Below are positions 1-64,000 of a DNA stretch of 64,000 bases, one piece after another. Position numbers and translations under genes: made by a program. This DNA comes from Chloroflexota bacterium (GTDB lineage Bacteria; Chloroflexota; UBA11872; VXOZ01), in assembly GCA_963662335.2 (NCBI GenBank), contig CAXXVD010000002.1, positions 1 to 64,000 of the forward strand, in the 5' to 3' direction. A model generated the notes under the pieces. The model made no database searches, was not told the origin of the DNA, and saw nothing but the letters and a program-made list of their open reading frames with translations. The first letter of the stretch is position 1. Each line of letters opens with the position of its first letter.

Positions 1-343
1 GCGTATTCCACGATATCCGTTGCCAGCGTGCCGCCGTCTTGCGCCACGAACGTGTGCTCGTGCACCCATTTGCGATACGGCCCTTTGATTTGGCTGTCCA
101 CAAAGCGGTGCGGCGGCTCCCACGCCAGAATTTCGGTGCGCCAGCGCAACGGGAAGCCGCGATAGCGCAGCCGGTAGTCGAAGCGAGCGCCGACCGCCAT
201 TGTGATTGGCAAGGGCGTGAGATCCGGAAATGGAGCCATGGCGGCGTCAGGCGCTCCAGATTCGCTGCGTCCGCGAAGAAGGAGAAGATGCTTTCCGGTG
301 GCTGTGGCAGCCAGAGTTTCGTTTCCAGAGTGAACAGTCGCAT
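1..343 (-). pseudogene. SRPBCC family protein, frameshifted near 220 and running off the window edge
   Basis: Manual translation from ATG 343 gives MRLFTLETKLWLPQPPESIFSFFADAANLERLTPPWLHFRI. After a missing base it continues TPLPITMAVGARFDYRLRYRGFPLRWRTEILAWEPPHRFVDSQIKGPYRKWVHEHTF. Confidence 0.7.
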
Positions 344-397
344 GTTGCACGTTTGCCGTTTGTTGATACACTGCACCGTTCGTTGCAACGACGGCCG

Positions 398-518
398 GTA
401 GCGCAGGTTTGCAACCTGCGACCGTTGGGCCGCGCGGGCCGCCGGGGCGGAAGCGGCCAAGAGGTGGGGGACAAGCCCCCGCGCTACGCCGACTGGTAGC
501 GCAGGTTTGCAACCTGCG
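398..518. repeat. REP-like cluster: 2x GTAGCGCAGGTTTGCAACCTGCG plus one inverted GTAGCGCGGGGGCTTGTCCCCC
   Basis: GTAG tetranucleotide followed by an imperfect palindrome; the same units recur across the window. Confidence 0.85.
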
Positions 519-556
519 TCCGCTACGCCGCGCGGCCGCCCAGGCGCCCTCCGCCG

Positions 557-1690
557 TCACGGTCTCATCACCAGCAGCCAGATGGCGTAGTCCTCGGCTG
601 AGACGAACGCCAGGCGCGTGCCGTCCGGGGAGAGCGCCCAATCGCCGTTGGCGATGAAGAGCGGCGTCTGGGCCGGGTCGACGAGCCGGGCGCGCTCGCC
701 GGAAGCCACGTCCAGCTTCCAGAGGCTGAAGCCCGCGTCCGGCGCTTGGCGCGGCGGGACGTAGACCAGGGTTGCACTCTCACTGCCGACCCACGCGTAT
801 CTTCCCACGAAGAGGAGCCGCCGCCGCTCGCCCGTTTGCACGCGCATCGCCCAGGTGGTGTTCCGGCTCGGGTCTTGCTCGAACGCCTTGAGATAGACCA
901 GCCACGCGCCGTCGGGCGAGAGCGAGATATTGCGCAGGTGCGCGCCGTCGTCGAGTTGCGCCAGCGCGCCGGTGTCGGCGTCAACCTGCCAGAGGGCGGC
1001 GCGGGCGGCGCCGGGATTCTGCTTGCCCAGCGCCAGCAGGCGCGTCCCATCGGGGAACCAGGCCACAATGCCGACGCCGTAGAGCGTGGCCAAGCGCCGC
1101 GGATTACTGCCGTCCAGCGCCGCCACCACAATGGGATTCTCGCGCTGGCTGGAGAAGAGTGTCTGCTGCGACGTGCGCCCATCATAGGCGACGCGCACGC
1201 CGTCGGGCGCGATGAACGGCAGGCTGCCCACGCCATGGAGCGGCCAACTCTCGCCGGTCTGCCGCTCGTGCACGGTGACGCTGTGCGGCGTTTGGGGCAC
1301 GAGCGCGATGATGTACCGGTCGTGGTGTTGCAGCACACCCACCACGGCGCTGTACGGCGCCGCCTCGCTCGTGGCGGTATCAATACCCCAGATGGCTGCC
1401 GGCTGCTCGTCCGGCTTGTCCACGTAGAGCACCTGCGCGCCGCCGGCGGACCACCAGATGTTGCCGCAGCAGCCGGGCGCGGTGAGGCGGCGCAGCGTGG
1501 GCCGCGGTGTTGGTTTCAGCGGCGGGGCGGCGGTCGGCGCGGCCGGCGTCGGCGTGAGCGCGGCCCGCAAGACGAGCACCGGTGTGCCCTCGGCGTCCGG
1601 CACGTACGTGTACGCGCAGGCGCCGCCCAGGAAGAACAGGAGCGCGCCGAGGATGCCCGCGCCAAGCCGGCGCCGCGCTAGCCGTGCCAC
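557..1690 (-). CDS. TolB-like/PD40 beta-propeller exported protein (possible lipoprotein)
   Basis: Basic N-terminus, hydrophobic stretch and GGAC, then a Pro/Thr linker and repeated APDG/FPDG/SPDG blades. Confidence 0.75.
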   Translation of the reverse strand: MARLARRRLGAGILGALLFFLGGACAYTYVPDAEGTPVLVLRAALTPTPAAPTAAPPLKPTPRPTLRRLTAPGCCGNIWWSAGGAQVLYVDKPDEQPAAIWGIDTATSEAAPYSAVVGVLQHHDRYIIALVPQTPHSVTVHERQTGESWPLHGVGSLPFIAPDGVRVAYDGRTSQQTLFSSQRENPIVVAALDGSNPRRLATLYGVGIVAWFPDGTRLLALGKQNPGAARAALWQVDADTGALAQLDDGAHLRNISLSPDGAWLVYLKAFEQDPSRNTTWAMRVQTGERRRLLFVGRYAWVGSESATLVYVPPRQAPDAGFSLWKLDVASGERARLVDPAQTPLFIANGDWALSPDGTRLAFVSAEDYAIWLLVMRP

Positions 1691-1696
1691 AGCGCC

Positions 1697-2392
1697 TCAA
1701 CGCATCCAAAGGCGGAAGTAGTCATTGAGAATACGCCCCCCGAAGACCGTATCCGGCTGGTCTTCGATCGTCTGCCAGCGGCGCGGCTCTTCCAGGTTTT
1801 TGACGAAGCCGAGGAAGCGGCCGAGGGCCGCGTTGTGCCAATCGGCCTTGATCAAGAGTACCGGATTGACCGCGTAATTGCGGTCCGGCCGCCGGATTTC
1901 CAGGTGCAGGTGCGGCGCGGCCGTGCAGGCCGCGTTGTCCAGCCAGTCGCCCGCGTAGCCGATCAGTTGCCCCGCCGCCACCGAGCCGCCGTATGGTATC
2001 TCCGGAAACCGCCGCAGGTGTCCGTACAGCGAGATGTCGCCGTTGGGGTGCTGCACGATCGCGTTGTGGGGCCCCGCGCCGTAGGAGAGATCGTCCGCGC
2101 CGACCACCACGCCATCGCCGATCGCCAGGATCTCGGTATCGCACGGGCAGGCGAAGTCGACGCCGAAGTGGAGTCCCTGCCCTTCCCGGTAGACCGTGTG
2201 GCGGAAGCGGTGCGCCAGATTGGTATTGCCGTACCACTGCGCCACGTACCAGGTGCTGGGCCCCGGCGGCGTGGCAAAGGGAAGCTGATAGAGCGGCTCC
2301 GGCTGCTCAGCGGCAAGCGACGCAAGACCCGGCGCCAGCTTGGGCGCCGGCACGGCCAGGCCGACGTATTGCAAGAATTGCCGCCGCTTCAT
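1697..2392 (-). CDS. M23 family metallopeptidase with Tat-like signal
   Basis: MKRRQFL twin-arginine start; HFGVD (HxxxD), YGHL and HLH motifs. Confidence 0.85.
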   Translation of the reverse strand: MKRRQFLQYVGLAVPAPKLAPGLASLAAEQPEPLYQLPFATPPGPSTWYVAQWYGNTNLAHRFRHTVYREGQGLHFGVDFACPCDTEILAIGDGVVVGADDLSYGAGPHNAIVQHPNGDISLYGHLRRFPEIPYGGSVAAGQLIGYAGDWLDNAACTAAPHLHLEIRRPDRNYAVNPVLLIKADWHNAALGRFLGFVKNLEEPRRWQTIEDQPDTVFGGRILNDYFRLWMR

Positions 2393-2646
2393 CCGCTTCA
2401 CGGGCGCAGACCCTCGGAGCGCGCGTACTTTGTCTGACGTATCTCCGACACCGTCCCAAGCGTACCGCAGAGCGTCAGGGAAATGCCAACTCGGCAAGAG
2501 TTCGCGTCGGCAGCGTGGGCCGTCTCCGGCGCGCGCTCTCCCCGTCATGCGCCGCGCCTGCGGCTCGCTTCATCCTATCAAACGGATTCGACCTGTGCCA
2601 AGCGCATCCGCCGCCGGGCTGCCCAAAGCCGCCGCCTGCGCACTGC

Positions 2647-2675
2647 TTGACGCTCGCCTAGACGCATGGTAACGT
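2647..2675 (+). promoter_or_regulatory. Putative sigma70 promoter
   Basis: TTGACG-N17-TAACGT with TG extension, upstream of the 2765 ORF. Confidence 0.45.
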
Positions 2676-2764
2676 GTGGATGCGGCGGAACCGACCGCTT
2701 GGTACTATATGCGCAGGAACGGAAGACGTGACTAACGCTACGAACGCACGGCAAGGGGGAACTC

Positions 2765-3448
2765 ATGGCTGTAGAGATGCAGAAGGAACTCAGGGTTGAC
2801 GACCTTATCACCAGGGTGCGCGAGATGTACGCGCGCGACCTGGGCGACCAGCACATCGAGATTCTGTATGAATCGGCGCGGCGCACCATGAAAGGGCAGG
2901 AGTTCAGCCCCACGCGCGTGCAGGAAGAGAGTCTGGGCCGGCTCACGCAGCTAGGCTTTGGCGTCAAGCACGAGAGCCGCACCCGCGGCACCACGTTCGA
3001 CGTAACGCCGGACTACATCCCGCCGTCGCTCATGCTGCCCGGCTACCACGACATCTTCCGCTACCAGGCCGGGCGCAACGCCGAGCGCACGCGCGAGGAA
3101 TTCGCCGATACGGTGCGCGCGATCCTGGAACCGAGCGTGGTGGAGCTTCTCGACCGCCGGGGCATCGATGCGCTCTCCAAGTTCCAGACCGTGGTGACGG
3201 ATCGCGATATTGCGCGCACCCCCGCGCCGGAACTGGAAATGCAAGCGGTGATGACGCTGGTCGAGCACGGCTGCCTGAACGACGAACTCAAGAAGATCCT
3301 CTTCGGCCTGCTCGGCGAACGCCATGAGTTCCAATTCACGACCAAAGGGCAGAGTCTCCTGAGCCTGGCGGAAGCCTTCAAGGAACTCATGGACTTAGGG
3401 GTCAACTTCATCATGGATAGCAGTGAAGAGGAGGCAGAAGGATCCTAG
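2765..3448 (+). CDS. Hypothetical protein (227 aa)
   Basis: AAGGGGGA RBS, GC3-rich codon usage and protein-like composition; no family recognised. Confidence 0.75.
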   Translation: MAVEMQKELRVDDLITRVREMYARDLGDQHIEILYESARRTMKGQEFSPTRVQEESLGRLTQLGFGVKHESRTRGTTFDVTPDYIPPSLMLPGYHDIFRYQAGRNAERTREEFADTVRAILEPSVVELLDRRGIDALSKFQTVVTDRDIARTPAPELEMQAVMTLVEHGCLNDELKKILFGLLGERHEFQFTTKGQSLLSLAEAFKELMDLGVNFIMDSSEEEAEGS

Positions 3449-3537
3449 CGGCGGCGCGTCCGGGCGGCGTAGCTGAGCGTCTCTACGTCTTGAGGGCGCC
3501 GGCCGCGGCGGGGCGATTTGCTGACACCGAAGGTTCA

Positions 3538-3578
3538 ATGCGGCGGGAATCTGTGATTCCCGCCGCATCCGTTTTCTC
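3538..3578. terminator. Intrinsic terminator between convergent genes
   Basis: 14-bp perfect inverted repeat ATGCGGCGGGAATC/GATTCCCGCCGCAT followed by a T-rich tract. Confidence 0.75.
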
Positions 3579-3605
3579 TATGAAGCGCCACCGGGAGCGG
3601 GGCGA

Positions 3606-3992
3606 TTACTTGAGTTCGACGGTAGCGCCGACCTCTTCCAGCTTGGCCTTGGCCTCCTCGGCTTCCTCCTTGGCGACCTCTTCCTTGATGGGGTTCGGCG
3701 CGGCTTCCACGGCGGCTTTGGCTTCCCGCAGGCCCAGGCCGGTGAGTTCGCGCACCGCCTTGATGACCTGGATCTTCTTGTCGCCGATCTCGGTCAGAAC
3801 GACGTCGAACGAGTCCTTCTCTTCGGCAGCGGCAGCGCCGTCGCCGTCCGCGGGAGCGGCCGCAACCGCGACCGGCGCGGCGGCCGAGACGCCGAATTTT
3901 TCTTCCAAGGCCTTTACCAGTTCCGACACTTCAAGCAGTGTCATGTTCTCGATGGCCGCGATGATGTCCTCAGTCGCAATCGTCTGTGCCAT
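3606..3992 (-). CDS. rplL: 50S ribosomal protein L7/L12
   Basis: [44 protein letters not shown]. Confidence 0.98.
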
Positions 3993-4091
3993 GGTCTGCT
4001 CTCCTTCCGTATAACATGGCGCCCGTCGTCACGGGTGTTGGCTGTGCTTGCACGCTCGTCGTCTTGTTGGCGCACGGCGCCTGGCGGCCGC

Positions 4092-4625
4092 CTATGCGCT
4101 TTCCGCCTGTTGAAGCTGATCGGCGCGGGCTTGCAGCACGTACGCCAGGCTGCGCGTCACGCCACTGAGCACGCCTACCAACTGGGTTGCGGGGGCCTGC
4201 ATGCTGCCCAGCATCTTGGCCAGCAGTTCCTCGCGGGAGGGCAGCGAGGCGAGCGCGGCCACGCCGGCCGCGTCGATTGCCTGTCCGTTCATCAGGCCGC
4301 CGCGCACTTCCAGGGCATCCGCGTTCCGGGCAAACGTGGTCACGGCTTTCGCCACCGTCACCATGTCGCCGTCGGCAAATGCGATGCCGGTTGGGCCTTG
4401 GAGCAGCGGGGCGAGGTCCGGCTGGCCTTCCCGCTCTGCCGCCAGCCGCAGCAGCGTATTCTTTGCCACCCGAAACTGGCCGCCCGCGGCCCGGAGTTCG
4501 CGGCGGAGCGCCTGCATCTGCGGTACGGTGAGGCCGCGATAGTCGGTAACGATGACCAGGTCCGTGCCGCGCAGCCGCTCACGCAACTCGTCGATGAGTA
4601 CGGCTTTCTCTTCACGCGTTGCCAC
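4092..4625 (-). CDS. rplJ: 50S ribosomal protein L10
   Basis: DYRGLTV, VAKNTL and LPSREELLAKMLG; GGAGG RBS; directly upstream of rplL. Confidence 0.97.
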   Translation of the reverse strand: MATREEKAVLIDELRERLRGTDLVIVTDYRGLTVPQMQALRRELRAAGGQFRVAKNTLLRLAAEREGQPDLAPLLQGPTGIAFADGDMVTVAKAVTTFARNADALEVRGGLMNGQAIDAAGVAALASLPSREELLAKMLGSMQAPATQLVGVLSGVTRSLAYVLQARADQLQQAESA

Positions 4626-4649
4626 TGCGCATCACCTCCTCTCTACACA

Positions 4650-4832
4650 ATAAAAAAGAGCCTTGGCGTTGACCAAGGCTTGGCGCGACCCCGCCGCGCC
4701 GCACATTCGCCGCGCTGCCACTACGACAGCGCGCTGCAAGCGGGCAAGGTTCCGCGTTTGCGCCTCGACAGGCTTGCCTCGCAAGCGCGAGGATTATGCT
4801 CCCCCATTGGGAGCGCCTGCGGTCAACGGCCA
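4650..4832 (-). ncRNA. L10 leader (rplJ autoregulatory attenuator)
   Basis: Minus strand reads CCGTTGACCGCAGG...AAGCCTGTCGAGG, then terminator AGCCTTGGTCAACGCCAAGGCTCTTTTTT. The 5' CGTTGACC is complementary to GGTCAACG in the terminator. Confidence 0.8.
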
Positions 4833-4938
4833 CTAAATATGTCTGTGGTGCTCGCGCACACACGCACTAGCCAGCATACCAGGAGTCGTGCCCGGCGCGC
4901 AATAGCGGCGGGCGGCCGAGTCTGTGGGGAACGCGAGA

Positions 4939-4985
4939 ATTAAAGCAGAGATGGCTGTGGAAGCGTGGTCCACAGCCATCTCTGC
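4939..4985 (-). terminator. Intrinsic terminator of the 7487-5044 operon
   Basis: 17-bp inverted repeat GCAGAGATGGCTGTGGA/TCCACAGCCATCTCTGC followed by TTTAATT on the minus strand. Confidence 0.75.
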
Positions 4986-5043
4986 GTTGCCGTCCGTTGC
5001 CCTGCGTAGACCAGGGCTTGCCAGGCAAGCGCGCCGGTAGGCG

Positions 5044-6318
5044 CTATTCGATGTTCACGAGGATGTCAACCGCCAACTCGCTACGCCGCACAAGGAGGGG
5101 CGCAACGGAGCCGAGCATATCCCCGGCTTCCGCGCCGGCAAACGCGGCCGCCACCAGGCTCAGGTTTTGCAGGGCCTCTTCGTCGCCCAAGAAGACGGTC
5201 ATGGCGTGCACGTCATCCAGGTAGATGTCGAGACCTTGCGGCACCAGTTTAACAGTAATGGTAGCCAGTCCGGCTTCCTTCAAGCCTGCCACCGTATCCG
5301 CCGGAAGCATACCGGGCATGCTCAGGTTCAAGCCGATGGCTTCGAGCAGGGGCGCGGTGTTTTCCAGGATGACGACGTCGGGCACGAGCAGGTCGCCGTT
5401 GGCGGTCAAAACCGTGCCAACCAGCAGCGGATACTGGGGATCCGCGGCGCCGGGCGCGTCAGGCGGTTGCGACGTTTCGCCGGAGAATTTCTCAATGGTC
5501 GCCGCGCCGTCCGCCGTGGGGAAGTCCACCGCAACGCTGCCAATCATCGCCAAGGCAAGGGGCACGGCCAGGTCGGGCAGAACCACGTCGTAGCCAAGAC
5601 CCTTGACAAGCGAGATGACTTTATCCAACGCGGCCTGGTCGTAGTTCACGGAAATGCGGGCTGCAAAGCCGCCGTTCGCGTAAACGTCTATATCGCCGCC
5701 CGGCCCTTTGATGAGTTGGATATGTTGCAGGTTCGCCGCTTTCAGCGACTCGATAGCCGAAGCCGAAAGGACTTCACCGACACCGAGTTGACTGATCTCG
5801 TCTTCAGACAGACCGAGGTTGAATTGTTGCCCGGCAAGGTACATGCCGACCGCGACGCTGCCGATGCCGCCGTTCTCGCCGAACTGTACGGTTGCCGCGG
5901 GCAGGCCGTACACCTCGATAGATTCTTCAGCGCGCTCCGGCGGCGCCCCTGGGCCGGAAGCTGGGGCAGCCTCGGAGAGGCGCGCGGGCGCGAACGGAGT
6001 CGAAAGCCCGTGGCTGACAAAGCCGGTGGAAACGATCAAGAGCGAAGCCAGCAGGCCGACAAGTCCGCCAATGATCAGGCCGACGATGCCCACGGCCTGA
6101 CCGGTACCGGTACCACCACCTAGTTGGTGCCCTGCCTTGTAGCCAAGCCCCGCGCCTAGGTAGAGCAATGAGAACAGCAGGCCAAAACTCACCAAGAACA
6201 GGATTGCCGCGAACTTAGTGAGCCCCCCACCGATCCCTACCAGCACAATCAGAGCGATGATGACAAGGACCAACCACAGAATTGGTACGGGCACCCACCA
6301 ACGTCTCCAGGTGGTCAT
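5044..6318 (-). CDS. Uncharacterised membrane-anchored protein (about 3 N-terminal TM helices plus a duplicated acidic domain)
   Basis: Hydrophobic N-terminus; IQLIKGPGGDIDVYANG resembles the neighbouring ORF; start at MTTWRRWW after GAGGGAAGG. Confidence 0.75.
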   Translation of the reverse strand: MTTWRRWWVPVPILWLVLVIIALIVLVGIGGGLTKFAAILFLVSFGLLFSLLYLGAGLGYKAGHQLGGGTGTGQAVGIVGLIIGGLVGLLASLLIVSTGFVSHGLSTPFAPARLSEAAPASGPGAPPERAEESIEVYGLPAATVQFGENGGIGSVAVGMYLAGQQFNLGLSEDEISQLGVGEVLSASAIESLKAANLQHIQLIKGPGGDIDVYANGGFAARISVNYDQAALDKVISLVKGLGYDVVLPDLAVPLALAMIGSVAVDFPTADGAATIEKFSGETSQPPDAPGAADPQYPLLVGTVLTANGDLLVPDVVILENTAPLLEAIGLNLSMPGMLPADTVAGLKEAGLATITVKLVPQGLDIYLDDVHAMTVFLGDEEALQNLSLVAAAFAGAEAGDMLGSVAPLLVRRSELAVDILVNIE

Positions 6319-6399
6319 AGCCTTCCCTCTCTGTGCTTGCGTGCATTCATGAATTCGTGTCTTGCAGTCATGCAGAGATTCCGTCTGCCTTCTAAGCAA

Positions 6400-6435
6400 T
6401 GAGGGATACCCTTGGGGCGCATAGGGTATCCCTCA
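6400..6435. other. Intergenic 13-bp hairpin between the paralogues
   Basis: TGAGGGATACCCT-N10-AGGGTATCCCTCA, with no clear U-tract. Confidence 0.6.
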
Positions 6436-6497
6436 CTTCACCTGCGTAGGATGGAGTGCGTAGTGCTTTTCCTGATTTACACTACAGCGACCCCTTC

Positions 6498-7487
6498 TTA
6501 CGGCAGGCTCACCGTCAGGTCGACGTCGATGCGGTCACGCAGATGCAAGTACGGCAGAGCCACACTGGCTTGCGGCGCGAACGCAGTAAGGATGCCCAGC
6601 GCATCGGCGTCGCCCAAGCGGACGTCGGCCAGCATCTCACCGTTGCTGCCCAGCGCGAGACCGTCATTGTTGATCTTGACGTTCAACTCGCTAATACCGG
6701 CACCCTGCATGAGGCCGAGGATGAACGGTGTCAGGTCGGTACCAACGACACCAAGATCCTCTGCGGACATACCCAGCACAGAGAGCTTGCCGTCAGCGTC
6801 GTAGCTAACGTTGGCTTTCGCCATCAACTCGATCTCTTGCTGTTCCGTGCCCACATAGCCGGACGGAGCGCCTTCTTCACGCACCGGAATGTCCGACTCG
6901 CCAATCGTAATCACAACGTCACCGCCGGAGGCAATGACCACGGGGACCACCACGTCCTTCAAGGGGATGGCAATGCCAGTGAAACCTTCCACCAGCCCAA
7001 GCACCCGCTCGTAGTTCGCCTGATCCTCGCCCAGGTTTACGCCAATGGTGTATGCGCCATTGACGTAGACGTCGATCATGCCGTCAACGCCCTTCACGAC
7101 CTGAATGTGCTCGACACCGGCGCCCGTAAGCATTCCGGTGGTCACGGCATCCAAGCCAAGCGCCGGCACCGCAATGCCAAGCGCCGCAAGCGCGCCAAGG
7201 TCTTCAGCCTTGATGCTCACCGGCGTCGCTGCGCCGCCGATGAATACGCTAGTCGTTACCGACTGCAGCGAACCATCATCGCCAAGAGCGATGGTGATGC
7301 GCGGCGGCACGATCACAACTTCCATCTGCGCCGCAGATGCGCTGGACTGTGCCGCTGATGCGATGCGCGCCGGCAGCGATACCGCCAGCAACGCAACGAT
7401 TACCGCAATCACGAGAGCGACCTGGACAAGGGAACTGTACAGGAACGTCCTATCCAGTGATTGGGCAGGGTATCTGGTAATACGCAT
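6498..7487 (-). CDS. Uncharacterised exported protein, paralogue of 5044-6318
   Basis: Signal/TM segment then AxA-like sites; IQVVKGVDGMIDVYVNG; AGGAGGAGG RBS. Confidence 0.75.
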   Translation of the reverse strand: MRITRYPAQSLDRTFLYSSLVQVALVIAVIVALLAVSLPARIASAAQSSASAAQMEVVIVPPRITIALGDDGSLQSVTTSVFIGGAATPVSIKAEDLGALAALGIAVPALGLDAVTTGMLTGAGVEHIQVVKGVDGMIDVYVNGAYTIGVNLGEDQANYERVLGLVEGFTGIAIPLKDVVVPVVIASGGDVVITIGESDIPVREEGAPSGYVGTEQQEIELMAKANVSYDADGKLSVLGMSAEDLGVVGTDLTPFILGLMQGAGISELNVKINNDGLALGSNGEMLADVRLGDADALGILTAFAPQASVALPYLHLRDRIDVDLTVSLP

Positions 7488-7599
7488 TGATCCCTCCTCC
7501 TGAAGATCCGTTCGGGTTCGGTACGCCCCTCACCGAACGCTACCAAAAGATACTTACTGCTCACCACGTTATCGATACCCACGGTGTGGTGCTGCTGAC

Positions 7600-7628
7600 A
7601 TTATGGGGAACCCTCTACTACCTGTCAA
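7600..7628 (-). promoter_or_regulatory. Near-consensus sigma70 promoter
   Basis: TTGACA-N17-CATAAT on the minus strand, about 110 nt upstream of the 7487 start. Confidence 0.75.
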
Positions 7629-7964
7629 GGACAAACCCTACATTCAACCGAAAAAGTGACAGGATTCCACAGAAAATCCATAGATGCCCGCCGTAATCAG
7701 GCTGTCAATCTAATAAATGAACGGTATGCGCGCTTAATCACCTCTTGACAGACGGCAATAGTCTGGTCTTGAATGCATGAAAGTCTTGACAGGTGGGCAA
7801 TATGCGGGTCAGCAACGGCAAAAAGCACGGTTGCCAACCGCGAAGGCCGCGCGCCTGGAGAGAAGTCTGCGCGGCGGCCAAACGCGCGCTGAAGCAATCG
7901 CCTTCGGTATCGCTCTGCCGCAGCCTCTCGCCGGCCGGGTAGTCTCAGAAGAAGCTGGGGGCCA

Positions 7965-8435
7965 CTAGAACGCCGGCCGCGTCGCCGGCATCTCCAGCAC
8001 GTGCTGCGCCCGCTCCAGAAAGTCGTCGTCCGTGACCGAGATGACGCGCGTGGAGACGTTGCCCCGCGGGTTGAACTCCATCATCAACAGCGCCCCGCGC
8101 GGCTCCAGGCCGGAGAGCAACTCGTCGAAGAGTTCGTTGGTGATGCGCTCGTGGGAAAAATACTTGTCGCGAAAGCTGTTGAAGTAGAGCTTCAGCGTCT
8201 TCAGGTCCACGATGCGCGCGTCGGGAATATAGACCATGGTGGCCACGGCAAAGTCCGGGTAGCCGGAGACCGGGTCTTTAAAGGTAAGCTCCGGCAGGCG
8301 AATCTGCACGTAGTAGTCCCGCTGGGGTTCGGGATTGGGGAAGTAGCGGATCTGTACGGACTGGATCTCTTCTTCCCCATACCGCACCCGCCGCCGCTTG
8401 CGGGTGAGTTTCTTCTCCGGCTCCGGTGCGCTCAT
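7965..8435 (-). CDS. queF: QueF (preQ0 reductase, unimodular type) homologue with altered active site
   Basis: FPNP, PELTFKDPVSGYPDFA, YIPD..IVDLKTLKLYFNSFRD, SHE and FNPRGN; the Cys of the CP motif is Asp. Confidence 0.8.
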   Translation of the reverse strand: MSAPEPEKKLTRKRRRVRYGEEEIQSVQIRYFPNPEPQRDYYVQIRLPELTFKDPVSGYPDFAVATMVYIPDARIVDLKTLKLYFNSFRDKYFSHERITNELFDELLSGLEPRGALLMMEFNPRGNVSTRVISVTDDDFLERAQHVLEMPATRPAF

Positions 8436-8670
8436 CCTGGCTCTGTCCTTGTGCCGGCGTTCGGCCGGCGCGGGTATCATTTGGCACGAAGTGTCCGCGC
8501 ATGGCGGGAAACTCCAAATATGACCGTACTATGCCGCTTTGCGCAGCGTCAACTTGCCGCTCGCGCGCGGGGTAGGCACGAGGCCGCGCCATAGCCGATA
8601 ATAGAGACGCGCCGCGCAAGGACGCCATCCTTATGGTGAGACGCCATTAATAGTGAAAGGTAGTTGACCG

Positions 8671-9654
8671 GTGGCAAGGGCATTCATTGGTGCACGTTCT
8701 ATCCTCGATCTCCCCGGCCCGCATTGGGACCTCCTGCGCAATGCCGGCATCGAGTTGGCCGACCCGCTCGACGTCTACCGCCCGCTAACCGAGCAGGAGT
8801 TGCTCGACAATCTCGACGGCATCACCGCGTTCGTCGCCGGGTCGGACCACTTTACCGAGCGCGTCTTTGCCGCCCACCCGCAACTGAAGATCGTCGCCCG
8901 CGTCGGCGTGGGCTACGACCAGATCGACGTGGACGCCGCCACCCGGCACGGCGTCTGGGTCACCATCACCCCCGGCGCCAATAACGATACCGTGGCCGAC
9001 TATGCCTTTGCCATGATCCTGGCCCTGGCGCGCCAACTGGTGGAGCACGCGGCTATTGCCCGCGACGGCGGCTTCCACCGCATCCAGGGCGTGGACGTGT
9101 GCAACAAGACGCTCGGCATCCTGGGGCTGGGCCGCATCGGCAAGTCGGTGGCGCGGCGGGCCAGCGGCTTCAACATGCGCGTGCTGGCCTACGACGTGGC
9201 CTGGGACGCGGAGGCCGCGGCGGAACTGGGCGTGACGTTCGCGGAGCCGGAGACGCTCTTTGCGGAATCCGACTTCATCTCCGTCCACCTGCCCAGCACG
9301 CCGGAGACGGTGAAATTCGTGAACGCGCCGCTGTTGGAGCGCATGAAACCCAGCGCCTACATCGTCAACACGGCCCGCGGCAGCCTGGTGGACGAAGAGG
9401 CCCTGGTGGCCGCCATCGACGCCGGCCACCTGGCCGGCGCCGCTTCCGACGTCTTCTCCGTGGAACCCCCACCGAAAGACCATCCTTTCTTAACCCACCC
9501 CAAGATCCTCCCCTTCCCCCACGTGGCCGGCGTCACCCAGGAATCCGTCCACGCCATGGTCATCATGGCCTTCGAATGCATCGCCGCCGTGGTGAAAGGC
9601 GAACGCCCGCCCTACCCGGTGGACGAACAGGCCCAGTACGACCGCCTGCCGTAG
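8671..9654 (+). CDS. D-isomer-specific 2-hydroxyacid (phosphoglycerate-like) dehydrogenase
   Basis: RVGVGYD, GLGRIG, VNTARG, DVFSVEP, PHVAG. Confidence 0.92.
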   Translation: MARAFIGARSILDLPGPHWDLLRNAGIELADPLDVYRPLTEQELLDNLDGITAFVAGSDHFTERVFAAHPQLKIVARVGVGYDQIDVDAATRHGVWVTITPGANNDTVADYAFAMILALARQLVEHAAIARDGGFHRIQGVDVCNKTLGILGLGRIGKSVARRASGFNMRVLAYDVAWDAEAAAELGVTFAEPETLFAESDFISVHLPSTPETVKFVNAPLLERMKPSAYIVNTARGSLVDEEALVAAIDAGHLAGAASDVFSVEPPPKDHPFLTHPKILPFPHVAGVTQESVHAMVIMAFECIAAVVKGERPPYPVDEQAQYDRLP

Positions 9655-9689
9655 CGAGTTTGTTGTTACGCGCTTTCTACGCTGCCGAG

Positions 9690-10019
9690 AGCAGTTTGGA
9701 TACCTTCAGCGAAGAGGCAGCCCATTGGCTTCAGTTAGAAGCCGCCGGCAGCCGCGTAGCCGCCATGCAGGCCCGCGGCCAGTGGGGCGCGCGCCACTTT
9801 GCCAAGATCATGTTCGAGTTGCCCATCCGCCTCTTCAACGTCAACAACCCCCTGCACCAGGAACTCGCCGCAGCCGCCAAAGTCGCCGCCAGCGTCCCCC
9901 TCAAAGAAGCCACCTACTTCGTCACCGCCCGCAAGCGCATCCGCGCTGCTCTCCAGGAGGACGGCATCGCGCAGGAGATCGAGGAACTCGTGACAAGACT
10001 GCTTGATAGCCACGCATAG
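9690..10019 (+). pseudogene. C-terminal remnant of a large N6-adenine methylase/type IIG restriction-modification protein
   Basis: QARGQWGARHFAKIMFELPIRLFNVNNPLHQELAAAA...ARKRIRAALQEDG resembles the C-termini of such proteins from memory; no start codon or catalytic motifs. Confidence 0.5.
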
Positions 10020-10091
10020 CGCCAGCGGGAAGTCCTCAGGCAAAAGGAGTCACAGTGTGGCATTTGTCGGCATGAAACAATAGAATGTGTA

Positions 10092-10756
10092 AGAGCATAT
10101 TTGAAGAATTCCTGCGTGGTAGGATGGTAAGCGTCCGACCAACCCCACCTACCACGCAGGAGGCTATCACTGTTGCACAGAGAGCAGAGATATACCAAGA
10201 CCAGCAATGGGGCATACTTCATCCCTGGTTGTTCCCAGGTCGCAAGGGGCCGGGACGCCCGCCGGCACCGGACATGAGAGCGGTGGTGGACGCCATCTTG
10301 TACGTGGCTATGACGCTGGCAAGAACGTGAAGGGGCGCAAGCGCCACATCGTGGTAGACGTCCTGGGCAACCTGGTGGCGGCGGCGGTGCACGCTGCCGG
10401 CATCCAGGATCGGGACGGCGTCCGGCTCGTGTTGGCGCAACTGCGCGCAACCACCAAAGCGCGCATCAGGCTCATCTGGGCTGACGGCGCCTACACGGGC
10501 CGGCTGGCGCACTGGGTGCGGGAAACGCTGGACGTCCTGCTGACCGTGTTTCCCCGACCGTCTCGACAAAAGGGGTTTCACCTCCTGCCCCGGCGGTGGG
10601 TAGGGGAACGCACCCTGGGCTGGTTCAAGCGGTATCGCCGGCTGAGCAAGGACTATGAGCGGTGTGCCGAGAGCAGTGAAAGCATGCGCTACATTGCTGC
10701 TAGCCACACCTTGATACGGCGATTGGCTCCCTGCCTCTAATTTTCAAACAGGTTCT
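10092..10756 (+). mobile_element. IS5-family element with internally deleted transposase
   Basis: Ends AGAGCATATTTGAA / TTCAAACAGGTTCT, each flanked by TA. N-terminal QWGILHPW..GRPPAPDMRAVVDAILYV joins out of frame to GYDAGKNVKGRKRHIVVD..WADGAY..RRWVGERTLGW..RRLSKDYE. Confidence 0.85.
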
Positions 10757-10781
10757 TAGACAAGATGAGGAGAATCCGGCA

Positions 10782-11564
10782 ATGGCGAAAGGTAACGGGC
10801 GGCCTGAACTCTTCGACGTAAACGTCTCGCTGGGGCCGTTGCCGCAGCGGCCGCCGGGCGCGCCCACCGACGCGGCGGGCCTGCTGGCCTTGCTGGACGC
10901 ATACGATATTGGGCGCGCGCTGGTGTGCCACACCGTTGCCAAGTGGCACCATCCGACGGACGGCAACGAGCGGCTCTTGCGGGCAATCGACGGCGAGCCG
11001 CGCCTTGTGCCCTGCTGGGTGGTGATGCCCGGCGCTACCGGCGAAGTACCGCCGGAAGCGGAGCAGGTGGCGCAACTGCTGGCGGCCGGCGCGCGCGCCG
11101 CGCGGCTCTGCCCCAAGACGCACGGCCTGCTGCTGGAACCGTGGGTGATCGCGCCGCTGGCGCAGGCGCTCGCCGCCAAGCGCGTGCCGCTGCTGCTCGA
11201 CTTCGACAACGCCCACTACAGCGAACCGCGTCACTGGGACTTCATCACCTGGCTGCTGATGGACTTTCCCGACTTGCCGGTCATCCTCCTGCGGCAGTCC
11301 CACGCCGAGTTCCGCGTAATCTACCCGCTGCTGGAGCGCGCGCCGAATCTCTACGTGGAGACCTCGTATCTGGGCGGGCACAGCTCGCTGATAGAACTGG
11401 TTGAGCGGTTTGGGGCCGAGCGCTTCATCTTCGGCACCGGCCTGCCGCTCTTCGAGCCGGCCCTGCCCATCACGACGCTTTCCTACGGCGGCCTGGAACC
11501 CGCGGCGCGGGCGGCAATCGCGGGGCAGAGCTTGCAGCGGCTCCTGGACGGCTGCCTGGTATAG
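10782..11564 (+). CDS. Amidohydrolase_2 family protein (degenerate metal motif)
   Basis: FDVNVSLG, GNERL, PNLYVETS, GAERFIFGTGLP. Confidence 0.8.
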   Translation: MAKGNGRPELFDVNVSLGPLPQRPPGAPTDAAGLLALLDAYDIGRALVCHTVAKWHHPTDGNERLLRAIDGEPRLVPCWVVMPGATGEVPPEAEQVAQLLAAGARAARLCPKTHGLLLEPWVIAPLAQALAAKRVPLLLDFDNAHYSEPRHWDFITWLLMDFPDLPVILLRQSHAEFRVIYPLLERAPNLYVETSYLGGHSSLIELVERFGAERFIFGTGLPLFEPALPITTLSYGGLEPAARAAIAGQSLQRLLDGCLV

Positions 11565-11583
11565 ATGCCGAGAGCGCGACGCC

Positions 11584-12246
11584 ATGGCTGACAGCGAACC
11601 GAACGACATCTGCGTTGAATTGCAGGATGTTGCCGACCAGTTGCGGGCGATTGGGCAGACCGGGCTCTTCTACGCCCGGCGGGAGGACGACGAGTACGAT
11701 ATTGCCCGCTACGAGCGGGTGTTGGCGCTGGCGGCGCGGCTGTTTGCGCTGACGGATACGCGCTCGGCAGCGGAAATCCTGGCGGTGTATAACGGGGACA
11801 TCGGCGAGCAGTCGCCGAAAGTGGCGGCCTTTGGCGCGGTCTTCGATGCGCAAGGGCGGATTCTGCTCATGCAGCGGGCGGACAACCGCCTGTGGGCCAT
11901 GCCGGGCGGCATGGTGGAAGTGGGCGAGACGGCGGCGCAGGCGGCGGAACGGGAGATCTGGGAGGAGACCGGCGTGCGCGTGCGCGCCGAGCGGCTCATC
12001 GGCATCTACGACAACCGTCTATACGGCGGCCGCGCGCCGTTTCAACTCTACAACGTCGGCTTTCTCTGCGCCCACGTTTCCGGCGCGCCGCACCCGACCA
12101 GCGAGGCCCTGGACGTGGGCTATTTTGCCGAGGATGAGTTGCCGCCGCTCACGCGGGGCCACGGCGCCCGCATGGCTCAAATGTTCGCCTGGCAGCGCGG
12201 CGAACGAACGGAGCCGCACTTCGAACATGCCGCCCCTGAGCGGTAG
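11584..12246 (+). CDS. NUDIX hydrolase (ADP-ribose pyrophosphatase-like, with N-terminal helical domain)
   Basis: Nudix box GGMVEVGETAAQAAEREIWEETG; LRAIGQTGLFY..YDIARY. Confidence 0.9.
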   Translation: MADSEPNDICVELQDVADQLRAIGQTGLFYARREDDEYDIARYERVLALAARLFALTDTRSAAEILAVYNGDIGEQSPKVAAFGAVFDAQGRILLMQRADNRLWAMPGGMVEVGETAAQAAEREIWEETGVRVRAERLIGIYDNRLYGGRAPFQLYNVGFLCAHVSGAPHPTSEALDVGYFAEDELPPLTRGHGARMAQMFAWQRGERTEPHFEHAAPER

Positions 12247-12349
12247 GCCGGCGGCGCAAAATTCTACGAAAAAAAGCGCCGCGCCATCTTGTCCGCGCCC
12301 AAAATCGGGTGTACAATGCAACCATGCTCGGCGCTTCCTCAGCGCGCAC

Positions 12350-12421
12350 GGCCCGCTAGCTCAATGGTAGAGCAACTGACTCTTAATCAGTGGGTTCGGG
12401 GTTCGAGTCCCTGGCGGGTCA
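12350..12421 (+). tRNA. tRNA-Lys(CTT)
   Basis: Cloverleaf with acceptor GGCCCGC/GCGGGTC, anticodon arm ACTGA-CTCTTAA-TCAGT and GTTCGAGTCC; CCA not encoded. Confidence 0.95.
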
Positions 12422-12705
12422 CCGGCTATCCGGACACGGCACGATGCCAGTCGGTAGTTGAAATATACGTAGGGTGCGTTGGACGGTGAAACGTCCCGGC
12501 AAGGAGCACGGAGCGGTCGCGGGACGAGTTGGGGCCTTGGCAAAGGAGTAAGCACGAAAATGCAAGCGCGGAGACAGCGGAGATCTGGGTGAGGGCGTCT
12601 TGACGCGCGCTTCCGCCGCGCGTTGATTCTTGCCTTCCCTGTGCTTTCAGCGTTGTTCGTACGTGCACACGTTGCATGCTACCTAGACTGGAGTGTGTGA
12701 TTGTC

Positions 12706-13509
12706 ATGAATGATACGACCACTCTGTTTCCGCATGAGACCGGCAACCTTGGCGAAATTAGCGTCTACCACCCGGAAGGCACGTTTACGCCAAGCCCGGC
12801 CAGCCGCCTGGCGCTCAAGGCGATCGTCGATAACCAGAACCTCCTGGGAGGGACAGGCATCGATTGGGGCACCGGCTCAGGCTGCCTCGCCATTCTCGCG
12901 GCCAGAATCCCGGCAGTCAAGGAATTGATTGGCCTGGACATTTCTGAGAGCAGCATCCCGGTTGCCAGGATGAATGCCCAGACGAACGCCGTGGGCGACA
13001 AGGCCCAGTTCTTGTGGTCAGACTCGTACCGTCCCTATGCGGCTGCCGACCGGCGCACGCTCGCCGACTTTCGCGGGCGCACGGATTTCGTGCTGTCCAA
13101 CCCGCCCTTCAGCGACGACGATGACGGTTTCGCGTACCGGGCCGTTGTCTTGCGAGGCGCGAAGGACTTTCTGCGCCCGGGCGGCGTGGTATTTCTCAGT
13201 ATCGCGCTGCACTACGGCGAAGAACGAGCCGTGCGCCTGACGAACGAGGTGCCCGGCTACGAGCGCAGTTACCTGCTGGCGACGACCGACTTGGTTCCCT
13301 ATGAGGTTGATCGCCCCGGCTACCTGCACTACCTGGAGAACTACGCCATCGCAGAAGAGAAGGGCGGCCCCGACTACGTCTTCTTGCATCCTGAGTATCC
13401 GGAGACGGTCTTGAATGCCCGGGCCGCCCTGGAGAATTTTCGCAAGACGGGGGCAAGCCCATTGACGAAGTGGCAGGCGTATCTCTTCATCAGGCGCACA
13501 GATCCATAG
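12706..13509 (+). CDS. Class I SAM-dependent methyltransferase (HemK/MTS-like)
   Basis: IDWGTGSG motif I, LDIS, NPPF. Confidence 0.85.
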   Translation: MNDTTTLFPHETGNLGEISVYHPEGTFTPSPASRLALKAIVDNQNLLGGTGIDWGTGSGCLAILAARIPAVKELIGLDISESSIPVARMNAQTNAVGDKAQFLWSDSYRPYAAADRRTLADFRGRTDFVLSNPPFSDDDDGFAYRAVVLRGAKDFLRPGGVVFLSIALHYGEERAVRLTNEVPGYERSYLLATTDLVPYEVDRPGYLHYLENYAIAEEKGGPDYVFLHPEYPETVLNARAALENFRKTGASPLTKWQAYLFIRRTDP

Positions 13510-13605
13510 GCGGCCGCGCAAGGGATTGCCGGCAGGCCAACCTACCGCCCCGGTAACGGTGACGGGCAGCCCTGGGCGGCCAGGAGAACGTGAGCGCGTT
13601 TCACA

Positions 13606-14388
13606 ATGCTGATCGACACGCACGTCTACGTCGGCCACTGGGGCTTCCGGCCGTTGCCGTGGCGCGGGGCGGACGGCCTGCTGCGCGCCATGGACGCCCA
13701 CGGCATCGAGCAGGCGTGGGTGTCGTCCGCCAGCGCCATTCTCTACCGCAATTCGCACGCGGGCAATGAGGAACTGCACGCCGAGGCGCGTGGGCATGGC
13801 GATCGTCTCGTGCCGTTCGCGGTCATCAATCCGACGTACGCCGATTGGGAGCACGACCTGGCAGTCTGCCATGAGGAGTTCGGCTGCCGGGGCGTGCGGC
13901 TCTATCCGCCCTATCATCGCTATACCCTGGGCGATTCCGCCTGCCATGACCTGGTGGCGGCGGCCATTGCGCGCAATCTCGTGATTTCCGTGCCCCACTG
14001 GGTGGAGGACGACCGCGAACGCTCGTGGCTGCTGGCCCAACCCGGCGTCACGCCGGTGGCGGATATGGCGGCCCTGGCGCAGGCGCATCCCGATGGGCGC
14101 TTCGTGTTTCACTACGGCATCGGCTATACGGAGACGGCCTTGGGCCGGCGGGGCGGCGTGCAGGCCGGCTACGGGCTGGACATCGCGCGGCTGCCGGTGT
14201 TCGTGAAAGAGGAACTGCCAAGACTTCTCGCGGAGATCGGCCCGGAGCGGTTGGTCTTTGGCAGCGGCATGCCGCTCACGCCGGCGGACGTGCCCCTGTT
14301 TAAGCTGGAGGTCCTCGACGCGCCGGCGGCGGTGAAGGAACAAATCCGCTGGCAAAACGCGCGGCGGCTGCTTGGCGGGGGCGTCTAA
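13606..14388 (+). CDS. Amidohydrolase_2 family protein
   Basis: MLIDTHVYVG, GNEEL, GVRLYP, ERLVFGSGMP. Confidence 0.85.
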   Translation: MLIDTHVYVGHWGFRPLPWRGADGLLRAMDAHGIEQAWVSSASAILYRNSHAGNEELHAEARGHGDRLVPFAVINPTYADWEHDLAVCHEEFGCRGVRLYPPYHRYTLGDSACHDLVAAAIARNLVISVPHWVEDDRERSWLLAQPGVTPVADMAALAQAHPDGRFVFHYGIGYTETALGRRGGVQAGYGLDIARLPVFVKEELPRLLAEIGPERLVFGSGMPLTPADVPLFKLEVLDAPAAVKEQIRWQNARRLLGGGV

Positions 14389-14402
14389 TGATGTGCTCTT
14401 GC

Positions 14403-14426
14403 GTAGCGCGGGGGCTTGTCCCCCGC
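14403..14426 (+). repeat. REP-like element
   Basis: GTAGCGCGGGGGCTTGTCCCCCGC. Confidence 0.85.
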
Positions 14427-14469
14427 CGGGTGGCGCGGAGGCCGTGATGTATCTAACGAGGTGTAATCG

Positions 14470-15243
14470 ATGGTAATCGACTGTCACGCGCACCTGAGCG
14501 GCGACCACACCGGTATCACGCGCATCTGGGGCAAGAGCGACGCCGCGCTCATCGCCGCCGCCGACCGGGTGGGCATCGACGTGAGTTGCGCCTCGATTTT
14601 GACCACCGCGCTGCCCGCGCCGCTGGCGGACTTCCAGGAGTGCAACCGCCAGACGGCTGCCGCCACCCGGCAATTTCCCGGCAAAGTGCGCGGCTACTGC
14701 TACGTCAACCCCGGCTACACCCGCGAGGCCCTGCACGAGATTCGCACCTACGTAGAAGAGCACGGCTTCATGGGCATCAAGCTCTACAACGAATACCCGT
14801 GCACCGATCCCATTCTCTTTCCCATTGTCGAACTGGCCATCGAGCTTGGCGTGCCCATCCTGCAGCACGCCAGCCACCAGCACCGGCCGATACCCAGCCA
14901 GCCCAACATCTCCGACAGCGGCGATCTGGCCGTACTGGCGGCGCGCTACCCGGAGGCCATGCTCATCTGCGCCCATATCGGCGGGGGCGGCGACTGGGAG
15001 TGGACGATCAAGGCGGCGCGCAATTCGCCGAACGTCTATCTCGACACCAGCGGCAGCGTCTTCGATAGCGGCATGGTGCAGATGGCCGTGCGCGTGGTCG
15101 GCGCGGAGCGGGTGCTCTTCGGCTGCGACACGTCGTTTACCGCCGGCATCGGCAAGATACGCGCCGCGCAACTCACCGGGGAACAGCGGGCGCTCATCAT
15201 GGGCGGCAACATGGCGCGCATCCTGTCACAGCGGCGGGCGTAA
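14470..15243 (+). CDS. Amidohydrolase_2 family protein
   Basis: IDCHAH, GIKL, LQH, AHIGG, NVYLDTSG, ERVLFGCD. Confidence 0.9.
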   Translation: MVIDCHAHLSGDHTGITRIWGKSDAALIAAADRVGIDVSCASILTTALPAPLADFQECNRQTAAATRQFPGKVRGYCYVNPGYTREALHEIRTYVEEHGFMGIKLYNEYPCTDPILFPIVELAIELGVPILQHASHQHRPIPSQPNISDSGDLAVLAARYPEAMLICAHIGGGGDWEWTIKAARNSPNVYLDTSGSVFDSGMVQMAVRVVGAERVLFGCDTSFTAGIGKIRAAQLTGEQRALIMGGNMARILSQRRA

Positions 15244-15376
15244 TTTGAACCCGTAGCGCCGCGCACTATCCTTTTGACGCAGCAGGCGTGAGCGGACTAT
15301 ACTTGCCGCAGGAGCGGGAACGGCGCAGCCGAAGCCGTTCCCGGTGTGTGAAAAGCGGTACACAGGGAGAACAACG

Positions 15377-16744
15377 ATGAAAGAGACTCACGGTTTTTCG
15401 CGGCGTAGTCTACTGGGCGCATCGGCCATCGGCGCCGCCGGGCTGCTGCTGGCGGCGTGCGGCCAGGTGCAAGTTGCGGGCGAGCCCATGGAGCAGGAAG
15501 CGGACGCTCCAGAAGAGGCCGAGCAGCGGATGGTTGAGGAGCACGCGCCCGTGATCGCGTTGCTCATCAGCCAGCGCGAGGACACGATTGCCAAGACGGC
15601 GGCCACGCTGGAACTCTTCGATACGGAACATCCCGAAGTCGACGTGGCGTGGAAACTGGGCTATCCGCCGCGCGAGTTGCCGCCGCTGCTGGCGGCCGGT
15701 TCGCCGCCGGACGTCTGCTGGTGGGGCGTGGCGCCGCACCAGGTGGCCGACATCGTCCGCGACCACCGTCCCGTGCTGGCCGCACACGGCGTGGACATCA
15801 GCGAGATTGTCGAGCCGGTGATCAAGGGCAATACCTGGCAGGGCAAGTTGCTCGGCGTGCCGTACGGGCTGAACACGACGAGCATCTTCTACAACAAAGA
15901 CCACTTCGCCGCCGCCGGCCTCAATCCGCCGACGGACGAGACCACGTGGGAGCAGGTCCTCAACGACGCCGATGCCTTGACGGCGCACCTCAACCAGGGG
16001 TCGGAAAAGAAGACCGCCTGGGGCATCGCCATGAGTTCCTACATTCCCCAGTACCTGCCGTTCGTCTATGGCGGCATGTTGGATGAGGACGGCGAACTGG
16101 CCGCCGACCGCGAGATCGTGCTCCACATGGTGCAGATGATCAAGGATTCGTGGACGCGGCGGGAAGCGGCGCCCGGGCCGAACAACGAGGACATCGACCT
16201 GAGCCGCTTTGCCATCGCCGCGTTCGGCCGGCAGCAACTCAGCCAGGTCATCTTCGGCACGTGGGGTATCGTGCCGACGCGGGAAGCGGCGGAATTTGGG
16301 TTCGATTCCATCGAGCCGCCGTTTCTCGAGATTGGCGGCGGCCGCACGCGCGGCGCGTTCATGGGCCAGGAAGAGCACTTCGTGCTGGACAGCAGCACCA
16401 ATCCGGACGCGGAGACGCTGGTAGTCTGGTTCGCCAAGTCCACCCATCAAGAGTGGATGGGCCAGCGCGGCCACGCCATTCCGGTGCACATCCCGTCGCA
16501 GCACTCCTTCGGCCCGCCGGAAGACAATCCGCACCCGGCCAACCAACTGTCGTTCGCCCGCAGCGCGGGCTACGCCACGCCGTTCTGGCCGCACCCGGCG
16601 TACCGGAACTTTACCGGCGCCCTGAATACGCACCTGCGGCCGCACTTCCGGGAAGAGGACAATCTGACCTCGGAAGAGGCGGTGGAAAACGCCTTCGCGG
16701 CGCTGGAACAGGCGATCGAGGACTGGAAGAAGGAGAACGCGTAA
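15377..16744 (+). CDS. Carbohydrate ABC-type extracellular solute-binding lipoprotein (Tat signal)
   Basis: SRRSLL...LLAAC; LAAGSPPDV; GVPY..IFYNKDHF..AG..PP..TWE; no permease adjacent. Confidence 0.85.
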   Translation: MKETHGFSRRSLLGASAIGAAGLLLAACGQVQVAGEPMEQEADAPEEAEQRMVEEHAPVIALLISQREDTIAKTAATLELFDTEHPEVDVAWKLGYPPRELPPLLAAGSPPDVCWWGVAPHQVADIVRDHRPVLAAHGVDISEIVEPVIKGNTWQGKLLGVPYGLNTTSIFYNKDHFAAAGLNPPTDETTWEQVLNDADALTAHLNQGSEKKTAWGIAMSSYIPQYLPFVYGGMLDEDGELAADREIVLHMVQMIKDSWTRREAAPGPNNEDIDLSRFAIAAFGRQQLSQVIFGTWGIVPTREAAEFGFDSIEPPFLEIGGGRTRGAFMGQEEHFVLDSSTNPDAETLVVWFAKSTHQEWMGQRGHAIPVHIPSQHSFGPPEDNPHPANQLSFARSAGYATPFWPHPAYRNFTGALNTHLRPHFREEDNLTSEEAVENAFAALEQAIEDWKKENA

Positions 16745-16785
16745 GGCGTATTCCAAACCCGGCTAACCCGTCGTAACAGATTCCA

Positions 16786-16935
16786 CCGGTAGGGGTGCCC
16801 CTTGTGGGCGCCCAGCCCGGCGGCATGCATAGTCTCACCCCCCGGTAGGGGCGTCCCATCGTGGGCGTCCAGCCCGGCGACATGCGTAGTTTCACCCACC
16901 GGTAGGGGCGTCCCATCGTGGGCGCCCAACCCAGC
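16786..16935. repeat. Three tandem 56-57 bp units, each carrying a GTAGGGGCGTCCCATCGTGGGCGCCC-type REP
   Basis: Units start at 16786, 16842 and 16899, and the linkers resemble each other. Confidence 0.85.
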
Positions 16936-16943
16936 GGCCCGGG

Positions 16944-17744
16944 TCACACGTCGACGCCTACCGCACCTTCGGCGGCCTGAATAAACTCCCCTGCCGTAAT
17001 CGACCCCGCCAGGCTGCGCGATTCGAACTGGTGCAGCATCTCCGCCGTGCAGAGATCCGGCGGCAGGCCCGGCGCGCCGATGCTGGTGGTGCAGTCCCGC
17101 AGCACGATGACGCAGTAGCCGCGCTCGCGCATGGCGTAGACGCCGTAGTCGCGGTGCGGCACGCAGTAGTTGGTGGCAAAGCCCGCGTAGAAGAGGTAGC
17201 GAATGCGCTGGTGGCGGCACAGGCGGTGCAGTTGCGCGCCGGTAGCGATCACGAAGTCCTCGTCCGCAGGCCAGACTGAGCGGTCGATTGAGCGCGCTTC
17301 CTCGTGCCGGCGGCGCAACGGCAGCCACTCCGCGCCGTAACTCGCTTCCAGGTTCACCCATTCTCCCTTACGCTGGGCAAAGTCCGGCGGCGGCCAATCC
17401 GCCGGGGCCTCTTGTTGCGGCGTGAGTTCGCTTTCGCCGGCGTAACGCAGCCACTGCGGAAATTTTTCCGCCACCGGCGGCGAGGGCGCGTGCACCACGG
17501 TCACGCCCAGCGCGCGGCACACGTCCAGCAGGGGGCGAATGAGGTCGCGGCAAATCTGGGCGCTGCGCTCGCCGTGGCTCTCGATCGTCGGCTCGTCCCA
17601 GCAGTCCACGAGCACGATGGCGGCCTCGGATGACGGCACGCTCACCGACGTGTGCTTGAAACCGAAGTGTTCCTCCCGGTACGGCAGGTCCGGCGCGCGC
17701 GGCTCGTGGATGAGAAAGCGCAGGGTCAGGTCTAGGTTTGGCAT
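16944..17744 (-). CDS. Isochorismatase/cysteine hydrolase family protein
   Basis: AIVLVDCW, VVHAPS, YAGFATNYCV, VLRDCT. Confidence 0.85.
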   Translation of the reverse strand: MPNLDLTLRFLIHEPRAPDLPYREEHFGFKHTSVSVPSSEAAIVLVDCWDEPTIESHGERSAQICRDLIRPLLDVCRALGVTVVHAPSPPVAEKFPQWLRYAGESELTPQQEAPADWPPPDFAQRKGEWVNLEASYGAEWLPLRRRHEEARSIDRSVWPADEDFVIATGAQLHRLCRHQRIRYLFYAGFATNYCVPHRDYGVYAMRERGYCVIVLRDCTTSIGAPGLPPDLCTAEMLHQFESRSLAGSITAGEFIQAAEGAVGVDV

Positions 17745-17983
17745 GTCAGGTTCCCCCTTGAATTTCAAGTAGCTTTGCACTTTTTCGCGGCCTACACGTG
17801 CAAGCATACCTGTACGCTCACTATCGCCGCGTGCACTCCCGTGATCTTGCTGCGGCAATCCACCCTATGCAACGCGCGCGCTACGTGTGCCGCTGCCCAT
17901 GCTACCAGGACAATTGCTAGCTGCCGGACACGGCTCTATAATCACCTCAGAGTCCGCTGTACGCACACCAAGGAATCGAGCCC

Positions 17984-18970
17984 GTGCTGCGCGTAGAGAC
18001 CTGGAAACACGGCTGCCGCTGGGTGTACTCCGTCACCTACGACGAGGGCGCGCCATCACTTTTGCGCCATGCGTTGCCGCTGCACCGGCGGCATGACGTG
18101 CCGGGTACGGTTGCCCTGGATGCGGAACGGCTCGCCAACGGCGGCCAAGAGCCACCAGACCCTAGCGGCGGCGAACGCTCTCTGAACGCGGCAGAGCTAC
18201 AAGAGCTACAGCGCCGCGGCTGGAGCGTTGCCGCGCTGGGCCAAGCGCGCGGCGTTGGCGCTCTCACCCCGCTGGCGCCCGCCGAGACGCTCGAGCGGTT
18301 GGTGGGCGCGCCGGTAACGACTCTGGCGGTCTCGCGGCAGGACCATCACCACGGCTACACGCCGGCGGAGATACAAGCGGCCGGCTACCTCGCCGTCTTC
18401 ACCCTTGAAGACCGCCTGAACCACAATCATGTCGATGAGGACTTCAACGCGCTGGGACGCTCCGTGCTCTACGTGGTGGAAGGTCTGCCGCTGCCCGCGC
18501 GCGCCTATGATCCCTACTGGCGGCTGCACCAGGCGCGGGATACCGGCGGCTGGCTGGTGGATAGCGCCCGTTTAGTGGCCGAGAAGCCGGCGGACCCGGA
18601 GCGCGACGTGACGCCGGCGCTGCTAGCCGAACGCTTCGAGAAGGTAGCGGAAGTGGGCGGCGTGTGGCGGGCGACGCCGGACGAGGTGCTCGACTACATG
18701 CTGCTGCGCCGCGCCGCCCATCCGCGCGCGCTGCGCGCCGCGGACGAAGCGATCACATTCTCCATAGAAGCGCCCCGCATACCGGAGCGCGCGCGGAACC
18801 GGGAACTCACCTTCACCCTGGAGATACCGCCCGCGTGGCAACAACCGATGGTGGCCAGCGACGGCGCGCCGGTGGCCGGCGTAACGGCGCTCAGCCAAGA
18901 CCGGATACGCTTTACGCTCCCCGTCGCCGATGGCCAGCGCCTGCGCGTGAGCGACGCGGCTGCCGGCTAG
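17984..18970 (+). CDS. Polysaccharide deacetylase (NodB)-like protein
   Basis: YSVTYDEG, LQELQRRGWSV, VWRATPDEV; similar to 26884-27927. Confidence 0.65.
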   Translation: MLRVETWKHGCRWVYSVTYDEGAPSLLRHALPLHRRHDVPGTVALDAERLANGGQEPPDPSGGERSLNAAELQELQRRGWSVAALGQARGVGALTPLAPAETLERLVGAPVTTLAVSRQDHHHGYTPAEIQAAGYLAVFTLEDRLNHNHVDEDFNALGRSVLYVVEGLPLPARAYDPYWRLHQARDTGGWLVDSARLVAEKPADPERDVTPALLAERFEKVAEVGGVWRATPDEVLDYMLLRRAAHPRALRAADEAITFSIEAPRIPERARNRELTFTLEIPPAWQQPMVASDGAPVAGVTALSQDRIRFTLPVADGQRLRVSDAAAG

Positions 18971-19006
18971 AACGCGCCGCCCCAACGTCACTGCCAGCGC
19001 GCCGCC

Positions 19007-20344
19007 TCAAGTTACGGCCAGCGCGCCGCTTGGCTCCGGCCGCACGCCCTGGCGCAGCAGCGCCTGCACGGCGTCCGCCGCCACCTGGAGCGTCCGGTCG
19101 ATGTCGGCATCCGTGTGGGCAAAGCTGACGTGGTTGCGCTTGATGTTCATGGGCAGCAAGAAGACGCCCCGCGCGATGCACTCCTGCCGGTAGCGCACGA
19201 AGAAGTCCGCGTCGTTGCGCAGCAGGTCGGTGAAGTTCCGCGCCGGGCCGTCCATGAAATAGGTGAGGAAGACCGAGCCGAAGCCCTCCACCACGGCCGG
19301 CACGCCGGCGTCCGCCATGATTTCCGTCAGGCCCGCGCGCATGCGGTCGCCCAGGCGGAAGACCTGCTCGTGCACGTCCTGTGTTTCCATGATCTCGATG
19401 GTGGCGAGCGCCGCCACCGTGCCGACGGCGTGGCCGTTGTAGGTGCCGGCAAAGAAGGTGTCGCCGCCGGGCGCGGTGTTGAAGCGCGCCATGATTTCCC
19501 GCTTGCCGCCCACCGCCGCCAGCGGAAAGCCGTTGGCAATGGCCTTTCCCAAGGTGGTGAGGTCCGGCGTGACGCCCGCCACCGCCTGGTAGCCGCCGAG
19601 GCCGTGCCGGAAGCCGGTGATCACCTCGTCGAAAATCAGCACGATACCGTGGTCGTCGCACAGTTCCCGCAGCGCCTCCAGGAAACCCGGCTGGGGGCGC
19701 ACGCAACCGATGTTGTGGGGAATCGGCTCCACGATGATGGCCGCGATTGCGCCCGGATGCGCGGCGATGGTGTCCGCCACCTGGTCGGCGTCGTTGAAGT
19801 CGCAGATCAGCGTGGCGTCGGCAGTCTCTTCCATGATGCCCGCCGAGAGCAGGTCGCGCTTGCCCACCATCTCCGGCGCGCTGATCACGTTGCGCAGCAC
19901 GGCGTCGTGCCAGCCGTGGTAGCAGCCCTGGAATTTTATGATCTTCTCACGGCCGGTGTAGGCGCGGGCGACGCGCAGCGCGTGGAACGTGGCCTCCGAA
20001 CCGGCGTTGGTAAAAAGAACCTGCTCGATTGACGGCACGTGCGCCACGACTTTCTCGGCCAGCGCGATTTCCTGCGGGGTCGCGCCGACGCCGTAGAGGT
20101 CGGTCTCCCACAGGGCGTCTTCCACCCGCTGCACGACCACCGGATGCACGTGGCCCAGGATGAACGGGCCGAAAGCGGCGTGGTAGTCGAGATATTCGTT
20201 GCCGTCGGCGTCCCAGATGCGGGCGCCCTCGGCGCGGGTGAAGACCAGCCGGGGCTCCACGTTGCGGATGGACGTATGCACGCCGCCGGGGGCGTACGCC
20301 TCGGCCGCGGCAAACAGCGCCGCGCTCTGCTCGGTTCGTATCAT
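19007..20344 (-). CDS. Class III PLP aminotransferase (glutamate-1-semialdehyde aminomutase-like)
   Basis: DADGNEYLDY, FQGCYHG, LIFDEVITGFR, LGKAIANG, GTYNG. Confidence 0.9.
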   Translation of the reverse strand: MIRTEQSAALFAAAEAYAPGGVHTSIRNVEPRLVFTRAEGARIWDADGNEYLDYHAAFGPFILGHVHPVVVQRVEDALWETDLYGVGATPQEIALAEKVVAHVPSIEQVLFTNAGSEATFHALRVARAYTGREKIIKFQGCYHGWHDAVLRNVISAPEMVGKRDLLSAGIMEETADATLICDFNDADQVADTIAAHPGAIAAIIVEPIPHNIGCVRPQPGFLEALRELCDDHGIVLIFDEVITGFRHGLGGYQAVAGVTPDLTTLGKAIANGFPLAAVGGKREIMARFNTAPGGDTFFAGTYNGHAVGTVAALATIEIMETQDVHEQVFRLGDRMRAGLTEIMADAGVPAVVEGFGSVFLTYFMDGPARNFTDLLRNDADFFVRYRQECIARGVFLLPMNIKRNHVSFAHTDADIDRTLQVAADAVQALLRQGVRPEPSGALAVT

Positions 20345-20484
20345 TGCTCAACCCTCTTCTTGGATATGCAGTTTTTCTGCGCGAAATCCGCGCATGGCGT
20401 GATTCTATGCGGTGTGAAACGGCAACACGTAGCCCCATGATAGCGGAAACCGCGCGCCCGCATCGTGCGAAGAATCGGAACTCC

Positions 20485-20710
20485 TGTCATTCCGAACGGG
20501 GCACAACGGAGTTCGGCAGCGCCGGCGATCCTCACCTGTCATTCCGAACGGAGCGCAGCGGAGTGAGGAATCTAGGGCGCGCAAATGAGGCAGCCGGTTG
20601 TGGCACGGACACGAGATTCCTCGCTGCGCTCGGAATGACAGCAAGGTCAACTCTGCCTTGTAGGAAGCGGCATCTGTCAACAGGTCATTCAACATCTACA
20701 GGAATGACAG
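20485..20710. repeat. Palindromic repeat cluster (GTCATTCCGA...GAGGAATCT / AGATTCCTCGCTGCGCTCGGAATGAC family)
   Basis: Inverted pair plus degenerate copies; same family at about 43079-43105 and 59910-60016. Confidence 0.75.
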
Positions 20711-20743
20711 TCGCGGTCGGCATACAAGCGGTGAGCGGGCGTA

Positions 20744-21778
20744 TCAGCGAGAGCGCACCACGCGCTCGCGGTCGGCCAGCGGCAGGGGCACGCGCGCGCC
20801 GCTGGCGGCGTGGGAAGCGTAGACCGCCAGCGCGAGTTCCAGGGCGGCGCGGCCGGCGCGGCCGTCCGAACGGCTGGGCCGATCTTCCGCGATGCAGCGC
20901 ACGATCTCTTCCACCGCGCCCTGCATCCCGCTGCGGGGATACGTTACCAGCGGAAAGGGACGCTTGACCATCGTGCGCGTGGCGGAATCGAACGTGAAGA
21001 ACTCGGCGTCGCCATTGCTCAGGCGCAGGCGGCCGGCGGTGCCGATCACGTCAATCTCGAAGACCGGGCCGCTCTGGCCGTCGATGAAGCCCATGGCGCC
21101 GTTCGCAAAGCCCACGACCGCCGTGCCGGCGGCATCCGCGGCCGCGTCGGCCCCGGGCGCAAGACTGCCCGCGACCCAGGCGGCCGGGCTTTGGCTGAAG
21201 AGCAGCAGCGCGTCCAGCCAGTGGCTGCCGGTGTGCAGCAGCCCGCCGGCAAAGTGGGCCGAGACGGTGCGCACGCTGCCGATGCGGCCGTCTTGGAGCA
21301 GGCCGAGCGCCGTTTCGTAGAACGGGTCCCAGCGCCGGGTGTGGTTTATCGCCAGCTTGACGTTGTGCGCGTCGCAGGCCGCAATCATGGCGTCCGCCTC
21401 GGCGAGGCTCGCGGCCATGGCTTTCTCGCAGAAGACCGCCTTCACGCCCGCTTGCGCCGCCGCCAGCGTCACCGGCGCGTGCAACGGCGCGTGGGTGCAG
21501 ACGCTGACGATGTCCAGACATTCGTTTGCCAGCATCTCCTCATAGTCAGTGTAGGCCGTGATAGCGCCAAACACCGGCTGCCATTGTTCAAGATACGCCG
21601 CGGTCTTCTCCGGCTCCACGTCGGCTACGGCGCACACGCGCGTCTGGGGCACGGCAGCGTAGGCGTGCGTGTGGGAATAGGGCAGCAACATGCGCCCGGC
21701 GTAGCCGGCCACTTCTTCCTGGATGCTGCTCGCGACGCGGCCCAGGCCGACAATGCCGACGCGATATGTGGCTGACAC
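20744..21778 (-). CDS. Gfo/Idh/MocA family oxidoreductase
   Basis: VGIVGLG, DIVSVCT, VFCEKAM, GSHWLD; GTG start after AGGAGG. Confidence 0.9.
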   Translation of the reverse strand: MSATYRVGIVGLGRVASSIQEEVAGYAGRMLLPYSHTHAYAAVPQTRVCAVADVEPEKTAAYLEQWQPVFGAITAYTDYEEMLANECLDIVSVCTHAPLHAPVTLAAAQAGVKAVFCEKAMAASLAEADAMIAACDAHNVKLAINHTRRWDPFYETALGLLQDGRIGSVRTVSAHFAGGLLHTGSHWLDALLLFSQSPAAWVAGSLAPGADAAADAAGTAVVGFANGAMGFIDGQSGPVFEIDVIGTAGRLRLSNGDAEFFTFDSATRTMVKRPFPLVTYPRSGMQGAVEEIVRCIAEDRPSRSDGRAGRAALELALAVYASHAASGARVPLPLADRERVVRSR

Positions 21779-21997
21779 CGGTGGTGATCCTCCTACGAGT
21801 CTTGCAGAAGCCGACGCCCATTTCACAATAGTGTACCGCAAGGGGCAAAGTCGTGGCGGACGAAAGTCCCGCTGTTGGTTGCACGCGCTCCTGACCGCTA
21901 GCCCCAAGCGGCGGCAAACGGCTACAATGTGGAAGACTTGAGGCGCGGCTTCACCGGGGGCCGCCTGTCGGCAACGCAAGGAATCAGCGGCGCACCC

Positions 21998-22882
21998 ATG
22001 TTCCCCGAACGAGCCAAGACACCGCTAACGTCTCTCCGCATTGGCCTGGCGCAGATCAATCCGCACCTGGGCGACGTGGCGCGCAACTTGCAGAAGCACC
22101 TGGACTTCATCGCCCAGGCGGAAGCGCAGGGTGCAGATCTGGCGCTCTTCCCGGAGCTTTCGCTGCACGGCTATTTCCTGGAAGACCTGGTGGCGGAAAC
22201 CGCCTGCCGCCTGGACGATCCGCGCCTGGCGCCAATCCTCGCCGCCAGTGAACGCCTGAGCCTGCTCTTCGGCATGGTGGAAGAATCCGCCGACCACCGC
22301 TTCTACAATAGCGCCGTCTACGTGGAAGGCGGGCAGGTGCGCCACGTGCACCGCAAGGTGTATCTGGCCACGTACGGCATGTTCGACGAGGGCCGCTACC
22401 TGGCGGCCGGCGAGCATCTGCGCGCTTTCGACACGCGCTTTGGCCGCCTGAGCGCGCTGATTTGCGAGGACTTCTGGCATCCCTCGGCGGTGAGCGTCGT
22501 CCACGCCGACGGCGCCGACCTGATCCTGGGCATCTCCAGCGGCCCCGGACGCGGCGTCTCCGGCGAATCCCAAGACCTGCGCAGCGCGCAGACCTGGCAC
22601 AACCTCAACAATCTCTACGCCCGCATGTGCACCAGCTACGTGGTGTACTGCAACCGCGTCGGCTATGAAGACGGCGTCAACTTTTGGGGCGGTTCCGAGG
22701 TGGTCGGCCCGGACGGCAGCGTGATTGTGCGCGCGCCGTACTTCGAAGAGACGCTGGTAACGGCGGAGATTTCGGCTGACGCCCTGCGCCGCCAGCGGTC
22801 GCTGCTGCCGCTGCTGCGCGACGAACGGCTGGACCTCACGTATCGTGAACTGCGCCGCATCTACCGCGAGCGCTACGCATGA
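21998..22882 (+). CDS. Carbon-nitrogen hydrolase (probable glutaminase subunit for NadE)
   Basis: E-K-C triad FPEL / HRKVYL / ICEDFW; ATGA overlap with nadE. Confidence 0.88.
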
Positions 22883-23739
22883 AAACGGACGCGCACACCG
22901 ACCTTATCGCCAAAGCGCGCGCCGCGCTCGACCTCAACCTGCCGCTCACGGAACAAATCCTGCACAGCTTCATTCGCAACGAGGTGCAGAAGTTCGGCTT
23001 TGAGCGCGCGGTGCTGAATCTCTCCGGCGGCATCGACTCCGCGCTCTCCGCCTACCTGGCGGCCGGGGCGTTGGGGCCGGAAAACGTGCTGGCGCTGTTG
23101 CTGCCGTACCGCGAGTCCAATCCCGACAGCCGCGGCGACGCCGAGGCCGTGGTAGCGGCATTGGGGATTCCCGCCAAGCTCATCGAGATTACGCCGCTGG
23201 TAGACCCCTACTTTGGCGAGTTTGCGGAGATGGACGCGAAACGGCGCGGCAACGTGATGGCGCGGGCGCGCATGATCGTGCTCTACGACCAGTCGGTAGC
23301 GTTCGGCAGCCTGCCCCTGGGCACGAGCAACAAAACGGAACTGCTGCTGGGCTATAGCACCCTCCACGGCGACATGGCGAGCGCCGTAAACCCCATCGGC
23401 GACCTCTATAAGACCCAGGTGCGGCAATTGTCCCGCCATTTGGAGGTTCCGGAAGCAGTTATACAGAAACCGCCGAGCGCCGACCTGTGGCCGGGGCAGT
23501 CGGACGAGAGCGAACTGGGCTTTGCGTATGCGGACGTGGACCACGTGCTCTACCTGCTGGTGGACGAGCGCTACCGTCCCGAAGAACTGATTGCGGCCGG
23601 CTTCGCGCGGGAGTTCGTGGAACGGGTGGCGCGGGTGGTGCAGGCGATGCAGTACAAGCGGCGGCCGCCCATCATCGCCAAGCTCTCCCAACGCACCATC
23701 GAGCGCGACTTCCGCTACCCGCGTGACTGGGGGCGCTAG
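22879..23739 (+). CDS. nadE: NAD+ synthetase
   Basis: [36 protein letters not shown]. Confidence 0.95.
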
Positions 23740-23750
23740 AGAGGCCGTCC

Positions 23751-23975
23751 GTCATTCCCGCTTTCGCGGGAATCGCCATGGCCGTCTGCCGGCCACACAA
23801 GGGAATGAAAACGCACGCACATCTCTCCGTTCATACTTCGACAAGGGCTTCGCGCAGCCCTCAGCACGAACGGAGAGATGTGCGTGCGGAGTTGCTAAAC
23901 GCTCAGTCCGCCGTTCACCCTTCGACGTTGCTCACGGCGAACGGCTCGGTTGCGGCTATTTTCATGGCAGTGACG
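23751..23975. repeat. Nested palindromic repeat/MITE-like region
   Basis: GTCATTCCCGCTTTCGCGGGAATC plus two degenerate CCCTTCGAC..GCTCA..GCGAACGG units. Confidence 0.65.
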
Positions 23976-24093
23976 GACAAGAAGCCGGGCGCGGCAATGT
24001 CCATTGAAATGCGGTGAGCGCAGTTCCCAGCGGCAGCGCTCGCGCGCGGCGTTTCAGGAAAAGAAAACAGGTAAGAGGGACGCAACAGACGCG

Positions 24094-24774
24094 ATGCCCG
24101 GTACGCTCTACGTGGTGGCGACACCCATCGGCAACCTTGAAGACATCACCCTGCGCGCGGTGCGCATCCTGCGGGAAGTGGACGTGATTGCCGCCGAGGA
24201 CACGCGCCACACCCGCAAGCTGCTGGCGCACCTGGACATCCACACGCCGCTCACCGGCTTCCACGCCCATAGCAACACAAGCCGCTTGGAGCGCATTCTC
24301 CGCAGACTGGCGGAAGGCAAGAGCGTGGCGCTGGTCACGGATGCCGGCACGCCGGGGATTGCCGACCCCGGCCAGCCGCTCATCGCCGCCGCCGTGGCGC
24401 AAGGGATCCCGGTTATTCCCGTGCCCGGCCCGACCGCGGCGGCCGCCACAGTGTCGATTGCCGGTTTTCCGGGGAGCATGTTCTGCTTCCTGGGCTTCCT
24501 GCCGCGCCGTGCGTCTCGGCGCAAGCGCCTGCTTGAGAGCGTGGCCGACCTGCCGTTCACGCTCGTCATCTATGCCTCGCCGTACCGCTTGGTGGACGAC
24601 CTGGAAGCGTGTCATGCGTGCTTGGGCGATAGAGAGGTCGTGGTTGCCCGCGAACTGACCAAACTCCACGAAGAGACGCTGCGCGGCACGCTGGCGGAGA
24701 CGATTGCGCACTTTCAAGAACATGAGCCGCGCGGCGAGTTTACGCTGGCGGTACGGGCTGTGAGCGTGCGCTAA
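24094..24774 (+). CDS. rsmI: 16S rRNA C1402 2'-O-methyltransferase
   Basis: LYVVATPIGNLEDIT, AEDTR, DAGTPGIADPG, RELTKLHEE, RGEF. Confidence 0.95.
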   Translation: MPGTLYVVATPIGNLEDITLRAVRILREVDVIAAEDTRHTRKLLAHLDIHTPLTGFHAHSNTSRLERILRRLAEGKSVALVTDAGTPGIADPGQPLIAAAVAQGIPVIPVPGPTAAAATVSIAGFPGSMFCFLGFLPRRASRRKRLLESVADLPFTLVIYASPYRLVDDLEACHACLGDREVVVARELTKLHEETLRGTLAETIAHFQEHEPRGEFTLAVRAVSVR

Positions 24775-24834
24775 CGGGCGTATAATTCACGGTGAGCGCT
24801 CGCGGTGCAGCCGCACCGGGGCCTGGGCGTCATC

Positions 24835-25050
24835 TCCGTCACTCCGGCGTAGACCGGAGTCCAGGGTGGGCGGAGCAAGTGGATTTGGTTCTCTCGTTCG
24901 TGCTGAGCTTGTCGAAGCATGAACGGAGGGGAGGGCGCGCGCGGCCAGGGATCTGCTTCACGCAGCCGTTCACCCTTCGACGAGGCTCAGGGCGAACGGC
25001 GTGCGCAAGGGATTAATGCGACAGCATTGGGACAAGCCCCCACGCTACGT
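24835..25050. repeat. REP-like cluster
   Basis: GTTCGTGCTGAGCTTGTCGAAGCATGAAC, CCCTTCGACGAGGCTCAGGGCGAACGG and TAATGCGACAGCATTGGGACAAGCCCCCACGCTAC. Confidence 0.7.
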
Positions 25051-25113
25051 TGCTGAATTGGTTACTTTTTATGGTGACAACGCTTACGACAAAGATGGAT
25101 AGGAGCACCACCC

Positions 25114-26349
25114 ATGTCTGACAAACTTGCCCGCGACAGCGGCGCGCCGGTGCGCACCGCCCCCTTTCCCGCCTGGCCGGTCTGGGACGGCGCGGACGAG
25201 AAAGCGCTGTTGGCGGCATTGCGCTCCGGCGTGTGGGGACGCAACGCGGGCGCGCAGGTAGCGGCGTTCGAGGAAGAATTCGCGGCCTTTCAGGGCACGC
25301 AGCACTGCATCGCGGTGGTAAACGGCACCTGCGCCCTGGAACTCGGCCTGCGCGTGCTGGACGTGGGGTTCGGCGACGAGGTGATTTGTCCGTCGTACAC
25401 GTTCGTCGCCACGCCGGCCGCGCCGCTCTTCCTGGGCGCGCTGCCGGTCTTTGCCGACGTCGACCCGGACACGTTCGAACTCGACCCCGCCGACGTAGAG
25501 GCCGCGATTACGCCGCGCACCAAAGCCATCATCCCGGTGCACATCGCCGGCCAGCCGCCGGACATGGACGGCATCCTGGCGGTGGCGCGGAAACACGAAC
25601 TGCGCGTGCTGGAAGACGCGGCCCAGGCCCACGGCGCGGCCTGGCGCGGCCAGGGCGCGGGCGGCATCGGCGATCTCGGCAGTTTCAGCTTCCAATCGAG
25701 CAAGAACCTGAACTGCGGCGAGGGCGGCGCGATTTGCACCAACGACCGGGAACTGGCCGAGCTGGCGTGGTCGCTGATGAACGTGGGCCGCCTGCGGGAA
25801 GGCGCCTGGTACCAGCACGAGCGCCTGGGCTGGAACTACCGCCTGAGCGAGTTTCACGGCGCGGTGCTGCGGGCGCAACTTACCCGCGTGCCGGAACAGA
25901 TGGCAACGCGCGAGGCCAACGCCCGCTATCTGGATACCCACCTGGCGGCCATACCCGGCATCACGCCCCAACACCGTCCGCCGGCGGTAACCGGTCACGC
26001 CCACCACCTCTACATGCTGCGCTACGACCAAACGGCCTTTGGCGGCCATGACCGTGCCGCCTTCATCCAGGCGCTCAACGCGGAGGGCATCCCCTGCTCG
26101 CCGGGCTACGATTGGCCCTGCCACGAGCAGAACGCGGTGAAGAATTCGGTGCGCGACATCCTGCAAAAGCTCGGCCGCACGGACGATCCGCTCGACCGCC
26201 CCTTGCCCAACACCGACCGCATCGCCCACGAAGAAGGCGTCTGGCTGCCCCAAAGCGCGCTGCTGGCGGAAGAGGCGGACATGCGGCAGATTGTGGACGC
26301 GGTGGCCAAGGTGCAACGGGCGTTTAGCCTGGCTCGCGCCGCAACGTAG
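25114..26349 (+). CDS. DegT/DnrJ/EryC1/StrS PLP aminotransferase (AHBA synthase-like)
   Basis: NGTCAL, YTFVAT, EDAAQAHGA, FSFQSSKNLNCGEGG, GWNYR. Confidence 0.92.
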   Translation: MSDKLARDSGAPVRTAPFPAWPVWDGADEKALLAALRSGVWGRNAGAQVAAFEEEFAAFQGTQHCIAVVNGTCALELGLRVLDVGFGDEVICPSYTFVATPAAPLFLGALPVFADVDPDTFELDPADVEAAITPRTKAIIPVHIAGQPPDMDGILAVARKHELRVLEDAAQAHGAAWRGQGAGGIGDLGSFSFQSSKNLNCGEGGAICTNDRELAELAWSLMNVGRLREGAWYQHERLGWNYRLSEFHGAVLRAQLTRVPEQMATREANARYLDTHLAAIPGITPQHRPPAVTGHAHHLYMLRYDQTAFGGHDRAAFIQALNAEGIPCSPGYDWPCHEQNAVKNSVRDILQKLGRTDDPLDRPLPNTDRIAHEEGVWLPQSALLAEEADMRQIVDAVAKVQRAFSLARAAT

Positions 26350-26390
26350 GACGGGGGCCTGCTTTCCCACTCCGCGTAACGCGCTCAGTC

Positions 26391-26860
26391 GTAGCGCGGG
26401 GGCTTGTCCCCCGCTCCGCGTAACGTGCCCAGTCGTGGCGCGGGGGCTTGTCCCCCGCCTCTGCCGCCGCGCCTCTCCCGTTCGCGCTGAGCCTGTCGAA
26501 GCGCAAGCGGGGGCGGGTTGCGCTCTTTGACTAACCTTCCATCCGCGCCGTTCACCCTTCGACATCGCTCAAGGCGAACGGCTTGAGCGGCTGCCTGCGC
26601 CGTAGCGCGGGGGCTTGTCCCTGCTGCTGTCGCACTAAACATGACGACGGCAGTACTCGCGTCCAAAATTTCCGGTAGCGCAGGTTTGTAACCTGCGAAG
26701 TTGCTAGGCCAACCCTTTTCGCGTCAGTTTCAATGGCTCCGGCGGGGGACAAGCCCCCGCGCTACTCTAATGCGACACCATTGGGGATCGTCCCCCGCTT
26801 TTCTTGAGATTGCGCGCCAGGCTTCAAAGATGGATTCCCGCTTGCGCGGGAATGACGGAT
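26391..26860. repeat. Large mixed REP cluster including a composite ~165-bp element (26602-26765)
   Basis: At least four palindrome families between convergent genes. Confidence 0.85.
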
Positions 26861-26883
26861 TATCTCGTGGACTGTCAACACCT

Positions 26884-27927
26884 CTAACCCGCACTCAGCA
26901 CAAACTCAGCGCCGTCCGCAACCGCCGCGGTCCAGACCAGCGTGCCGTCCTTCATCTGGGCCGGAATAGCGCCGCCATTTACGGTGCCGTTGCGCCAGGG
27001 AGTTTGGGCGCGGAAGGTCAGTGCGCGGGCGGTCACGTCGTCGCGCAGGCCGTTTAGGTTCACGGTGAGCGTGGCGCGGTCGGCGCCGTTTGCCGTGACC
27101 GTCAGCGCGGCGGCGCGGCGCAGCAGCGTGTATTCCACCACCTCTTCCGGCACGGTGGCCCAGAGGTCGTTGCCCCACAGCGCGCGCACCTCGCGCAGGC
27201 GGGCGTCCAGGATGGCCGGGGTCATGCAGCGGTTCCAGAGGCTGGGACCGTTGGCCGCGGGTAGGCGGTCCACCACGATGTGGGAGATGTCCACGAGCCA
27301 TTTACCGCGCGTATTTTCTTGCGTCAACTCATGCAAGAAGGCGTCGCGGGTGTGGCGATACGTCGAGGCCGCCGGCTCCCGCAGCCAGCCGTCCATGTCG
27401 CGCCCGATGGTGTGGCGCATGATGTCCCATTCGTCATATTCGGACGTATTCCAGGGGTAGCCGATGCTCAACATCCCCTGGTAGCCGGCCTCTTTCGCCA
27501 CGGGCAGAATCCGGTCGGCGATGCGCAGGTTGCCCCAGTAGGCAAAGAGCCGCACGGGCGCGCCGGTCGCCTTCTCCAGTTCCCATTTGCTCAGGCGCAC
27601 TTCCAGGTCCAGGTCGATGCCGTCCTGGTCGGTGGGCACGTGGGTGTGGGAATGGCTGCTGATCGTCCAGCCCTTGTTTATGAGGAAGCGCAACTGTTCC
27701 GGATTCATATAGAAGACCTCGCGCATGGAGGTGCCGCGCACCAGGCGCTGCTGTCCCAGGTGCCCGCTCACGGTGCAGATGTGCCCCGGTATGCCGTGCT
27801 CCTCATGGATGGGAAAGGAGTTCACGATGGCGTCCAGGGTGCCTTCGTCGTAGGTCATGGAGTAGACGAACTGGGCGTCGTACTTCCAGGGAGCAATGTC
27901 TACTCGAATCTCGGGCTGATTGTTCAC
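26884..27927 (-). CDS. Polysaccharide deacetylase (NodB)-like protein
   Basis: YSMTYDEG, GWTISSHSHTH, FAYW, LWATVPEEV; GTG start after AAGGAG. Confidence 0.75.
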   Translation of the reverse strand: MNNQPEIRVDIAPWKYDAQFVYSMTYDEGTLDAIVNSFPIHEEHGIPGHICTVSGHLGQQRLVRGTSMREVFYMNPEQLRFLINKGWTISSHSHTHVPTDQDGIDLDLEVRLSKWELEKATGAPVRLFAYWGNLRIADRILPVAKEAGYQGMLSIGYPWNTSEYDEWDIMRHTIGRDMDGWLREPAASTYRHTRDAFLHELTQENTRGKWLVDISHIVVDRLPAANGPSLWNRCMTPAILDARLREVRALWGNDLWATVPEEVVEYTLLRRAAALTVTANGADRATLTVNLNGLRDDVTARALTFRAQTPWRNGTVNGGAIPAQMKDGTLVWTAAVADGAEFVLSAG

Positions 27928-27999
27928 CGCAAATCTCCTTCTGTCTGCAAGCGACATGCCGGTCTTGCACAAGACTTTGTTGAGGCCTGTGATCTCCTC

Positions 28000-28872
28000 T
28001 TATGCGCCGGAATGGTTGATAGTCTCCGAGAGGAACTCCCGCAGGGCGTGTGCCGTGGCCTCCGGCTGCTCGATCCACGGCTCGTGTCCGGCCCGTGGCA
28101 CGGTAACGTGCCGGCTGTCCGGTATGAGTTGGGCGATGTTGGCGCGCGCCCACCGCGGCCGCGGATCTGCCGCGCCGTCCAAGACAAGCGTGGGTACCGT
28201 GAGCCGACGGACCTGCGCCGGGAGCTCTCCCATCTCTTCCATGTGGTTCAACTCGTCATTGATGGCAGCGTTCAGCGTGTAGTTGATAGGGAACCGGTCA
28301 TAGCGGGGAACAGCGTCGAGCGCGGTCACGTCGTAGTACTCCGTCGCTGCAAGCAAGGCGGAACGTTCTTGATTGATGCACGCTCGTTCAGCCCCAGAAG
28401 CAGTATGCCGACGCTCATTAAGATAGCGGAAGCGCTTGCGTTTGTCGGCAGGCATCTTTGCTTCACGATTCCTGCGATATTCTTGGTGCCAGGCGGGATC
28501 GATCCCCGTACCGGAGATATACGCCAAGCGGCTGATGCGCCGGGGGCGCTCGATGGCATACAGGAGAGCAAGCATCGCACCCCAAGAATGACCGATGACT
28601 GTCCACGTCTCGTAGCCCCAGTATGCGCGCAGGGCATCAAGATCGGCGACGAAGGTCGCCACGTCGTAAGGGTCTTTGTCCTGCGAGCGGCCGCCTCCGC
28701 GTTGGTCGTACCGGTGTATGGCGGCCAGATCGTCGAGCATGGCAGCGACAGGTTCCAGGTTGTCGTATGCCCCCGGCCCACCGTGACAGAGCACAACCGG
28801 CGGCCCATTGCCCTGCGTCGCCGTCCACAGTGAAACTCCATTTGCTGTGACGTGCCGCTCGGCAATGGGCAT
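28000..28872 (-). CDS. Alpha/beta hydrolase (proline iminopeptidase-like)
   Basis: HGGPG, YDQRGGGRS, GHSWG, AGHEPW. Confidence 0.9.
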   Translation of the reverse strand: MPIAERHVTANGVSLWTATQGNGPPVVLCHGGPGAYDNLEPVAAMLDDLAAIHRYDQRGGGRSQDKDPYDVATFVADLDALRAYWGYETWTVIGHSWGAMLALLYAIERPRRISRLAYISGTGIDPAWHQEYRRNREAKMPADKRKRFRYLNERRHTASGAERACINQERSALLAATEYYDVTALDAVPRYDRFPINYTLNAAINDELNHMEEMGELPAQVRRLTVPTLVLDGAADPRPRWARANIAQLIPDSRHVTVPRAGHEPWIEQPEATAHALREFLSETINHSGA

Positions 28873-28905
28873 AGCACTGCTCTCTGGGGGTAGTACACAG
28901 GCATT

Positions 28906-29898
28906 CTACACTGAATCGTCTGCGCTCCCGCAGGCGCGTAGGACCGTCTCCTGCGTGACGTAGTCGTGCTCTTTCGTGTAGGGAAACTCCATCTCGCCGC
29001 GGATGCAGGCGGCCAGTTCCACCAGGTCGCGCTCGTAGCGGGGGACGTTCTCGAACGGCACGTCCTGCCAGCCGGCCTGAAAGCCGCCGCGCGGCTCGTT
29101 GAGGAAGAGGCGGCCCGCCGGCGGTTCCAGAGGCGTCAGGACGATGCTGCCCGCGCTGCCGCACACGGCGAAGTGACGCCGGTCCGACGACCCCTGCTCC
29201 AGCAGCGAACTCTCGATGATGCCCACTGCCTGCTCGTATTCCAGCACGGCCACGGTGTTATCCGACATGGCAACGTCGTAAGCGTGGCCGTCATGGCGCA
29301 GGAAGGGCGTGACCTTCTGCGGCCGGCCCATTATCAGCGTGAGCATGTCCAGCAAGTGGCAGCCCAGTTCCAGCATGATGCCGCCCGGATAGTGTGACAA
29401 ACGCTCGCGGGTGGCCGGATCGCTGGCGGAGTTGATGCCGCCGCGCGCATAGTGCACCTCGCCCAGCCAGCCTTCGCGCACCGCCCGCCGCACCAGGTTG
29501 AAGCCGGGATTGTAGCGGAACATGTAGCCCATCTGGATGATGAGGTCCTGCCGCGCGGCGTCGTCGAGCAGCGCGCGCCAGCGGGGCAGATCCATGCCGG
29601 CCGGTTTGTCGAGATGGATGTGCTTGCCGGCGGCGATCACCTGCTCCCCCAGCGGCAGCAGTTGCGGCACCTCGCTCTCCACCGCGATCATCTGAATGGT
29701 AGGGTCGCCAAGCACGTCATCTTCGTCAAGCCAGCGCAGGCCCTGCCAGTCGGCCTCCTGCTGCCGTTGCGCGCGCCAGGCGGCGTCCGGCTCGCAGACG
29801 CCCACCAGTTCCCACTCGGGAAAGTTGCGCAGCACGTTGAGTTTGCCCAGCGCGTGCGAATGCCCCGTGCCAAGCACCGCGCAGCGAATTGGATCCAC
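28906..29898 (-). CDS. Gfo/Idh/MocA family oxidoreductase
   Basis: GTGHSHA, GKHIHLDKP, GYMFRYNP, ELGCHLLD. Confidence 0.88.
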   Translation of the reverse strand: MDPIRCAVLGTGHSHALGKLNVLRNFPEWELVGVCEPDAAWRAQRQQEADWQGLRWLDEDDVLGDPTIQMIAVESEVPQLLPLGEQVIAAGKHIHLDKPAGMDLPRWRALLDDAARQDLIIQMGYMFRYNPGFNLVRRAVREGWLGEVHYARGGINSASDPATRERLSHYPGGIMLELGCHLLDMLTLIMGRPQKVTPFLRHDGHAYDVAMSDNTVAVLEYEQAVGIIESSLLEQGSSDRRHFAVCGSAGSIVLTPLEPPAGRLFLNEPRGGFQAGWQDVPFENVPRYERDLVELAACIRGEMEFPYTKEHDYVTQETVLRACGSADDSV

Positions 29899-30179
29899 TA
29901 GCTCATCACCTCACCCTCTTCTAGCCTGCCTGTGCATTTGCCTGTCAGTATACTGGGCAGGCGGACAGGGTACAAAGGAGCCCTATGCCCTGGCTGCGGG
30001 GGACAAGTCCCGCAGTGCGCCCGGGCTGCGGGGGACAAGCCCCCGCGCTACATTGAGGACAGGGGCATTCTCGCTGCTCAGCAATGCGCCAACTGCGGCG
30101 ATGGCATGTGCGCAGGTGCACGGCGCGGCCTGCCTCTGTATGGTATAGAGAAGAGCCAACACACAGTAAGGAGCACGGC

Positions 30180-31121
30180 ATGAAACTGGTTACCTACGCC
30201 ACTGACGGCGGCCCGCGGGCGGGTCTGCTGGACGGCGACCGCGTCTACGATTTGCAAGGGGCCGCCGAGGCCTTCACGTCCCAGGCCGGCGCGGTCGGCG
30301 CCAAGCTGCCCAACGGCGTGAAAGAGTTGCTGGAACTGGGCGACGTCGGATTGGCGCAGGCGCGCCGCGTACTGGCGTTTGCCCGCGAGCAGGGCGGCGG
30401 CGCATCGTTTGCCCACGCCGCGGCGGAGGTCAGTTTGCTGCCGCCGATACCGAATCCGGGCAAAGTCATTTGCCTGGCGGGGAACTTTGCCGACCACATT
30501 CGCGAGGGCGGCGGCGAACCGCCGGAAAAGTCGCAGCAGACGCCCCGCTACTTCTGGAAGCCCAACACCGTGCTGGTGGGCCAGGATGAGCCGGTGCGGC
30601 TGTGGGAGATGTCGGCCAAAGTGGATTGGGAACTGGAACTGGCCGCCGTCATCGGCACAACGGGCCGCGACATTGCCGCCGCCGATGCGCCGCAGCACAT
30701 TGCCGGCTACACGATCTTCAACGACATCTCGTCGCGGGACATGAACCTGCCGTGGGCGCGCGAGGAACGCGAGATGGACGACTTCTTCGACTGGCTCAAC
30801 GGCAAGTGGTTCGATACCCACGGGCCTATGGGCCCCTACATCTTGACGGCGGACGAGATTCCCGATCCGCACAACCTGGCCATGTCGCTGAGCGTGAACG
30901 GCACTGAGCGGCAGCGCGGCAACACCGGCCAGATGATCTTCAACTGCTTCGAACTCATCGAGTACCTCACGCGCATCATCACGCTGGAGCCCGGGGACGT
31001 GATTTCCACCGGCACGCCGGCCGGCGTGGGCGAGGCGGCCGGGGTTTCCCTGGCGGACGGCGACGTGATCGAGGCCAGCATTGAGCGGCTGGGAACGCTG
31101 CGCAATCCGGTGCGGGGCTAA
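30180..31121 (+). CDS. Fumarylacetoacetate hydrolase family protein
   Basis: DWELEL, GYTIFNDIS, GKWFDT, PGDVISTGTPAGVG; AAGGAG RBS. Confidence 0.92.
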   Translation: MKLVTYATDGGPRAGLLDGDRVYDLQGAAEAFTSQAGAVGAKLPNGVKELLELGDVGLAQARRVLAFAREQGGGASFAHAAAEVSLLPPIPNPGKVICLAGNFADHIREGGGEPPEKSQQTPRYFWKPNTVLVGQDEPVRLWEMSAKVDWELELAAVIGTTGRDIAAADAPQHIAGYTIFNDISSRDMNLPWAREEREMDDFFDWLNGKWFDTHGPMGPYILTADEIPDPHNLAMSLSVNGTERQRGNTGQMIFNCFELIEYLTRIITLEPGDVISTGTPAGVGEAAGVSLADGDVIEASIERLGTLRNPVRG

Positions 31122-31376
31122 GCGCGCGGCAACCTGCCCCGGCCCACTGCCGCCGCGCTCGCCGTTGCGGTGAAAACCATCTCGCTCTCGCGCCTCCTCA
31201 TGGCTCGGTAGCGCAGGTTTGCAACCTGCGCCCGCCGCGCGGCGAATGCGTGCGCGGCGGCCTTGCCAATGTGGGAATGCATGGGGGAATGAGCGGCTGC
31301 GCGGCCACGCCGGGGCGTTGCGGGTGGTAGAATGGAATCACGACAACCCGGTAGTGGAAAGCGAGCGTGGAACCTC

Positions 31377-32552
31377 ATGGGCGTACGGCGGCGGTGGCGA
31401 ACTCTTCTGGCCGGCGTCCTGCTGGCGCTCTCCCTCAGCGCCTGCGCGCCGAGCCTCCCCTTCTTCTCCGGTGACGACGCCGGTCTCGAAGAACTCGAGG
31501 CGCGGGGACTGGAAGCCCTGCAAAAGGGCGACCTGGAGTCGGCGCTGGACATCTACAACGAGGCCATTGACAAGTATCCCGACGCCTCGCATCCCTACCA
31601 CCAGCGCGCCATCGTCCACGCGCAAACCGGCGACATCGAGAGCGCGCTGCGCGACATGGACCGCTCCATCGAACGCGATCCCGACGATGCCGGCCACATC
31701 TTCTTCCGCGCCGGCATCTACCTGAACATCGGCAACTTGCAGGGCGCGCTGGAAGACCTCACGCGGCTGATCGAACTGGACCCCAGCTTTGTGGAAGCCT
31801 ACTTGGCGCGCGCTTCGATCTACTACGCGCAGAACCGCGTGAACGAGGCTTTGGCCGACGTGGGCCGGGCGATCGACCTGCGCCCCGACGATGCTGAACT
31901 CTACTTCCGCCGCGCCAGCCTGCGCCTGACGCTGAACGATAACGCGGGCGCAATGGACGACCTGGACAAAGCGGTTGAGGTCAACCCGGAATACGCCGAG
32001 GCGTTCTACGTGCGGGGCCTCTTGCAACTGTGGCAGGGCGAGCCGGAGGCGGCGCTGGCCGACCTGAGCAAAACGGTGGAACTGGCGCCGGACCAGCCCC
32101 AGCCCTACGTGGCGCGGGCGGGCATCTTCCAGGAGTTGGAACGCTACGAGGACGCGCTGACCGACCTGCAACAGGCGATCAACATTTCGCCGCAGGCGCC
32201 GGACGGGTACGCCGCCCGCGCCGAGGTCTACCGCGCCATGGGCCAGCTTGCCCGCGCGCTGGACGACGCGAACCGCGCCATCGATCTGGGACAGGGCGAC
32301 CCGCGCTACCTGGTGACCCGCGCGGCCGTGCTGGCCGACCAGGATAACACGACCCAGGCGCTGCGCGACCTGGACCAGGCGCTGGCGGCGGACCCGGCCC
32401 TGGCGCAGGCGCTCCTGAAGCGGGCGGAAATCTATGAGAAGACCGGCGAAACGCAAAAGGCGATAGCGGACTACAACCGCGTGCTGGCGATACCGACTTC
32501 GGAACAGACGCTGGCGCAAGCCCGCGCCGCGCTGGAACGCCTGCAGAACTAG
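31377..32552 (+). CDS. TPR-repeat lipoprotein
   Basis: Lipobox LSAC followed by about ten 34-aa TPR repeats. Confidence 0.9.
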   Translation: MGVRRRWRTLLAGVLLALSLSACAPSLPFFSGDDAGLEELEARGLEALQKGDLESALDIYNEAIDKYPDASHPYHQRAIVHAQTGDIESALRDMDRSIERDPDDAGHIFFRAGIYLNIGNLQGALEDLTRLIELDPSFVEAYLARASIYYAQNRVNEALADVGRAIDLRPDDAELYFRRASLRLTLNDNAGAMDDLDKAVEVNPEYAEAFYVRGLLQLWQGEPEAALADLSKTVELAPDQPQPYVARAGIFQELERYEDALTDLQQAINISPQAPDGYAARAEVYRAMGQLARALDDANRAIDLGQGDPRYLVTRAAVLADQDNTTQALRDLDQALAADPALAQALLKRAEIYEKTGETQKAIADYNRVLAIPTSEQTLAQARAALERLQN

Positions 32553-32579
32553 GCCCGCGACCCCGGCCGCTCCCCTTGT

Positions 32580-33180
32580 CTGTTTGCGCTGAGCGCCACC
32601 TGCCCGTTCGCGCTGAGCGGCCGCGTGTCCGTTCGCGCTGAGCCTGTCGAAGCGCGGCGGTTGCCTCCCTGCCCATCGCGAACCCGCACTCCCATTCCCA
32701 CCGTAGCGCGGGGGCTTGTCCCCCGCCGGAGCCATTGAAACTGACACGTAAAGGATTGACCTAACAGATTTTCAGGTTGCAAACCTGCGACGGGGAATTT
32801 GGACGCGAGTTTTGCCGCCGTTCTGTTTAATGCGACAGCATTAGGGCTTGTCCCCCGCCGCCAGTTGCCGCACGCACTCCCTCTCCCACGTAGCGCGGGG
32901 GCTTGTCCCTTGCCACTTGCTTCACGCCCTGCCGCAAAGATGGATTCCCGCGTGCGCGGGAATGACGGAAACCGTTACGTTATCTTCAGAGGGCACGACG
33001 AGCGTAGGGGCACGACATGTCGTGCCCCTACGCCGTTTCCCGCCTCTCAACCGCGCCTCTTTGTCCGTTCGCGTTATGCGCCCCTTTGTCCGTTCGCGCT
33101 GAGCCTGTCGAAGCGCGTGGCCAAGCGGTAGCCCGCCCGCGTCCGCCGTTCACCTTTCGACAAGCTCAAGGCGAACGGCG
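32580..33180. repeat. Large mixed REP cluster (includes an inverted copy of the 26602-26765 composite at 32703-32857)
   Basis: Five or more palindrome families, including GTAGGGGCACGACATGTCGTGCCCCTAC at 33004-33031. Confidence 0.85.
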
Positions 33181-33243
33181 GGTTAGCCTCAGACCTGGGC
33201 GAATGGCGGGTTGGTGTCAGGCACTGGGCAAACGGCGAGCGAC

Positions 33244-34764
33244 TCAGGACGAACGGCGGCCGGGCGTGGGACTCGCAATGGGCCGGTCGTTCCGCAATGC
33301 CGGGTCTTCCTCCCGCAGCGCCGGGGATTCCAGCGCGGAGAGCAGCCCGAAGAGTATCCCCAGCAGGATGCCCAGGCTGTGCACGAAGAGGCTATCCACC
33401 AGGCTGTGGGCGGAGAAGGCGGCCAAGCTGCCGATCAATCCCAGCGCCAGCGTCCGGCCCCAGGCGTCCGGGGCGCGCCGCCACGCGCCGATGGCTACGC
33501 GCCACGCCAGCGCCAGGAAGAGCAGAAAGCCCAGGAAGGTCAGCAGTCCGCCCTCCGCCGCCAGGTTGAGGTAGTAGTTGTGGGCGTGGCCCACGCCGGT
33601 GGGCCAGCCGGGCAGCGCGTAGTCCGCGTACGCCTTGGGATAGTTGCCGATGCCCACGCCGAGCACGGGATTATTGGCGTACATCTGCCAGCCGGCGTAC
33701 CACTGGGAGACGCGCTCGAGAATCGCCCAGTTATCCGGGTTCGCGCCGGCGCGCAATTCCCGCACGATGCGCGTGCCGTACACGAAGAGGTCGGTGACCC
33801 GCGACAGGACGGCCTCCGGGATGATGCCGAGCACCAGGATGACCAGCCCTGCCGTCACGCCGCCGTAGGCCAACCCGAAGGCGCGCAGCCGGTTGCGCCG
33901 GCTTTCCAGCAGCCAGACCGCGCCGAGCGCCGCCAGTGTGCCCAGCCACGCCCCGCGCGAAAGGCTGGCGGCAATGCCCGCGGCCAACGCCAGGCTGAGG
34001 CCCCAGCCCAGCAGGCGCGCGCGGTGATGCGGCGCCGCCAGGGCCAGCGCCAATGCGATGGGCAGGCTGAGCGCCAGGTAGCCGCCGTAGGGATTCGGTT
34101 GGCCAAAGGTGCCGTGCGCCCGCATCAGCGCGCCGCCGGCCAGGAAGTGCGGCGGGCCGATGCGCAGGGCGGCCTGGAGCAGGCCGATGCCGACTTCCGC
34201 CAGCGCCGCCAGCAGCAGCGCGCCCACCAGCGCCGCCAGCGCCCGGCGGCTGCGCACGGTGGTGGCCGTGACCAGGTATATCACCAAGAGTTCGGCCCAC
34301 TTGCTGAGTTCCTTGATGCTCAGCAGCAGGCTCTCGGCGCGGAGCGCGGAGAGCGCCATTGGGATCAAGACGATGACGATGGGTATCGCCAGCGGCGGCA
34401 GCGCGGCGGCGCGCCAGCGGCCGGCAACCATGCCCGCCAGCCAGGAAAGGCCGATGAGCGCCACCAGCGGCTCGTTGACCGTAATGTCCACGTTGTCCGG
34501 CAAGCTGATGGTGCGCAGGCTGCCAAAGGGGACGGTGATGAGCAGCATAGCGACGCCCACCAACGGATGGGCGAAGATCGCCGCCGCCCCGGCGACCGCG
34601 CCGATGACGAGGAGCGCCCACATGGGCGGCAAGAACCACGCGACGGCGAGGACGGCCATGACGCCCAGCACGCCGAGCAGCCGCCAGCGCTGCGCCGCGG
34701 CGCGTTGGCGGGCGTGGAATTGGCTGGAGATTTCTGCCGCGCTTTGCTCTATCATGGCTTTCAC
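33244..34764 (-). CDS. O-antigen ligase/polymerase family membrane protein
   Basis: Multi-TM; RAHGTFGQPN, SLSRGAW, GVGIGNY, HAHNYYL..AEGG. Confidence 0.88.
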   Translation of the reverse strand: MKAMIEQSAAEISSQFHARQRAAAQRWRLLGVLGVMAVLAVAWFLPPMWALLVIGAVAGAAAIFAHPLVGVAMLLITVPFGSLRTISLPDNVDITVNEPLVALIGLSWLAGMVAGRWRAAALPPLAIPIVIVLIPMALSALRAESLLLSIKELSKWAELLVIYLVTATTVRSRRALAALVGALLLAALAEVGIGLLQAALRIGPPHFLAGGALMRAHGTFGQPNPYGGYLALSLPIALALALAAPHHRARLLGWGLSLALAAGIAASLSRGAWLGTLAALGAVWLLESRRNRLRAFGLAYGGVTAGLVILVLGIIPEAVLSRVTDLFVYGTRIVRELRAGANPDNWAILERVSQWYAGWQMYANNPVLGVGIGNYPKAYADYALPGWPTGVGHAHNYYLNLAAEGGLLTFLGFLLFLALAWRVAIGAWRRAPDAWGRTLALGLIGSLAAFSAHSLVDSLFVHSLGILLGILFGLLSALESPALREEDPALRNDRPIASPTPGRRSS

Positions 34765-34856
34765 TATAGCAGCCGCCGCCGCGCGCTACGAGAGTAATCA
34801 CCCTGGCCGCCTACCGGCCACACAATGGATTGAAAGTGACGGCGCGTTCTCTTTCC

Positions 34857-34926
34857 GTCATTCCCGCGCACGCGGGAATCCACTGGCTGCGCGGAGAAGA
34901 TGGATTCCCGCTTTCGCGGGAATGAC
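34857..34926. repeat. Inverted pair GTCATTCCCGCGCACGCGGGAATCC...GGATTCCCGCTTTCGCGGGAATGAC
   Basis: Same family at about 26830, 32940, 42923, 58285-58404 and 59752. Confidence 0.85.
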
Positions 34927-34958
34927 GGAGGCTGCCGCGCGCTCCGAGGGAACGGATT

Positions 34959-35750
34959 GTGGGTAGAGACAAGGAACCGCTGCGCTGGTGGGAAGTCGCC
35001 CAGGCCGTGCGCGGTCAACGGATCGGCCGGCGCGTGGTGTACCGGGCGGCGGTCGACTCCACGATGGACGTGTGCCACGCGCTGGCGCGGGCCGGCGCTG
35101 AGACCGGCACAGTCGTGGTGGCGGACGCCCAGACCGCCGGCCGCGGCCGGCAAGGCCGTTCGTGGCACGCGCCGCCGTGCACCTGCCTGCTCTTCTCCGT
35201 TCTGTTGCGGCCGGCGTTGCCTTCGGCGCAGTGGCCGCACGCGCTGTGGCCGTTGGCAGTGGCCCTGGCGGAGGCGGTAGAGCACACGGCGGGCGCGCGG
35301 CCGGCCGTCAAGTGGCCCAACGACCTCATGCTGCGCGGGCGCAAACTGGGCGGCCTGCTGGCCGAAACGACGCGCGGCGGCGTGGTGGTTGGCGCGGGCC
35401 TGAACGTGAACTTCGCCGCGGCAGACCTCACGGTAGACCAGCCGCTCACCACCCTGGCGGACGCGGTGGGACAGCCGGTCTCCCGCGAAGCGTTGCTCAT
35501 TGCGAGCCTCCGCTTGTTCGAGCAGTGGTATCACCGCTGGCTCGCGGCGCCGGACGAGGTATGGGAGGCGTGGCGCGCCAACGCGTACCTCATTGGACAG
35601 CAGGTGGAAGTCACCGTCGGCAGCCGCCGCTACGCGGGCACGGTGGAAGACCAAGACCGCGAGGGCTATCTCTGCGTGCGCACGGCCGACGGAGCGGCGC
35701 AACGCTTCGCAGCCGGCGACGCGCAGGTGCGCCTTACCGTCAGGAAATGA
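34959..35750 (+). CDS. birA: Biotin--[acetyl-CoA-carboxylase] ligase (no N-terminal HTH)
   Basis: DSTM, QTAGRGRQGRSW, KWPND, KLGGLL, GLNVN. Confidence 0.92.
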   Translation: MGRDKEPLRWWEVAQAVRGQRIGRRVVYRAAVDSTMDVCHALARAGAETGTVVVADAQTAGRGRQGRSWHAPPCTCLLFSVLLRPALPSAQWPHALWPLAVALAEAVEHTAGARPAVKWPNDLMLRGRKLGGLLAETTRGGVVVGAGLNVNFAAADLTVDQPLTTLADAVGQPVSREALLIASLRLFEQWYHRWLAAPDEVWEAWRANAYLIGQQVEVTVGSRRYAGTVEDQDREGYLCVRTADGAAQRFAAGDAQVRLTVRK

Positions 35751-35908
35751 CCGAGCAACTGCGCGACAAACTATCCGTTTGTCGCTGTGCCGATTCCCTC
35801 TCCTTGCGGAGACCTTTGCATAACCCCTAGTCTATGGATAAAAAACTAGGAGATCCTCGCATACGCCGTCATTCCGGCGAAAGCCGGAATCCAGAGGCGC
35901 CGTCAGGG

Positions 35909-36634
35909 CTATGCCTCGGCATCCGGCGGCTTGAGTTCGATCACCACCCGGCGGTCGTCGCCTGCGCCAACCGAGTGGGTTGCCACGCCATCGTCTTCGG
36001 CCAGCGTCAGGTGGATGATGCGCCGTTCGTGGGGCGGCATCGCCTCCAGGGTAATCGCCTTGCCGTTCTCCCGCACCAGGTCGGCCAGGCGGCGGGCCAT
36101 GCCGGTCAGCAGTTCTTCCCGGCGTTGGCGGTAGCCGCCGACGTCCACCACCACCAGGCCGTGCTCGCCGAGTTGCTTTGTCAACATCAGGTTGTAGAGG
36201 AACTGTATCGACCGCAGCGTGCTCCCCCGCTTGCCGACGAAGGCGTCGGCGCCCTCGCCGGAGACGTTGAGCCGCAGCGGGTCGGCGCCGGTGACTTCCA
36301 CCGTGACCGCGCTGCCGAGATGGTGGAAGAACTCCCGGAGGAGTTCCGTGGCATCATTGAGCTGCTCCGGCGTCAGCGGCAATTGCTCGTCCTCCGCCGC
36401 GGTTTCTGGGGCGGCGTAGTCCTGCGCCGCTGCCGGCGCGGTTTCCGGCGGCGCGCCCTCCGGTTTCAGTTCCACCAAGACGCGGGTCTCCTCTCCGCCA
36501 ATGCCGAAGAGGCCGCCGGTGCCGGCGCTCAGGACGCGCACGGTAACGGCGTCACGCGAGGCGCCAAGTTGCTCCAGGGCGCTCTCTATCGCTTCCTCGA
36601 CCGTTTTGCCAGTTGCTTCAACGCTTTCCGCCAC
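35909..36634 (-). CDS. jag: Jag/EloR (KhpB) RNA-binding protein
   Basis: ATGKTVEEAI Jag_N, VGKRGSTL KH, ERRIIH R3H; downstream of yidC. Confidence 0.92.
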   Translation of the reverse strand: MAESVEATGKTVEEAIESALEQLGASRDAVTVRVLSAGTGGLFGIGGEETRVLVELKPEGAPPETAPAAAQDYAAPETAAEDEQLPLTPEQLNDATELLREFFHHLGSAVTVEVTGADPLRLNVSGEGADAFVGKRGSTLRSIQFLYNLMLTKQLGEHGLVVVDVGGYRQRREELLTGMARRLADLVRENGKAITLEAMPPHERRIIHLTLAEDDGVATHSVGAGDDRRVVIELKPPDAEA

Positions 36635-37688
36635 CTTTTTTCTTCTCCCTCCGTCGCGACTTCGTCTTGCCAGTGCCCGGCGCCGGTTGCGGCGCGCCGT
36701 CTCCCTGCTCCGCGGGCCCATCCAGGCCGAGTTCTTGCAGCGTCGTCTCGGTAAGCTCCGGAATCGCCGCGCGCCGGCCGCCGCCCAACGACAGCCCGCC
36801 GAAGAGTCCGCCGGCCCGGGCCGGTTCCTGCGCCGGCTGCGGCAGCGGCGCCGGGGCGCGCTCGGTCTTCTCGTTCTCAGCCTTTGGCGCGGCCGGCGCC
36901 GGTTTGGACGCCTGGGCCTGCTCACTGCCGTTGGCCGCGGGCGTCGCGGCGGCCGGCGCCGTGGCCGGCGTCAGGCTCTTGTCCCGCATGATAAACCACT
37001 GCTGGCCGATGCTGAAGATATTCGACACTACCCAGTATAAGGCAAGTCCCGCCGGAAATTGCATGGCAAAGAAGACGATCATGATGGGCATGAACTGCAT
37101 CACGTTCTGGATCATCTGCTGTTGCGGGTCGGTCGTCATGCGATTCATCATCATGCGCTGCACCACCCACTGGGTCGCGCCCGCGGTGAGCGCCAACACG
37201 CCCGGCAGCTTGAACGGCAGATCCACGCCCGGCGGCAGCCACACGTCGGGCTGGGCCAGGTCTGCCAGCCACAGGAACGCCATTTCCAGGCCGGCTTTGG
37301 TGTCCGGGTCGTTCGTGACACCGATGATGGCCCAATAGAGCGCGAAGAGCACCGGCAATTGCGCCAACTGGGGCAGGCAGCCCATCAGCGGATTCACGCC
37401 GTGCTGCTTATAGAGTTCCATCTGCGCCTGCGCCATGGCCTGGCGGTCGCCCTTGTGCTGCCGCTGCAACTCCTTGAGGCGCGGCGAGAGCAACTGCATG
37501 CGGCGCGACGAGCGCAGGCTGGTGACGCTGAGCGGGAAGAGGATGAGCCGGACGATGACGGTGAAGATGATGATGGCAATGCCGAAACTGGGCACGCCAA
37601 GGTCTACGGTCAGGTCGTAGAGGCGGAGCAAGCCGCTCTGCAAGCCGCCAACGAGTATGTCGTTCCAGAGTGTGCTGAAGAAGTCCAC
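36618..37688 (-). CDS. yidC: Membrane protein insertase YidC
   Basis: FGIAIIIFTVIVRL, ELYKQHGVNPLMGCLP, FLWLADL, PAGLALYW. Confidence 0.95.
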   Translation of the reverse strand: MDFFSTLWNDILVGGLQSGLLRLYDLTVDLGVPSFGIAIIIFTVIVRLILFPLSVTSLRSSRRMQLLSPRLKELQRQHKGDRQAMAQAQMELYKQHGVNPLMGCLPQLAQLPVLFALYWAIIGVTNDPDTKAGLEMAFLWLADLAQPDVWLPPGVDLPFKLPGVLALTAGATQWVVQRMMMNRMTTDPQQQMIQNVMQFMPIMIVFFAMQFPAGLALYWVVSNIFSIGQQWFIMRDKSLTPATAPAAATPAANGSEQAQASKPAPAAPKAENEKTERAPAPLPQPAQEPARAGGLFGGLSLGGGRRAAIPELTETTLQELGLDGPAEQGDGAPQPAPGTGKTKSRRREKKKGGGKR

Positions 37689-38019
37689 CGGAGCCGCTTT
37701 CTTTCCCCTGAGCCTACTTCCCCTAGGGACTGTTCCCTTTAGAGCTTGCTTATCTTACGGAACATGTCGCAGTACTCTTGCCGGGCGTATCCCACCGTTC
37801 GCGGTAAGCCTGTCGCAGCGCGCAGAGCTTGACCCATCCTTAGCTCTCAGCAGGCATTTCCAAAGTCTTTGCAGACCGTTCGCGCTGAGCCTGTCGAAGC
37901 GCTCCGCGCTTCTCACGCACGCGATACCGGCCCCACCGCCCTTCCCGCCAACCCCTCACCCCGGCAATCTCCCCAGGGAGAGGGAGCCAGTTTGCCTGCC
38001 TGTCGGCTCAGACGTCTGC

Positions 38020-38238
38020 CTAGGGCACCGGATCGGCGCCGCCGGGGTGGAACGGGTGGCAGCGCGCGATGCGTTTGACACCCAGCCAGCCGCCCCGCAG
38101 CAGTCCATAGTGCCCGATCGCGTCGTAACAGTACTCGGAGCACGTGGGCGCAAAGCGGCAACTCGGCGGCAGCAGGGGCGAGATTGCCAGCCGGTACACC
38201 TGGATGAGCCGCAAGGCAACGGCGCTACTCAGCGGCAC
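38020..38238 (-). CDS. yidD: Membrane protein insertion efficiency factor
   Basis: [35 protein letters not shown]. Confidence 0.95.
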
Positions 38239-38647
38239 GGGTCGTCTTCTCCCTGTCTCTCTCTGCGCGCGGCTGCGCCGATGCGCCGCTTGCCTGCCGC
38301 GGCCGGTAGTGCGGCGGCAGCAGGCGCGCCCGCCGCAGGGCGGTGCACACGTGCCGGTCCAGCTCTCGAAACGAGGCCGCCGCCGCGGCCGGCCGGGCAA
38401 TGAAGACCAGGTCCAGCCCCGGCCGCACATGCGGATAGTGCGCGCGCACGGATTCGCGCAAGCGCCGCCGGACGCGGTTGCGGGTTACGGCATTGCCCAG
38501 ACGCTTAGACGTAATGAATCCGCACCGGCTGCGCGGGCGGTGATTTGGTGTGACGATGAGCCGGACGGTGTACGCCGACCACGCTCTGCCCCGCGCCAAG
38601 ACCGCGGCAAAGTCACCCTGTTTCTTCAGCTTCTCCGTGTGGCCCAA
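38225..38647 (-). CDS. rnpA: Ribonuclease P protein component
   Basis: [26 protein letters not shown]; start approximate. Confidence 0.92.
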
Positions 38648-38761
38648 TCCTCGTGCAGTGTGCGCGCAACCGGCGCCGGGCGTGCGACGGCGCGCGCGCT
38701 CCCCGCCCGCGGCCGGGACGCGCCGCCGGGCGCGCGCCAAACCGCAATGGCGCACGCGCGC

Positions 38762-38899
38762 TCACACCGCGAGCCGCGTGCGCTGCTTATGGCGGCGATG
38801 CTTGAGTATGCGCCTTCCCGCGCGCGTGGACATGCGGGCGCGAAAGCCGTGCCGGCGCAACCGGCGCCGCACTTTCGGTTGATAGGTTCGCTTGGGCAT
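38762..38899 (-). CDS. rpmH: 50S ribosomal protein L34
   Basis: Manual translation [45 protein letters not shown]; too short for the ORF track. Confidence 0.96.
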
Positions 38900-39008
38900 T
38901 CAGCCGTACCCTTCTTTACCTCTTTATGGTCTTACTATAGCACTCCGCCGCACCGACGGCAAAGCTCCGGCCGCCGCGGCCCACCGCCTGAGCGGGCAAC
39001 GCGCACCG

Positions 39009-39344
39009 CTACTCGCTCGTGCGGATGACCAGATAGACGATCGGCGCTTCGCCGCTGTTGCGCAGGCCGTGGCGCGTGCCCGCGGGCGCAAAGAGCGCCG
39101 CCATCGCTTCCATTGGCTGCTCGTCGGCGCCGAGCGTCGCCGTGCCGCTGCCGCTAATGAGAAACATGATTTCCTCGCCGCCGTGCGCGTGCGGCGGGTG
39201 CGCCGCCTCGCCCGGATTGATCGAGGAGAGGTGAAGTTGCAACTCCTCCGCGCCGCTCGCCTCACCCACGAACGGCAGGGAGTAGCCGCGCTCGTGCACG
39301 CGCTTGCGCGCCTCGTCCCATGAAATGACTACCGGCTCTTTCAT
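39009..39344 (-). CDS. Cupin domain protein
   Basis: PHAHGGEE..GSG..PAGTRHG. Confidence 0.88.
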   Translation of the reverse strand: MKEPVVISWDEARKRVHERGYSLPFVGEASGAEELQLHLSSINPGEAAHPPHAHGGEEIMFLISGSGTATLGADEQPMEAMAALFAPAGTRHGLRNSGEAPIVYLVIRTSE

Positions 39345-39389
39345 CGCGGTTTCCTTTCCGAATTGTGTGCTCGACGCAAGACGCGGCGG

Positions 39390-40580
39390 TTAGTTGCGAT
39401 GGAAAAACGTATCCACCAACTTCTCAATGTCCGTCGGCGCGCAGCCGTACTTCTCATGGAAGCGCTCGTGGTGTTGTTCTTCGTACGCCGTGACGCCTTG
39501 CAAGGGCAAGGGAATCGTCGTGCGGTCGCGGCCGCCGGATTCCAGCATGGCGATGTCCATTTCCTGGTCCAGGCGCGCCGCGGCCGCGCCGTAGGCGGGC
39601 TCTCCGCCCTCGCGCACCGCGTTGGCGATGCTCAGCAGTTCGTCGGCCACCTGCACCTGGTTCTCAGTCAACGGATAGCGGCGCAGCGGGTTTTCCCACA
39701 CAACGCGCCGTTCGGGCAGCGCCACCTCCAGGCGATCCAGGATTTCAACGCCGTCTCGTTCGCTGGTGATGCGTTGCGGCGTTGCGGGCACGCTTTGCGC
39801 GCCGGTGAGCAGGTCCGCTTCCGGCACAGTGTGCACCTCGTCGCCCACAAGCGACCCGTGGGTGCCGTCGATCTGCGAGAAGTGAAACGCGCCGCGTCCC
39901 AACGAGCGGGCGTGGATGACGGTGGAGTAGGCCGAGAGCGCCATCACCCCGTTGGCAAACTCGATGACGCCGATCGAGAGCCGCTCGTCCTCGTGGCGGC
40001 GCAGCTTCCGGTCCACAATCGGCACCACCGGGCTGGTGTGGGAGACGCCCATGATGCCCGTGGGGTCGGCGCCGGCCCAGAGGCGCAGGATGCTCATGCC
40101 GTGGTAGCCGCCTTCCTCGAAGATGCGGTAGATGCGGCTGACCGCGCCGATGGCGCCGGAGTCGATGACCGCCTGCCGCAGGCGCATGAGCGGCTGGCGG
40201 TGGTAGTTCTCCGCCACCTCCAGCTTCACGCCGTTTTGCCGGGCGGTCTTGATCATGAGGTCGGCCAGCGGCAGCGTGACGGCAATTGGCGTCTCCACGA
40301 TTTGGTGCACGCCGTGGCCGGAGAAGAAGCAGCTTAGCGCGTGGTGCGCCTCGCCGGGCACGACCACGTCGGCAATATCCAAGGTTTCGTGGCGCGCCAG
40401 GTCGCGGGCGGACGTGTACGCCCGGCAGCCGTACTGGGCCGCCACCGCCTGCGCCCGTTCCGCCGTGGCGTCGCACACCGCCACGAAGTCGAACACGTCG
40501 TTCAACGCGGCTATAACCGGCGCGTGCGCGCCCGCGCCCCGCCTACCCGCGCCGACCAGGGCAATCTTCAGACGTTCCAT
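39390..40580 (-). CDS. Gfo/Idh/MocA family oxidoreductase
   Basis: IALVGAG, VAVCD, VETPI, VAENY, GYHG. Confidence 0.88.
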   Translation of the reverse strand: MERLKIALVGAGRRGAGAHAPVIAALNDVFDFVAVCDATAERAQAVAAQYGCRAYTSARDLARHETLDIADVVVPGEAHHALSCFFSGHGVHQIVETPIAVTLPLADLMIKTARQNGVKLEVAENYHRQPLMRLRQAVIDSGAIGAVSRIYRIFEEGGYHGMSILRLWAGADPTGIMGVSHTSPVVPIVDRKLRRHEDERLSIGVIEFANGVMALSAYSTVIHARSLGRGAFHFSQIDGTHGSLVGDEVHTVPEADLLTGAQSVPATPQRITSERDGVEILDRLEVALPERRVVWENPLRRYPLTENQVQVADELLSIANAVREGGEPAYGAAAARLDQEMDIAMLESGGRDRTTIPLPLQGVTAYEEQHHERFHEKYGCAPTDIEKLVDTFFHRN

Positions 40581-40728
40581 GTTCTTCACGCCTCCTCTGC
40601 GTAGCAACTGCGCTCGCTTTCGCTGCGCGTCAAAGAAGCCTCTCCGCGCCCGGCGGCGCGCGCTCTCCCCGCGCTACCGCTATTCTATGGTACGCTGGCG
40701 TCGGCTGAAAAGGAACAAGGAGCGGGCT

Positions 40729-41799
40729 ATGGCCGAACGGTTGCAGATCGAGGTCACGCGCGGCGCGCTGGTGGAGAGCGTGCACTATGCGCACGCGGCG
40801 GTTGCGGACGCCGCCGGCAATCTCCTCTTTGCCGCCGGTGATGGGGAACGGGTCACGTTCCTGCGGTCGTCGGCCAAGCCGTTGCAGGCGCTGGCCATGG
40901 TGGAGAGCGGCGCGGCGGCGCGCTTTGGACTTACCGACCGCGAGATAGCCGTCACCTGCGCCTCGCACTACGGCGAGCCGTTCCACGTGGAGGCCGTGCA
41001 GAGCATCCTGCAAAAGATCGGCCTGGATGAAGAGGCGCTGGCCTGCGGCACGCATCCGCCGACCCACGCGCCCAGCGCGGCGGCGCTCATCCGCGCCGGC
41101 GAGCCGCCGCGCAAGATTCATAACAACTGCTCCGGCAAGCACGCCAGCATGTTGGCGCTCTGCCAACACGCCGGCTGGCCCGTCGCGGACTACACCGCGC
41201 CGGAACATCCCGTGCAGCAGCGCCTGCGCCAGGTGGTGGCGGCGGTGTCCGGCATGTCCCCGGACGACGTCTACGTGGCCGTGGACGGCTGCAACGCGCC
41301 GGTGTTCGCCCTGCCGTTGCGGCGGATTGCGCGGGCGTTTGCCGTGCTGGGGCGGCCCGACGGGCAGCACACCGACGGTGGGCAGGCCGTCGGCCTCTCG
41401 GCTGCGCGCGCCGCCGCGCTGCGCCGCATCTCGCGGGCCATGCGCGCGCACCCGGAGATGGTCTCCGGCACCGGCGGCTTCACCACGGACCTCATGCGCG
41501 TGGCGGGCGAGAACATCGTCTCCAAGAGCGGCGCGGAGGCGCTCTTCTGCGCCGGCGCGCTCGCCGAAGGCTGGGGCATCGCGGTCAAGATCGAGGACGG
41601 CGACGCCCGCGCCCACCCGGCGCTGGTACCGCAACTGCTGGCGGCGCTGGGCGTGATCAGTCCCGCGCAACGGGACGCGTTGCGCGCGCTGCATCCGCCG
41701 TCGGTCCACAACACCGCCGGCGTAGCGGTGGGCGAGGTGCGCCCGCGCCTCACGCCAGCGGTTGCGGCACTGTCCACAGAATCAGCGTCGCCGCGATAG
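40729..41799 (+). CDS. L-asparaginase II (Rhizobium etli AnsA type)
   Basis: RGALVESVH, RSSAKP, CASHYGE, NNCSGKH, DGC, SKSGAEA, KIEDG. Confidence 0.9.
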   Translation: MAERLQIEVTRGALVESVHYAHAAVADAAGNLLFAAGDGERVTFLRSSAKPLQALAMVESGAAARFGLTDREIAVTCASHYGEPFHVEAVQSILQKIGLDEEALACGTHPPTHAPSAAALIRAGEPPRKIHNNCSGKHASMLALCQHAGWPVADYTAPEHPVQQRLRQVVAAVSGMSPDDVYVAVDGCNAPVFALPLRRIARAFAVLGRPDGQHTDGGQAVGLSAARAAALRRISRAMRAHPEMVSGTGGFTTDLMRVAGENIVSKSGAEALFCAGALAEGWGIAVKIEDGDARAHPALVPQLLAALGVISPAQRDALRALHPPSVHNTAGVAVGEVRPRLTPAVAALSTESASPR

Positions 41800-42505
41800 C
41801 GCAGACCGCGCCGTATTCCACCACCTGCGCGAAGCCGAATTTCCTGGCAACGTGCGCCTGGATGAGCCCAAGCGCGACGTGAACGTGCAGCAGCAGGGCC
41901 AGCGCCTCTTGCAGCGTCGGCAGCGGCCAGTAGTTGAGCGCCCACGAGACCTCGCCAACGACAACCGCCACCAGCAGGCTGTAGCGCAGCGCCGCTCCGC
42001 GCGGGATGTTCCGGTGCAAGAGCACGGACATGCTCGCGGCACAGGCCGCGGCCCCGGCCAGCGCCGCGTACAGCACCAGGTTGAGATCCCAGGTGCTGAA
42101 GGTGGCGCAGAACATGAAGAGCGTAACGTAGACAACCGCCTGGTTGGGCCACGCGGCCGTCTCCGCGCCGCGCTGGGCGCTGCGCCGGTGATAGTCCACC
42201 AGCGCCAGCAGGAAGAGCAGGCCGAAGAACGCGCAGCCGATGAGGGACGCGCGTTCGTCGGGGATGATCCGCCAGAAGAGGATGTTGGCCAACGTGAGCA
42301 GCAACGGCGTCAGCAGCCGCGCGGCCTCGCCGCCGCGCGGCGCCATCACCTGGCGCAGGGCCGCCGTCACGACGCCAAGCAGCACCACCACGGCCACGAG
42401 CAGCAACGGCATGGCCGCGCGCAGCGTGAGCAGCACGCCGGTGGTGGCCAGCGCGCTCAGCACGATGAGACGGTCGAATTGCAGCCGTTGGTAGAAATCT
42501 TGCAC
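41750..42505 (-). CDS. Polytopic membrane protein (DUF5656-like)
   Basis: About 8 hydrophobic segments; EVSWALNYWP and VEY recalled from this family. Confidence 0.6.
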   Translation of the reverse strand: MQDFYQRLQFDRLIVLSALATTGVLLTLRAAMPLLLVAVVVLLGVVTAALRQVMAPRGGEAARLLTPLLLTLANILFWRIIPDERASLIGCAFFGLLFLLALVDYHRRSAQRGAETAAWPNQAVVYVTLFMFCATFSTWDLNLVLYAALAGAAACAASMSVLLHRNIPRGAALRYSLLVAVVVGEVSWALNYWPLPTLQEALALLLHVHVALGLIQAHVARKFGFAQVVEYGAVCAIAATLILWTVPQPLA

Positions 42506-42549
42506 GATGCGCGGTTACTCCCAAGAGAGAAGCATAGCACGTTTCGCTT

Positions 42550-42578
42550 TTGACACGCTGGAGTCGCAAGGCTATACT
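42550..42578 (+). promoter_or_regulatory. Sigma70 promoter of tRNA-Cys
   Basis: TTGACA-N17-TATACT. Confidence 0.75.
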
Positions 42579-42621
42579 TGAGGCAAGGAAGAGGCGCGGC
42601 CTCCAGGCAACGCAGAGAGTC

Positions 42622-42696
42622 GGCGACGTAGCCAAGTGGTAAGGCGAGGGTCTGCAAAACCCTTATACAGCGGTTCGATTCCGCTCGTCGCCTCCA
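42622..42696 (+). tRNA. tRNA-Cys(GCA)
   Basis: GGCGACG/CGTCGCC acceptor, anticodon loop CTGCAAA, GGTTCGATTCC, encoded CCA. Confidence 0.96.
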
Positions 42697-42719
42697 GCAG
42701 TCGTTACCAGCAATCAGCC

Positions 42720-43105
42720 CGTCATGCCGGCGCAAGCCGGAATCCATCTGCGCCAGATGCCGCGCACGGTGTGCCGGACAGGGAACGGACCCTCATTGCT
42801 TCTGGTTCCCTCTCCCTGGGGCTATGGGCTCCCTCCTCGCGGCCTTGCCCCGCCGCCCCGTGCGGGGGACAAGCCCCCGCGCTACGATCAATCACTGCCA
42901 TGACAATAGCGCGGCTGCGTGCGTCATTCCCGCGTGCGCGGGAATCCATCTTCCCTGCCCACGCTCACCCCAGGCGGGGGACAAGCCCCCGCGCTACGTT
43001 AGTGCGACACCATCGGGGACAACCCCCCGCGGTACGTTAATGCGACAGCATTAGGGACAAGCTCAGCGCTACGGCCCTAGATTCCTCGCTTCGCTCGGAG
43101 TGACG
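42720..43105. repeat. Mixed REP cluster
   Basis: Several GGGGACAAGCCCCCGCGCTAC copies alternating with T(A)ATGCGACAGCATTA-like units, plus GTCAT..GAATCC palindromes. Confidence 0.85.
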
Positions 43106-43140
43106 AGGAATGGCGCCAGTGTGAACGGCAGCCGGGCCGT

Positions 43141-43935
43141 TTACACCAGGAACGAGCGGAGCACGTGGCGGAGCGCGGTTTGCTGTTGCGCGATGCGGTC
43201 GGGCAGGGGCAGCCGGCCGGGGGTCTCGAAGCCCACCACGCGCCGGATGACGCCGTGCCGCAGCAGGGTCGGTTCCAGAGCGCCTGAGCGGCCGGCGCGG
43301 ACAGAGCCGGGGTTAGAGACCACCAGGCCGCCGCGGTTGTAGTTGCCGTCCACGTGGTCCGTCGCGCATACCGGGTGGCCCGCCGCCGCCAGCGCGTCCA
43401 GCAGCGCCACGTCGTCGGCCACGATGCGCGCAAACAGCGCCCGCTCCCGCACGCCGCTCTCGTACATGTAGAAGCACGGGGACGTCACGTCCTCGTGCAG
43501 GGAGACCAGCAGTTCCGCCCGCTGCTGGCGCAGGAAGTCCAGCGCGATTTCGTTCTCCGGCTGGGCCGTGGGCCGGTCGAAGTGGCGGTTCAGGTCCACC
43601 ACGCCGTTGCCGCGAATGCCGCGGGCAAAGCCAACCGGATTGATGAGCGGCAGGCAGAGGAAGCGGACGCCCTCCAGATGGGCGTGGTTCGCCGCGTCTT
43701 CCCAGAACTGAAGCAGCGCCAGCGGCCCAGCGACTTCATCCCCGTGGGTGCCGGCCAGGATGATGGCGCTGCGGGGGCCGGCGCCCGCCGCCACCGCCAG
43801 CAGCGGGAACCGCAGGCCGAAGCGCTCAACCGCGCCGATCTCGGTCACGGAAAACTGGGGAAAACGGGCGCTGAGCGTCTGGTAGCGGCGCACCAGGTCA
43901 TGGACGCGGTTCGGGTCGCGGCGGGGCATCTTCAC
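43141..43935 (-). CDS. M14/succinylglutamate desuccinylase-like zinc carboxypeptidase
   Basis: AGTHGDE, INPVG, DLNR, SLHED, FETP. Confidence 0.85.
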   Translation of the reverse strand: MKMPRRDPNRVHDLVRRYQTLSARFPQFSVTEIGAVERFGLRFPLLAVAAGAGPRSAIILAGTHGDEVAGPLALLQFWEDAANHAHLEGVRFLCLPLINPVGFARGIRGNGVVDLNRHFDRPTAQPENEIALDFLRQQRAELLVSLHEDVTSPCFYMYESGVRERALFARIVADDVALLDALAAAGHPVCATDHVDGNYNRGGLVVSNPGSVRAGRSGALEPTLLRHGVIRRVVGFETPGRLPLPDRIAQQQTALRHVLRSFLV

Positions 43936-44544
43936 CTAGGCGCTGTCCTGACGCCCCTGCAAGGCGCTCGCGATGGTGCTCTCGTCGGCGTACTCCAGAT
44001 CCGCGCCGGTGGGCAGTCCCCGCGCCAGGCGCGTGATGCGCTGGGCGAACGGCGCCGCCACCTGGGCCACGTAACTGGCCGTGGTGTCGCCTTCGTGGTC
44101 GGCGTCCATGGCCAGGATCAGTTCCGCCACCGGCCGCTCCCGCAGCCGCGCCACCAGTTCGCCAATCTTCACGTCCTCCACGTTGCGGCCTTCCAGCGGC
44201 GAGAGCGAGCCGTGGAGCACGTGGTAGAGGCCGGCGTAAAGCCCGGTGCGCTCGATCGCCAGCAGGTCCAGCGGCTCCTCCACCACGCAGACGCGGGTCT
44301 GGTCGCGCTCCGGGTCCTGGCAGATGGGGCAGGGATCGCGCTCGCTGAGGTTGAAGCAGCGGGCGCACCAGACCGTCTGGGCGCGCAGGTTCATCAGGGC
44401 CGTTGCCAGGTTGCGGGCCAGGTCCGGCGAGGAACGGAGCAGATAGAACGCCAGCCGTTGCGCCGTGCGCGGGCCGATGCCGGGCAGCCGGGTTAACTCC
44501 TCGATGAGCCGCGCTACGGGCGCCGGCAGGCTCATCCGTGCCAC
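43936..44544 (-). CDS. recR: Recombination mediator RecR
   Basis: LPGIGPRTAQRLAF, C4 zinc finger, YHVLHG, GADLEYADEST. Confidence 0.96.
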   Translation of the reverse strand: MARMSLPAPVARLIEELTRLPGIGPRTAQRLAFYLLRSSPDLARNLATALMNLRAQTVWCARCFNLSERDPCPICQDPERDQTRVCVVEEPLDLLAIERTGLYAGLYHVLHGSLSPLEGRNVEDVKIGELVARLRERPVAELILAMDADHEGDTTASYVAQVAAPFAQRITRLARGLPTGADLEYADESTIASALQGRQDSA

Positions 44545-44562
44545 CGCTTCGCTTTCTCCATG

Positions 44563-44889
44563 CTAGAACATACCGGGGATATTCATCCCGCCCGTCACTG
44601 CCGAGAGGCGCCGGCTGGCAAGTTCTTGCGACTTCTCCACGGCGTCGTTGACGGCGGCCGCGAGCAGGTCTTGCAGCATCTCCAGCCCATCCTCGTCGAT
44701 CTCGCCCTCCGGCGTGACGGCCGCCTCCAGCACGCCCGGGTCTATCTGAACGGACTGGACCTGCTGGTGGCCGGTCATCACCACCGTCACCGCCCCGCCG
44801 CCGGCGGCGCCTGCGACCGTCTCGCGTCCCAATTCTTCCTGGATCTTCGTCATCTTTTGCTGCATTTGGCGCAGCATCTTCATCGACAT
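44563..44889 (-). CDS. ybaB: YbaB/EbfC nucleoid-associated protein
   Basis: AGGGAVTVVMTG, EMLQDLLAAAVNDA, TGGMNIPG; upstream of recR. Confidence 0.93.
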   Translation of the reverse strand: MSMKMLRQMQQKMTKIQEELGRETVAGAAGGGAVTVVMTGHQQVQSVQIDPGVLEAAVTPEGEIDEDGLEMLQDLLAAAVNDAVEKSQELASRRLSAVTGGMNIPGMF

Positions 44890-45122
44890 CTCCGGCTCTC
44901 CCTCGCTTGCGGCTGTGTATTCCCCAGCATACCAGATGGGCCGCGCCGCGAATAGGCGGGGCGCGCGTTCAAAGCGGCGGCTGTCACGCCGGCGCGGGCG
45001 GAGCCGTCCTTTACTTTTGCCGCTGGCATTGACTATAATGGTGCCAGACCACACGCGGCCCGGCGCGCGTGTCCGGCCTTGCGTGGCGGCGGCAATACGT
45101 GAGCGAAGATTAAGGATAGCCA

Positions 45123-46322
45123 GTGCAAGAATCACCAACGACCGAAGAAGCGGTAGCGACCGAAGAAGCGATGACGATGGAGTCTCTCCTGGGAGAGATC
45201 GAAAGCTCCATTCGCACGGTGCGGCGCGGAGACGTGGTTGAGGGCGTCGTGGTGCAGGCGGCCGCGGACGAGATCATGGTGGACATCGGCCTCAAGGCGG
45301 AAGGCGTCGTCTCCGGCAGAGAACTGGCGCGCATGGACGAAGCGGTGGAGATGGACGTCGGTGAGAAGGTGCTGGTCTACGTGGTGAACCCGGAAACCGC
45401 CGAGGGGCACGCGCTCCTCTCCATCCGGCGGGCCATGGCCGAGCGCGCCTGGCGGGAGATCGACGAGCGCTACCAGAACGGCGAAATTCTGGAAACGACC
45501 GTCATCGACGCCAACAAGGGCGGCGTCATCGTGGATATTGGGCTGCGCGGCTTCGTGCCCAGTTCCCAGCTTGTTTCCCTGGAGCGCCCCCCGAACCGCG
45601 ACGCCAGTGAAGAAGACCTGCTGGCGCGCCTCTCCGAACTCATCGGACGTGACCTCAAGCTGAAGATCATCGAGGTTGACCGCCGCCGCAACCGGCTCAT
45701 CCTCTCCGAGCGCCTGGCGGAGCGCGAGATGCGCGCCCAGCAGCGCGAAAAGTTGCTCAAGGAACTGGAAGTCGGCCAAACGCGCGAAGGCGTGGTGAGC
45801 AACCTGTGCAGCTTCGGCGCGTTCGTCGACCTGGGCGGCGCCGACGGCCTCGTCCACATATCCGAAATCTCCTGGAGCCGGGTGGAAGACCCCGGCGAGG
45901 TGCTGCAGGTGGCGCAAAAAGTAACCGTCTGCGTGCTCAGCCTGGACCACGAGAGCAAGAAGATCGGCCTCTCGATCAAGCGCACCCAGAAAGACCCGTG
46001 GGAAGGCATCGAGGCGCGGTACCCGGTGGGCAAAGAGGTGCCGGGCATCATCATCAAGATTGCGCCGTTTGGCGCGTTCGTGCGCGTGGAGGACGGCATC
46101 GAGGGCCTGGCGCACAATTCCGAAATGTCGCCCGAGGGGCGCGACCTGCTGCAAGAAGGGGTGGAACTCACCTTCCGCGTGCTCAGCGCCGACCCCCAGC
46201 GCCACCGCATGAGGTTGTCCCCGCTGGACTTGGAAGAGAAACTGGCGCACCTGAGGGACGCGGCGGACGAGGAATCCGCCCTGGACGAGGCTGAGGAGGA
46301 GCGCCCCACGCAAGAGGACTAG
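45123..46322 (+). CDS. rpsA: 30S ribosomal protein S1 (four S1 domains)
   Basis: VDIGLKAEG, NKGG..RGFVPSS, FGAFVDLGGADGLVHISEISW, FGAFVRVEDGIEGL. Confidence 0.92.
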   Translation: MQESPTTEEAVATEEAMTMESLLGEIESSIRTVRRGDVVEGVVVQAAADEIMVDIGLKAEGVVSGRELARMDEAVEMDVGEKVLVYVVNPETAEGHALLSIRRAMAERAWREIDERYQNGEILETTVIDANKGGVIVDIGLRGFVPSSQLVSLERPPNRDASEEDLLARLSELIGRDLKLKIIEVDRRRNRLILSERLAEREMRAQQREKLLKELEVGQTREGVVSNLCSFGAFVDLGGADGLVHISEISWSRVEDPGEVLQVAQKVTVCVLSLDHESKKIGLSIKRTQKDPWEGIEARYPVGKEVPGIIIKIAPFGAFVRVEDGIEGLAHNSEMSPEGRDLLQEGVELTFRVLSADPQRHRMRLSPLDLEEKLAHLRDAADEESALDEAEEERPTQED

Positions 46323-46396
46323 CGGGCCGGCCGCGGCGCCGGACGTTCGCGCAGCGCCGCTTGCGCCGCGCGCGGCAGGGACCCAGGAGCATTGCC

Positions 46397-47122
46397 GTGA
46401 GTCCCATATACGACAAATACACGGAGCGCGCGAAGCGGACTCTCGCACTGGCGACGGAAGAGGCGCGCCGGTTCAACCATAACTACATCGGCACCGAGCA
46501 CCTGTTGCTGGGGCTGGTGCGGGGGGAAGAAGGCATAGCCGCGCGGGTGCTCGCCGACCTGGGAGTGGACATCGGCAAGACGCGCAGCGCAGTAGAATTC
46601 ATTATTGGGCGCGGCGACCACGTAAGAGTCGGCGACATCAGCCTGACGCCCCGCGCCAAGAAGGCCATCGAATTCGCTACGGAAGAGTCGCGCCGCCTGG
46701 GGCACAACTACATCGGTACCGAGCACATCCTGCTGGGCATGGTGCGCGAAGGCGAAGGGATTGCGGCAGGCATCCTGGAGACCCTGGGCGTAGACCTGGA
46801 CAAGCTGCGGCAACGGATTATCCAGGCGGTGGCAAGTCCCGGCGCACCGGCGCGGCAGGGCCTACCAGCCGCTACCGGAGAAGCGGCGCAACGCCAGGCG
46901 GCAGACCGGCTCGGTTACACGCCGGCCGCCAGGAAGGCGCTCAGGCTGGCGGCGGATGAGGCGCGCCGGTTGGGTCGCAGCGAAGTTGGCGCCGGCCACC
47001 TGCTCCTGGGCCTGGCGCGCGATGAAGAAGGTATCGCGGCAGGCATTTTGGTGAGTCTGGGCGTGAATCTGGAGCAGGTACGCCAACGGGTTATGCAAGC
47101 GGGGAACCAGGAACCGGAGTGA
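46397..47122 (+). CDS. Stand-alone Clp N-terminal (Clp_N) repeat protein, three repeats, no ATPase
   Basis: First ~145 aa nearly identical to the N-domain of the next gene; third repeat YTPAARKALRLAADEARRLG..HLLLGL; own AGGAG RBS and stop. Confidence 0.88.
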   Translation: MSPIYDKYTERAKRTLALATEEARRFNHNYIGTEHLLLGLVRGEEGIAARVLADLGVDIGKTRSAVEFIIGRGDHVRVGDISLTPRAKKAIEFATEESRRLGHNYIGTEHILLGMVREGEGIAAGILETLGVDLDKLRQRIIQAVASPGAPARQGLPAATGEAAQRQAADRLGYTPAARKALRLAADEARRLGRSEVGAGHLLLGLARDEEGIAAGILVSLGVNLEQVRQRVMQAGNQEPE

Positions 47123-47141
47123 TCCCAGGAGTGAATACGTC

Positions 47142-49607
47142 GTGAGTCCTCTGTACGACAAGTATACGGACCGCGCGAAGCGGGTGCTGGCGCTGGCGAC
47201 GGAAGAGGCGCGCCGGTTCAACCATAACTACATCGGCACCGAACACCTGCTGCTGGGGCTCGTGCGCGAAGGCGAGGGCATCGCCGCCAAGGTGCTCTAC
47301 GACATGGGGGTGGAACTCACCAAGGTGCGCGGCGCGGTGGAGTTCATCATCGGGCGCGGCGAGCGCGTGAACGTGGGCGACATCAGCCTGACGCCCCGCG
47401 CCAAGAAGGTCATCGAGCTTGCCACGGAAGAAGCGCGCCGCCTGGGGCACAACTACATCGGCACCGAGCACCTGCTCCTGGGCCTGGTGCGCGAAGGCGA
47501 GGGCATCGCCGCCGGCGTGCTGGAAAGCCTGGGCGTGAGCCTGGAGAAGGTGCGCCAGCGCGTCATCCAGGCGGTCAGCCAGCAACCCTCGCGCCTGACC
47601 CACGAGAGCGGCGGCCGCCAGTCCACCTCGCGCACTCCTTTGATCGACCAGATGGGCATCGACCTCACCGCCGCGGCCCGCGCGGAGAAACTCGACCCCG
47701 TCATCGGCCGCCAGCAGGAAATCGAGCGCGTGGTGCAGATACTCTCGCGCCGCACCAAGAACAATCCCGCCCTCATCGGCGAGCCCGGCGTCGGCAAGAC
47801 CGCGATCGTGGAAGGCCTGGCGCAACGGGTGGTCGAGGGCGACGTGCCGGAAACCCTGCTGGGCAAGCGCCTGCTGACCCTGGACATCGGCGCGTTGGTA
47901 GCCGGCACCAAGTACCGCGGCGAGTTCGAAGAACGGCTCAAGAAGATTCTGGAAGAGATTCGCGGCTCCGGCGACTGCATGCTCTTCATCGACGAACTCC
48001 ACACGTTGGTCGGGGCCGGCGCGGCCGAAGGCGCGGTGGACGCGGCCAATATCCTCAAACCGGCCCTGGCGCGCGGCGAACTGCAATGCATCGGCGCCAC
48101 CACCCTGGACGAATACCGCAAGTACATCGAGCGCGACGCCGCTTTGGAACGCCGTTTCCAGCCCGTGCACGTGCGCGAACTCGACATCGAAGAGACGATC
48201 GCCGTGCTTCAGGGCGTCAAGGAGGCCTATGAGGAGCACCATAAGGTGCACATCGTCGACGAAGCCATCAAAGTGGCGGCGGAGATGTCCGGCCGCTACG
48301 TCACCGACCGCTTCCTGCCGGACAAGGCGATCGACCTTATCGACGAGGCGTCCTCGCGGGTGCGCATCCAGCAGGCCAATACCTCCAACGCGCTGCGCAA
48401 CGCGGTGAAGGACCTGGACGGCATCGTGCGCGAAAAAGAGGACGCCATCGAGGGCCGCCAGTACGACGAGGCGGTTGGGTTGGGCGAGAAAGAGGCCGAG
48501 TTGCGCAAGCAGATCGAAAACCTGGAATCGGACTGGCCGAACCAGGAAGAGAAGTGGCCCGAGGTCACCAAAGAGGACGTGGCGACCGTGGTCTCCATGT
48601 GGACCGGCATTCCGGTGACGCGCATCGCCCAGGAGGAATCCGACCGGCTGCTTCACATGGAAGAAAACCTGCACCGGAAAGTGGTAAGCCAAGAAGAGGC
48701 GGTGAGTAACGTCTCCAAGGCCGTGCGGCGCGCGCGCGCCGGCCTGAAAGACCCCAAGCGGCCGATTGGCTCCTTCATCTTCGTCGGTCCCACGGGCTCC
48801 GGCAAGACCTATCTGGCGCGGGCGCTGGCAGAGTTCATGTTTGGCAGCAGCGACGCTATGGTCCTCCTGGATATGTCGGAGTACATGGAGAAGCATACGA
48901 TCTCCCGCTTGGTGGGCGCGCCGCCGGGCTACGTGGGCTACGAAGAAGGCGGCCAACTCACTGAAGCGGTGCGGCGGCGCAGCTATTCGGTGGTGCTGCT
49001 GGACGAAATCGAGAAAGCCCACCCGGACGTCTTCAACGTGCTGCTGCAAATCATGGAAGACGGACGCCTCACCGACGGCAAGGGCCGCACGGTGGACTTC
49101 CGCAACACGATTCTCATCATGACCTCCAACGTGGGCGCGCACCTGATCAAGCGCGACGCCGCCATCGGTTTCAAGCTGGACGCCTCCGACCTGCGCACGG
49201 AAGACCAGATGTATAAGGAGATGCGGGAACGGGTGATGGCGGAGATCAAGAAGACCTTCCGCCCCGAGTTCCTGAATCGCGTGGATAGCGTCGTCACGTT
49301 CCGCCACCTCTCGAAAGCGGACATCATCAACATCGTGGACATCCAACTCGCCGAGGTGCAGGCCCGCCTCACCGAGCAGGAGATCACGCTGGAAGTGACC
49401 GACGACGCCAAGGAACTGCTGGTGGAACAGGGCTACGACCCGGACAACGGCGCGCGGCCGCTGCGGCGGGTGATCCAAAACCTGATCGAGAACGAGCTTG
49501 CCGAAGGCCTGCTGGCGGAGAATTTCCACGCCGGCGATACGGTGGTCATAGACCGCGACGGCGAGGCGCTGCGCCTGGACGTGCGCGTGCTGGTTGAGCA
49601 GGCGTAA
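47142..49607 (+). CDS. clpC: ATP-dependent Clp protease ATPase ClpC
   Basis: Two Clp_N repeats, [11 protein letters not shown]-type M domain, [11 protein letters not shown] ClpP loop. Confidence 0.95.
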
Positions 49608-49613
49608 GTCGGC

Positions 49614-51053
49614 GTGAGCAAGGCCAAGAGCGTCTTCGTCTGCGAACAGTGCGGCCACGAATCCCCCAAGTGGGCCGGCCAGTGTCCCTCGTGCCAAAGC
49701 TGGAACAGCTTGGTGGAGAGCGTGCAGCGCGAGGCGGCCCCGCGCGGACGGGGCGTCGGCGCGCGCTCGCCCGCCGGCGCGACCCAGGCCCGCAAGCTCC
49801 AGGATATAGCCCCGACCGACCTCATCCGCATTCCGGTGCCCATCGGCGAACTCCACCGCGTGCTGGGCGGCGGCCTGGTGCCGGGCAGCGCCGTGCTCCT
49901 CGCCGGTGACCCGGGCATCGGCAAGTCTACGCTCCTGCTCCAGTTTGCGATCGCGTTGGCGCACGCCGACCGGCCGGTGCTCTACGTTTCCGGCGAGGAG
50001 AGCGCGGGCCAGATTCGCCTGCGCGCCTCGCGGCTCGGTCTCGAGCCGCAGGAACTCTACGTGCTCGCCGAAATCGGCCTGGAGGACGTTCTGGACGCCA
50101 TCGCGCAGGTGCGGCCCGGGCTGGTCATCATCGACTCGATTCAGACCCTGGTGAGCGCGGAACTTAGCGGCGTGCCGGGCAGCATCGGCCAGGTGCGCGA
50201 GTGCGCCTCACAGTTGGTGGCGTTGGCCAAGCAGACGGGCGTCACCCTCTTCCTGGTCGGCCACGTGACCAAAGAGGGGTCCGTGGCCGGGCCGAAGACC
50301 CTGGAGCACATGGTGGACACCGTGCTCGCCTTGGCCGGCGACCAGCACCACAACTATCGCATTCTCAAGGCCACCAAGAACCGCTTTGGCTCCACCAACG
50401 AGGTGGGCATCTTCGCCATGCAGGAGCGGGGACTGGTGGAGGTTCCCAACCCCTCGGCGGCCTTTCTGGCGGAGCGGGAGCCGAATCCGGGCTCTGCCAT
50501 TGCCGTGCCGCTGGAAGGCTCGCGTCCGCTGCTGGTGGAGGTGCAGGCGCTGGTGACGTACAGTCCGCTGGCGGTGCCGCGCCGCATGGCCAACGGCTTC
50601 GATCAGAGCCGCCTGCACATGCTGCTGGCGGTGCTCACCAAGCGCGCCGGCGTGCGCCTGGCCGACCAGGACGTATACGTGAATGTGGTCGGCGGTCTGG
50701 AACTGGATGAACCGGCGGTGGACCTGGCAGTCTGCCTGGCGATTGCCTCCAGCGCGGCGGACGTGGCGCTGCCGGGCGATCTGGTCGCCCTGGGCGAGGT
50801 GGGCCTGGCCGGTGAACTGCGCAGCGTCTTCAAGCTGGAAGAGCGCGCGCAGGAAGCGGCGCGGCGCGGCTATAATCGGGTGCTCCTGCCGCGCGCGAGC
50901 AAAATCGGCGCGCTTGGCGCCGCGCGGCCGGCGTTATCCCGCGCCGAGAGCGTGCGGCAGGCGATACGGATTGCGCTGGGCAAAGGGCCGGCCGAGCGCC
51001 GGGAAGAAGGGCGGGAAGCCGCTGCGGCGCGCGCTTCGACAGGCTCAGCGTGA
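49614..51053 (+). CDS. radA: DNA repair protein RadA/Sms
   Basis: C4 zinc finger, GDPGIGKS, KNRFG. Confidence 0.96.
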   Translation: MSKAKSVFVCEQCGHESPKWAGQCPSCQSWNSLVESVQREAAPRGRGVGARSPAGATQARKLQDIAPTDLIRIPVPIGELHRVLGGGLVPGSAVLLAGDPGIGKSTLLLQFAIALAHADRPVLYVSGEESAGQIRLRASRLGLEPQELYVLAEIGLEDVLDAIAQVRPGLVIIDSIQTLVSAELSGVPGSIGQVRECASQLVALAKQTGVTLFLVGHVTKEGSVAGPKTLEHMVDTVLALAGDQHHNYRILKATKNRFGSTNEVGIFAMQERGLVEVPNPSAAFLAEREPNPGSAIAVPLEGSRPLLVEVQALVTYSPLAVPRRMANGFDQSRLHMLLAVLTKRAGVRLADQDVYVNVVGGLELDEPAVDLAVCLAIASSAADVALPGDLVALGEVGLAGELRSVFKLEERAQEAARRGYNRVLLPRASKIGALGAARPALSRAESVRQAIRIALGKGPAERREEGREAAAARASTGSA

Positions 51054-51139
51054 ACGGGCAGGACGACGGCCGGAGTGACGGAACGTAGCGCGGGGGCTTG
51101 TCCCCCGCTGGCGCGAGGAATACGGCGCTCGTGACGGAC

Positions 51140-51835
51140 ATGGCTCTGGCCGCCATCATCGTCGGCGCGGGACGCAGCCGCCGCATGGCGGGGCAGGACA
51201 AGCTCTACGCGCCGCTCGCTGCCGATGGACGGCCGGTGATTGCCGCGACCGTGGCGGTCTTTGAGGCGGCAGCGGCGGTCGCTGCCATCGTCCTCGTCGT
51301 TGCCCCGGAGCGGGTCGCCTACTGCCAGGAACTCGCTCAGAAGCGCGGTTGGCGCAAGATGCGCGCTGTCTGCGCGGGCGGGGCCAGCCGGGGCCACTCG
51401 GTGGCGCGCGGTTTGCAGGCGCTGCAAGACACGTCGGCCGCTTACGTGGCCGTGCACGACGCGGCCCGTCCCTTTGTGACGCCGGCGCTGATCGCCCGCG
51501 TGCTCAGCGCGGCGCAACAACACGGCGCGGCCGTCCCCGGTGTGCCCTGCGCCGATACCATCCGGCGGGTTGACGGCAACGAACGCGCGCTGGAGACGCT
51601 GCCGCGCGACGCCTTGCGCGCGATACAGACGCCCCAGGTCTTCAGCCGCCCGCTGCTGGAGCGCGCCTACGCCGCGCAAGCGGCGAATCTGGATTCGTTT
51701 ACCGACGACGCGGCGGTTGTCGAGGCCGCCGGCGCGCCCGTCTTCGTCGTGCCGGGGGACTATGGTAACATGAAGCTGACCACGCCCCGGGACTTGGCAT
51801 TCGCCCAGTGGCTGGCGCGGAACGTGTCCGCATGA
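51140..51835 (+). CDS. ispD: 2-C-methyl-D-erythritol 4-phosphate cytidylyltransferase
   Basis: AGRSRRM..K, VHDAARP, QTPQVF, TDD, NMKLTTPRDL. Confidence 0.94.
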   Translation: MALAAIIVGAGRSRRMAGQDKLYAPLAADGRPVIAATVAVFEAAAAVAAIVLVVAPERVAYCQELAQKRGWRKMRAVCAGGASRGHSVARGLQALQDTSAAYVAVHDAARPFVTPALIARVLSAAQQHGAAVPGVPCADTIRRVDGNERALETLPRDALRAIQTPQVFSRPLLERAYAAQAANLDSFTDDAAVVEAAGAPVFVVPGDYGNMKLTTPRDLAFAQWLARNVSA

Positions 51836-51864
51836 CGTGAACACACGGAGCAAAGCTAAAGGAG

Positions 51865-52410
51865 ATGGAAGCGGGCGCTCACGAGCGGAAACTGCCCGCA
51901 CTGCGCGTCGGCAGCGGCTACGACGTGCACCGTCTCGTTCCCGGTCGCCCGCTGGTGCTTGGGGGTGTGCGCATCCCGCATGAACAGGGTCTCGCCGGCC
52001 ACTCGGACGCCGACGTGTTGGCCCACGCCATCATGGACGCGCTGCTCGGCGCGGCGGCGCTGCCGGACATCGGACAGCAGTTTCCGCCCGGCGACCCGCG
52101 CTACGCCGGCGCGAATAGCTTGCAATTATTGAACAACGTGCGTAAGCTACTGGCTGAACGGCAGTGGCGCGTCGTCAACGTAGACAGTACAATCGCGGCG
52201 CAAGCGCCGCGGCTGGCGGACTACATACCGGCCATGCGGGACAACGTTGCCCGCGCGTTGAAAGTGGAAAGCGTGAACGTAGGCATAAAAGCCACCACGA
52301 CCGAAGGACTGGACGCCATCGGCGCCGGCCGGGGCATCGCGGCGCACGCCGTGGCCCTGCTGGCGCATGACCCCTCGTTGCAAGACTGCGCGTGTATCAC
52401 GCCCCGCTAG
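51865..52410 (+). CDS. ispF: 2-C-methyl-D-erythritol 2,4-cyclodiphosphate synthase
   Basis: GYDVH, GHSDADVLAHA, DIGQQFP, KATTTEG. Confidence 0.95.
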   Translation: MEAGAHERKLPALRVGSGYDVHRLVPGRPLVLGGVRIPHEQGLAGHSDADVLAHAIMDALLGAAALPDIGQQFPPGDPRYAGANSLQLLNNVRKLLAERQWRVVNVDSTIAAQAPRLADYIPAMRDNVARALKVESVNVGIKATTTEGLDAIGAGRGIAAHAVALLAHDPSLQDCACITPR

Positions 52411-52515
52411 GGGCCTTTTTTGTGGCGCACGCCGGTTGTCCGCGGTCCGGCGCGCGCGAGTGACGACGGCGGCGCGCCGCGCCGCAACGCAGTGTTGAGA
52501 CGAGGGAAGCAACCT

Positions 52516-53205
52516 ATGAGCATACTCCATACGCTGCGGCAGGACATCGACGCAGCGCTGGAACGCGACCCTGCCGCCCGCAACGTAATCGAAATCGTCT
52601 TGGCCTATCCGGGCGTGCACGCCATCTGGTTCTACCGCCTTACGCGCGCCCTGTGGCAGGCGGGCGTGCCGGTCCTGCCCCGCGTGCTCTCCCATTTTGC
52701 CCGCTTTCTCACCGGCATCGAGATTCACCCGGGCGCGCGGCTGGGCCCGGGCCTCTTCATCGACCACGGCATGGGTGTGGTGATTGGCGAGACCGCGGAA
52801 GTGGGCCGCAACGTGACGCTCTACCAGGGTGTGACCCTGGGCGCGCAGACGCTGCACACCGGCAAGCGCCATCCCACCTTGTGCGACAACGTGGTCGTCG
52901 GCGCGGGCGGCAAGATCCTGGGGCCGGTGACGGTCGGCGAGGGGTGCGTCATTGGGGCCGGGGCCGTGGTTGTCAACGATGTGCCGCCCCACGCCACCGT
53001 GGTGGGCGTGCCGGGCCACGTGGTCGCCATGCGCGACCCGCACACCGGCGAAAGCGCGCGCGTGGTGCAGCCGGACCCCATGGCGGAAGCGCTCTACGCC
53101 TTGCAGAAGCGCGTCGTAGACTTGGAAGCGCGGTTGGCCCGCTTCGAGAATGAAGAACCGCCGCCGCAGCGCGAGGAGATGCTGGAGAAGTGCCGTGACG
53201 CTTAG
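52516..53205 (+). CDS. cysE: Serine O-acetyltransferase
   Basis: [27 protein letters not shown]. Confidence 0.95.
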
Positions 53206-54643
53206 TATTTCCAATACCCTTGGCGGCCAACGAGAGCCGTTCACGCCCCTGGACGGCAAGCGCGTCAAGATGTACGTCTGTGGCATGACGCCCAAGCGCG
53301 AACCGCACATTGGCCACGCCCGCCTCTTCGTCGCCATGGACATGATCCGCCGATACCTCTCCTACCGCGGCTACGAAGTCCACCACGTGCAGAACATCAC
53401 CGACGTGGACGATAAGATCATCGATGCGGCGGAACGCGAGGGCGTGACGCCGGCTGAAGTGGCGCAGATGTACACCGACGCCTACGACGCGGTGATGGGC
53501 AACCTGAACGTCCTGCGCGCGCACGAAGTGCCCAAGGTTACCGAGACCCTGCCGCAGATCATTGCGATGATCGAAGGCTTGATCGAAAAAGGCGCGGCGT
53601 ACGCGGCGGCAGAGGCGGTCTACTTCTCGGTGCCGCGTTTCGCCGCCTACGGCGCGCTCTCCACCCGCACCGAGGAGAGCGGCGTCCAAGCCGGGGCCTC
53701 CGGGCGCGTGGACGATGAGCCGGGCAAGCGCGACCCCCGCGACTTCGCCCTCTGGAAACCGGCCAAGCCGGGTGAACCCTGGTGGCAAAGCCCCTGGGGG
53801 CAGGGACGCCCCGGCTGGCACATCGAGTGCAGCACGATGATCTACGAGACGCTGGGCGCGCAGATCGACATTCACGGCGGCGGCGCCGACCTCATCTTTC
53901 CCCACCATGAGAACGAGATCGCCCAGAGCGAGGCCTTTACGGGCAAACGTCCCTTCACGAAATACTGGCTGCACACCGGCCTGCTGACCATCGACGGCCA
54001 GAAGATGGCCCATTCCCTGGGCAACTTCATCACGATCGAAGACATTCTGGAAGAATACAGCGGCCCGGCGCTGCGGCTCTACCTGCTCTCCGTGCACTAC
54101 CGCTCACCCCTGACCTACACACCGGAGAGTCTGGAACAGGCGCGGGCGGGCCTGGCGCGGCTGACCGGCGCGCTGCGGGTAGAAGCGGACGGCGACGCCA
54201 GGGAGGCAGATCAAGACCGGGTCGGCGACGCCATAGATGAGAGCGCGGACGCCGTACTCGCGCACGCGGCCTACCAGGCGGAAACCGGCTTCTTCAGCGC
54301 CATGGATAGCGACTTCAATTCGGCCGGCGCGCTCGGCCACCTCTACCAACTGGTGCGCGAAATCAACCGCGTGGGGCCGGCCGCCGAGCCGGAGATTCTG
54401 TATCAGGCCCAGCAAACGTTGGTACGCCTGGCCGACGTCCTGGGCATCGACCTGCAAGAGACGCTGGAAGAGGAGATGCAAACCGACGCCGCCGAGTTCA
54501 TCGATCTGCTCGTGGAACTGCGCGCCGACCTGCGCCAGGAGAAGCAGTTCGCGCTGGCGGACAAGGTGCGCGATCAGTTGGCGGCGCTCGGCATTGCCCT
54601 GGAGGATTCGCCCGGCGGCACGGTCTGGCGGCGGAAGGCGTAG
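53195..54643 (+). CDS. cysS: Cysteine--tRNA ligase
   Basis: [45 protein letters not shown]; KMAHS in place of KMSKS. Confidence 0.95.
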
Positions 54644-54713
54644 CCGGTGGTCAACCCCTCTCCCTGGGAGAAGGGGCAATGTAGAGAACCCCCGTAGTGC
54701 AATGAACCCCGGC

Positions 54714-54741
54714 GTAGGGGCACAACATGTTGTGCCCCTAC
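54714..54741. repeat. Perfect 28-bp REP-like palindrome
   Basis: GTAGGGGCACAACATGTTGTGCCCCTAC; variants at 33004 and 58556. Confidence 0.85.
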
Positions 54742-54918
54742 GCCGTTTGGCGCGCTGTGCTCCGGCCGCGGGCAGCGGCGATGAATGGCGATGCCGCTCA
54801 CGCTTCGACAGGCTCAGCGCGATCGGCATCCGCTCGGCGACGAGCTTTGCGCGAACAGCATCCGCCCGCTTACAGATTCAACACGAACCGCGTCCACCTA
54901 TGGACGGCCTTCAGGCGG

Positions 54919-56418
54919 CTACTCTTCATCGAATATCCCTTCCAGACCCTCCCCAAAGATCTGCGCCTCCTCGTCGTACGTCGCAAAGGGATCCGGCATC
55001 TCCAGCACGCGGCCGCGCACGGCAATGGCTTTCCAATCCAGCACGTAGGGGATCACGTCCCAGCTTTCGTTCGCGGCCACGTCCTGCCAGTCATCAACGT
55101 AGTCATAGGCCAGGAAAAAATACCGGCGGTCCCACATCAGGTTTTCCAGGTTCGTGCGCAGGTCTTGCCAGGGGATGGCCGTATCCGCGCCCGCGTCGGC
55201 AAGGGCGCGCAGGGCGGCGCCGCGACCGTGGGCGCGGGTGTCGGGCGGCGCGTGCATTTCCGCCGTGTAGGCCGCGTCGCCCTCTACCCAGTAGAGACCG
55301 CGCAGGCGTTTGGCAAGCACGTCGAAGAGGCTGACCGACGGGTCGATTTGGTGATAGGAGAGGTCGAGTTTGATCAAGTCCGGGTCGGTCCAGGCCTGGT
55401 CGGAACCGGCGTAGCGCTTGAGTTGCTCGTGCTTGGTCACCCAATCCAGGTAGCCGTCCAGCCGCGCCGGGTCGCGCTCCAGCTCGTCCAGCGCCCACGC
55501 CCAATTCTCCAGCGTCCAGACCGTATCCGCGTCGCGCCCGCCAAAGCGGCGTTCGGCCTCGCGCAGGTAGCGGCGCTGCACCTCTATGGCGGGGATGTAC
55601 TCATCATCCTCCGTACCCACCGTCCACTTGCCGCCGGTGGTGCCGGCGATGCGGCGCAGATCGCGCACCGGGTCGGCGAGCGCGAGTTGCGGGCTCCAGC
55701 CTTGCTCCAGCAGTTGGGCCACCAGCGCGGTGGCGCCGATCTTCAACGCGGTGGTGAACTCGGAACGATTCACGTCGCCGACGATCACGTGCAGCCGCCG
55801 GTACTCGCGTCCGGCCAGCGGCTCGTCGCGCAGGTTGATGATGGGCCGGCCGCCGAAACGCACCCGGTGGCTCACGTCCAGGGTGACGAACTGCGCCCGC
55901 TGCGAGAGCGCAAACGCGGCCGGCGTATCCTTGCCGCGCGGCAGCAGGCAGCCGGCGCCGGTGTAGAGCTGGCGGGTGACGAGAAACGGCAACATGCCGT
56001 CCACCAGTTCGCGGTCGTAGGGGCTTTGGCGGATGCAGTAGTTCTCGTGGTAGCCGAAGGTGTGGCCGAAGTAGTCGGTGTTGTTCTTGACGAAGTAGGC
56101 CTGGGACTCAAGCCCGGCGGTGCGCACGGCTTCGTTGATGATGGCTTCGCCGGCGCGTTCGTGGGCCACGATGTCCGTGAGCGTGCGGCACTCGGCGGTG
56201 GCGTGCTCCAGGTGGCCGAGGTCGAGGTACATGCGCCCGCCGTTGAAGAGGAAGCCGCCGTTGCCCGGCGCTTCCCCCCATTCCCGGGGCGGCGGGTCGA
56301 TCAGGCCGTGGCGGCAGCCGCGGAAGATGGCGTCCTTTACCAACACCGCCGCCCGCACGGGCTGCACGCTGCCCACGCAGCCGTATTCGATCTCGGTGCC
56401 GAACAGTGCGTCATCCAT
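54919..56418 (-). CDS. pafA: Pup/UBact-type protein ligase (PafA family)
   Basis: FGTEIEYG, GNGGFLFNGGRMYLD..H.E.ATAEC, KNNTD, GYHENY, SQRA, RPIINLRDEP, YRRLHVIVGD, DLSYH, PPDTRA, DW, MPDPF. Confidence 0.9.
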   Translation of the reverse strand: MDDALFGTEIEYGCVGSVQPVRAAVLVKDAIFRGCRHGLIDPPPREWGEAPGNGGFLFNGGRMYLDLGHLEHATAECRTLTDIVAHERAGEAIINEAVRTAGLESQAYFVKNNTDYFGHTFGYHENYCIRQSPYDRELVDGMLPFLVTRQLYTGAGCLLPRGKDTPAAFALSQRAQFVTLDVSHRVRFGGRPIINLRDEPLAGREYRRLHVIVGDVNRSEFTTALKIGATALVAQLLEQGWSPQLALADPVRDLRRIAGTTGGKWTVGTEDDEYIPAIEVQRRYLREAERRFGGRDADTVWTLENWAWALDELERDPARLDGYLDWVTKHEQLKRYAGSDQAWTDPDLIKLDLSYHQIDPSVSLFDVLAKRLRGLYWVEGDAAYTAEMHAPPDTRAHGRGAALRALADAGADTAIPWQDLRTNLENLMWDRRYFFLAYDYVDDWQDVAANESWDVIPYVLDWKAIAVRGRVLEMPDPFATYDEEAQIFGEGLEGIFDEE

Positions 56419-56442
56419 GGCTGCCCTACCCAGGAAGCGCGC

Positions 56443-56652
56443 CTACTCGCCGCCGGGCTGCGGCGTGGGATCGGGCACTTCGCGAATGATGCGCCGGATC
56501 TCCTCGTCCAGATCGTCGGTCTCGGTCTTTTCCGGCGCTTCCGTGGGCGTTTTCGTCGGCGCTTCCGTGCCCGCCCGCGCCGGACGCAGACCGCGCCCCG
56601 CCGCGCCGGCGGCGGGTTCCGTCCGCGCTTCGTTTCCAGCATACCACGTCAC
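56443..56652 (-). CDS. Small Pup/UBact-like protein modifier ending in GGE (69 aa)
   Basis: AAAGGAGG RBS and a GTG start overlapping the dop stop (GTGA). Sequence: MTWYAGNEARTEPAAGAAGRGLRPARAGTEAPTKTPTEAPEKTETDDLDEEIRRIIREVPDPTPQPGGE. Confidence 0.82.
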   Translation of the reverse strand: MTWYAGNEARTEPAAGAAGRGLRPARAGTEAPTKTPTEAPEKTETDDLDEEIRRIIREVPDPTPQPGGE

Positions 56653-58208
56653 GTGCCGCCTCCTTTGTGCGTTAACCGGTGGAGTTCCTCGATCGTCTGA
56701 CACGCATCCACCATAGCCTGTTGCCGCGCCACCGTCTCGCCCCAGAGTTCGGGCAGGGCGAGGGTGAAGGACGCGCCGTTGTGTTGGAACGTAATCGACC
56801 CCCACTCCATGGCGCTGACGTGGGGCGCGAACTTGGCGAGACAGGCCGCGCGCACGCCGGCGCGGGTGTCCGCCGGCGCGGTGGTCTCGGCCCGCTCGAC
56901 GTCGTCGTCCGTGACGATACGCCGCATCCGCCCCGCGCGCGCGAGCATGTGGTAGAGGCTCACCGCCGGGTCTACCAGGTGGTAGGCCACGTCCAGCCGC
57001 AGCGCCGCCGGGTCGTCCCAATCGATGCGCTCCCCGCCGCCGATCTGGGCGAAGAGCGCCAGCTTGGCCGCCCAGTCCACGCGGTCGCGCAGTTTTGCCG
57101 CCGCGTTCGCCTCCAGCAGGTCCAGCGCCGCGCCCCACTCGTCCAGCACCCAATCGGTCTCGGCGTCGCGGCCGCGGTAGCGCAAGGCGGCTTCCCAGTA
57201 ATGGCGCTGCACGTCCACGGCGCGGACAGTCGTGCCGTCGGCCAGCGCCAGCGGCCGCGTGCATTCCAGATCGCGGGAGACCGTGCGCAGCGCGTGCACC
57301 GGGTGTTGCAGTTGCAAACGCGGGGCCGCGCCTTCCTCCACCAGGTCGAGCATCAAGGCCGTGGCCCCCACGCGCAGGGCCGTGGCGAACTCGCTGCAAT
57401 TGGCGTCGCCGATGATCACGTGCAGACGGCGGTACTTCTGCGCGTTGGCGTGGGGCTCGTCGCGGGTGTTGAAGATCGGGCGCTGGGTGGTGGTATTGAT
57501 GCCTACCTCGGTCTCGAAGAAGTCCGCCCGTTGACTGATCTGAAAACCGCCCTGGCGCCCGTTTCTCGTCTCATGCGTGGAGTGCGCTTCATAGGCAGAC
57601 TGGCTTTCGTGCGCCGCCTTGCCCGCGCCGGCGTAGATTTGGCGGGTGACGAAGAACGGGATGCAGGCGCCGATCAGGTCGTCCAGCGGCACGGCGCGGC
57701 TGACGAGATAGTTCTCGTGGCAGCCGTAACTGCGCCCGTGATAGTCAGTGTTGTTCTTGACCAGGCGCACCCGGTCGGGCTGGCCGGTGGCGGCGTTGCG
57801 CGCCTGCTGCGCCCGCCAGACCACGCGCTCGCCGGCCTTGTCGTGGGCCACCAGGTCGCGGAGGGAGAGGCAGGCGTCCGTGCAGTATTCCGGGTGGTTG
57901 TGGTCGTTGTAGAAGCGCGCGCCGTTGGCCAGCACGGTGTCGGCCAGGAGTTCCTGCCGGCTGAGGCGCTGGCTCTTGGCGGTGTTCTCCGTGCGCAGGT
58001 CGTGCGGGTCTTGATCCAGGCGCGCGACCCGCGTGCCGCGCAAGTCCAGCCGCGGGTCCTCGGCGGCGTAGTCCCAGCCGCGAAAGTTTTGCCCCGCCAG
58101 CGGCGCGCTGCGCACGAGCATCGCGGCCTCGTAGGCAAAGTCCACCGCCTGCGCGCTGTTGGCGCAAATCATGCCGTACTCGGTTTCGATGCCTACGGGT
58201 CGATTCAT
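56649..58208 (-). CDS. dop: Depupylase/deamidase (Dop family)
   Basis: GIETEYG, WDYAAEDPRLDLRG Dop loop, VLANGARFYNDHNHPEY, KNNTD..G.SYGCHENY, FQISQRADFFE, NTRDEPHA, YRRLHVIIGDAN. Confidence 0.9.
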   Translation of the reverse strand: MNRPVGIETEYGMICANSAQAVDFAYEAAMLVRSAPLAGQNFRGWDYAAEDPRLDLRGTRVARLDQDPHDLRTENTAKSQRLSRQELLADTVLANGARFYNDHNHPEYCTDACLSLRDLVAHDKAGERVVWRAQQARNAATGQPDRVRLVKNNTDYHGRSYGCHENYLVSRAVPLDDLIGACIPFFVTRQIYAGAGKAAHESQSAYEAHSTHETRNGRQGGFQISQRADFFETEVGINTTTQRPIFNTRDEPHANAQKYRRLHVIIGDANCSEFATALRVGATALMLDLVEEGAAPRLQLQHPVHALRTVSRDLECTRPLALADGTTVRAVDVQRHYWEAALRYRGRDAETDWVLDEWGAALDLLEANAAAKLRDRVDWAAKLALFAQIGGGERIDWDDPAALRLDVAYHLVDPAVSLYHMLARAGRMRRIVTDDDVERAETTAPADTRAGVRAACLAKFAPHVSAMEWGSITFQHNGASFTLALPELWGETVARQQAMVDACQTIEELHRLTHKGGGT

Positions 58209-58262
58209 CGTTACCTCGCGGTACCGCGTTACCTCACGGTACCGCATTGCCTCGCGGTACCA
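58209..58262. repeat. Three tandem 18-bp units abutting the dop start
   Basis: CGTTACCTCGCGGTACCG / CGTTACCTCACGGTACCG / CATTGCCTCGCGGTACCA. Confidence 0.85.
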
Positions 58263-58661
58263 GCCGAACTACACGAGGGCCTCCGTCATTCCCGCGCACG
58301 CGGGAATCTATCTTCGCCTTGATTGCGGAAACCCACCTTGGCCGCGCAAGCGGGATTCCACCTTTGCCGCGTTCCCGATGGATTCCCGCGTGCGCGGGAA
58401 TGACGGTCCGAAGTCGCCCCCCACTCTCAATTACACATGCGGCCTCGCCCATACTTGGGCGGCCTCGCGGAGCTTTGGCGAATCCGCCTACGCAGCGCTA
58501 TTTTCTAGTATAGCAAGCCGCAGCGCCGTTGGGTCCCCGCGCGCGGCGACACTGCGTAGGGGCACGACATGTCGTGCCCCTACGCGTTGGACTCCAGCGC
58601 GCGCGGGCGATACGCTAGAGGGCGCGCTTCCGTGACGGTAGGCGAACCGGGAGACAACGGC

Positions 58662-59633
58662 ATGACCCTGCGCGAACTCTACGAAACGGCCATCGAAATC
58701 GGCCGCGAGGTTGATCCTCGTGGGCGCGCGGCGCTCGACCGGCAGCTTGAAGCGCGGCGGCGGGAATTCGCCACGCTGCCGGCGTGGCGCACACCCTACT
58801 ACGACCGCGAGCGCTTCACCAATCCCTACGGCGACGTGCGCATCGTGAACGGCCCGGCGGACACCGAACTCGATACCATATTGCTGGGCATAAACATCTG
58901 GACCCAGGAACTCCTGCTGGCAGACCACCTGCGGGGCAACGGCACGCGGGTCGACGCGGTGATTTCCCACCATACCAACGGCATCGGCGTGCCGACGGAC
59001 ACCCTCATCTACGACTCGGTGCCCTATCTGGTGGACCTGCTCGCAAGCGCCGGCGTAGCCCGCGCCGACGCCGAACCGCATATCGACGCTATGATGACCG
59101 AACGCTGGCTCGCCGTCGAGGACGCCAACCGCATCGGCCGGGATACGGCAAAATTGCTTGGCTTTCCCCTGGCCTGCATCCATACACCGGCGGACTTTCA
59201 CCACGGCATCGGCGTGCGCGGCGCGATTGAGGCCGCCAACGCGCGGACGGTCGGCGACGTGGTGGAGGCGCTGCTGGCGCTGCCGGAGTTTCAAGGCGCG
59301 GCGCGCATTGGCGCCATCCCGCGCATCATGGCCGGCGACGCCGCCCAACCGGCCGGCCGCATCTTCCACCAGGACGGCGGCGGCTGGCTTTTTCCGGCGG
59401 ACGTGATGCCGTTGCTCAAAGATGCCGGCGTCGGCACGTTCGTCACCATCGGCTGTTCGCCCGCCCACCAACGAAAGGCTGAGGAACTCGGCATGAACTG
59501 GGTGCGCATGCCCCACGGCGCGTGCGACAACGTGGGCCTCAACCTACTGCTCGATAAGGTGGAACAGCGCCTGGGGCCGCTGAACGTGATCGCCTGCAAC
59601 TACTTCGAGCGGATCACGCGCAATGGCAACTGA
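58662..59633 (+). CDS. NIF3 (NGG1p-interacting factor 3)-like metal-binding protein
   Basis: MTLRELYE.AIEIG..DPRG, YDRERFTNPYGDVRI, ISHH, IHTPAD, PH..CDNVG.NL; family recalled from memory. Confidence 0.7.
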   Translation: MTLRELYETAIEIGREVDPRGRAALDRQLEARRREFATLPAWRTPYYDRERFTNPYGDVRIVNGPADTELDTILLGINIWTQELLLADHLRGNGTRVDAVISHHTNGIGVPTDTLIYDSVPYLVDLLASAGVARADAEPHIDAMMTERWLAVEDANRIGRDTAKLLGFPLACIHTPADFHHGIGVRGAIEAANARTVGDVVEALLALPEFQGAARIGAIPRIMAGDAAQPAGRIFHQDGGGWLFPADVMPLLKDAGVGTFVTIGCSPAHQRKAEELGMNWVRMPHGACDNVGLNLLLDKVEQRLGPLNVIACNYFERITRNGN

Positions 59634-60103
59634 ATCCGCCGTAGCGCGGCCTCTCCCCCTTTCTAAGCAGGCATGGGCAGTAGCGCGGGGGCTTGTCCCC
59701 CCGCTTCAGGCGCGGTGTTGCGCGATTGGGCTAACCCAATGCGCGCCAAAGATGGATGCCCGCGTTCGCGGCAATGACGGATGCTGGCGCGGCGGCTTGT
59801 CCCCCACTCTTGGGCAAGCGTTATGTCGCGCCTGCGGCCAACGAGGCCAATGAAAAGTCACCCCCACCCCGGCCCTCTCCCGCTGGGAGAGCTGACAGGG
59901 GTATGCAGATGTCATTCCGAGCGCAGCAAGGAATCTAAAGATGCTGACTTTGCAAGGCTGTGCTCGAGATTCCGCGAACAGGCTTCGACACTGCGCTGCG
60001 CTCCGTTCGGAACGACACGTGAAGTCGGTTATAGAATACATACCCCTATCAGCGCTGGGAGAGGGGGCAATCTGGGACAGCAACGTCACGCTAGGACTGA
60101 AAT

Positions 60104-61123
60104 ATGGTAACCCTACGCGGTTTGTATGAAACGTCCATCGCGATTGGGCGCGCACTGGATCCCAGGGGCCAGGCGGCCATCGAGGGCCAACTGCGGCAGC
60201 GCCGCGACGAGTACGCCGCGCTGCCGGCCTGGGAGCAAGCGCTCTACGATCAGGAGCGCTTCCGCAACCCGTATGGCGACGTGCGCATTGCCCACGGCCC
60301 GGCGGATACGCCCATCCAAACCGCGCTGGTCGGCATCAACATCCACGTGCCGGAGATGCTGCTGGGCGCGCACTTGGCCGCCAAAGGCACGCGCATCGAC
60401 GCTTTCATTTCCCACCACACGAACAGCGTCGGCGTCTCCGCCTCGCTGGTGGCAGACTTCATGGAGATCAACGCCGACTATCTCATCTGGGAAGGTGTGC
60501 CGGAGGATGAAGCGCGGGCGTCCATCTTCGACTACATGGCGGAGCGCCTGCAAGCGCACGAGGACATGCACCGCATCGGCCCCGACACCGCCAGGCTGCT
60601 GGGCTATCCGCTGGCCTGCATCCACACGCCGGTTGACCTGGCGCACCGCCAGTACATCAACGCGCTCTTGGCACGGGGGAAGCCTGAGACCGTCGGCGAC
60701 ATCGTCGAAGTGATGCTGACGCTGCCGGAGATGCAAGAAGCCGCCCACATCGGCGCATGGCCGCGCGTCATGGTTGGCGACGCGGCGCAACCCGCCGGCC
60801 GCATCCACGCAAAATTCGCCGGCGGCTACGCCTATCCGCCCAGCGCCTATCCGCTGCTGGCGCGGGCGGGCGTGAACACCGTGGTGCAGGTCTCGGCGTC
60901 GGCGGCCACGGTGGACGCCTGCCGCGCGCACGGCATCGCCCTGGTGCGCCTGCCCCACTACGCCACCGACAATATCGGCCAGAACCTGCTGCTGGACGAA
61001 CTGATGCGCCGCCTGGCGCCGTTCAACGTGATTCCCTGCAACTACTTCGGCCGGGTGGACCGGGCGGGCGACTTGGCCAAGTTGCTGGCGGCAGGGCCGA
61101 TCATCAGGAGTCTCCGTCACTAG
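60104..61123 (+). CDS. NIF3-like protein, tandem paralogue
   Basis: Same motifs: DPRG, NPYGDVRI, ISHH, IHTPVD, PHYATDNIG. Confidence 0.7.
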   Translation: MVTLRGLYETSIAIGRALDPRGQAAIEGQLRQRRDEYAALPAWEQALYDQERFRNPYGDVRIAHGPADTPIQTALVGINIHVPEMLLGAHLAAKGTRIDAFISHHTNSVGVSASLVADFMEINADYLIWEGVPEDEARASIFDYMAERLQAHEDMHRIGPDTARLLGYPLACIHTPVDLAHRQYINALLARGKPETVGDIVEVMLTLPEMQEAAHIGAWPRVMVGDAAQPAGRIHAKFAGGYAYPPSAYPLLARAGVNTVVQVSASAATVDACRAHGIALVRLPHYATDNIGQNLLLDELMRRLAPFNVIPCNYFGRVDRAGDLAKLLAAGPIIRSLRH

Positions 61124-61161
61124 AGCGAAGAGAACGGGGCCCAGATTTTCTTTAGAATGCG

Positions 61162-61192
61162 AACACCCGCCAAATGGCGGGTGTTGTGTTAT
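61162..61192. terminator. Putative terminator between convergent genes
   Basis: AACACCCGCCA-AA-TGGCGGGTGTT followed by T-rich sequence. Confidence 0.6.
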
Positions 61193-61262
61193 CGGCAAGA
61201 GATCCGGCGCGGAGCAACGCCCGCAGTCTCACATCCATTCTTTCCCACCAGCCCGCGCGGCG

Positions 61263-62792
61263 TTAGCTCTCTTTCGCGGCGGACCAGCCGGTAGCAACGT
61301 CGTCGAACACTTCCGTGATCTTTTCAGACGGCGCGGCCGTAAGCAGCGTGACGACCACGGCGATGGGAATGGCCATCACGATCCCCGGCGTGGCCGGTTG
61401 GATGTCCATGATGCCGCCGGGGCCGCCGGAGAAGTAGCCCCAAATCGAGGCGATCGCCGTGCCGGAGAGCATCGACGCCAGCGCGCCCCAGAAGTTGAAG
61501 CGCCGCCAGTAGAGCGCCAGCAGGATCAGCGGGCCGAAGGCCGCGCCCATGCCGCCCCAGGCGTAGGAAACCAGGTTGTAGACCGAATCGGGGTTGAAGA
61601 TGGACAGGAGCGCCGCGATCAGCCCGACCACCACCAGCAGGAAGCGGCCCAGCCACACCCGCGCGAATGCCCCCATTATGAAAACGTAGCGCTTGGCGTA
61701 GGCATAGCGCTTGACGATGGGCAAATCGTCGGTGGCCATGGCCGAGGCCAGGAGCAGTTGCGAGTCCGCCGTGCTCATGACGGCGGCAATCACCGCCGAG
61801 AGCAGCACGCCCGCTATGACGGGCGGAAAGAATACGGTGGCGGTCACAAGATAGAGGCGCTCCGCGTCCGCCGTCACCTCCTCCATCCGCCCCACCTCGG
61901 CCAGGGCGGGCAAGGCCACCAGGCCCAGCACCAGGCCGAACACGAAGATCAGCAGCGTCCACAGCGTGCTGATGTCGCGGCTGGGCCGGATGCGCTCTTC
62001 GCTCTCCACCGCCATGAAGCGCTGCAAGAAGCGCAGCGAGCCAAAGCTGCCCAAACCCCATCCGGCCGCCGAGAGCAGGAACGTGACGGTGATGCCCTCG
62101 CCCGCCGCGTCGGTGAAGGGATTCCAAAAGCCGGGGGCCATGTCCTCGAAGCCCTGAAACGGATCGGCGGTGAGGAAGATCAACGTGAGCGGCAGGATGA
62201 TGAAACCGCCCAGCATGATGAGCGCCTGGAAGACGTCGGTGCGGGAAACGGCCAGAAAACCGCCGATGAACGTGTAGGACGCCACCGCCACCAGTGTCAC
62301 CAGGATGCCCACGATGCCGTCCAGGCCGAAGACCGTCTCCAACAGCTTGGAACCGGCAATCAAGCCGGAACTGATGTAGAAGATGATGAAGAAAAGGGCG
62401 ATGGCGCAGGAAAGGGTGCGCAGCACGCCCCGTTCGTCCCCAAAGCGCTTCTCGAAGAACTCCGGGAAGGTGAGGGAGTTGTCCGCGGCGATGGTGTAGC
62501 GGCGCAGGCGCTTGGCGTAGATCGCCCACGTCAACCAGACGCCGAGCACGAGGCTCAGCACGGTCCAAAACTCGATGGCGCCGTTGGTGAACGCCAGGGC
62601 CGGAAAGACCAGCATCGTCCAGCCGCTGGCGGTCGACGAACCGGAACTCAACGCCGAGGTAAAACTGCCCACACGCCGCCCGGCCAGCACGTAGTCCGAC
62701 ATCTCCTGCATCTGGCGGCTGCGAAAGACCGCAATGCCAATCAGCGCCGCGAAATACGCCAGGAAGACGATGAGCACCCACGTGGTCAACAT
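61263..62792 (-). CDS. putP: Sodium/proline symporter (SSS family)
   Basis: DYVLAGR, ALSSGSSTASGW, GGFLAVSRTD, AAVMSTADSQLL, AWGGMGAAFGP. Confidence 0.88.
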   Translation of the reverse strand: MLTTWVLIVFLAYFAALIGIAVFRSRQMQEMSDYVLAGRRVGSFTSALSSGSSTASGWTMLVFPALAFTNGAIEFWTVLSLVLGVWLTWAIYAKRLRRYTIAADNSLTFPEFFEKRFGDERGVLRTLSCAIALFFIIFYISSGLIAGSKLLETVFGLDGIVGILVTLVAVASYTFIGGFLAVSRTDVFQALIMLGGFIILPLTLIFLTADPFQGFEDMAPGFWNPFTDAAGEGITVTFLLSAAGWGLGSFGSLRFLQRFMAVESEERIRPSRDISTLWTLLIFVFGLVLGLVALPALAEVGRMEEVTADAERLYLVTATVFFPPVIAGVLLSAVIAAVMSTADSQLLLASAMATDDLPIVKRYAYAKRYVFIMGAFARVWLGRFLLVVVGLIAALLSIFNPDSVYNLVSYAWGGMGAAFGPLILLALYWRRFNFWGALASMLSGTAIASIWGYFSGGPGGIMDIQPATPGIVMAIPIAVVVTLLTAAPSEKITEVFDDVATGWSAAKES

Positions 62793-63140
62793 GCGAAAAG
62801 CAATCCTCTCAAGCTTTCGCTATGGCATCCTACAGAATACTAGCTGCGGCAGGTTGTGTCTACCGCAAGGCCACCGCGACTTAGGCGACAGTCCTGCAGG
62901 AGGCGAAACGCGAGAACCGGCGGCACGTGTTGTCCTGCCTTGGCCAGGGCCAATCTCGTCTCCGCGACGCTGAAGACAGCGGTCACGGTCCACGCCCTGC
63001 GGAACAGACTCTGGCTGCGACAGTCAGTAAGGGTACGAGACAGTGGGCCCTAATGCTCACCGCACCATCTTCCCGGCGACCCAAGTGCAAACACCCGCCG
63101 GGGAGGCGGGTGTGATAAGCAATGAATAGCGTGAAGAGCG

Positions 63141-63326
63141 TCAGTCCACCGGAACAAGCTTGATCTTGCCGTCTACCTGCACGAGCCGCACTCGCTCTTT
63201 CTTCCCGGCTACTTGCTTCTCCGGTTTTACGCTGTCTCCCGAGCTACCACTGCGCCGCTCATCGTATGGCCGGGGCTTCTCGCCCTTGACTTGCCTAGCT
63301 ACACCACTGCGCTCGCCGTTATACAT
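63141..63326 (-). CDS. Small basic hypothetical protein
   Basis: ATG overlaps the stop of the upstream ORF (ATGTATAA); no family recognised. Confidence 0.35.
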   Translation of the reverse strand: MYNGERSGVARQVKGEKPRPYDERRSGSSGDSVKPEKQVAGKKERVRLVQVDGKIKLVPVD

Positions 63327-64000
63327 CATCGCCAAATCCTGTGTGACGGTGTTGCAACTCCGGTTCGTTGAGAATCCGAAATCCTTCTCCTTTCGTCACC
63401 ATCGCAACCTGAGTCCTGCCTCCCACTGTTGCCACCCCGGGCGCAAACCTCGACTTGCCGGATTGTAGATTAACCAAGAAAGCCACGAAGTCCACTGCGC
63501 TCTGTAGAGGCAGATTTCCATAGTCAAAGCCTACCTTCAGCTTGTCCCAGGGAAGAGACACCTCCAACTTCGAGGGTAACACAGATTCAACATCAGGAGG
63601 CAACTCAAAGCCAATTTCAGCAAAGACGTCATCCAGTATTTTGACAATTGCGCCGGTCAACTGCTCATAGTTCTCGTCAATCAACCGACCTAGGTGGTTC
63701 TCGATTTCTTCCTTGAGAGCACTGTCATAGCCTCGTATCAGCCGCTCTACGCTGTCCGCTTGACCACTCCATGCAACCCCAAAACTGCCTTGGCTAAAGT
63801 GCTCGTACACTTCATTGGCTTTAGTATCAAGACGATAGACTGCAGGTAGTTCATCAGTTGCGCCATAGCCACCGACGAGAAAATTCGGTCCAGTCCAATA
63901 GTCTTGAGGAATTGTAGAGTCTTTGTAATGCTCTACGAAGTGATCTCTCATGAAGGACAGAAATGCACTGGACACAGAACGAACGTCTTCATAGGTCTCC
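63319..64000 (-). CDS. Hypothetical protein, 5'-truncated by the window edge; possible Ntn-hydrolase/proteasome-subunit-like fold
   Basis: Frame open to the edge; FLVGGY..VYRLD..VAWSGQ and LPLQSAVDFVAFLV..TVGGRTQVAMVTKGEGF; visibly lower GC than the rest of the window. Confidence 0.6.
   Translation of the reverse strand, partial: ETYEDVRSVSSAFLSFMRDHFVEHYKDSTIPQDYWTGPNFLVGGYGATDELPAVYRLDTKANEVYEHFSQGSFGVAWSGQADSVERLIRGYDSALKEEIENHLGRLIDENYEQLTGAIVKILDDVFAEIGFELPPDVESVLPSKLEVSLPWDKLKVGFDYGNLPLQSAVDFVAFLVNLQSGKSRFAPGVATVGGRTQVAMVTKGEGFRILNEPELQHRHTGFGDDV

What the first reader, a model, noticed from the sequence alone, without database searches (positions are those of the whole stretch)
54919..58208. 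Minimal Dop - modifier - PafA protein-conjugation operon without ARC or 20S proteasome genes
Seen: three co-oriented genes (dop and the modifier overlap by GTGA; 24 nt separate the modifier from pafA). Both enzymes retain GhExEY, the catalytic Asp (YLD/YND), HENY, QRA and RLH. The flanks are cysS plus REPs on one side and divergent NIF3-like genes on the other. Established: pupylation loci are typically arc-dop-pup-prcBA-pafA in Actinomycetota/Nitrospirota; UBact loci carry proteasome genes; proteasome-less corynebacteria still keep arc. From memory the GNGGFLFNGGR ligase segment and the long Dop loop look UBact-type. Inference: a distinct ubiquitin-like tagging system in a probable Chloroflexota host, either degradation-independent, routed to another ATPase (clpC ends about 5 kb away), or one of several paralogous modules sharing a distant proteasome.
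Basis: partly seen in the sequence, partly recalled or inferred. Interest (0 to 1): 0.88.

Follow-up and report, generated by a model that had tools for sequence, protein, structure and literature searches.

The report
Third Pup-like tagging system, no proteasome
A Chloroflexota genome carries a compact three-gene protein-tagging system related to bacterial pupylation, but its small tag is a type that current family models miss and the usual unfoldase and proteasome are not found, so the tag probably does something other than send proteins to a proteasome.

Summary
On the minus strand lie dop (58208..56649), a 69-aa modifier (56652..56443, start overlapping the dop stop as GTGA) and pafA (56418..54919, 24 nt later). 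Both enzymes are Pup_ligase family.

The own genome (96% complete) has only these two Pup_ligase genes, no ARC/Mpa, no ARC OB domains and no paired 20S subunits.

New here:
- The trio occurs in 93 of 98 genomes of the host's class. It occurs in 0 of 223 sampled genomes of other classes of the phylum.
- Only one class genome has ARC plus prcBA, in a separate UBact-type locus.
- The modifier ends RI[IV]RE[IV]P[DGN]PTPQPGG[EQ]. It matches neither the Pup nor the UBact models, which do recognise control tags.
- The enzymes form their own clade. For PafA it is sister to all UBact-type ligases.
- A complex model places the tag's tail in the ligase active site.

Verdict: a third branch of the Pup/UBact conjugation family that works without ARC or proteasome. 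The fate of tagged proteins is unknown. No report was found in seven literature searches.

The parts
56649..58208 (-). dop-like gene (deamidase/depupylase), 519 aa from the ATG at 58208. An in-frame ATG at 58247 would give 532 aa.
   Evidence: Pfam Pup_ligase 503.8 bits. TIGR03688 Dop 435.7 bits against PafA 357.6. Solved Dop structures 343.9 bits against ligase 234. It has the Dop loop and the D-H signature after the catalytic Asp.
56443..56652 (-). Modifier gene, 69 aa. Its GTG start overlaps the dop stop (GTGA). The C-terminus is ...DDLDEEIRRIIREVPDPTPQPGGE.
   Evidence: Translation. [quoted passage not shown] It has no Pup or UBact model match at E<=1, while control tags do match. The whole-library profile search found 27 representative clusters. 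The complex model places residues 44-69 on PafA.
54919..56418 (-). pafA-like gene (ligase), 499 aa, with a class-specific insertion of about 40-45 residues in the C-terminal part.
   Evidence: Pfam Pup_ligase 352.5 bits. TIGR03686 292.6 bits against Dop 252.1. It clusters with the pafA-position genes of UBact loci, 100/99. It has the L-D-h-G and A-T-A signatures of PafA. The insertion is shown. AF2 model pLDDT 88.8.
58209..58661 (.). Divergent intergenic region upstream of dop. It holds three tandem 18-nt units directly 5' of the start codon (58209-58262) and REP-like inverted repeats (58283-58406, 58554-58585). It is the presumed promoter and leader.
   Evidence: Sequence and repeats. No sigma-70 consensus match was found, so the role is inferred only.
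54712..54743 (.). A 32-nt palindrome between the convergent ends of cysS and pafA. It may be a terminator or REP element. A 94% identical copy lies at 58554-58585.

Best explanation
This is a working, reversible protein-tagging operon of the Pup/UBact kind. It belongs to a third lineage found, among the genomes searched, only in one class of Chloroflexota.

Proposed mechanism:
1. The PafA-like ligase binds the C-terminal helix and the proline-rich tail of the 69-aa modifier.
2. It activates the side-chain carboxylate of the terminal Glu with ATP.
3. It joins that carboxylate to lysines of target proteins.
4. The Dop-like enzyme removes the tag again. In relatives whose tag ends in Gln, it first deamidates Gln to Glu.

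Shown here: gene order, family membership, catalytic and paralog-specific residues, conservation, phylogeny, a supportive complex model, and the absence of detectable ARC and 20S genes.

Inferred from the family: the chemistry.

Fate of tagged proteins: the genome, like nearly all of its class, has no ARC/Mpa and no 20S proteasome, so the tag cannot act through the Pup-proteasome route. I commit to this reading: the tag is read by a different, still unidentified partner. The docking site is probably a second conserved motif, E-A-P-x-K-P-x-E-x-P, about 30 residues before the C-terminus. The complex model does not place that motif on PafA.

My split for the outcome:
- about 40%: a non-degradative regulatory or remodelling mark;
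- about 40%: delivery to a Clp-, FtsH- or Lon-type machine;
- the rest: other outcomes.
For: Family and paralog identity:
- Family matches.
- The invariant GxExE, catalytic Asp, HENY, SQRA and RLH columns hold across 11 Dop-like and 25 PafA-like rows.
- The Dop against PafA signatures from Hecht 2020, Table 1, fit gene 1 as Dop and gene 2 as PafA.

Conservation of the trio:
- 40 of 41 relatives.
- 93 of 98 genomes of the class.
- 26 of 28 class members, but 0 of 223 other genomes, in a phylum sample of 251.

The modifier:
- The last 17 residues are nearly invariant, while the N-terminal part drifts.
- The terminal residue is E in 20 and Q in 6 of the 26 genomes read, including a Q inside the window's own genus. 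That is the Pup-type deamidation signature.

No ARC or 20S:
- In the own genome the best TIGR03689 hit is 144 bits, on a 652-aa ORF that reads as FtsH.
- There is no Prot_ATP_ID_OB_N or _C domain and no Pfam Pup match.
- PF00227 gives only a 242-aa singleton at 43.8 bits.
- In the class, an ARC-like hit at E<=1e-60 occurs in 2 of 98 genomes: G017 at 453 bits inside a UBact locus, and G095 at 221 bits over the AAA part only.
- Paired prcBA occur only in G017.

Contrast with other phyla:
- 66 of 74 named loci from other phyla carry arc or prcB beside dop. None of the 6 named Chloroflexota loci or the 17 class loci does.
- Among 5 of the 8 exceptions, ARC was found elsewhere in 4 genomes.

A third modifier type:
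- UBact controls score 75-89 bits on NF033388 and 67-85 on PF20513.
- Pup controls score 68-75 bits on TIGR03687 and 76-89 on PF05639.
- Three class modifiers have no match at E<=1.

Trees:
- The class Dop and PafA clades each have 100/100 support.
- Class PafA is sister to a monophyletic UBact-type PafA clade (100/99 and 97/91) (quick tree).

Complex model of PafA with modifier residues 28-69:
- The score is 0.77, and the best of 3 controls is 0.01.
- That mark was reached by 58 of 80 solved complexes and 2 of 110 mismatched pairs.
- The runs agree in at least 81% of contacts, and the partner pLDDT is at least 68.
- Modifier residues 58-69 touch PafA 11-21, 66-69 and 115-124, around the catalytic residues.
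Against: - There is no experimental or expression evidence.
- Both enzymes stay below the NCBIfam equivalog cut-offs.
- Against solved actinobacterial structures, the second enzyme scores alike for ligase and depupylase: 210.3 against 208.9 bits.
- The Dop/PafA split in the joint tree has only 76/80 support, and the position of the class Dop clade is unresolved.
- A PafA-Pup complex has been solved (4bjr), so the pass of the complex model may reflect likeness rather than binding of this copy.
- The own genome is 96% complete in 5 contigs, so absence rests partly on the closed genomes of relatives.
- A divergent unfoldase that the ARC models do not recognise cannot be excluded.
- A proteasome-beta-like singleton does exist in this genome.
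- The proposed reader and the role of the upstream motif are pure inference.
Confidence: 0.75

Rival explanations
1. It is an ordinary Pup/UBact-proteasome system whose ARC and 20S genes were missed, because they lie in unassembled DNA or are too divergent for the models.
For: The genome is 96% complete in 5 contigs. A 242-aa proteasome-beta-like ORF exists at G000:C3:463592-464320. The first look of the genome search varies between calls: G000 showed weak PF00227 matches and none.
Against: Single-contig genomes of the same genus (G001, G003-G007, G011, G015, G016) also show no ARC, and at most a beta-like singleton. The same searches did find ARC and prcBA in G017 and in genomes of other phyla. 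No ARC OB domains were found. The singleton is sporadic, in 12 of 98 genomes, while the tagging trio is in 93 of 98. The modifier lacks the Pup and UBact sequence that accompanies ARC-bearing loci.
Confidence: 0.06
2. The module is an evolutionary remnant left after the loss of ARC and proteasome, and it no longer does anything.
For: ARC and 20S were not found. Five class genomes have lost the module altogether, all small at 1.9-2.2 Mb.
Against: All listed Pup_ligase matches in the class are open frames without internal stops. Catalytic columns are invariant. The modifier's C-terminal 17 residues are almost unchanged across five families, while neighbouring residues drift. The enzyme trees broadly follow the family grouping of the class, with long internal branches, as expected for long vertical retention.
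Confidence: 0.04
3. The enzymes do not tag proteins. The small ORF would be a scaffold or precursor peptide whose C-terminal Glu is ligated to a small amine, or the enzymes would act as amidoligases on a metabolite, as other carboxylate-amine ligases do.
For: PafA and Dop belong to the carboxylate-amine ligase superfamily related to glutamine synthetase (Iyer 2008, abstract seen). No target, reader or degradation machine is identifiable. The PafA carries a class-specific insertion of unknown role.
Against: The paired ligase and hydrolase with the Dop loop, the E/Q switching of the last residue and the tag-binding groove contacts are all features of protein pupylation. No biosynthetic or export genes are conserved beside the trio.
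Confidence: 0.05

Closest known systems
UBact conjugation-proteasome loci (Pfam PF20513, NCBIfam NF033388). Here they were seen in Nitrospirota, Armatimonadota, Nitrospinota, Poribacteria, Latescibacterota, Bipolaricaulia, one Verrucomicrobiota locus and the class member G017.
   Same: - Same two enzyme families, and the same order dop, tag, then pafA.
- The PafA shares the PGNGGFLxNGGR segment and a similar N-terminal spacing: 45 residues against about 50, and 36 in Actinomycetota.
- Dop-loop length is 80 against 78-80.
- The class PafA clade is sister to the UBact-type PafAs, 100/99.
- The tag is small and ends in G[EQ].
   Different: - The tag does not match the UBact models.
- It ends PDPTPQPGG[EQ] instead of the RYRQR[ST]G[EQ] seen.
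- Profile comparison gives probability 0.4%.
- There is no arc and no prcB/prcA in the locus or the genome.
- PafA lacks the UBact-type insert between HENY and SQRA (44 against 53-75 residues). It has its own C-terminal insert (324 against 276-292).
- The clade lies outside the monophyletic UBact-type PafAs (97/91).
Actinobacterial Pup-proteasome system (Pup PF05639/TIGR03687, Dop, PafA, Mpa/ARC, PrcBA)
   Same: - The same chemistry is expected.
- GG[EQ] C-terminus.
- An acidic helix LDEEI... that resembles the start of the Pup helix (hhalign E 1e-3, probability 20%, 14 columns).
- PafA spacing between HENY and SQRA is like Pup-type (44 against 42).
- The solved Dop and PafA structures are the best sequence matches in the PDB.
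   Different: - There is no Pup model match.
- The second helix segment (NAEEFV..YVQK in the consensus) is replaced by a proline-rich stretch.
- The enzymes lie outside the Actinomycetota clades, each supported 100/100.
- No ARC/Mpa and no 20S.
Proteasome-less pupylation of Corynebacterium glutamicum (ferritin disassembly by pupylation plus ARC)
   Same: Pupylation is kept after loss of prcBA and used for a task that does not involve the proteasome. This comes from review PMC8223512, passages seen.
   Different: Corynebacterium keeps ARC, which does the unfolding. In my searches the C. glutamicum control genome rang over the cut-off for TIGR03689. Here ARC was not found either, and the tag has changed.

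Membership tests
Pup-ligase/Dop enzyme family (Pfam PF03136) | Profile match above the curated cut-off | tested here: met
   503.8 and 352.5 bits against a cut-off of 25.
Pup-ligase/Dop enzyme family (Pfam PF03136) | GhExE nucleotide motif, catalytic Asp, and the HENY, SQRA and RLH blocks | tested here: met
   Readable. The columns are invariant in the alignments of 11 and 25 rows.
Dop (TIGR03688 equivalog) | Score above the equivalog cut-off | tested here: not met
   435.7 bits against a cut-off of 492.3. It is still the best model for gene 1.
Dop (function: deamidase/depupylase) | Dop loop present, D-H after the catalytic Asp, and a Dop-type alpha-loop (Hecht 2020, Table 1) | tested here: met
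   The loop region is 80 residues. YNDH and FFETEVGIN are seen in gene 1. The table was read.
PafA (TIGR03686 equivalog) | Score above the equivalog cut-off | tested here: not met
   292.6 bits against a cut-off of 551.3.
PafA (function: ligase) | No Dop loop, L-D-h-G around the catalytic Asp, A-T-A after the HxE motif, and orthology with pafA-position genes | tested here: met
   YLDLGH and HATAEC in gene 2. It forms a clade with UBact-type PafAs, 100/99. Ligase activity itself was not tested.
Pup (PF05639 / TIGR03687) | Profile match | tested here: not met
   No match at E<=1 for three class modifiers. Two actinobacterial controls score 68-89 bits. There is no match anywhere in the genome.
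Pup (PF05639 / TIGR03687) | C-terminal GG followed by Q or E | tested here: met
   GGE here. GGE in 20 and GGQ in 6 of the 26 genomes read.
UBact (PF20513 / NF033388) | Profile match, with a C-terminus of the R[ST]G[EQ] kind | tested here: not met
   No match at E<=1. Four UBact controls score 67-89 bits. The C-terminus differs.
Pup-proteasome / UBact-proteasome system | ARC/Mpa unfoldase present | tested here: not met
   Own genome. Class: 2 of 98 genomes have an ARC-like hit, and only G017's is a true ARC.
Pup-proteasome / UBact-proteasome system | 20S alpha and beta subunit genes present | tested here: not met
   Own genome: one 242-aa beta-like singleton only. Class: paired prcBA only in G017.
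Protein conjugation (isopeptide to lysine) | ATP-dependent conjugates that Dop removes | not testable with these tools
   Only a supportive complex model is available.

The most novel reading that the evidence does not exclude
One class of Chloroflexota has kept, probably for a very long time, a third kind of Pup-family tag with its own ligase and deligase. It operates entirely without ARC or proteasome and is read by a new partner through a second conserved motif in the tag. If so, Pup-type conjugation is a free-standing signalling system that became coupled to proteasomes only in some lineages. It would also supply a natural tag and ligase pair that may not cross-react with Pup/PafA.
Probability: 0.5. 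Interest if true: 0.85.

Novelty: new variant of a known kind. Interest (0 to 1): 0.78.

Why it matters
- **A natural test case.** As far as I know (recalled, not searched), every studied Pup or UBact system retains the ARC/Mpa unfoldase, even the actinobacteria that lost the 20S core (passages seen for C. glutamicum). A whole class that keeps the ligase, deligase and tag but neither ARC nor 20S shows what this modification does when no proteasome is involved.
- **An annotation gap.** The tag is invisible to the current Pfam and NCBIfam models, so these loci are annotated as two 'proteasome accessory factor' genes plus an unnamed small ORF. A profile built from the alignment recovers 27 representative clusters from 1.84 billion proteins and could close that gap.
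- **Evolution.** A third deep branch bears on whether conjugation or proteasome coupling came first.
- **Possible tool.** A tag and ligase pair that may not cross-react with Pup/PafA could serve as a second proximity-labelling pair.

Tried and rejected
- **Shared distant proteasome.** The idea of several paralogous modules sharing a distant proteasome is rejected. The genome has only two Pup_ligase genes and no 20S pair.
- **NIF3-like neighbours as partners.** Rejected. They are shared only with the same-genus genome G011 among the 20 relatives' loci compared.
- **ClpC as a linked partner.** Not supported. A ClpC-like ORF lies within about 4-6 kb in 5 of 15 class loci. Here it is separated from the trio by radA, ispD, ispF and cysS and is convergent. 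This is left open as an idea only.
- **Profile comparison of the tag.** Probability is 0.4% against UBact and 20% against Pup. Pup against UBact also gives only 0.7%. So this test cannot show relatedness for such short tags.
- **Promoter scan.** No sigma-70 consensus site was found, and the terminator-like sites are no more frequent than in shuffles.
- **Expression.** No RNA holder was listed.
- **The search of earlier findings.** Closed.
- **The UBact paper.** It is not in the paper library, and 'UBact' appears in only 3 papers. I took the definition of UBact from the Pfam and NCBIfam models instead.
- **PMC7203096.** A find in the held part of the text returned nothing.
- **Literature on pupylation in Chloroflexota.** Seven searches in all. 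Of these, the four aimed at the phylum found no description. The supplementary taxon lists of Iyer 2008 and Hecht 2020 could not be opened and may bear on this.
- **A failed hand-in.** It was sent again with the same content.

Full report
**What is there.** Between 54919 and 58208 the minus strand carries three co-oriented genes.
- The first gene runs 58208..56649. A further in-frame ATG at 58247 is probably not the start, because relatives begin at the MNRP... position.
- Its TGA stop overlaps the GTG start of a 69-aa ORF at 56652..56443, as GTGA.
- Twenty-four bases after that ORF's TAG stop comes the ATG of the third gene, 56418..54919.
- Genes 1 and 3 match Pfam Pup_ligase at 503.8 and 352.5 bits.
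- Gene 1 fits the NCBIfam Dop model best: 435.7 bits against 357.6 for PafA. Gene 3 fits the PafA model best: 292.6 against 252.1. Both are below the equivalog cut-offs.
- The small ORF matches no family in Pfam or NCBIfam.

**Flanks.**
- radA, ispD, ispF and a convergent cysS lie on one side.
- A ClpC gene lies at 47067-49607.
- A REP-like palindrome flanks the operon on both sides.
- On the other side are two divergent paralogous genes. They are NIF3-like only by weak evidence.

**Which enzyme is which.**
- Against solved structures, gene 1 is clearly Dop-like: 343.9 bits to depupylases against 234 to ligases.
- Gene 3 scores the same for both: 210.3 against 208.9.
- Hecht et al. 2020 list the positions that separate the two paralogs. 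I read section 6 of PMC7947786 in full.
- Gene 1 has the Dop loop, His directly after the catalytic Asp (YNDH) and a Dop-type alpha-loop.
- Gene 3 lacks the loop. It has Leu before the Asp and a hydrophobic residue plus Gly after it (YLDLGH), and A-T-A after the next motif.
- In a careful joint tree of 51 rows, gene 3 groups with the genes in the pafA position of UBact-type loci, support 100/99. The Dop/PafA split itself has only 76/80.

**No ARC and no proteasome in this genome.** The window's genome is 3.23 Mb in 5 contigs and 96% complete.
- It holds only these two Pup_ligase genes.
- The best match to the ARC model TIGR03689 is 144 bits, over the AAA part of a 652-aa ORF. That ORF reads as FtsH: a membrane N-terminus and an HExxH motif. 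I did not scan it against Pfam.
- Neither ARC OB domain model finds anything at E<=0.1. The Pfam Pup model finds nothing at E<=1.
- The Proteasome model finds one 242-aa beta-like singleton on another contig: 43.8 bits in Pfam and 41.8 bits on the archaeal beta model.
- ClpP, ClpX-like and three ClpC/ClpB-like genes are present.

**A trait of a whole class.**
- The dop/pafA pair is present in 40 of 41 relatives and in 93 of all 98 genomes held for the class.
- The five genomes without it are small (1.9-2.2 Mb) and 76-93% complete.
- In a sample of 251 genomes of the phylum, each at least 80% complete, the family occurs in 26 of 28 class members and in 0 of 223 others.
- Across the class, an ARC-like match at E<=1e-60 occurs in 2 of 98 genomes. 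G017 has 453 bits. G095 has 221 bits, in a 721-aa protein matched over the AAA part only.
- Proteasome-family matches occur in 12 of 98 genomes, the own genome not among them in that call. Eleven are weak singletons of 22-46 bits, and only G017 has adjacent prcB and prcA.
- G017 carries a complete arc-dop-tag-prcB-prcA-pafA locus of the UBact type and lacks the class-type trio. Its enzymes group with Armatimonadota. A separate acquisition would explain this, but I did not test it.
- Names attached to close homologues and to the matching public records say Chloroflexota.

**Comparison with other phyla.** A scan of one genome per species returned 80 named loci.
- Using the ARC, PrcB and PrcA of G017 as queries, 66 of 74 loci from other phyla have arc or prcB beside dop. 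Counts: arc 59, prcB 52, prcA 49.
- None of the 6 named Chloroflexota loci does, and none of the 17 class loci taken through genome handles.
- Several of the 8 exceptions are short contigs. For 5 of them I searched the whole genomes, and ARC lies elsewhere in 4. All 5 have Pup_ligase genes.
- So scattered loci exist elsewhere, but ARC is still present in most of those I checked.

**The tag is a third type.** Reading the ORF after dop in each locus gives three clearly separate C-terminal patterns.
- Actinomycetota...ILDEIDEVLEENAEEFVRSYVQKGGQ (consensus).
- The UBact phyla and G017...LLKRMRRVDPxQAxRYRQRTGE (consensus).
- The window's class...DDLDEEIKRIIREIPDPTPQPGGE (consensus).

Further points on the class tag:
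- The curated models confirm the split. Four UBact controls score 67-89 bits on PF20513 and NF033388. Two Pup controls score 68-89 bits on PF05639 and TIGR03687. Three class tags from three families match nothing at E<=1.
- The class tags are 55-100 aa as called.
- They share an almost invariant last 17 residues and a second motif, E-A-P-x-K-P-x-E-x-P, some 30 residues earlier. They vary elsewhere.
- The last residue is E in 20 and Q in 6 of the 26 genomes read, with one Q inside the window's own genus. This is the pattern expected if the Dop-like enzyme deamidates Gln.
- A profile of 19 class tags, searched against 1.84 billion representative proteins, finds only 27. Of these, 21 have E<=1e-10. 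Most are small, with the match ending at the C-terminus. The 13 that I read show the same two motifs, or are truncated or frameshifted before the end.
- A word-based search found 23 near relatives, none with a name.

**Phylogeny and structural features.**
- In the quick Dop tree of 54 rows, the 13 class rows form one clade (support 100). That clade sits in a group with the UBact-type Dops (support 90), against the Actinomycetota-type clade.
- In the careful joint tree, the class Dop and class PafA clades each have 100/100.
- UBact-type PafAs are monophyletic (97/91), and the class PafAs are their sister (100/99).
- The three Dop groups form an unresolved three-way split.
- The class therefore appears as a deep separate branch, not a recent offshoot of a UBact locus.
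- Spacing between conserved motifs gives a mixed picture:

| Feature | Class | UBact-type | Actinomycetota |
|---|---|---|---|
| Dop loop region | 80 | 78-80 | 73 |
| PafA N-terminal spacing | 45 | about 50 | 36 |
| PafA HENY to SQRA | 44 | 53-75 | 42 |
| PafA SQRA to C-terminus | 324 | 276-292 | about 281 |

- The last row reflects a class-specific insertion of about 40-45 residues. The script matched its motifs in only some rows, so the group sizes are those printed.
- An AlphaFold2 model of the PafA is confident (pLDDT 88.8, pTM 0.90). The insertion forms two helices around a disordered loop at 429-438.

**Does the tag fit its ligase?** I modelled the PafA with residues 28-69 of the tag, both as alignments.
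- The score is 0.77, and the best of 3 controls is 0.01.
- That mark was reached by 58 of 80 solved complexes and 2 of 110 mismatched pairs.
- The runs agree in at least 81% of their contacts, and the partner pLDDT is at least 68.
- The tag's helix (residues 48-56) lies on PafA helices 332-371.
- The proline-rich tail (58-69) runs to residues 11-21, 66-69 and 115-124, around the catalytic Glu, Asp and HENY residues.
- A Pup-PafA complex has been solved (4bjr). The pass may therefore show likeness rather than prove that this copy binds.
- The upstream motif (about residues 29-41) is not among the confident contacts.

**What it most likely does.**
- The sequence evidence supports a functional ligase, deligase and tag system with Pup-type chemistry. 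The chemistry itself is inferred from the family.
- ARC and 20S were not detected here or in nearly the whole class. The tag has also lost the sequence that accompanies ARC-bearing loci. So the downstream route must differ from the Pup-proteasome pathway.
- The second conserved motif suggests a further binding partner, and this is inference. I cannot tell whether tagging leads to degradation by another AAA+ protease or is a non-degradative mark.
- No neighbouring gene is conserved with the trio across families.

**Literature.** All seven of my searches:
- UBact with Pup and proteasome.
- pupylation with Chloroflexi.
- PafA, Dop and Chloroflex.
- pupylation, provenance and glutamine synthetase.
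- pupylation, proteasome-independent and Corynebacterium.
- pupylation with Chloroflexota.
- 'prokaryotic ubiquitin-like protein' with Chloroflex.

The four aimed at the phylum gave no description of such a system in that phylum. The surveys I could read in passages name other phyla:
- Iyer 2008, PMC2588565: verrucomicrobia, nitrospirae, deltaproteobacteria and planctomycetes.
- Hecht 2020, PMC7947786: Actinobacteria, Nitrospirae, NC10, Armatimonadetes, Verrucomicrobia, Nitrospinae, Firmicutes, Proteobacteria and Planctomycetes.

Their supplements could not be opened. The review PMC8223512 (passages) describes proteasome-less Corynebacterium, where unfolding is still part of the mechanism. PMC6466877 and PMC11354881 were seen in passages only. 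The other papers were seen only as search listings.

**Verdict.** This is a class-wide third variant of the Pup/UBact conjugation family with a new tag and without ARC or proteasome. The enzymes are of a known kind, so I class it as a new variant of a known kind. The absence of any known reader makes it a good entry point to proteasome-independent functions of this modification.

Noticed in passing
window 58209-58262 (minus strand, directly 5' of the dop start): Three tandem 18-nt units of the form GGTACCGCGAGG-AA-GC precede the ATG. Each contains a GAGG that could serve as a ribosome-binding site, or the units could be an operator. The upstream in-frame ATG at 58247 lies within them.
   Followed up: no
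window 54712-54743 and 58554-58585; also 58283-58312 / 58377-58406: A 32-nt perfect palindrome occurs on both sides of the operon (94% identical copies). A second 30-nt inverted pair lies upstream of dop. These are REP-like elements of this genome.
   Followed up: partly
window 58662-59633 and 60104-61123 (+): Two tandem paralogous genes, about 50% identical, with no Pfam or NCBIfam match at normal thresholds. Protein-atlas features point to the NIF3 family (score 0.96). Among the relatives' loci compared, they are neighbours of the trio only in the same-genus genome G011.
   Followed up: partly
window 46295-47122 (+), just upstream of ClpC (47067-49607): A 275-aa open frame with three Clp_N repeats lies directly before, and slightly overlaps, a ClpC gene that has its own two Clp_N repeats. 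It could be a stand-alone Clp_N protein or a frameshifted N-terminal extension.
   Followed up: no
G000:C3:463592-464320 (L003:1096-1824): A 242-aa proteasome-beta-like singleton that starts MT... Similar singletons occur sporadically in the class, in 11 further genomes of 98. It has no alpha partner, and its role is unknown.
   Followed up: partly
G017 loci L034, L035, L036: The one class genome with a UBact-proteasome locus also has three further Pup_ligase paralogs. They lack the Dop loop and carry a long insert before the SQRAD block. Each stands alone in its locus.
   Followed up: no
loci L055, L058, L061, L071, L072, L074, L075, L080, L088, L089, L096 (Chthoniobacterales, Verrucomicrobiota): In these loci dop, often with arc beside it, has no G[EQ]-ended small ORF within 900 nt downstream. 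One exception is L071, whose G[EQ]-ended ORF does not look like a tag. No prcBA or pafA lies in the held flank either. In the three searched as whole genomes that hold two Pup_ligase genes, the second lies on another contig.
   Followed up: partly
same-genus loci L030, L031, L048, L049: In several genomes of the same genus the gap between the tag gene and pafA is 300-680 nt instead of 24 nt, so something has been inserted there. It may be REP-like elements.
   Followed up: no

Follow-up and report, generated by a model that had tools for sequence, protein, structure and literature searches.

The protein X, a 69-aa product encoded between homologues of the depupylase/deamidase Dop and the ligase PafA in a Chloroflexota genome, is probably a small and largely disordered protein tag of the Pup and UBact kind, and would form a third sequence family that belongs to a three-gene system of UBact lineage. 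Pup and UBact are the two bacterial Pup-like tag families present in curated libraries, and both are usually tied to the unfoldase Mpa and the 20S proteasome; Pup belongs to Actinobacteria, and UBact is found in Nitrospirota, Armatimonadota, Poribacteria and others. The window, that is, the whole stretch of 64,000 nucleotides that was analysed, contains dop, X and pafA as an isolated minus-strand operon, with divergent ORFs upstream (no Pfam match) and a convergent cysS gene downstream (Table 1). The first-pass annotation had interpreted the same ORF as a new modifier combining a Pup-like helix with an unusual tail. This interpretation is partly supported: X appears to be a distinct Pup-like tag, derived from the UBact lineage and not a Pup-like hybrid.

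Table 1. Features of the dop-X-pafA operon and their positions in the window.
Feature	Position	Strand	Basis
Dop-like depupylase/deamidase homologue	56649..58247	-	532-aa ORF; TIGR03688, PDB alignment, tree
Shine-Dalgarno GGAGG of X	56659..56663	-	6 nt 5' of the GTG; inside the last dop codons
X gene, 69-aa modifier, including stop codon	56443..56652	-	translation, 25/25 relatives, codon pattern
PafA-like ligase homologue	54919..56418	-	499 aa; TIGR03686, missing Dop-loop region, tree
44-residue aromatic/acidic insertion, PafA-like residues 414-457	55048..55179	-	alignment to the PafA of G374

Translation of the X gene yields 69 aa and a stop codon, with the segments that had been read from the DNA: TEAPTKTPTEAPEK at residues 29-42, EKTETDDLDEEIRRIIRE at 41-58 and the C-terminal VPDPTPQPGGE at 59-69. 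The N-terminal half is variable and disordered and is followed by a conserved motif of the EAPxKPxExP type (here TEAPTKTPTEAP), by the amphipathic DLDEEIRRIIRE segment and finally by the invariant tail PDPTPQPGG[EQ]. The start codon is a GTG (56650-56652), and the gene overlaps by 4 nt with the end (TGA) of the Dop-like gene that precedes it.

When the PafA-like protein was used as query, 25 Chloroflexota loci were retrieved (54-92% identity), and in every one of them an ORF lies directly 3' of dop and terminates in ...D[LI]DE[EQ]I[KR]RI[IV]RE[VIM]PDPTPQPGG[EQ]. The proposal of a candidate GG[EQ]-ended modifier encoded between Dop and PafA homologues is thus supported, with GG[EQ] unchanged in all relatives seen. 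The X start overlaps the dop stop in 24/25 loci, the exception being L025, where X begins 2 nt past the dop stop; 11 of the starts are ATG and 14 are GTG. A GGAG-type Shine-Dalgarno sequence precedes X in 26/26 loci, the window included, and is mostly GGAGG, with L025 having only GGGAG/GGAG. Among 16 diverged loci, variable columns are distributed as 9/5/25 over codon positions 1/2/3 of the last 26 X codons, 14 of which change only synonymously, and in the last ten residues changes are confined to positions -7 (T/K) and -1 (E/Q). Five families of the class and 22 database clusters show no amino-acid change in the tail, although third codon positions are saturated. Thus, given the codon-position pattern, the conserved Shine-Dalgarno sequence, the overlap with the dop stop and the presence after dop in all 25 loci, X is a real gene and not a chance frame. 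Moreover, the expectation that standard gene callers would miss this ORF was mistaken, since it has already been called: the protein collection contains 23 such predicted proteins of 69-74 aa, all of them unnamed.

The Dop-like protein has a Gly-rich end (56649-56665, minus strand), which reads ...KGGGT in the window, GGG[TA], GGDT or GG[TNI][QR] in 24/25 relatives, and GERS in L025. Since the Shine-Dalgarno sequence of X lies within the last dop codons, this terminus is probably a consequence of translational coupling rather than a tail of the Pup kind.

Both neighbours of X belong to the Pup-ligase family (PF03136), scoring 503.8 and 352.5 bits where the cut-off is 25. The Dop-like protein scores 435.7 bits with the Dop model TIGR03688, under its equivalog cut-off of 492.3, and 357.6 with the PafA model; its residues 14-522 align to 1-495 of the solved Dop structures 4b0r/5lrt (344 bits), and its likely start is Met14 at 58208, where this end-to-end alignment begins. 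The PafA-like gene begins 24 nt downstream of X, and its product scores 292.6 bits with the PafA model TIGR03686, under the equivalog cut-off of 551.3, and 252.1 with the Dop model, being nearly equal to Dop (209 bits) and PafA (210 bits) in a PDB search. It lacks the N-terminal Dop-loop of about 30 residues (residue 55 aligns with PafA 53 and residue 56 with Dop 84), and it is assigned as the ligase on gene order, the missing Dop-loop region and the tree described below. E9, E11 and D66, which belong to the N-terminal G.E.E strand and the catalytic loop (Asp) and which we take to be catalytic, are invariant in 22 ligases.

Some other features of the locus were also noted. The spacer between X and pafA, 24 nt long in the window, measures 245-734 nt in close relatives. 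A dispersed repeat of about 30-40 nt occurs, in either orientation, in many of the window's intergenic regions (26827-26859, 32937-32969, 34854-34931, 42719-42754, 42889-42953, 58266-58316 and 58377-58406), including the dop promoter region, and is also found in the X-pafA spacers of L006, L008, L009 and L010. An Rfam search of two relatives' loci, long X-pafA spacers included, returned no family, and none matches the repeat. The divergent ORFs upstream of dop, at 58569-59633 (plus strand, 354 aa) and 60104-61123 (plus strand, 339 aa), are paralogues that match each other with about 350 bits; they have coding-like GC3 values of 0.83 and 0.87, have no Pfam match and occur, among the fetched loci, in the window and in L007 only.

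The claim that X is unlike both Pup and UBact is borne out by the profile searches. X has no Pfam or NCBIfam match at E<=10, and the models of Pup (PF05639, TIGR03687) and UBact (PF20513, NF033388) match 0/25 diverse members of the family at the same threshold, while a UBact positive control, the small ORF of the sister genome G374, scores 77.2 bits with NF033388 and 79.1 bits with PF20513. Six-frame model searches of the window's genome also found neither tag in its canonical form, with no match for Pup and a best score for UBact of 13.7 bits at an unrelated site. A profile built from 24 X sequences was compared with 1.84 billion representatives and gave 23 proteins at E<=0.001, among them no Pup or UBact; 22 of these are 55-100 aa long and all have the PGG[EQ] end, and the other one, the 2282-aa P0048 (E=1.7e-4), was aligned to the low-complexity N-terminal half and is taken as a composition match. 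In the PDB, too, the X profile retrieved no chain of Pup (E<=10), and a search for look-alikes in the Protein Atlas gave no usable match.

Direct comparisons between the families point in the same direction. With hhalign on family alignments, X against UBact gives E=0.053 (probability 1%), X against Pup E=0.013 (3.5%) and UBact against Pup E=0.13 (0.4%), so the similarity of X to either tag is not significant by this method, nor did the X family match a single UBact sequence significantly; BLASTP of X against the UBact of G374 gives E=0.11. Since all profile comparisons are weak, X is about as distant from Pup and UBact as those two are from each other. An ungapped alignment anchored at the C-terminus, which was noticed prior to testing, scores modestly above column shuffles: p is about 0.007-0.01 when X is compared with UBact and 0.002-0.02 when it is compared with Pup, and UBact against Pup gives 0.04-0.05. 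In the anchored consensus, the three tags share the G[EQ] end, the Gln at -5 and an amphipathic segment that lies equally far from the C-terminus.

The position of X is also that of the known tags. In a comparison set of 80 metagenomic dop loci, in each of which the small ORF after dop was read, 36 were Pup-type, 32 UBact-type and 4 X-type, and 8 had no such ORF or a cut contig; Pup or UBact thus follows dop in 68/80 loci, and X sits likewise directly after dop. X resembles UBact in being a small disordered protein with its gene directly after dop, a G[EQ] end and a Gln at -5, and in having a basic/hydrophobic amphipathic segment as far from the C-terminus as the one in UBact. With Pup it shares the terminal GG[EQ], the Gln at -5, the gene position, the predicted docking in the ligase active site described below, and an acidic beginning of the helix, rich in D/E, which reads DLDEEI in X and (D/E)xLDEID in the consensus of Pup.

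The tail is where X departs from both. As had been noticed in the DNA, prolines replace the second helix of Pup: the last 12 residues contain on average 4.0 Pro in X, 0.05 in UBact and 0 in Pup, with net charges of about -2.5, +2.6 and +0.7, respectively. Where Pup has the segment ...AEEFVKSFVQKGG (consensus), X has a proline-rich stretch, and the second C-terminal helix motif of Pup (...FV..[FY]VQKGG[EQ]) is missing from X (34 Pup and 28 X tails compared). UBact tails read ...RYRQR[ST]G[EQ], with the [ST]G[EQ] end present in 82/87 of them, whereas X tails read PDPTPQPGG[EQ] and end in PGG[EQ]. All 28 distinct X tails have GG[EQ], with 23 terminal E and 5 terminal Q; UBact has 51 E and 33 Q among 87 tails, and Pup 11 E and 23 Q among 34. 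The suggestion that the terminal Glu makes deamidation unnecessary, leaving Dop only as an eraser, therefore stands for the GGE form found in the window and fails for the family, in which 5/28 tails end in GGQ, the form found in L005 and L025, and would still need deamidation. Judged by sequence, X is a separate small family, always PGG[EQ]-ended and distinct from Pup and UBact.

The flanking enzymes indicate where the system comes from. An unrooted tree was built from 68 Dop and PafA sequences with a quick IQ-TREE search (LG+G4, SH-aLRT values as support). In this tree the X-type Dops group together (support 100) and lie among the UBact-type Dops (support for the nesting 80-86), and the X-type PafAs form a clade (support 100) within the UBact-type PafA clade (support 100), with a long stem of 0.61. 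The X enzymes thus fall outside the Pup-type clades. The sister genome G374, a member of the same class, has a canonical mpa-dop-UBact-prcB-prcA-pafA cluster. It also has five Pup_ligase genes, three of them being PafA-like paralogues off the cluster (L058 C9, L059 C19 and C13:253041-254378); two of these paralogues were put in the tree and fall in the UBact-type PafA clade.

The affinity of the first helix, which had been called Pup-like, was accordingly misjudged, as the enzymes lie on the UBact-type branch, the class itself contains a UBact cluster and the helix aligns with the UBact helix. X is most simply read as an offshoot of the UBact lineage with a minimal dop-tag-pafA system, which would descend from, or be sister to, the UBact-type mpa-dop-ubact-prcBA-pafA cluster, with three genes left in the class. 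On this reading, the tail changed its form while mpa and prcBA dropped out of the cluster, in either order of events. Gene order varies among UBact-type loci, and in L089, L090, L092, L094, L096, L097 and L099 it is dop-prcA-UBact-prcB-pafA, with the tag between the prc genes.

The X-type ligases differ from their UBact-type relatives in two places. The aromatic/acidic insertion near the C-terminus that had been pointed out, WDRRYFFLAYDYVDDWQD, corresponds to PafA-like residues 429-446 and is part of a longer insertion of 44 residues (414-457), which is missing from the UBact-type PafA of G374 and conserved in 21/21 aligned X-type ligases. Additionally, six residues of the G374 protein, just past the N-terminal catalytic strand, are missing in 21/21 X-type ligases; the deletion lies beside PafA-like residues 15-16 (alignment columns 16-21, in the region of 56372-56376 of the window). 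An AlphaFold2 model of the PafA-like protein alone, from a 22-row alignment, has a mean pLDDT of 52.1, with the insertion region below about 50, and at this low confidence the single-chain model is too poor to place the insertion.

A complex of the PafA-like ligase and residues 26-69 of X, with ATP and Mg present, was also predicted, and it places the tail of X in the active site of the ligase with a score of 0.83, the best of 3 controls reaching 0.02. The mark that this score passes is attained by 58/80 solved complexes and 2/110 mismatched pairs, a calibration that is only rough here because own alignments and the ATP and Mg ligands were used, and the pass may partly reflect likeness to, or memory of, the already solved PafA-Pup complex 4bjr. 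At least 70% of the contacts agree between runs, and the pLDDT of the partner is at least 63. In the model, the contacts on X involve residues 44, 48, 51-52, 55-56 and 58-69, and those on the ligase involve the N-terminal catalytic strand (11-17), a loop (115-124) and the region 347-371. The confident interface includes 8/9 invariant X residues (I55, P60, P62, P64, Q65, P66, G67 and G68), R57 being the exception, and the EAPxKPxExP motif upstream of the helix lies outside it.

The 44-residue insertion had been suggested to be the docking surface for X, a role that the model does not bear out: residues 414-457 are absent from the confident interface, an absence that is no evidence against contact. 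At the 6-residue deletion, ligase residue 15 touches X residues 60-63 in the predicted complex, and this deletion would therefore be a better candidate for co-adaptation than the insertion.

By homology with pupylation, we infer a mechanism for X, including its conjugation chemistry, its targets and its fate. The PafA-like ligase would bind the amphipathic segment of X (L48, I52, I55 and I56) on two helices, at about residues 346-371, and would thread the Pro-rich tail along the N-terminal catalytic strand to the ATP site. As in Pup-like tagging at large, the terminal Glu would be joined to a lysine of the target by an isopeptide bond, and the Dop-like enzyme would take the tag off again. In relatives ending in Gln, the Dop-like enzyme would first deamidate the terminal residue. 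The EAPxKPxExP motif may serve a partner that reads the tag.

The distribution of X is narrow and dense. Among 401 sampled Chloroflexota genomes, X was found in 42, corresponding to 42/46 within one class and 0/355 outside it; Pup_ligase matches over the cut-off occur in 43/401, namely the 42 X-bearing genomes, with two genes each, and G374. In a denser sample of the class (81 genomes), X is present in 76, from five families, and Pup_ligase in 78. Within this sample, G374 alone has an Mpa-like match of nearly full length (453 bits), and it is also the only genome with a 20S beta subunit, the 221-bit Mpa match of G426 covering the AAA core only. The window's genome, which is 96% complete, has no Mpa, the best match being a generic AAA protein in a frame of 673 aa, whose 144 bits fall far short of the cut-off of 505. 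It has no 20S proteasome either, with a single weak and unlinked ORF of proteasome fold. This ORF (242 aa, starting MT..., G000 contig C3:463592-464320, L003:1096-1824) scores 22.6 and 20.2 bits with the Proteasome family and lies away from the operon, beside an unrelated ORF of 294 aa; it may be another protein of Ntn-hydrolase fold and not a 20S subunit.

Since neither the Mpa unfoldase nor the 20S proteasome was found, the canonical proteasome route would be closed to X-tagging, and X is more likely to be a reversible regulatory mark or a tag read by another partner. The regulatory mark is the favoured fate and the alternative reader the main alternative.

Degradation could still follow if X-tagged proteins were passed to another unfoldase or protease, for example of FtsH, Clp or Lon type. 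The genome does encode generic AAA proteins, such as the 673-aa frame mentioned above, and X has in EAPxKPxExP a second conserved motif, upstream of the ligase-binding part, with no assigned partner. However, no conserved fourth gene of the operon was found among the fetched loci, the ORFs upstream of dop being confined to the window and L007 and the cysS and ispF neighbours being conserved only within the genus. Moreover, matches to Mpa, PrcA or PrcB of at least 80 bits flank 0/30 X-type loci, while prc genes follow dop in 31/32 UBact-type loci. We consider this route unlikely.

A different possibility is that both enzymes bind or process X and that X is not a protein tag: a small amine could be joined to its terminal Glu, or X could be a regulator or pseudo-substrate, the operon then serving to mature or control a peptide. 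The carboxylate-amine ligase superfamily, according to Iyer et al. 2008 (PMC2588565), includes the Pup-ligase family together with other members that join small amines; the system lacks an Mpa or proteasome that could read a tag, and the ligase has a long stem (0.61) and the 44-residue insertion. On the other hand, both flanking enzymes align to solved Dop and PafA across their catalytic cores, the gene order and the interchange of terminal E and Q are exactly those of Pup and UBact, and a variable, disordered N-terminal half is typical of tags. This possibility is somewhat less probable than the degradative one.

The operon might also be a decaying relic of a UBact-proteasome cluster whose odd tail results from drift, as mpa and prcBA are gone here, yet kept in the sister lineage, and as three genomes of the class (G089, G222 and G350) have neither X nor the ligases. 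The invariance of the tail over five families and 22 database clusters, in which third positions are saturated, makes decay very improbable, and so do the enzyme genes, both of which are intact in 76/76 X-bearing genomes of the class. Finally, a chance frame in a genome of 66% G+C, where spurious ORFs are many and where this frame stays open far upstream as a 318-aa ORF, is refuted by the codon-position pattern and conservation, including the position after dop, the overlap with its stop, the Shine-Dalgarno sequence and the occurrence in 76/81 genomes, and its probability is negligible.

With X read as a tag, its system can be compared with other cases in which pupylation lacks a proteasome or is not linked to one. 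Corynebacterium retains the Mpa/ARC unfoldase and canonical Pup, while the X system lacks Mpa and has another tag family. Three Pup-type, actinobacterial-like loci of the comparison set (L126, L134 and L137) have dop-pup-pafA without intervening prc genes, with mpa upstream in L134 and L137; like them, the X system combines a tag and a ligase without an adjacent 20S. Iyer et al. 2008 (PMC2588565) describe Pup/ligase neighbourhoods without a proteasome link in Plesiocystis and Rhodopirellula, whose ligases have four transmembrane segments. The X system has no such segments and a different tag family.

No description of a Pup-like tag in Chloroflexi/Chloroflexota was found in the literature searched. 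The available text of Hecht et al. 2020 (PMC7947786) and Iyer et al. 2008 (PMC2588565) names only other phyla, and their supplementary alignments might hold such tags.

A bolder reading, which is held tentatively, is that X-tagging is a self-contained third "pupylation code": a reversible and non-degradative lysine mark, handled by a pair of enzymes through an acidic, proline-rich tail, orthogonal to the ligases of Pup and UBact and kept by almost an entire class of Chloroflexota after the loss of the proteasome and its unfoldase.

X would be a third family of Pup-like tags, unseen by current Pfam and NCBIfam models, in a three-gene form and with no Mpa or 20S found in the genomes that bear it, and would thus be a natural system in which to ask what such tagging does without proteasomal degradation. 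The change from the basic UBact tail to the acidic, Pro-rich tail of X, together with the long stem of the ligase, its 6-residue deletion and its 44-residue insertion, would offer a case of co-evolution between a tail and its groove. The X genes are unnamed in current annotation, and a family model would give them a name in most of the class's genomes. Moreover, an orthogonal pair of tag and ligase could serve proximity tagging. If the tentative third code were true, X-tagging would be the clearest natural case of a Pup-like modification that is purely regulatory, as well as a compact orthogonal tagging tool.
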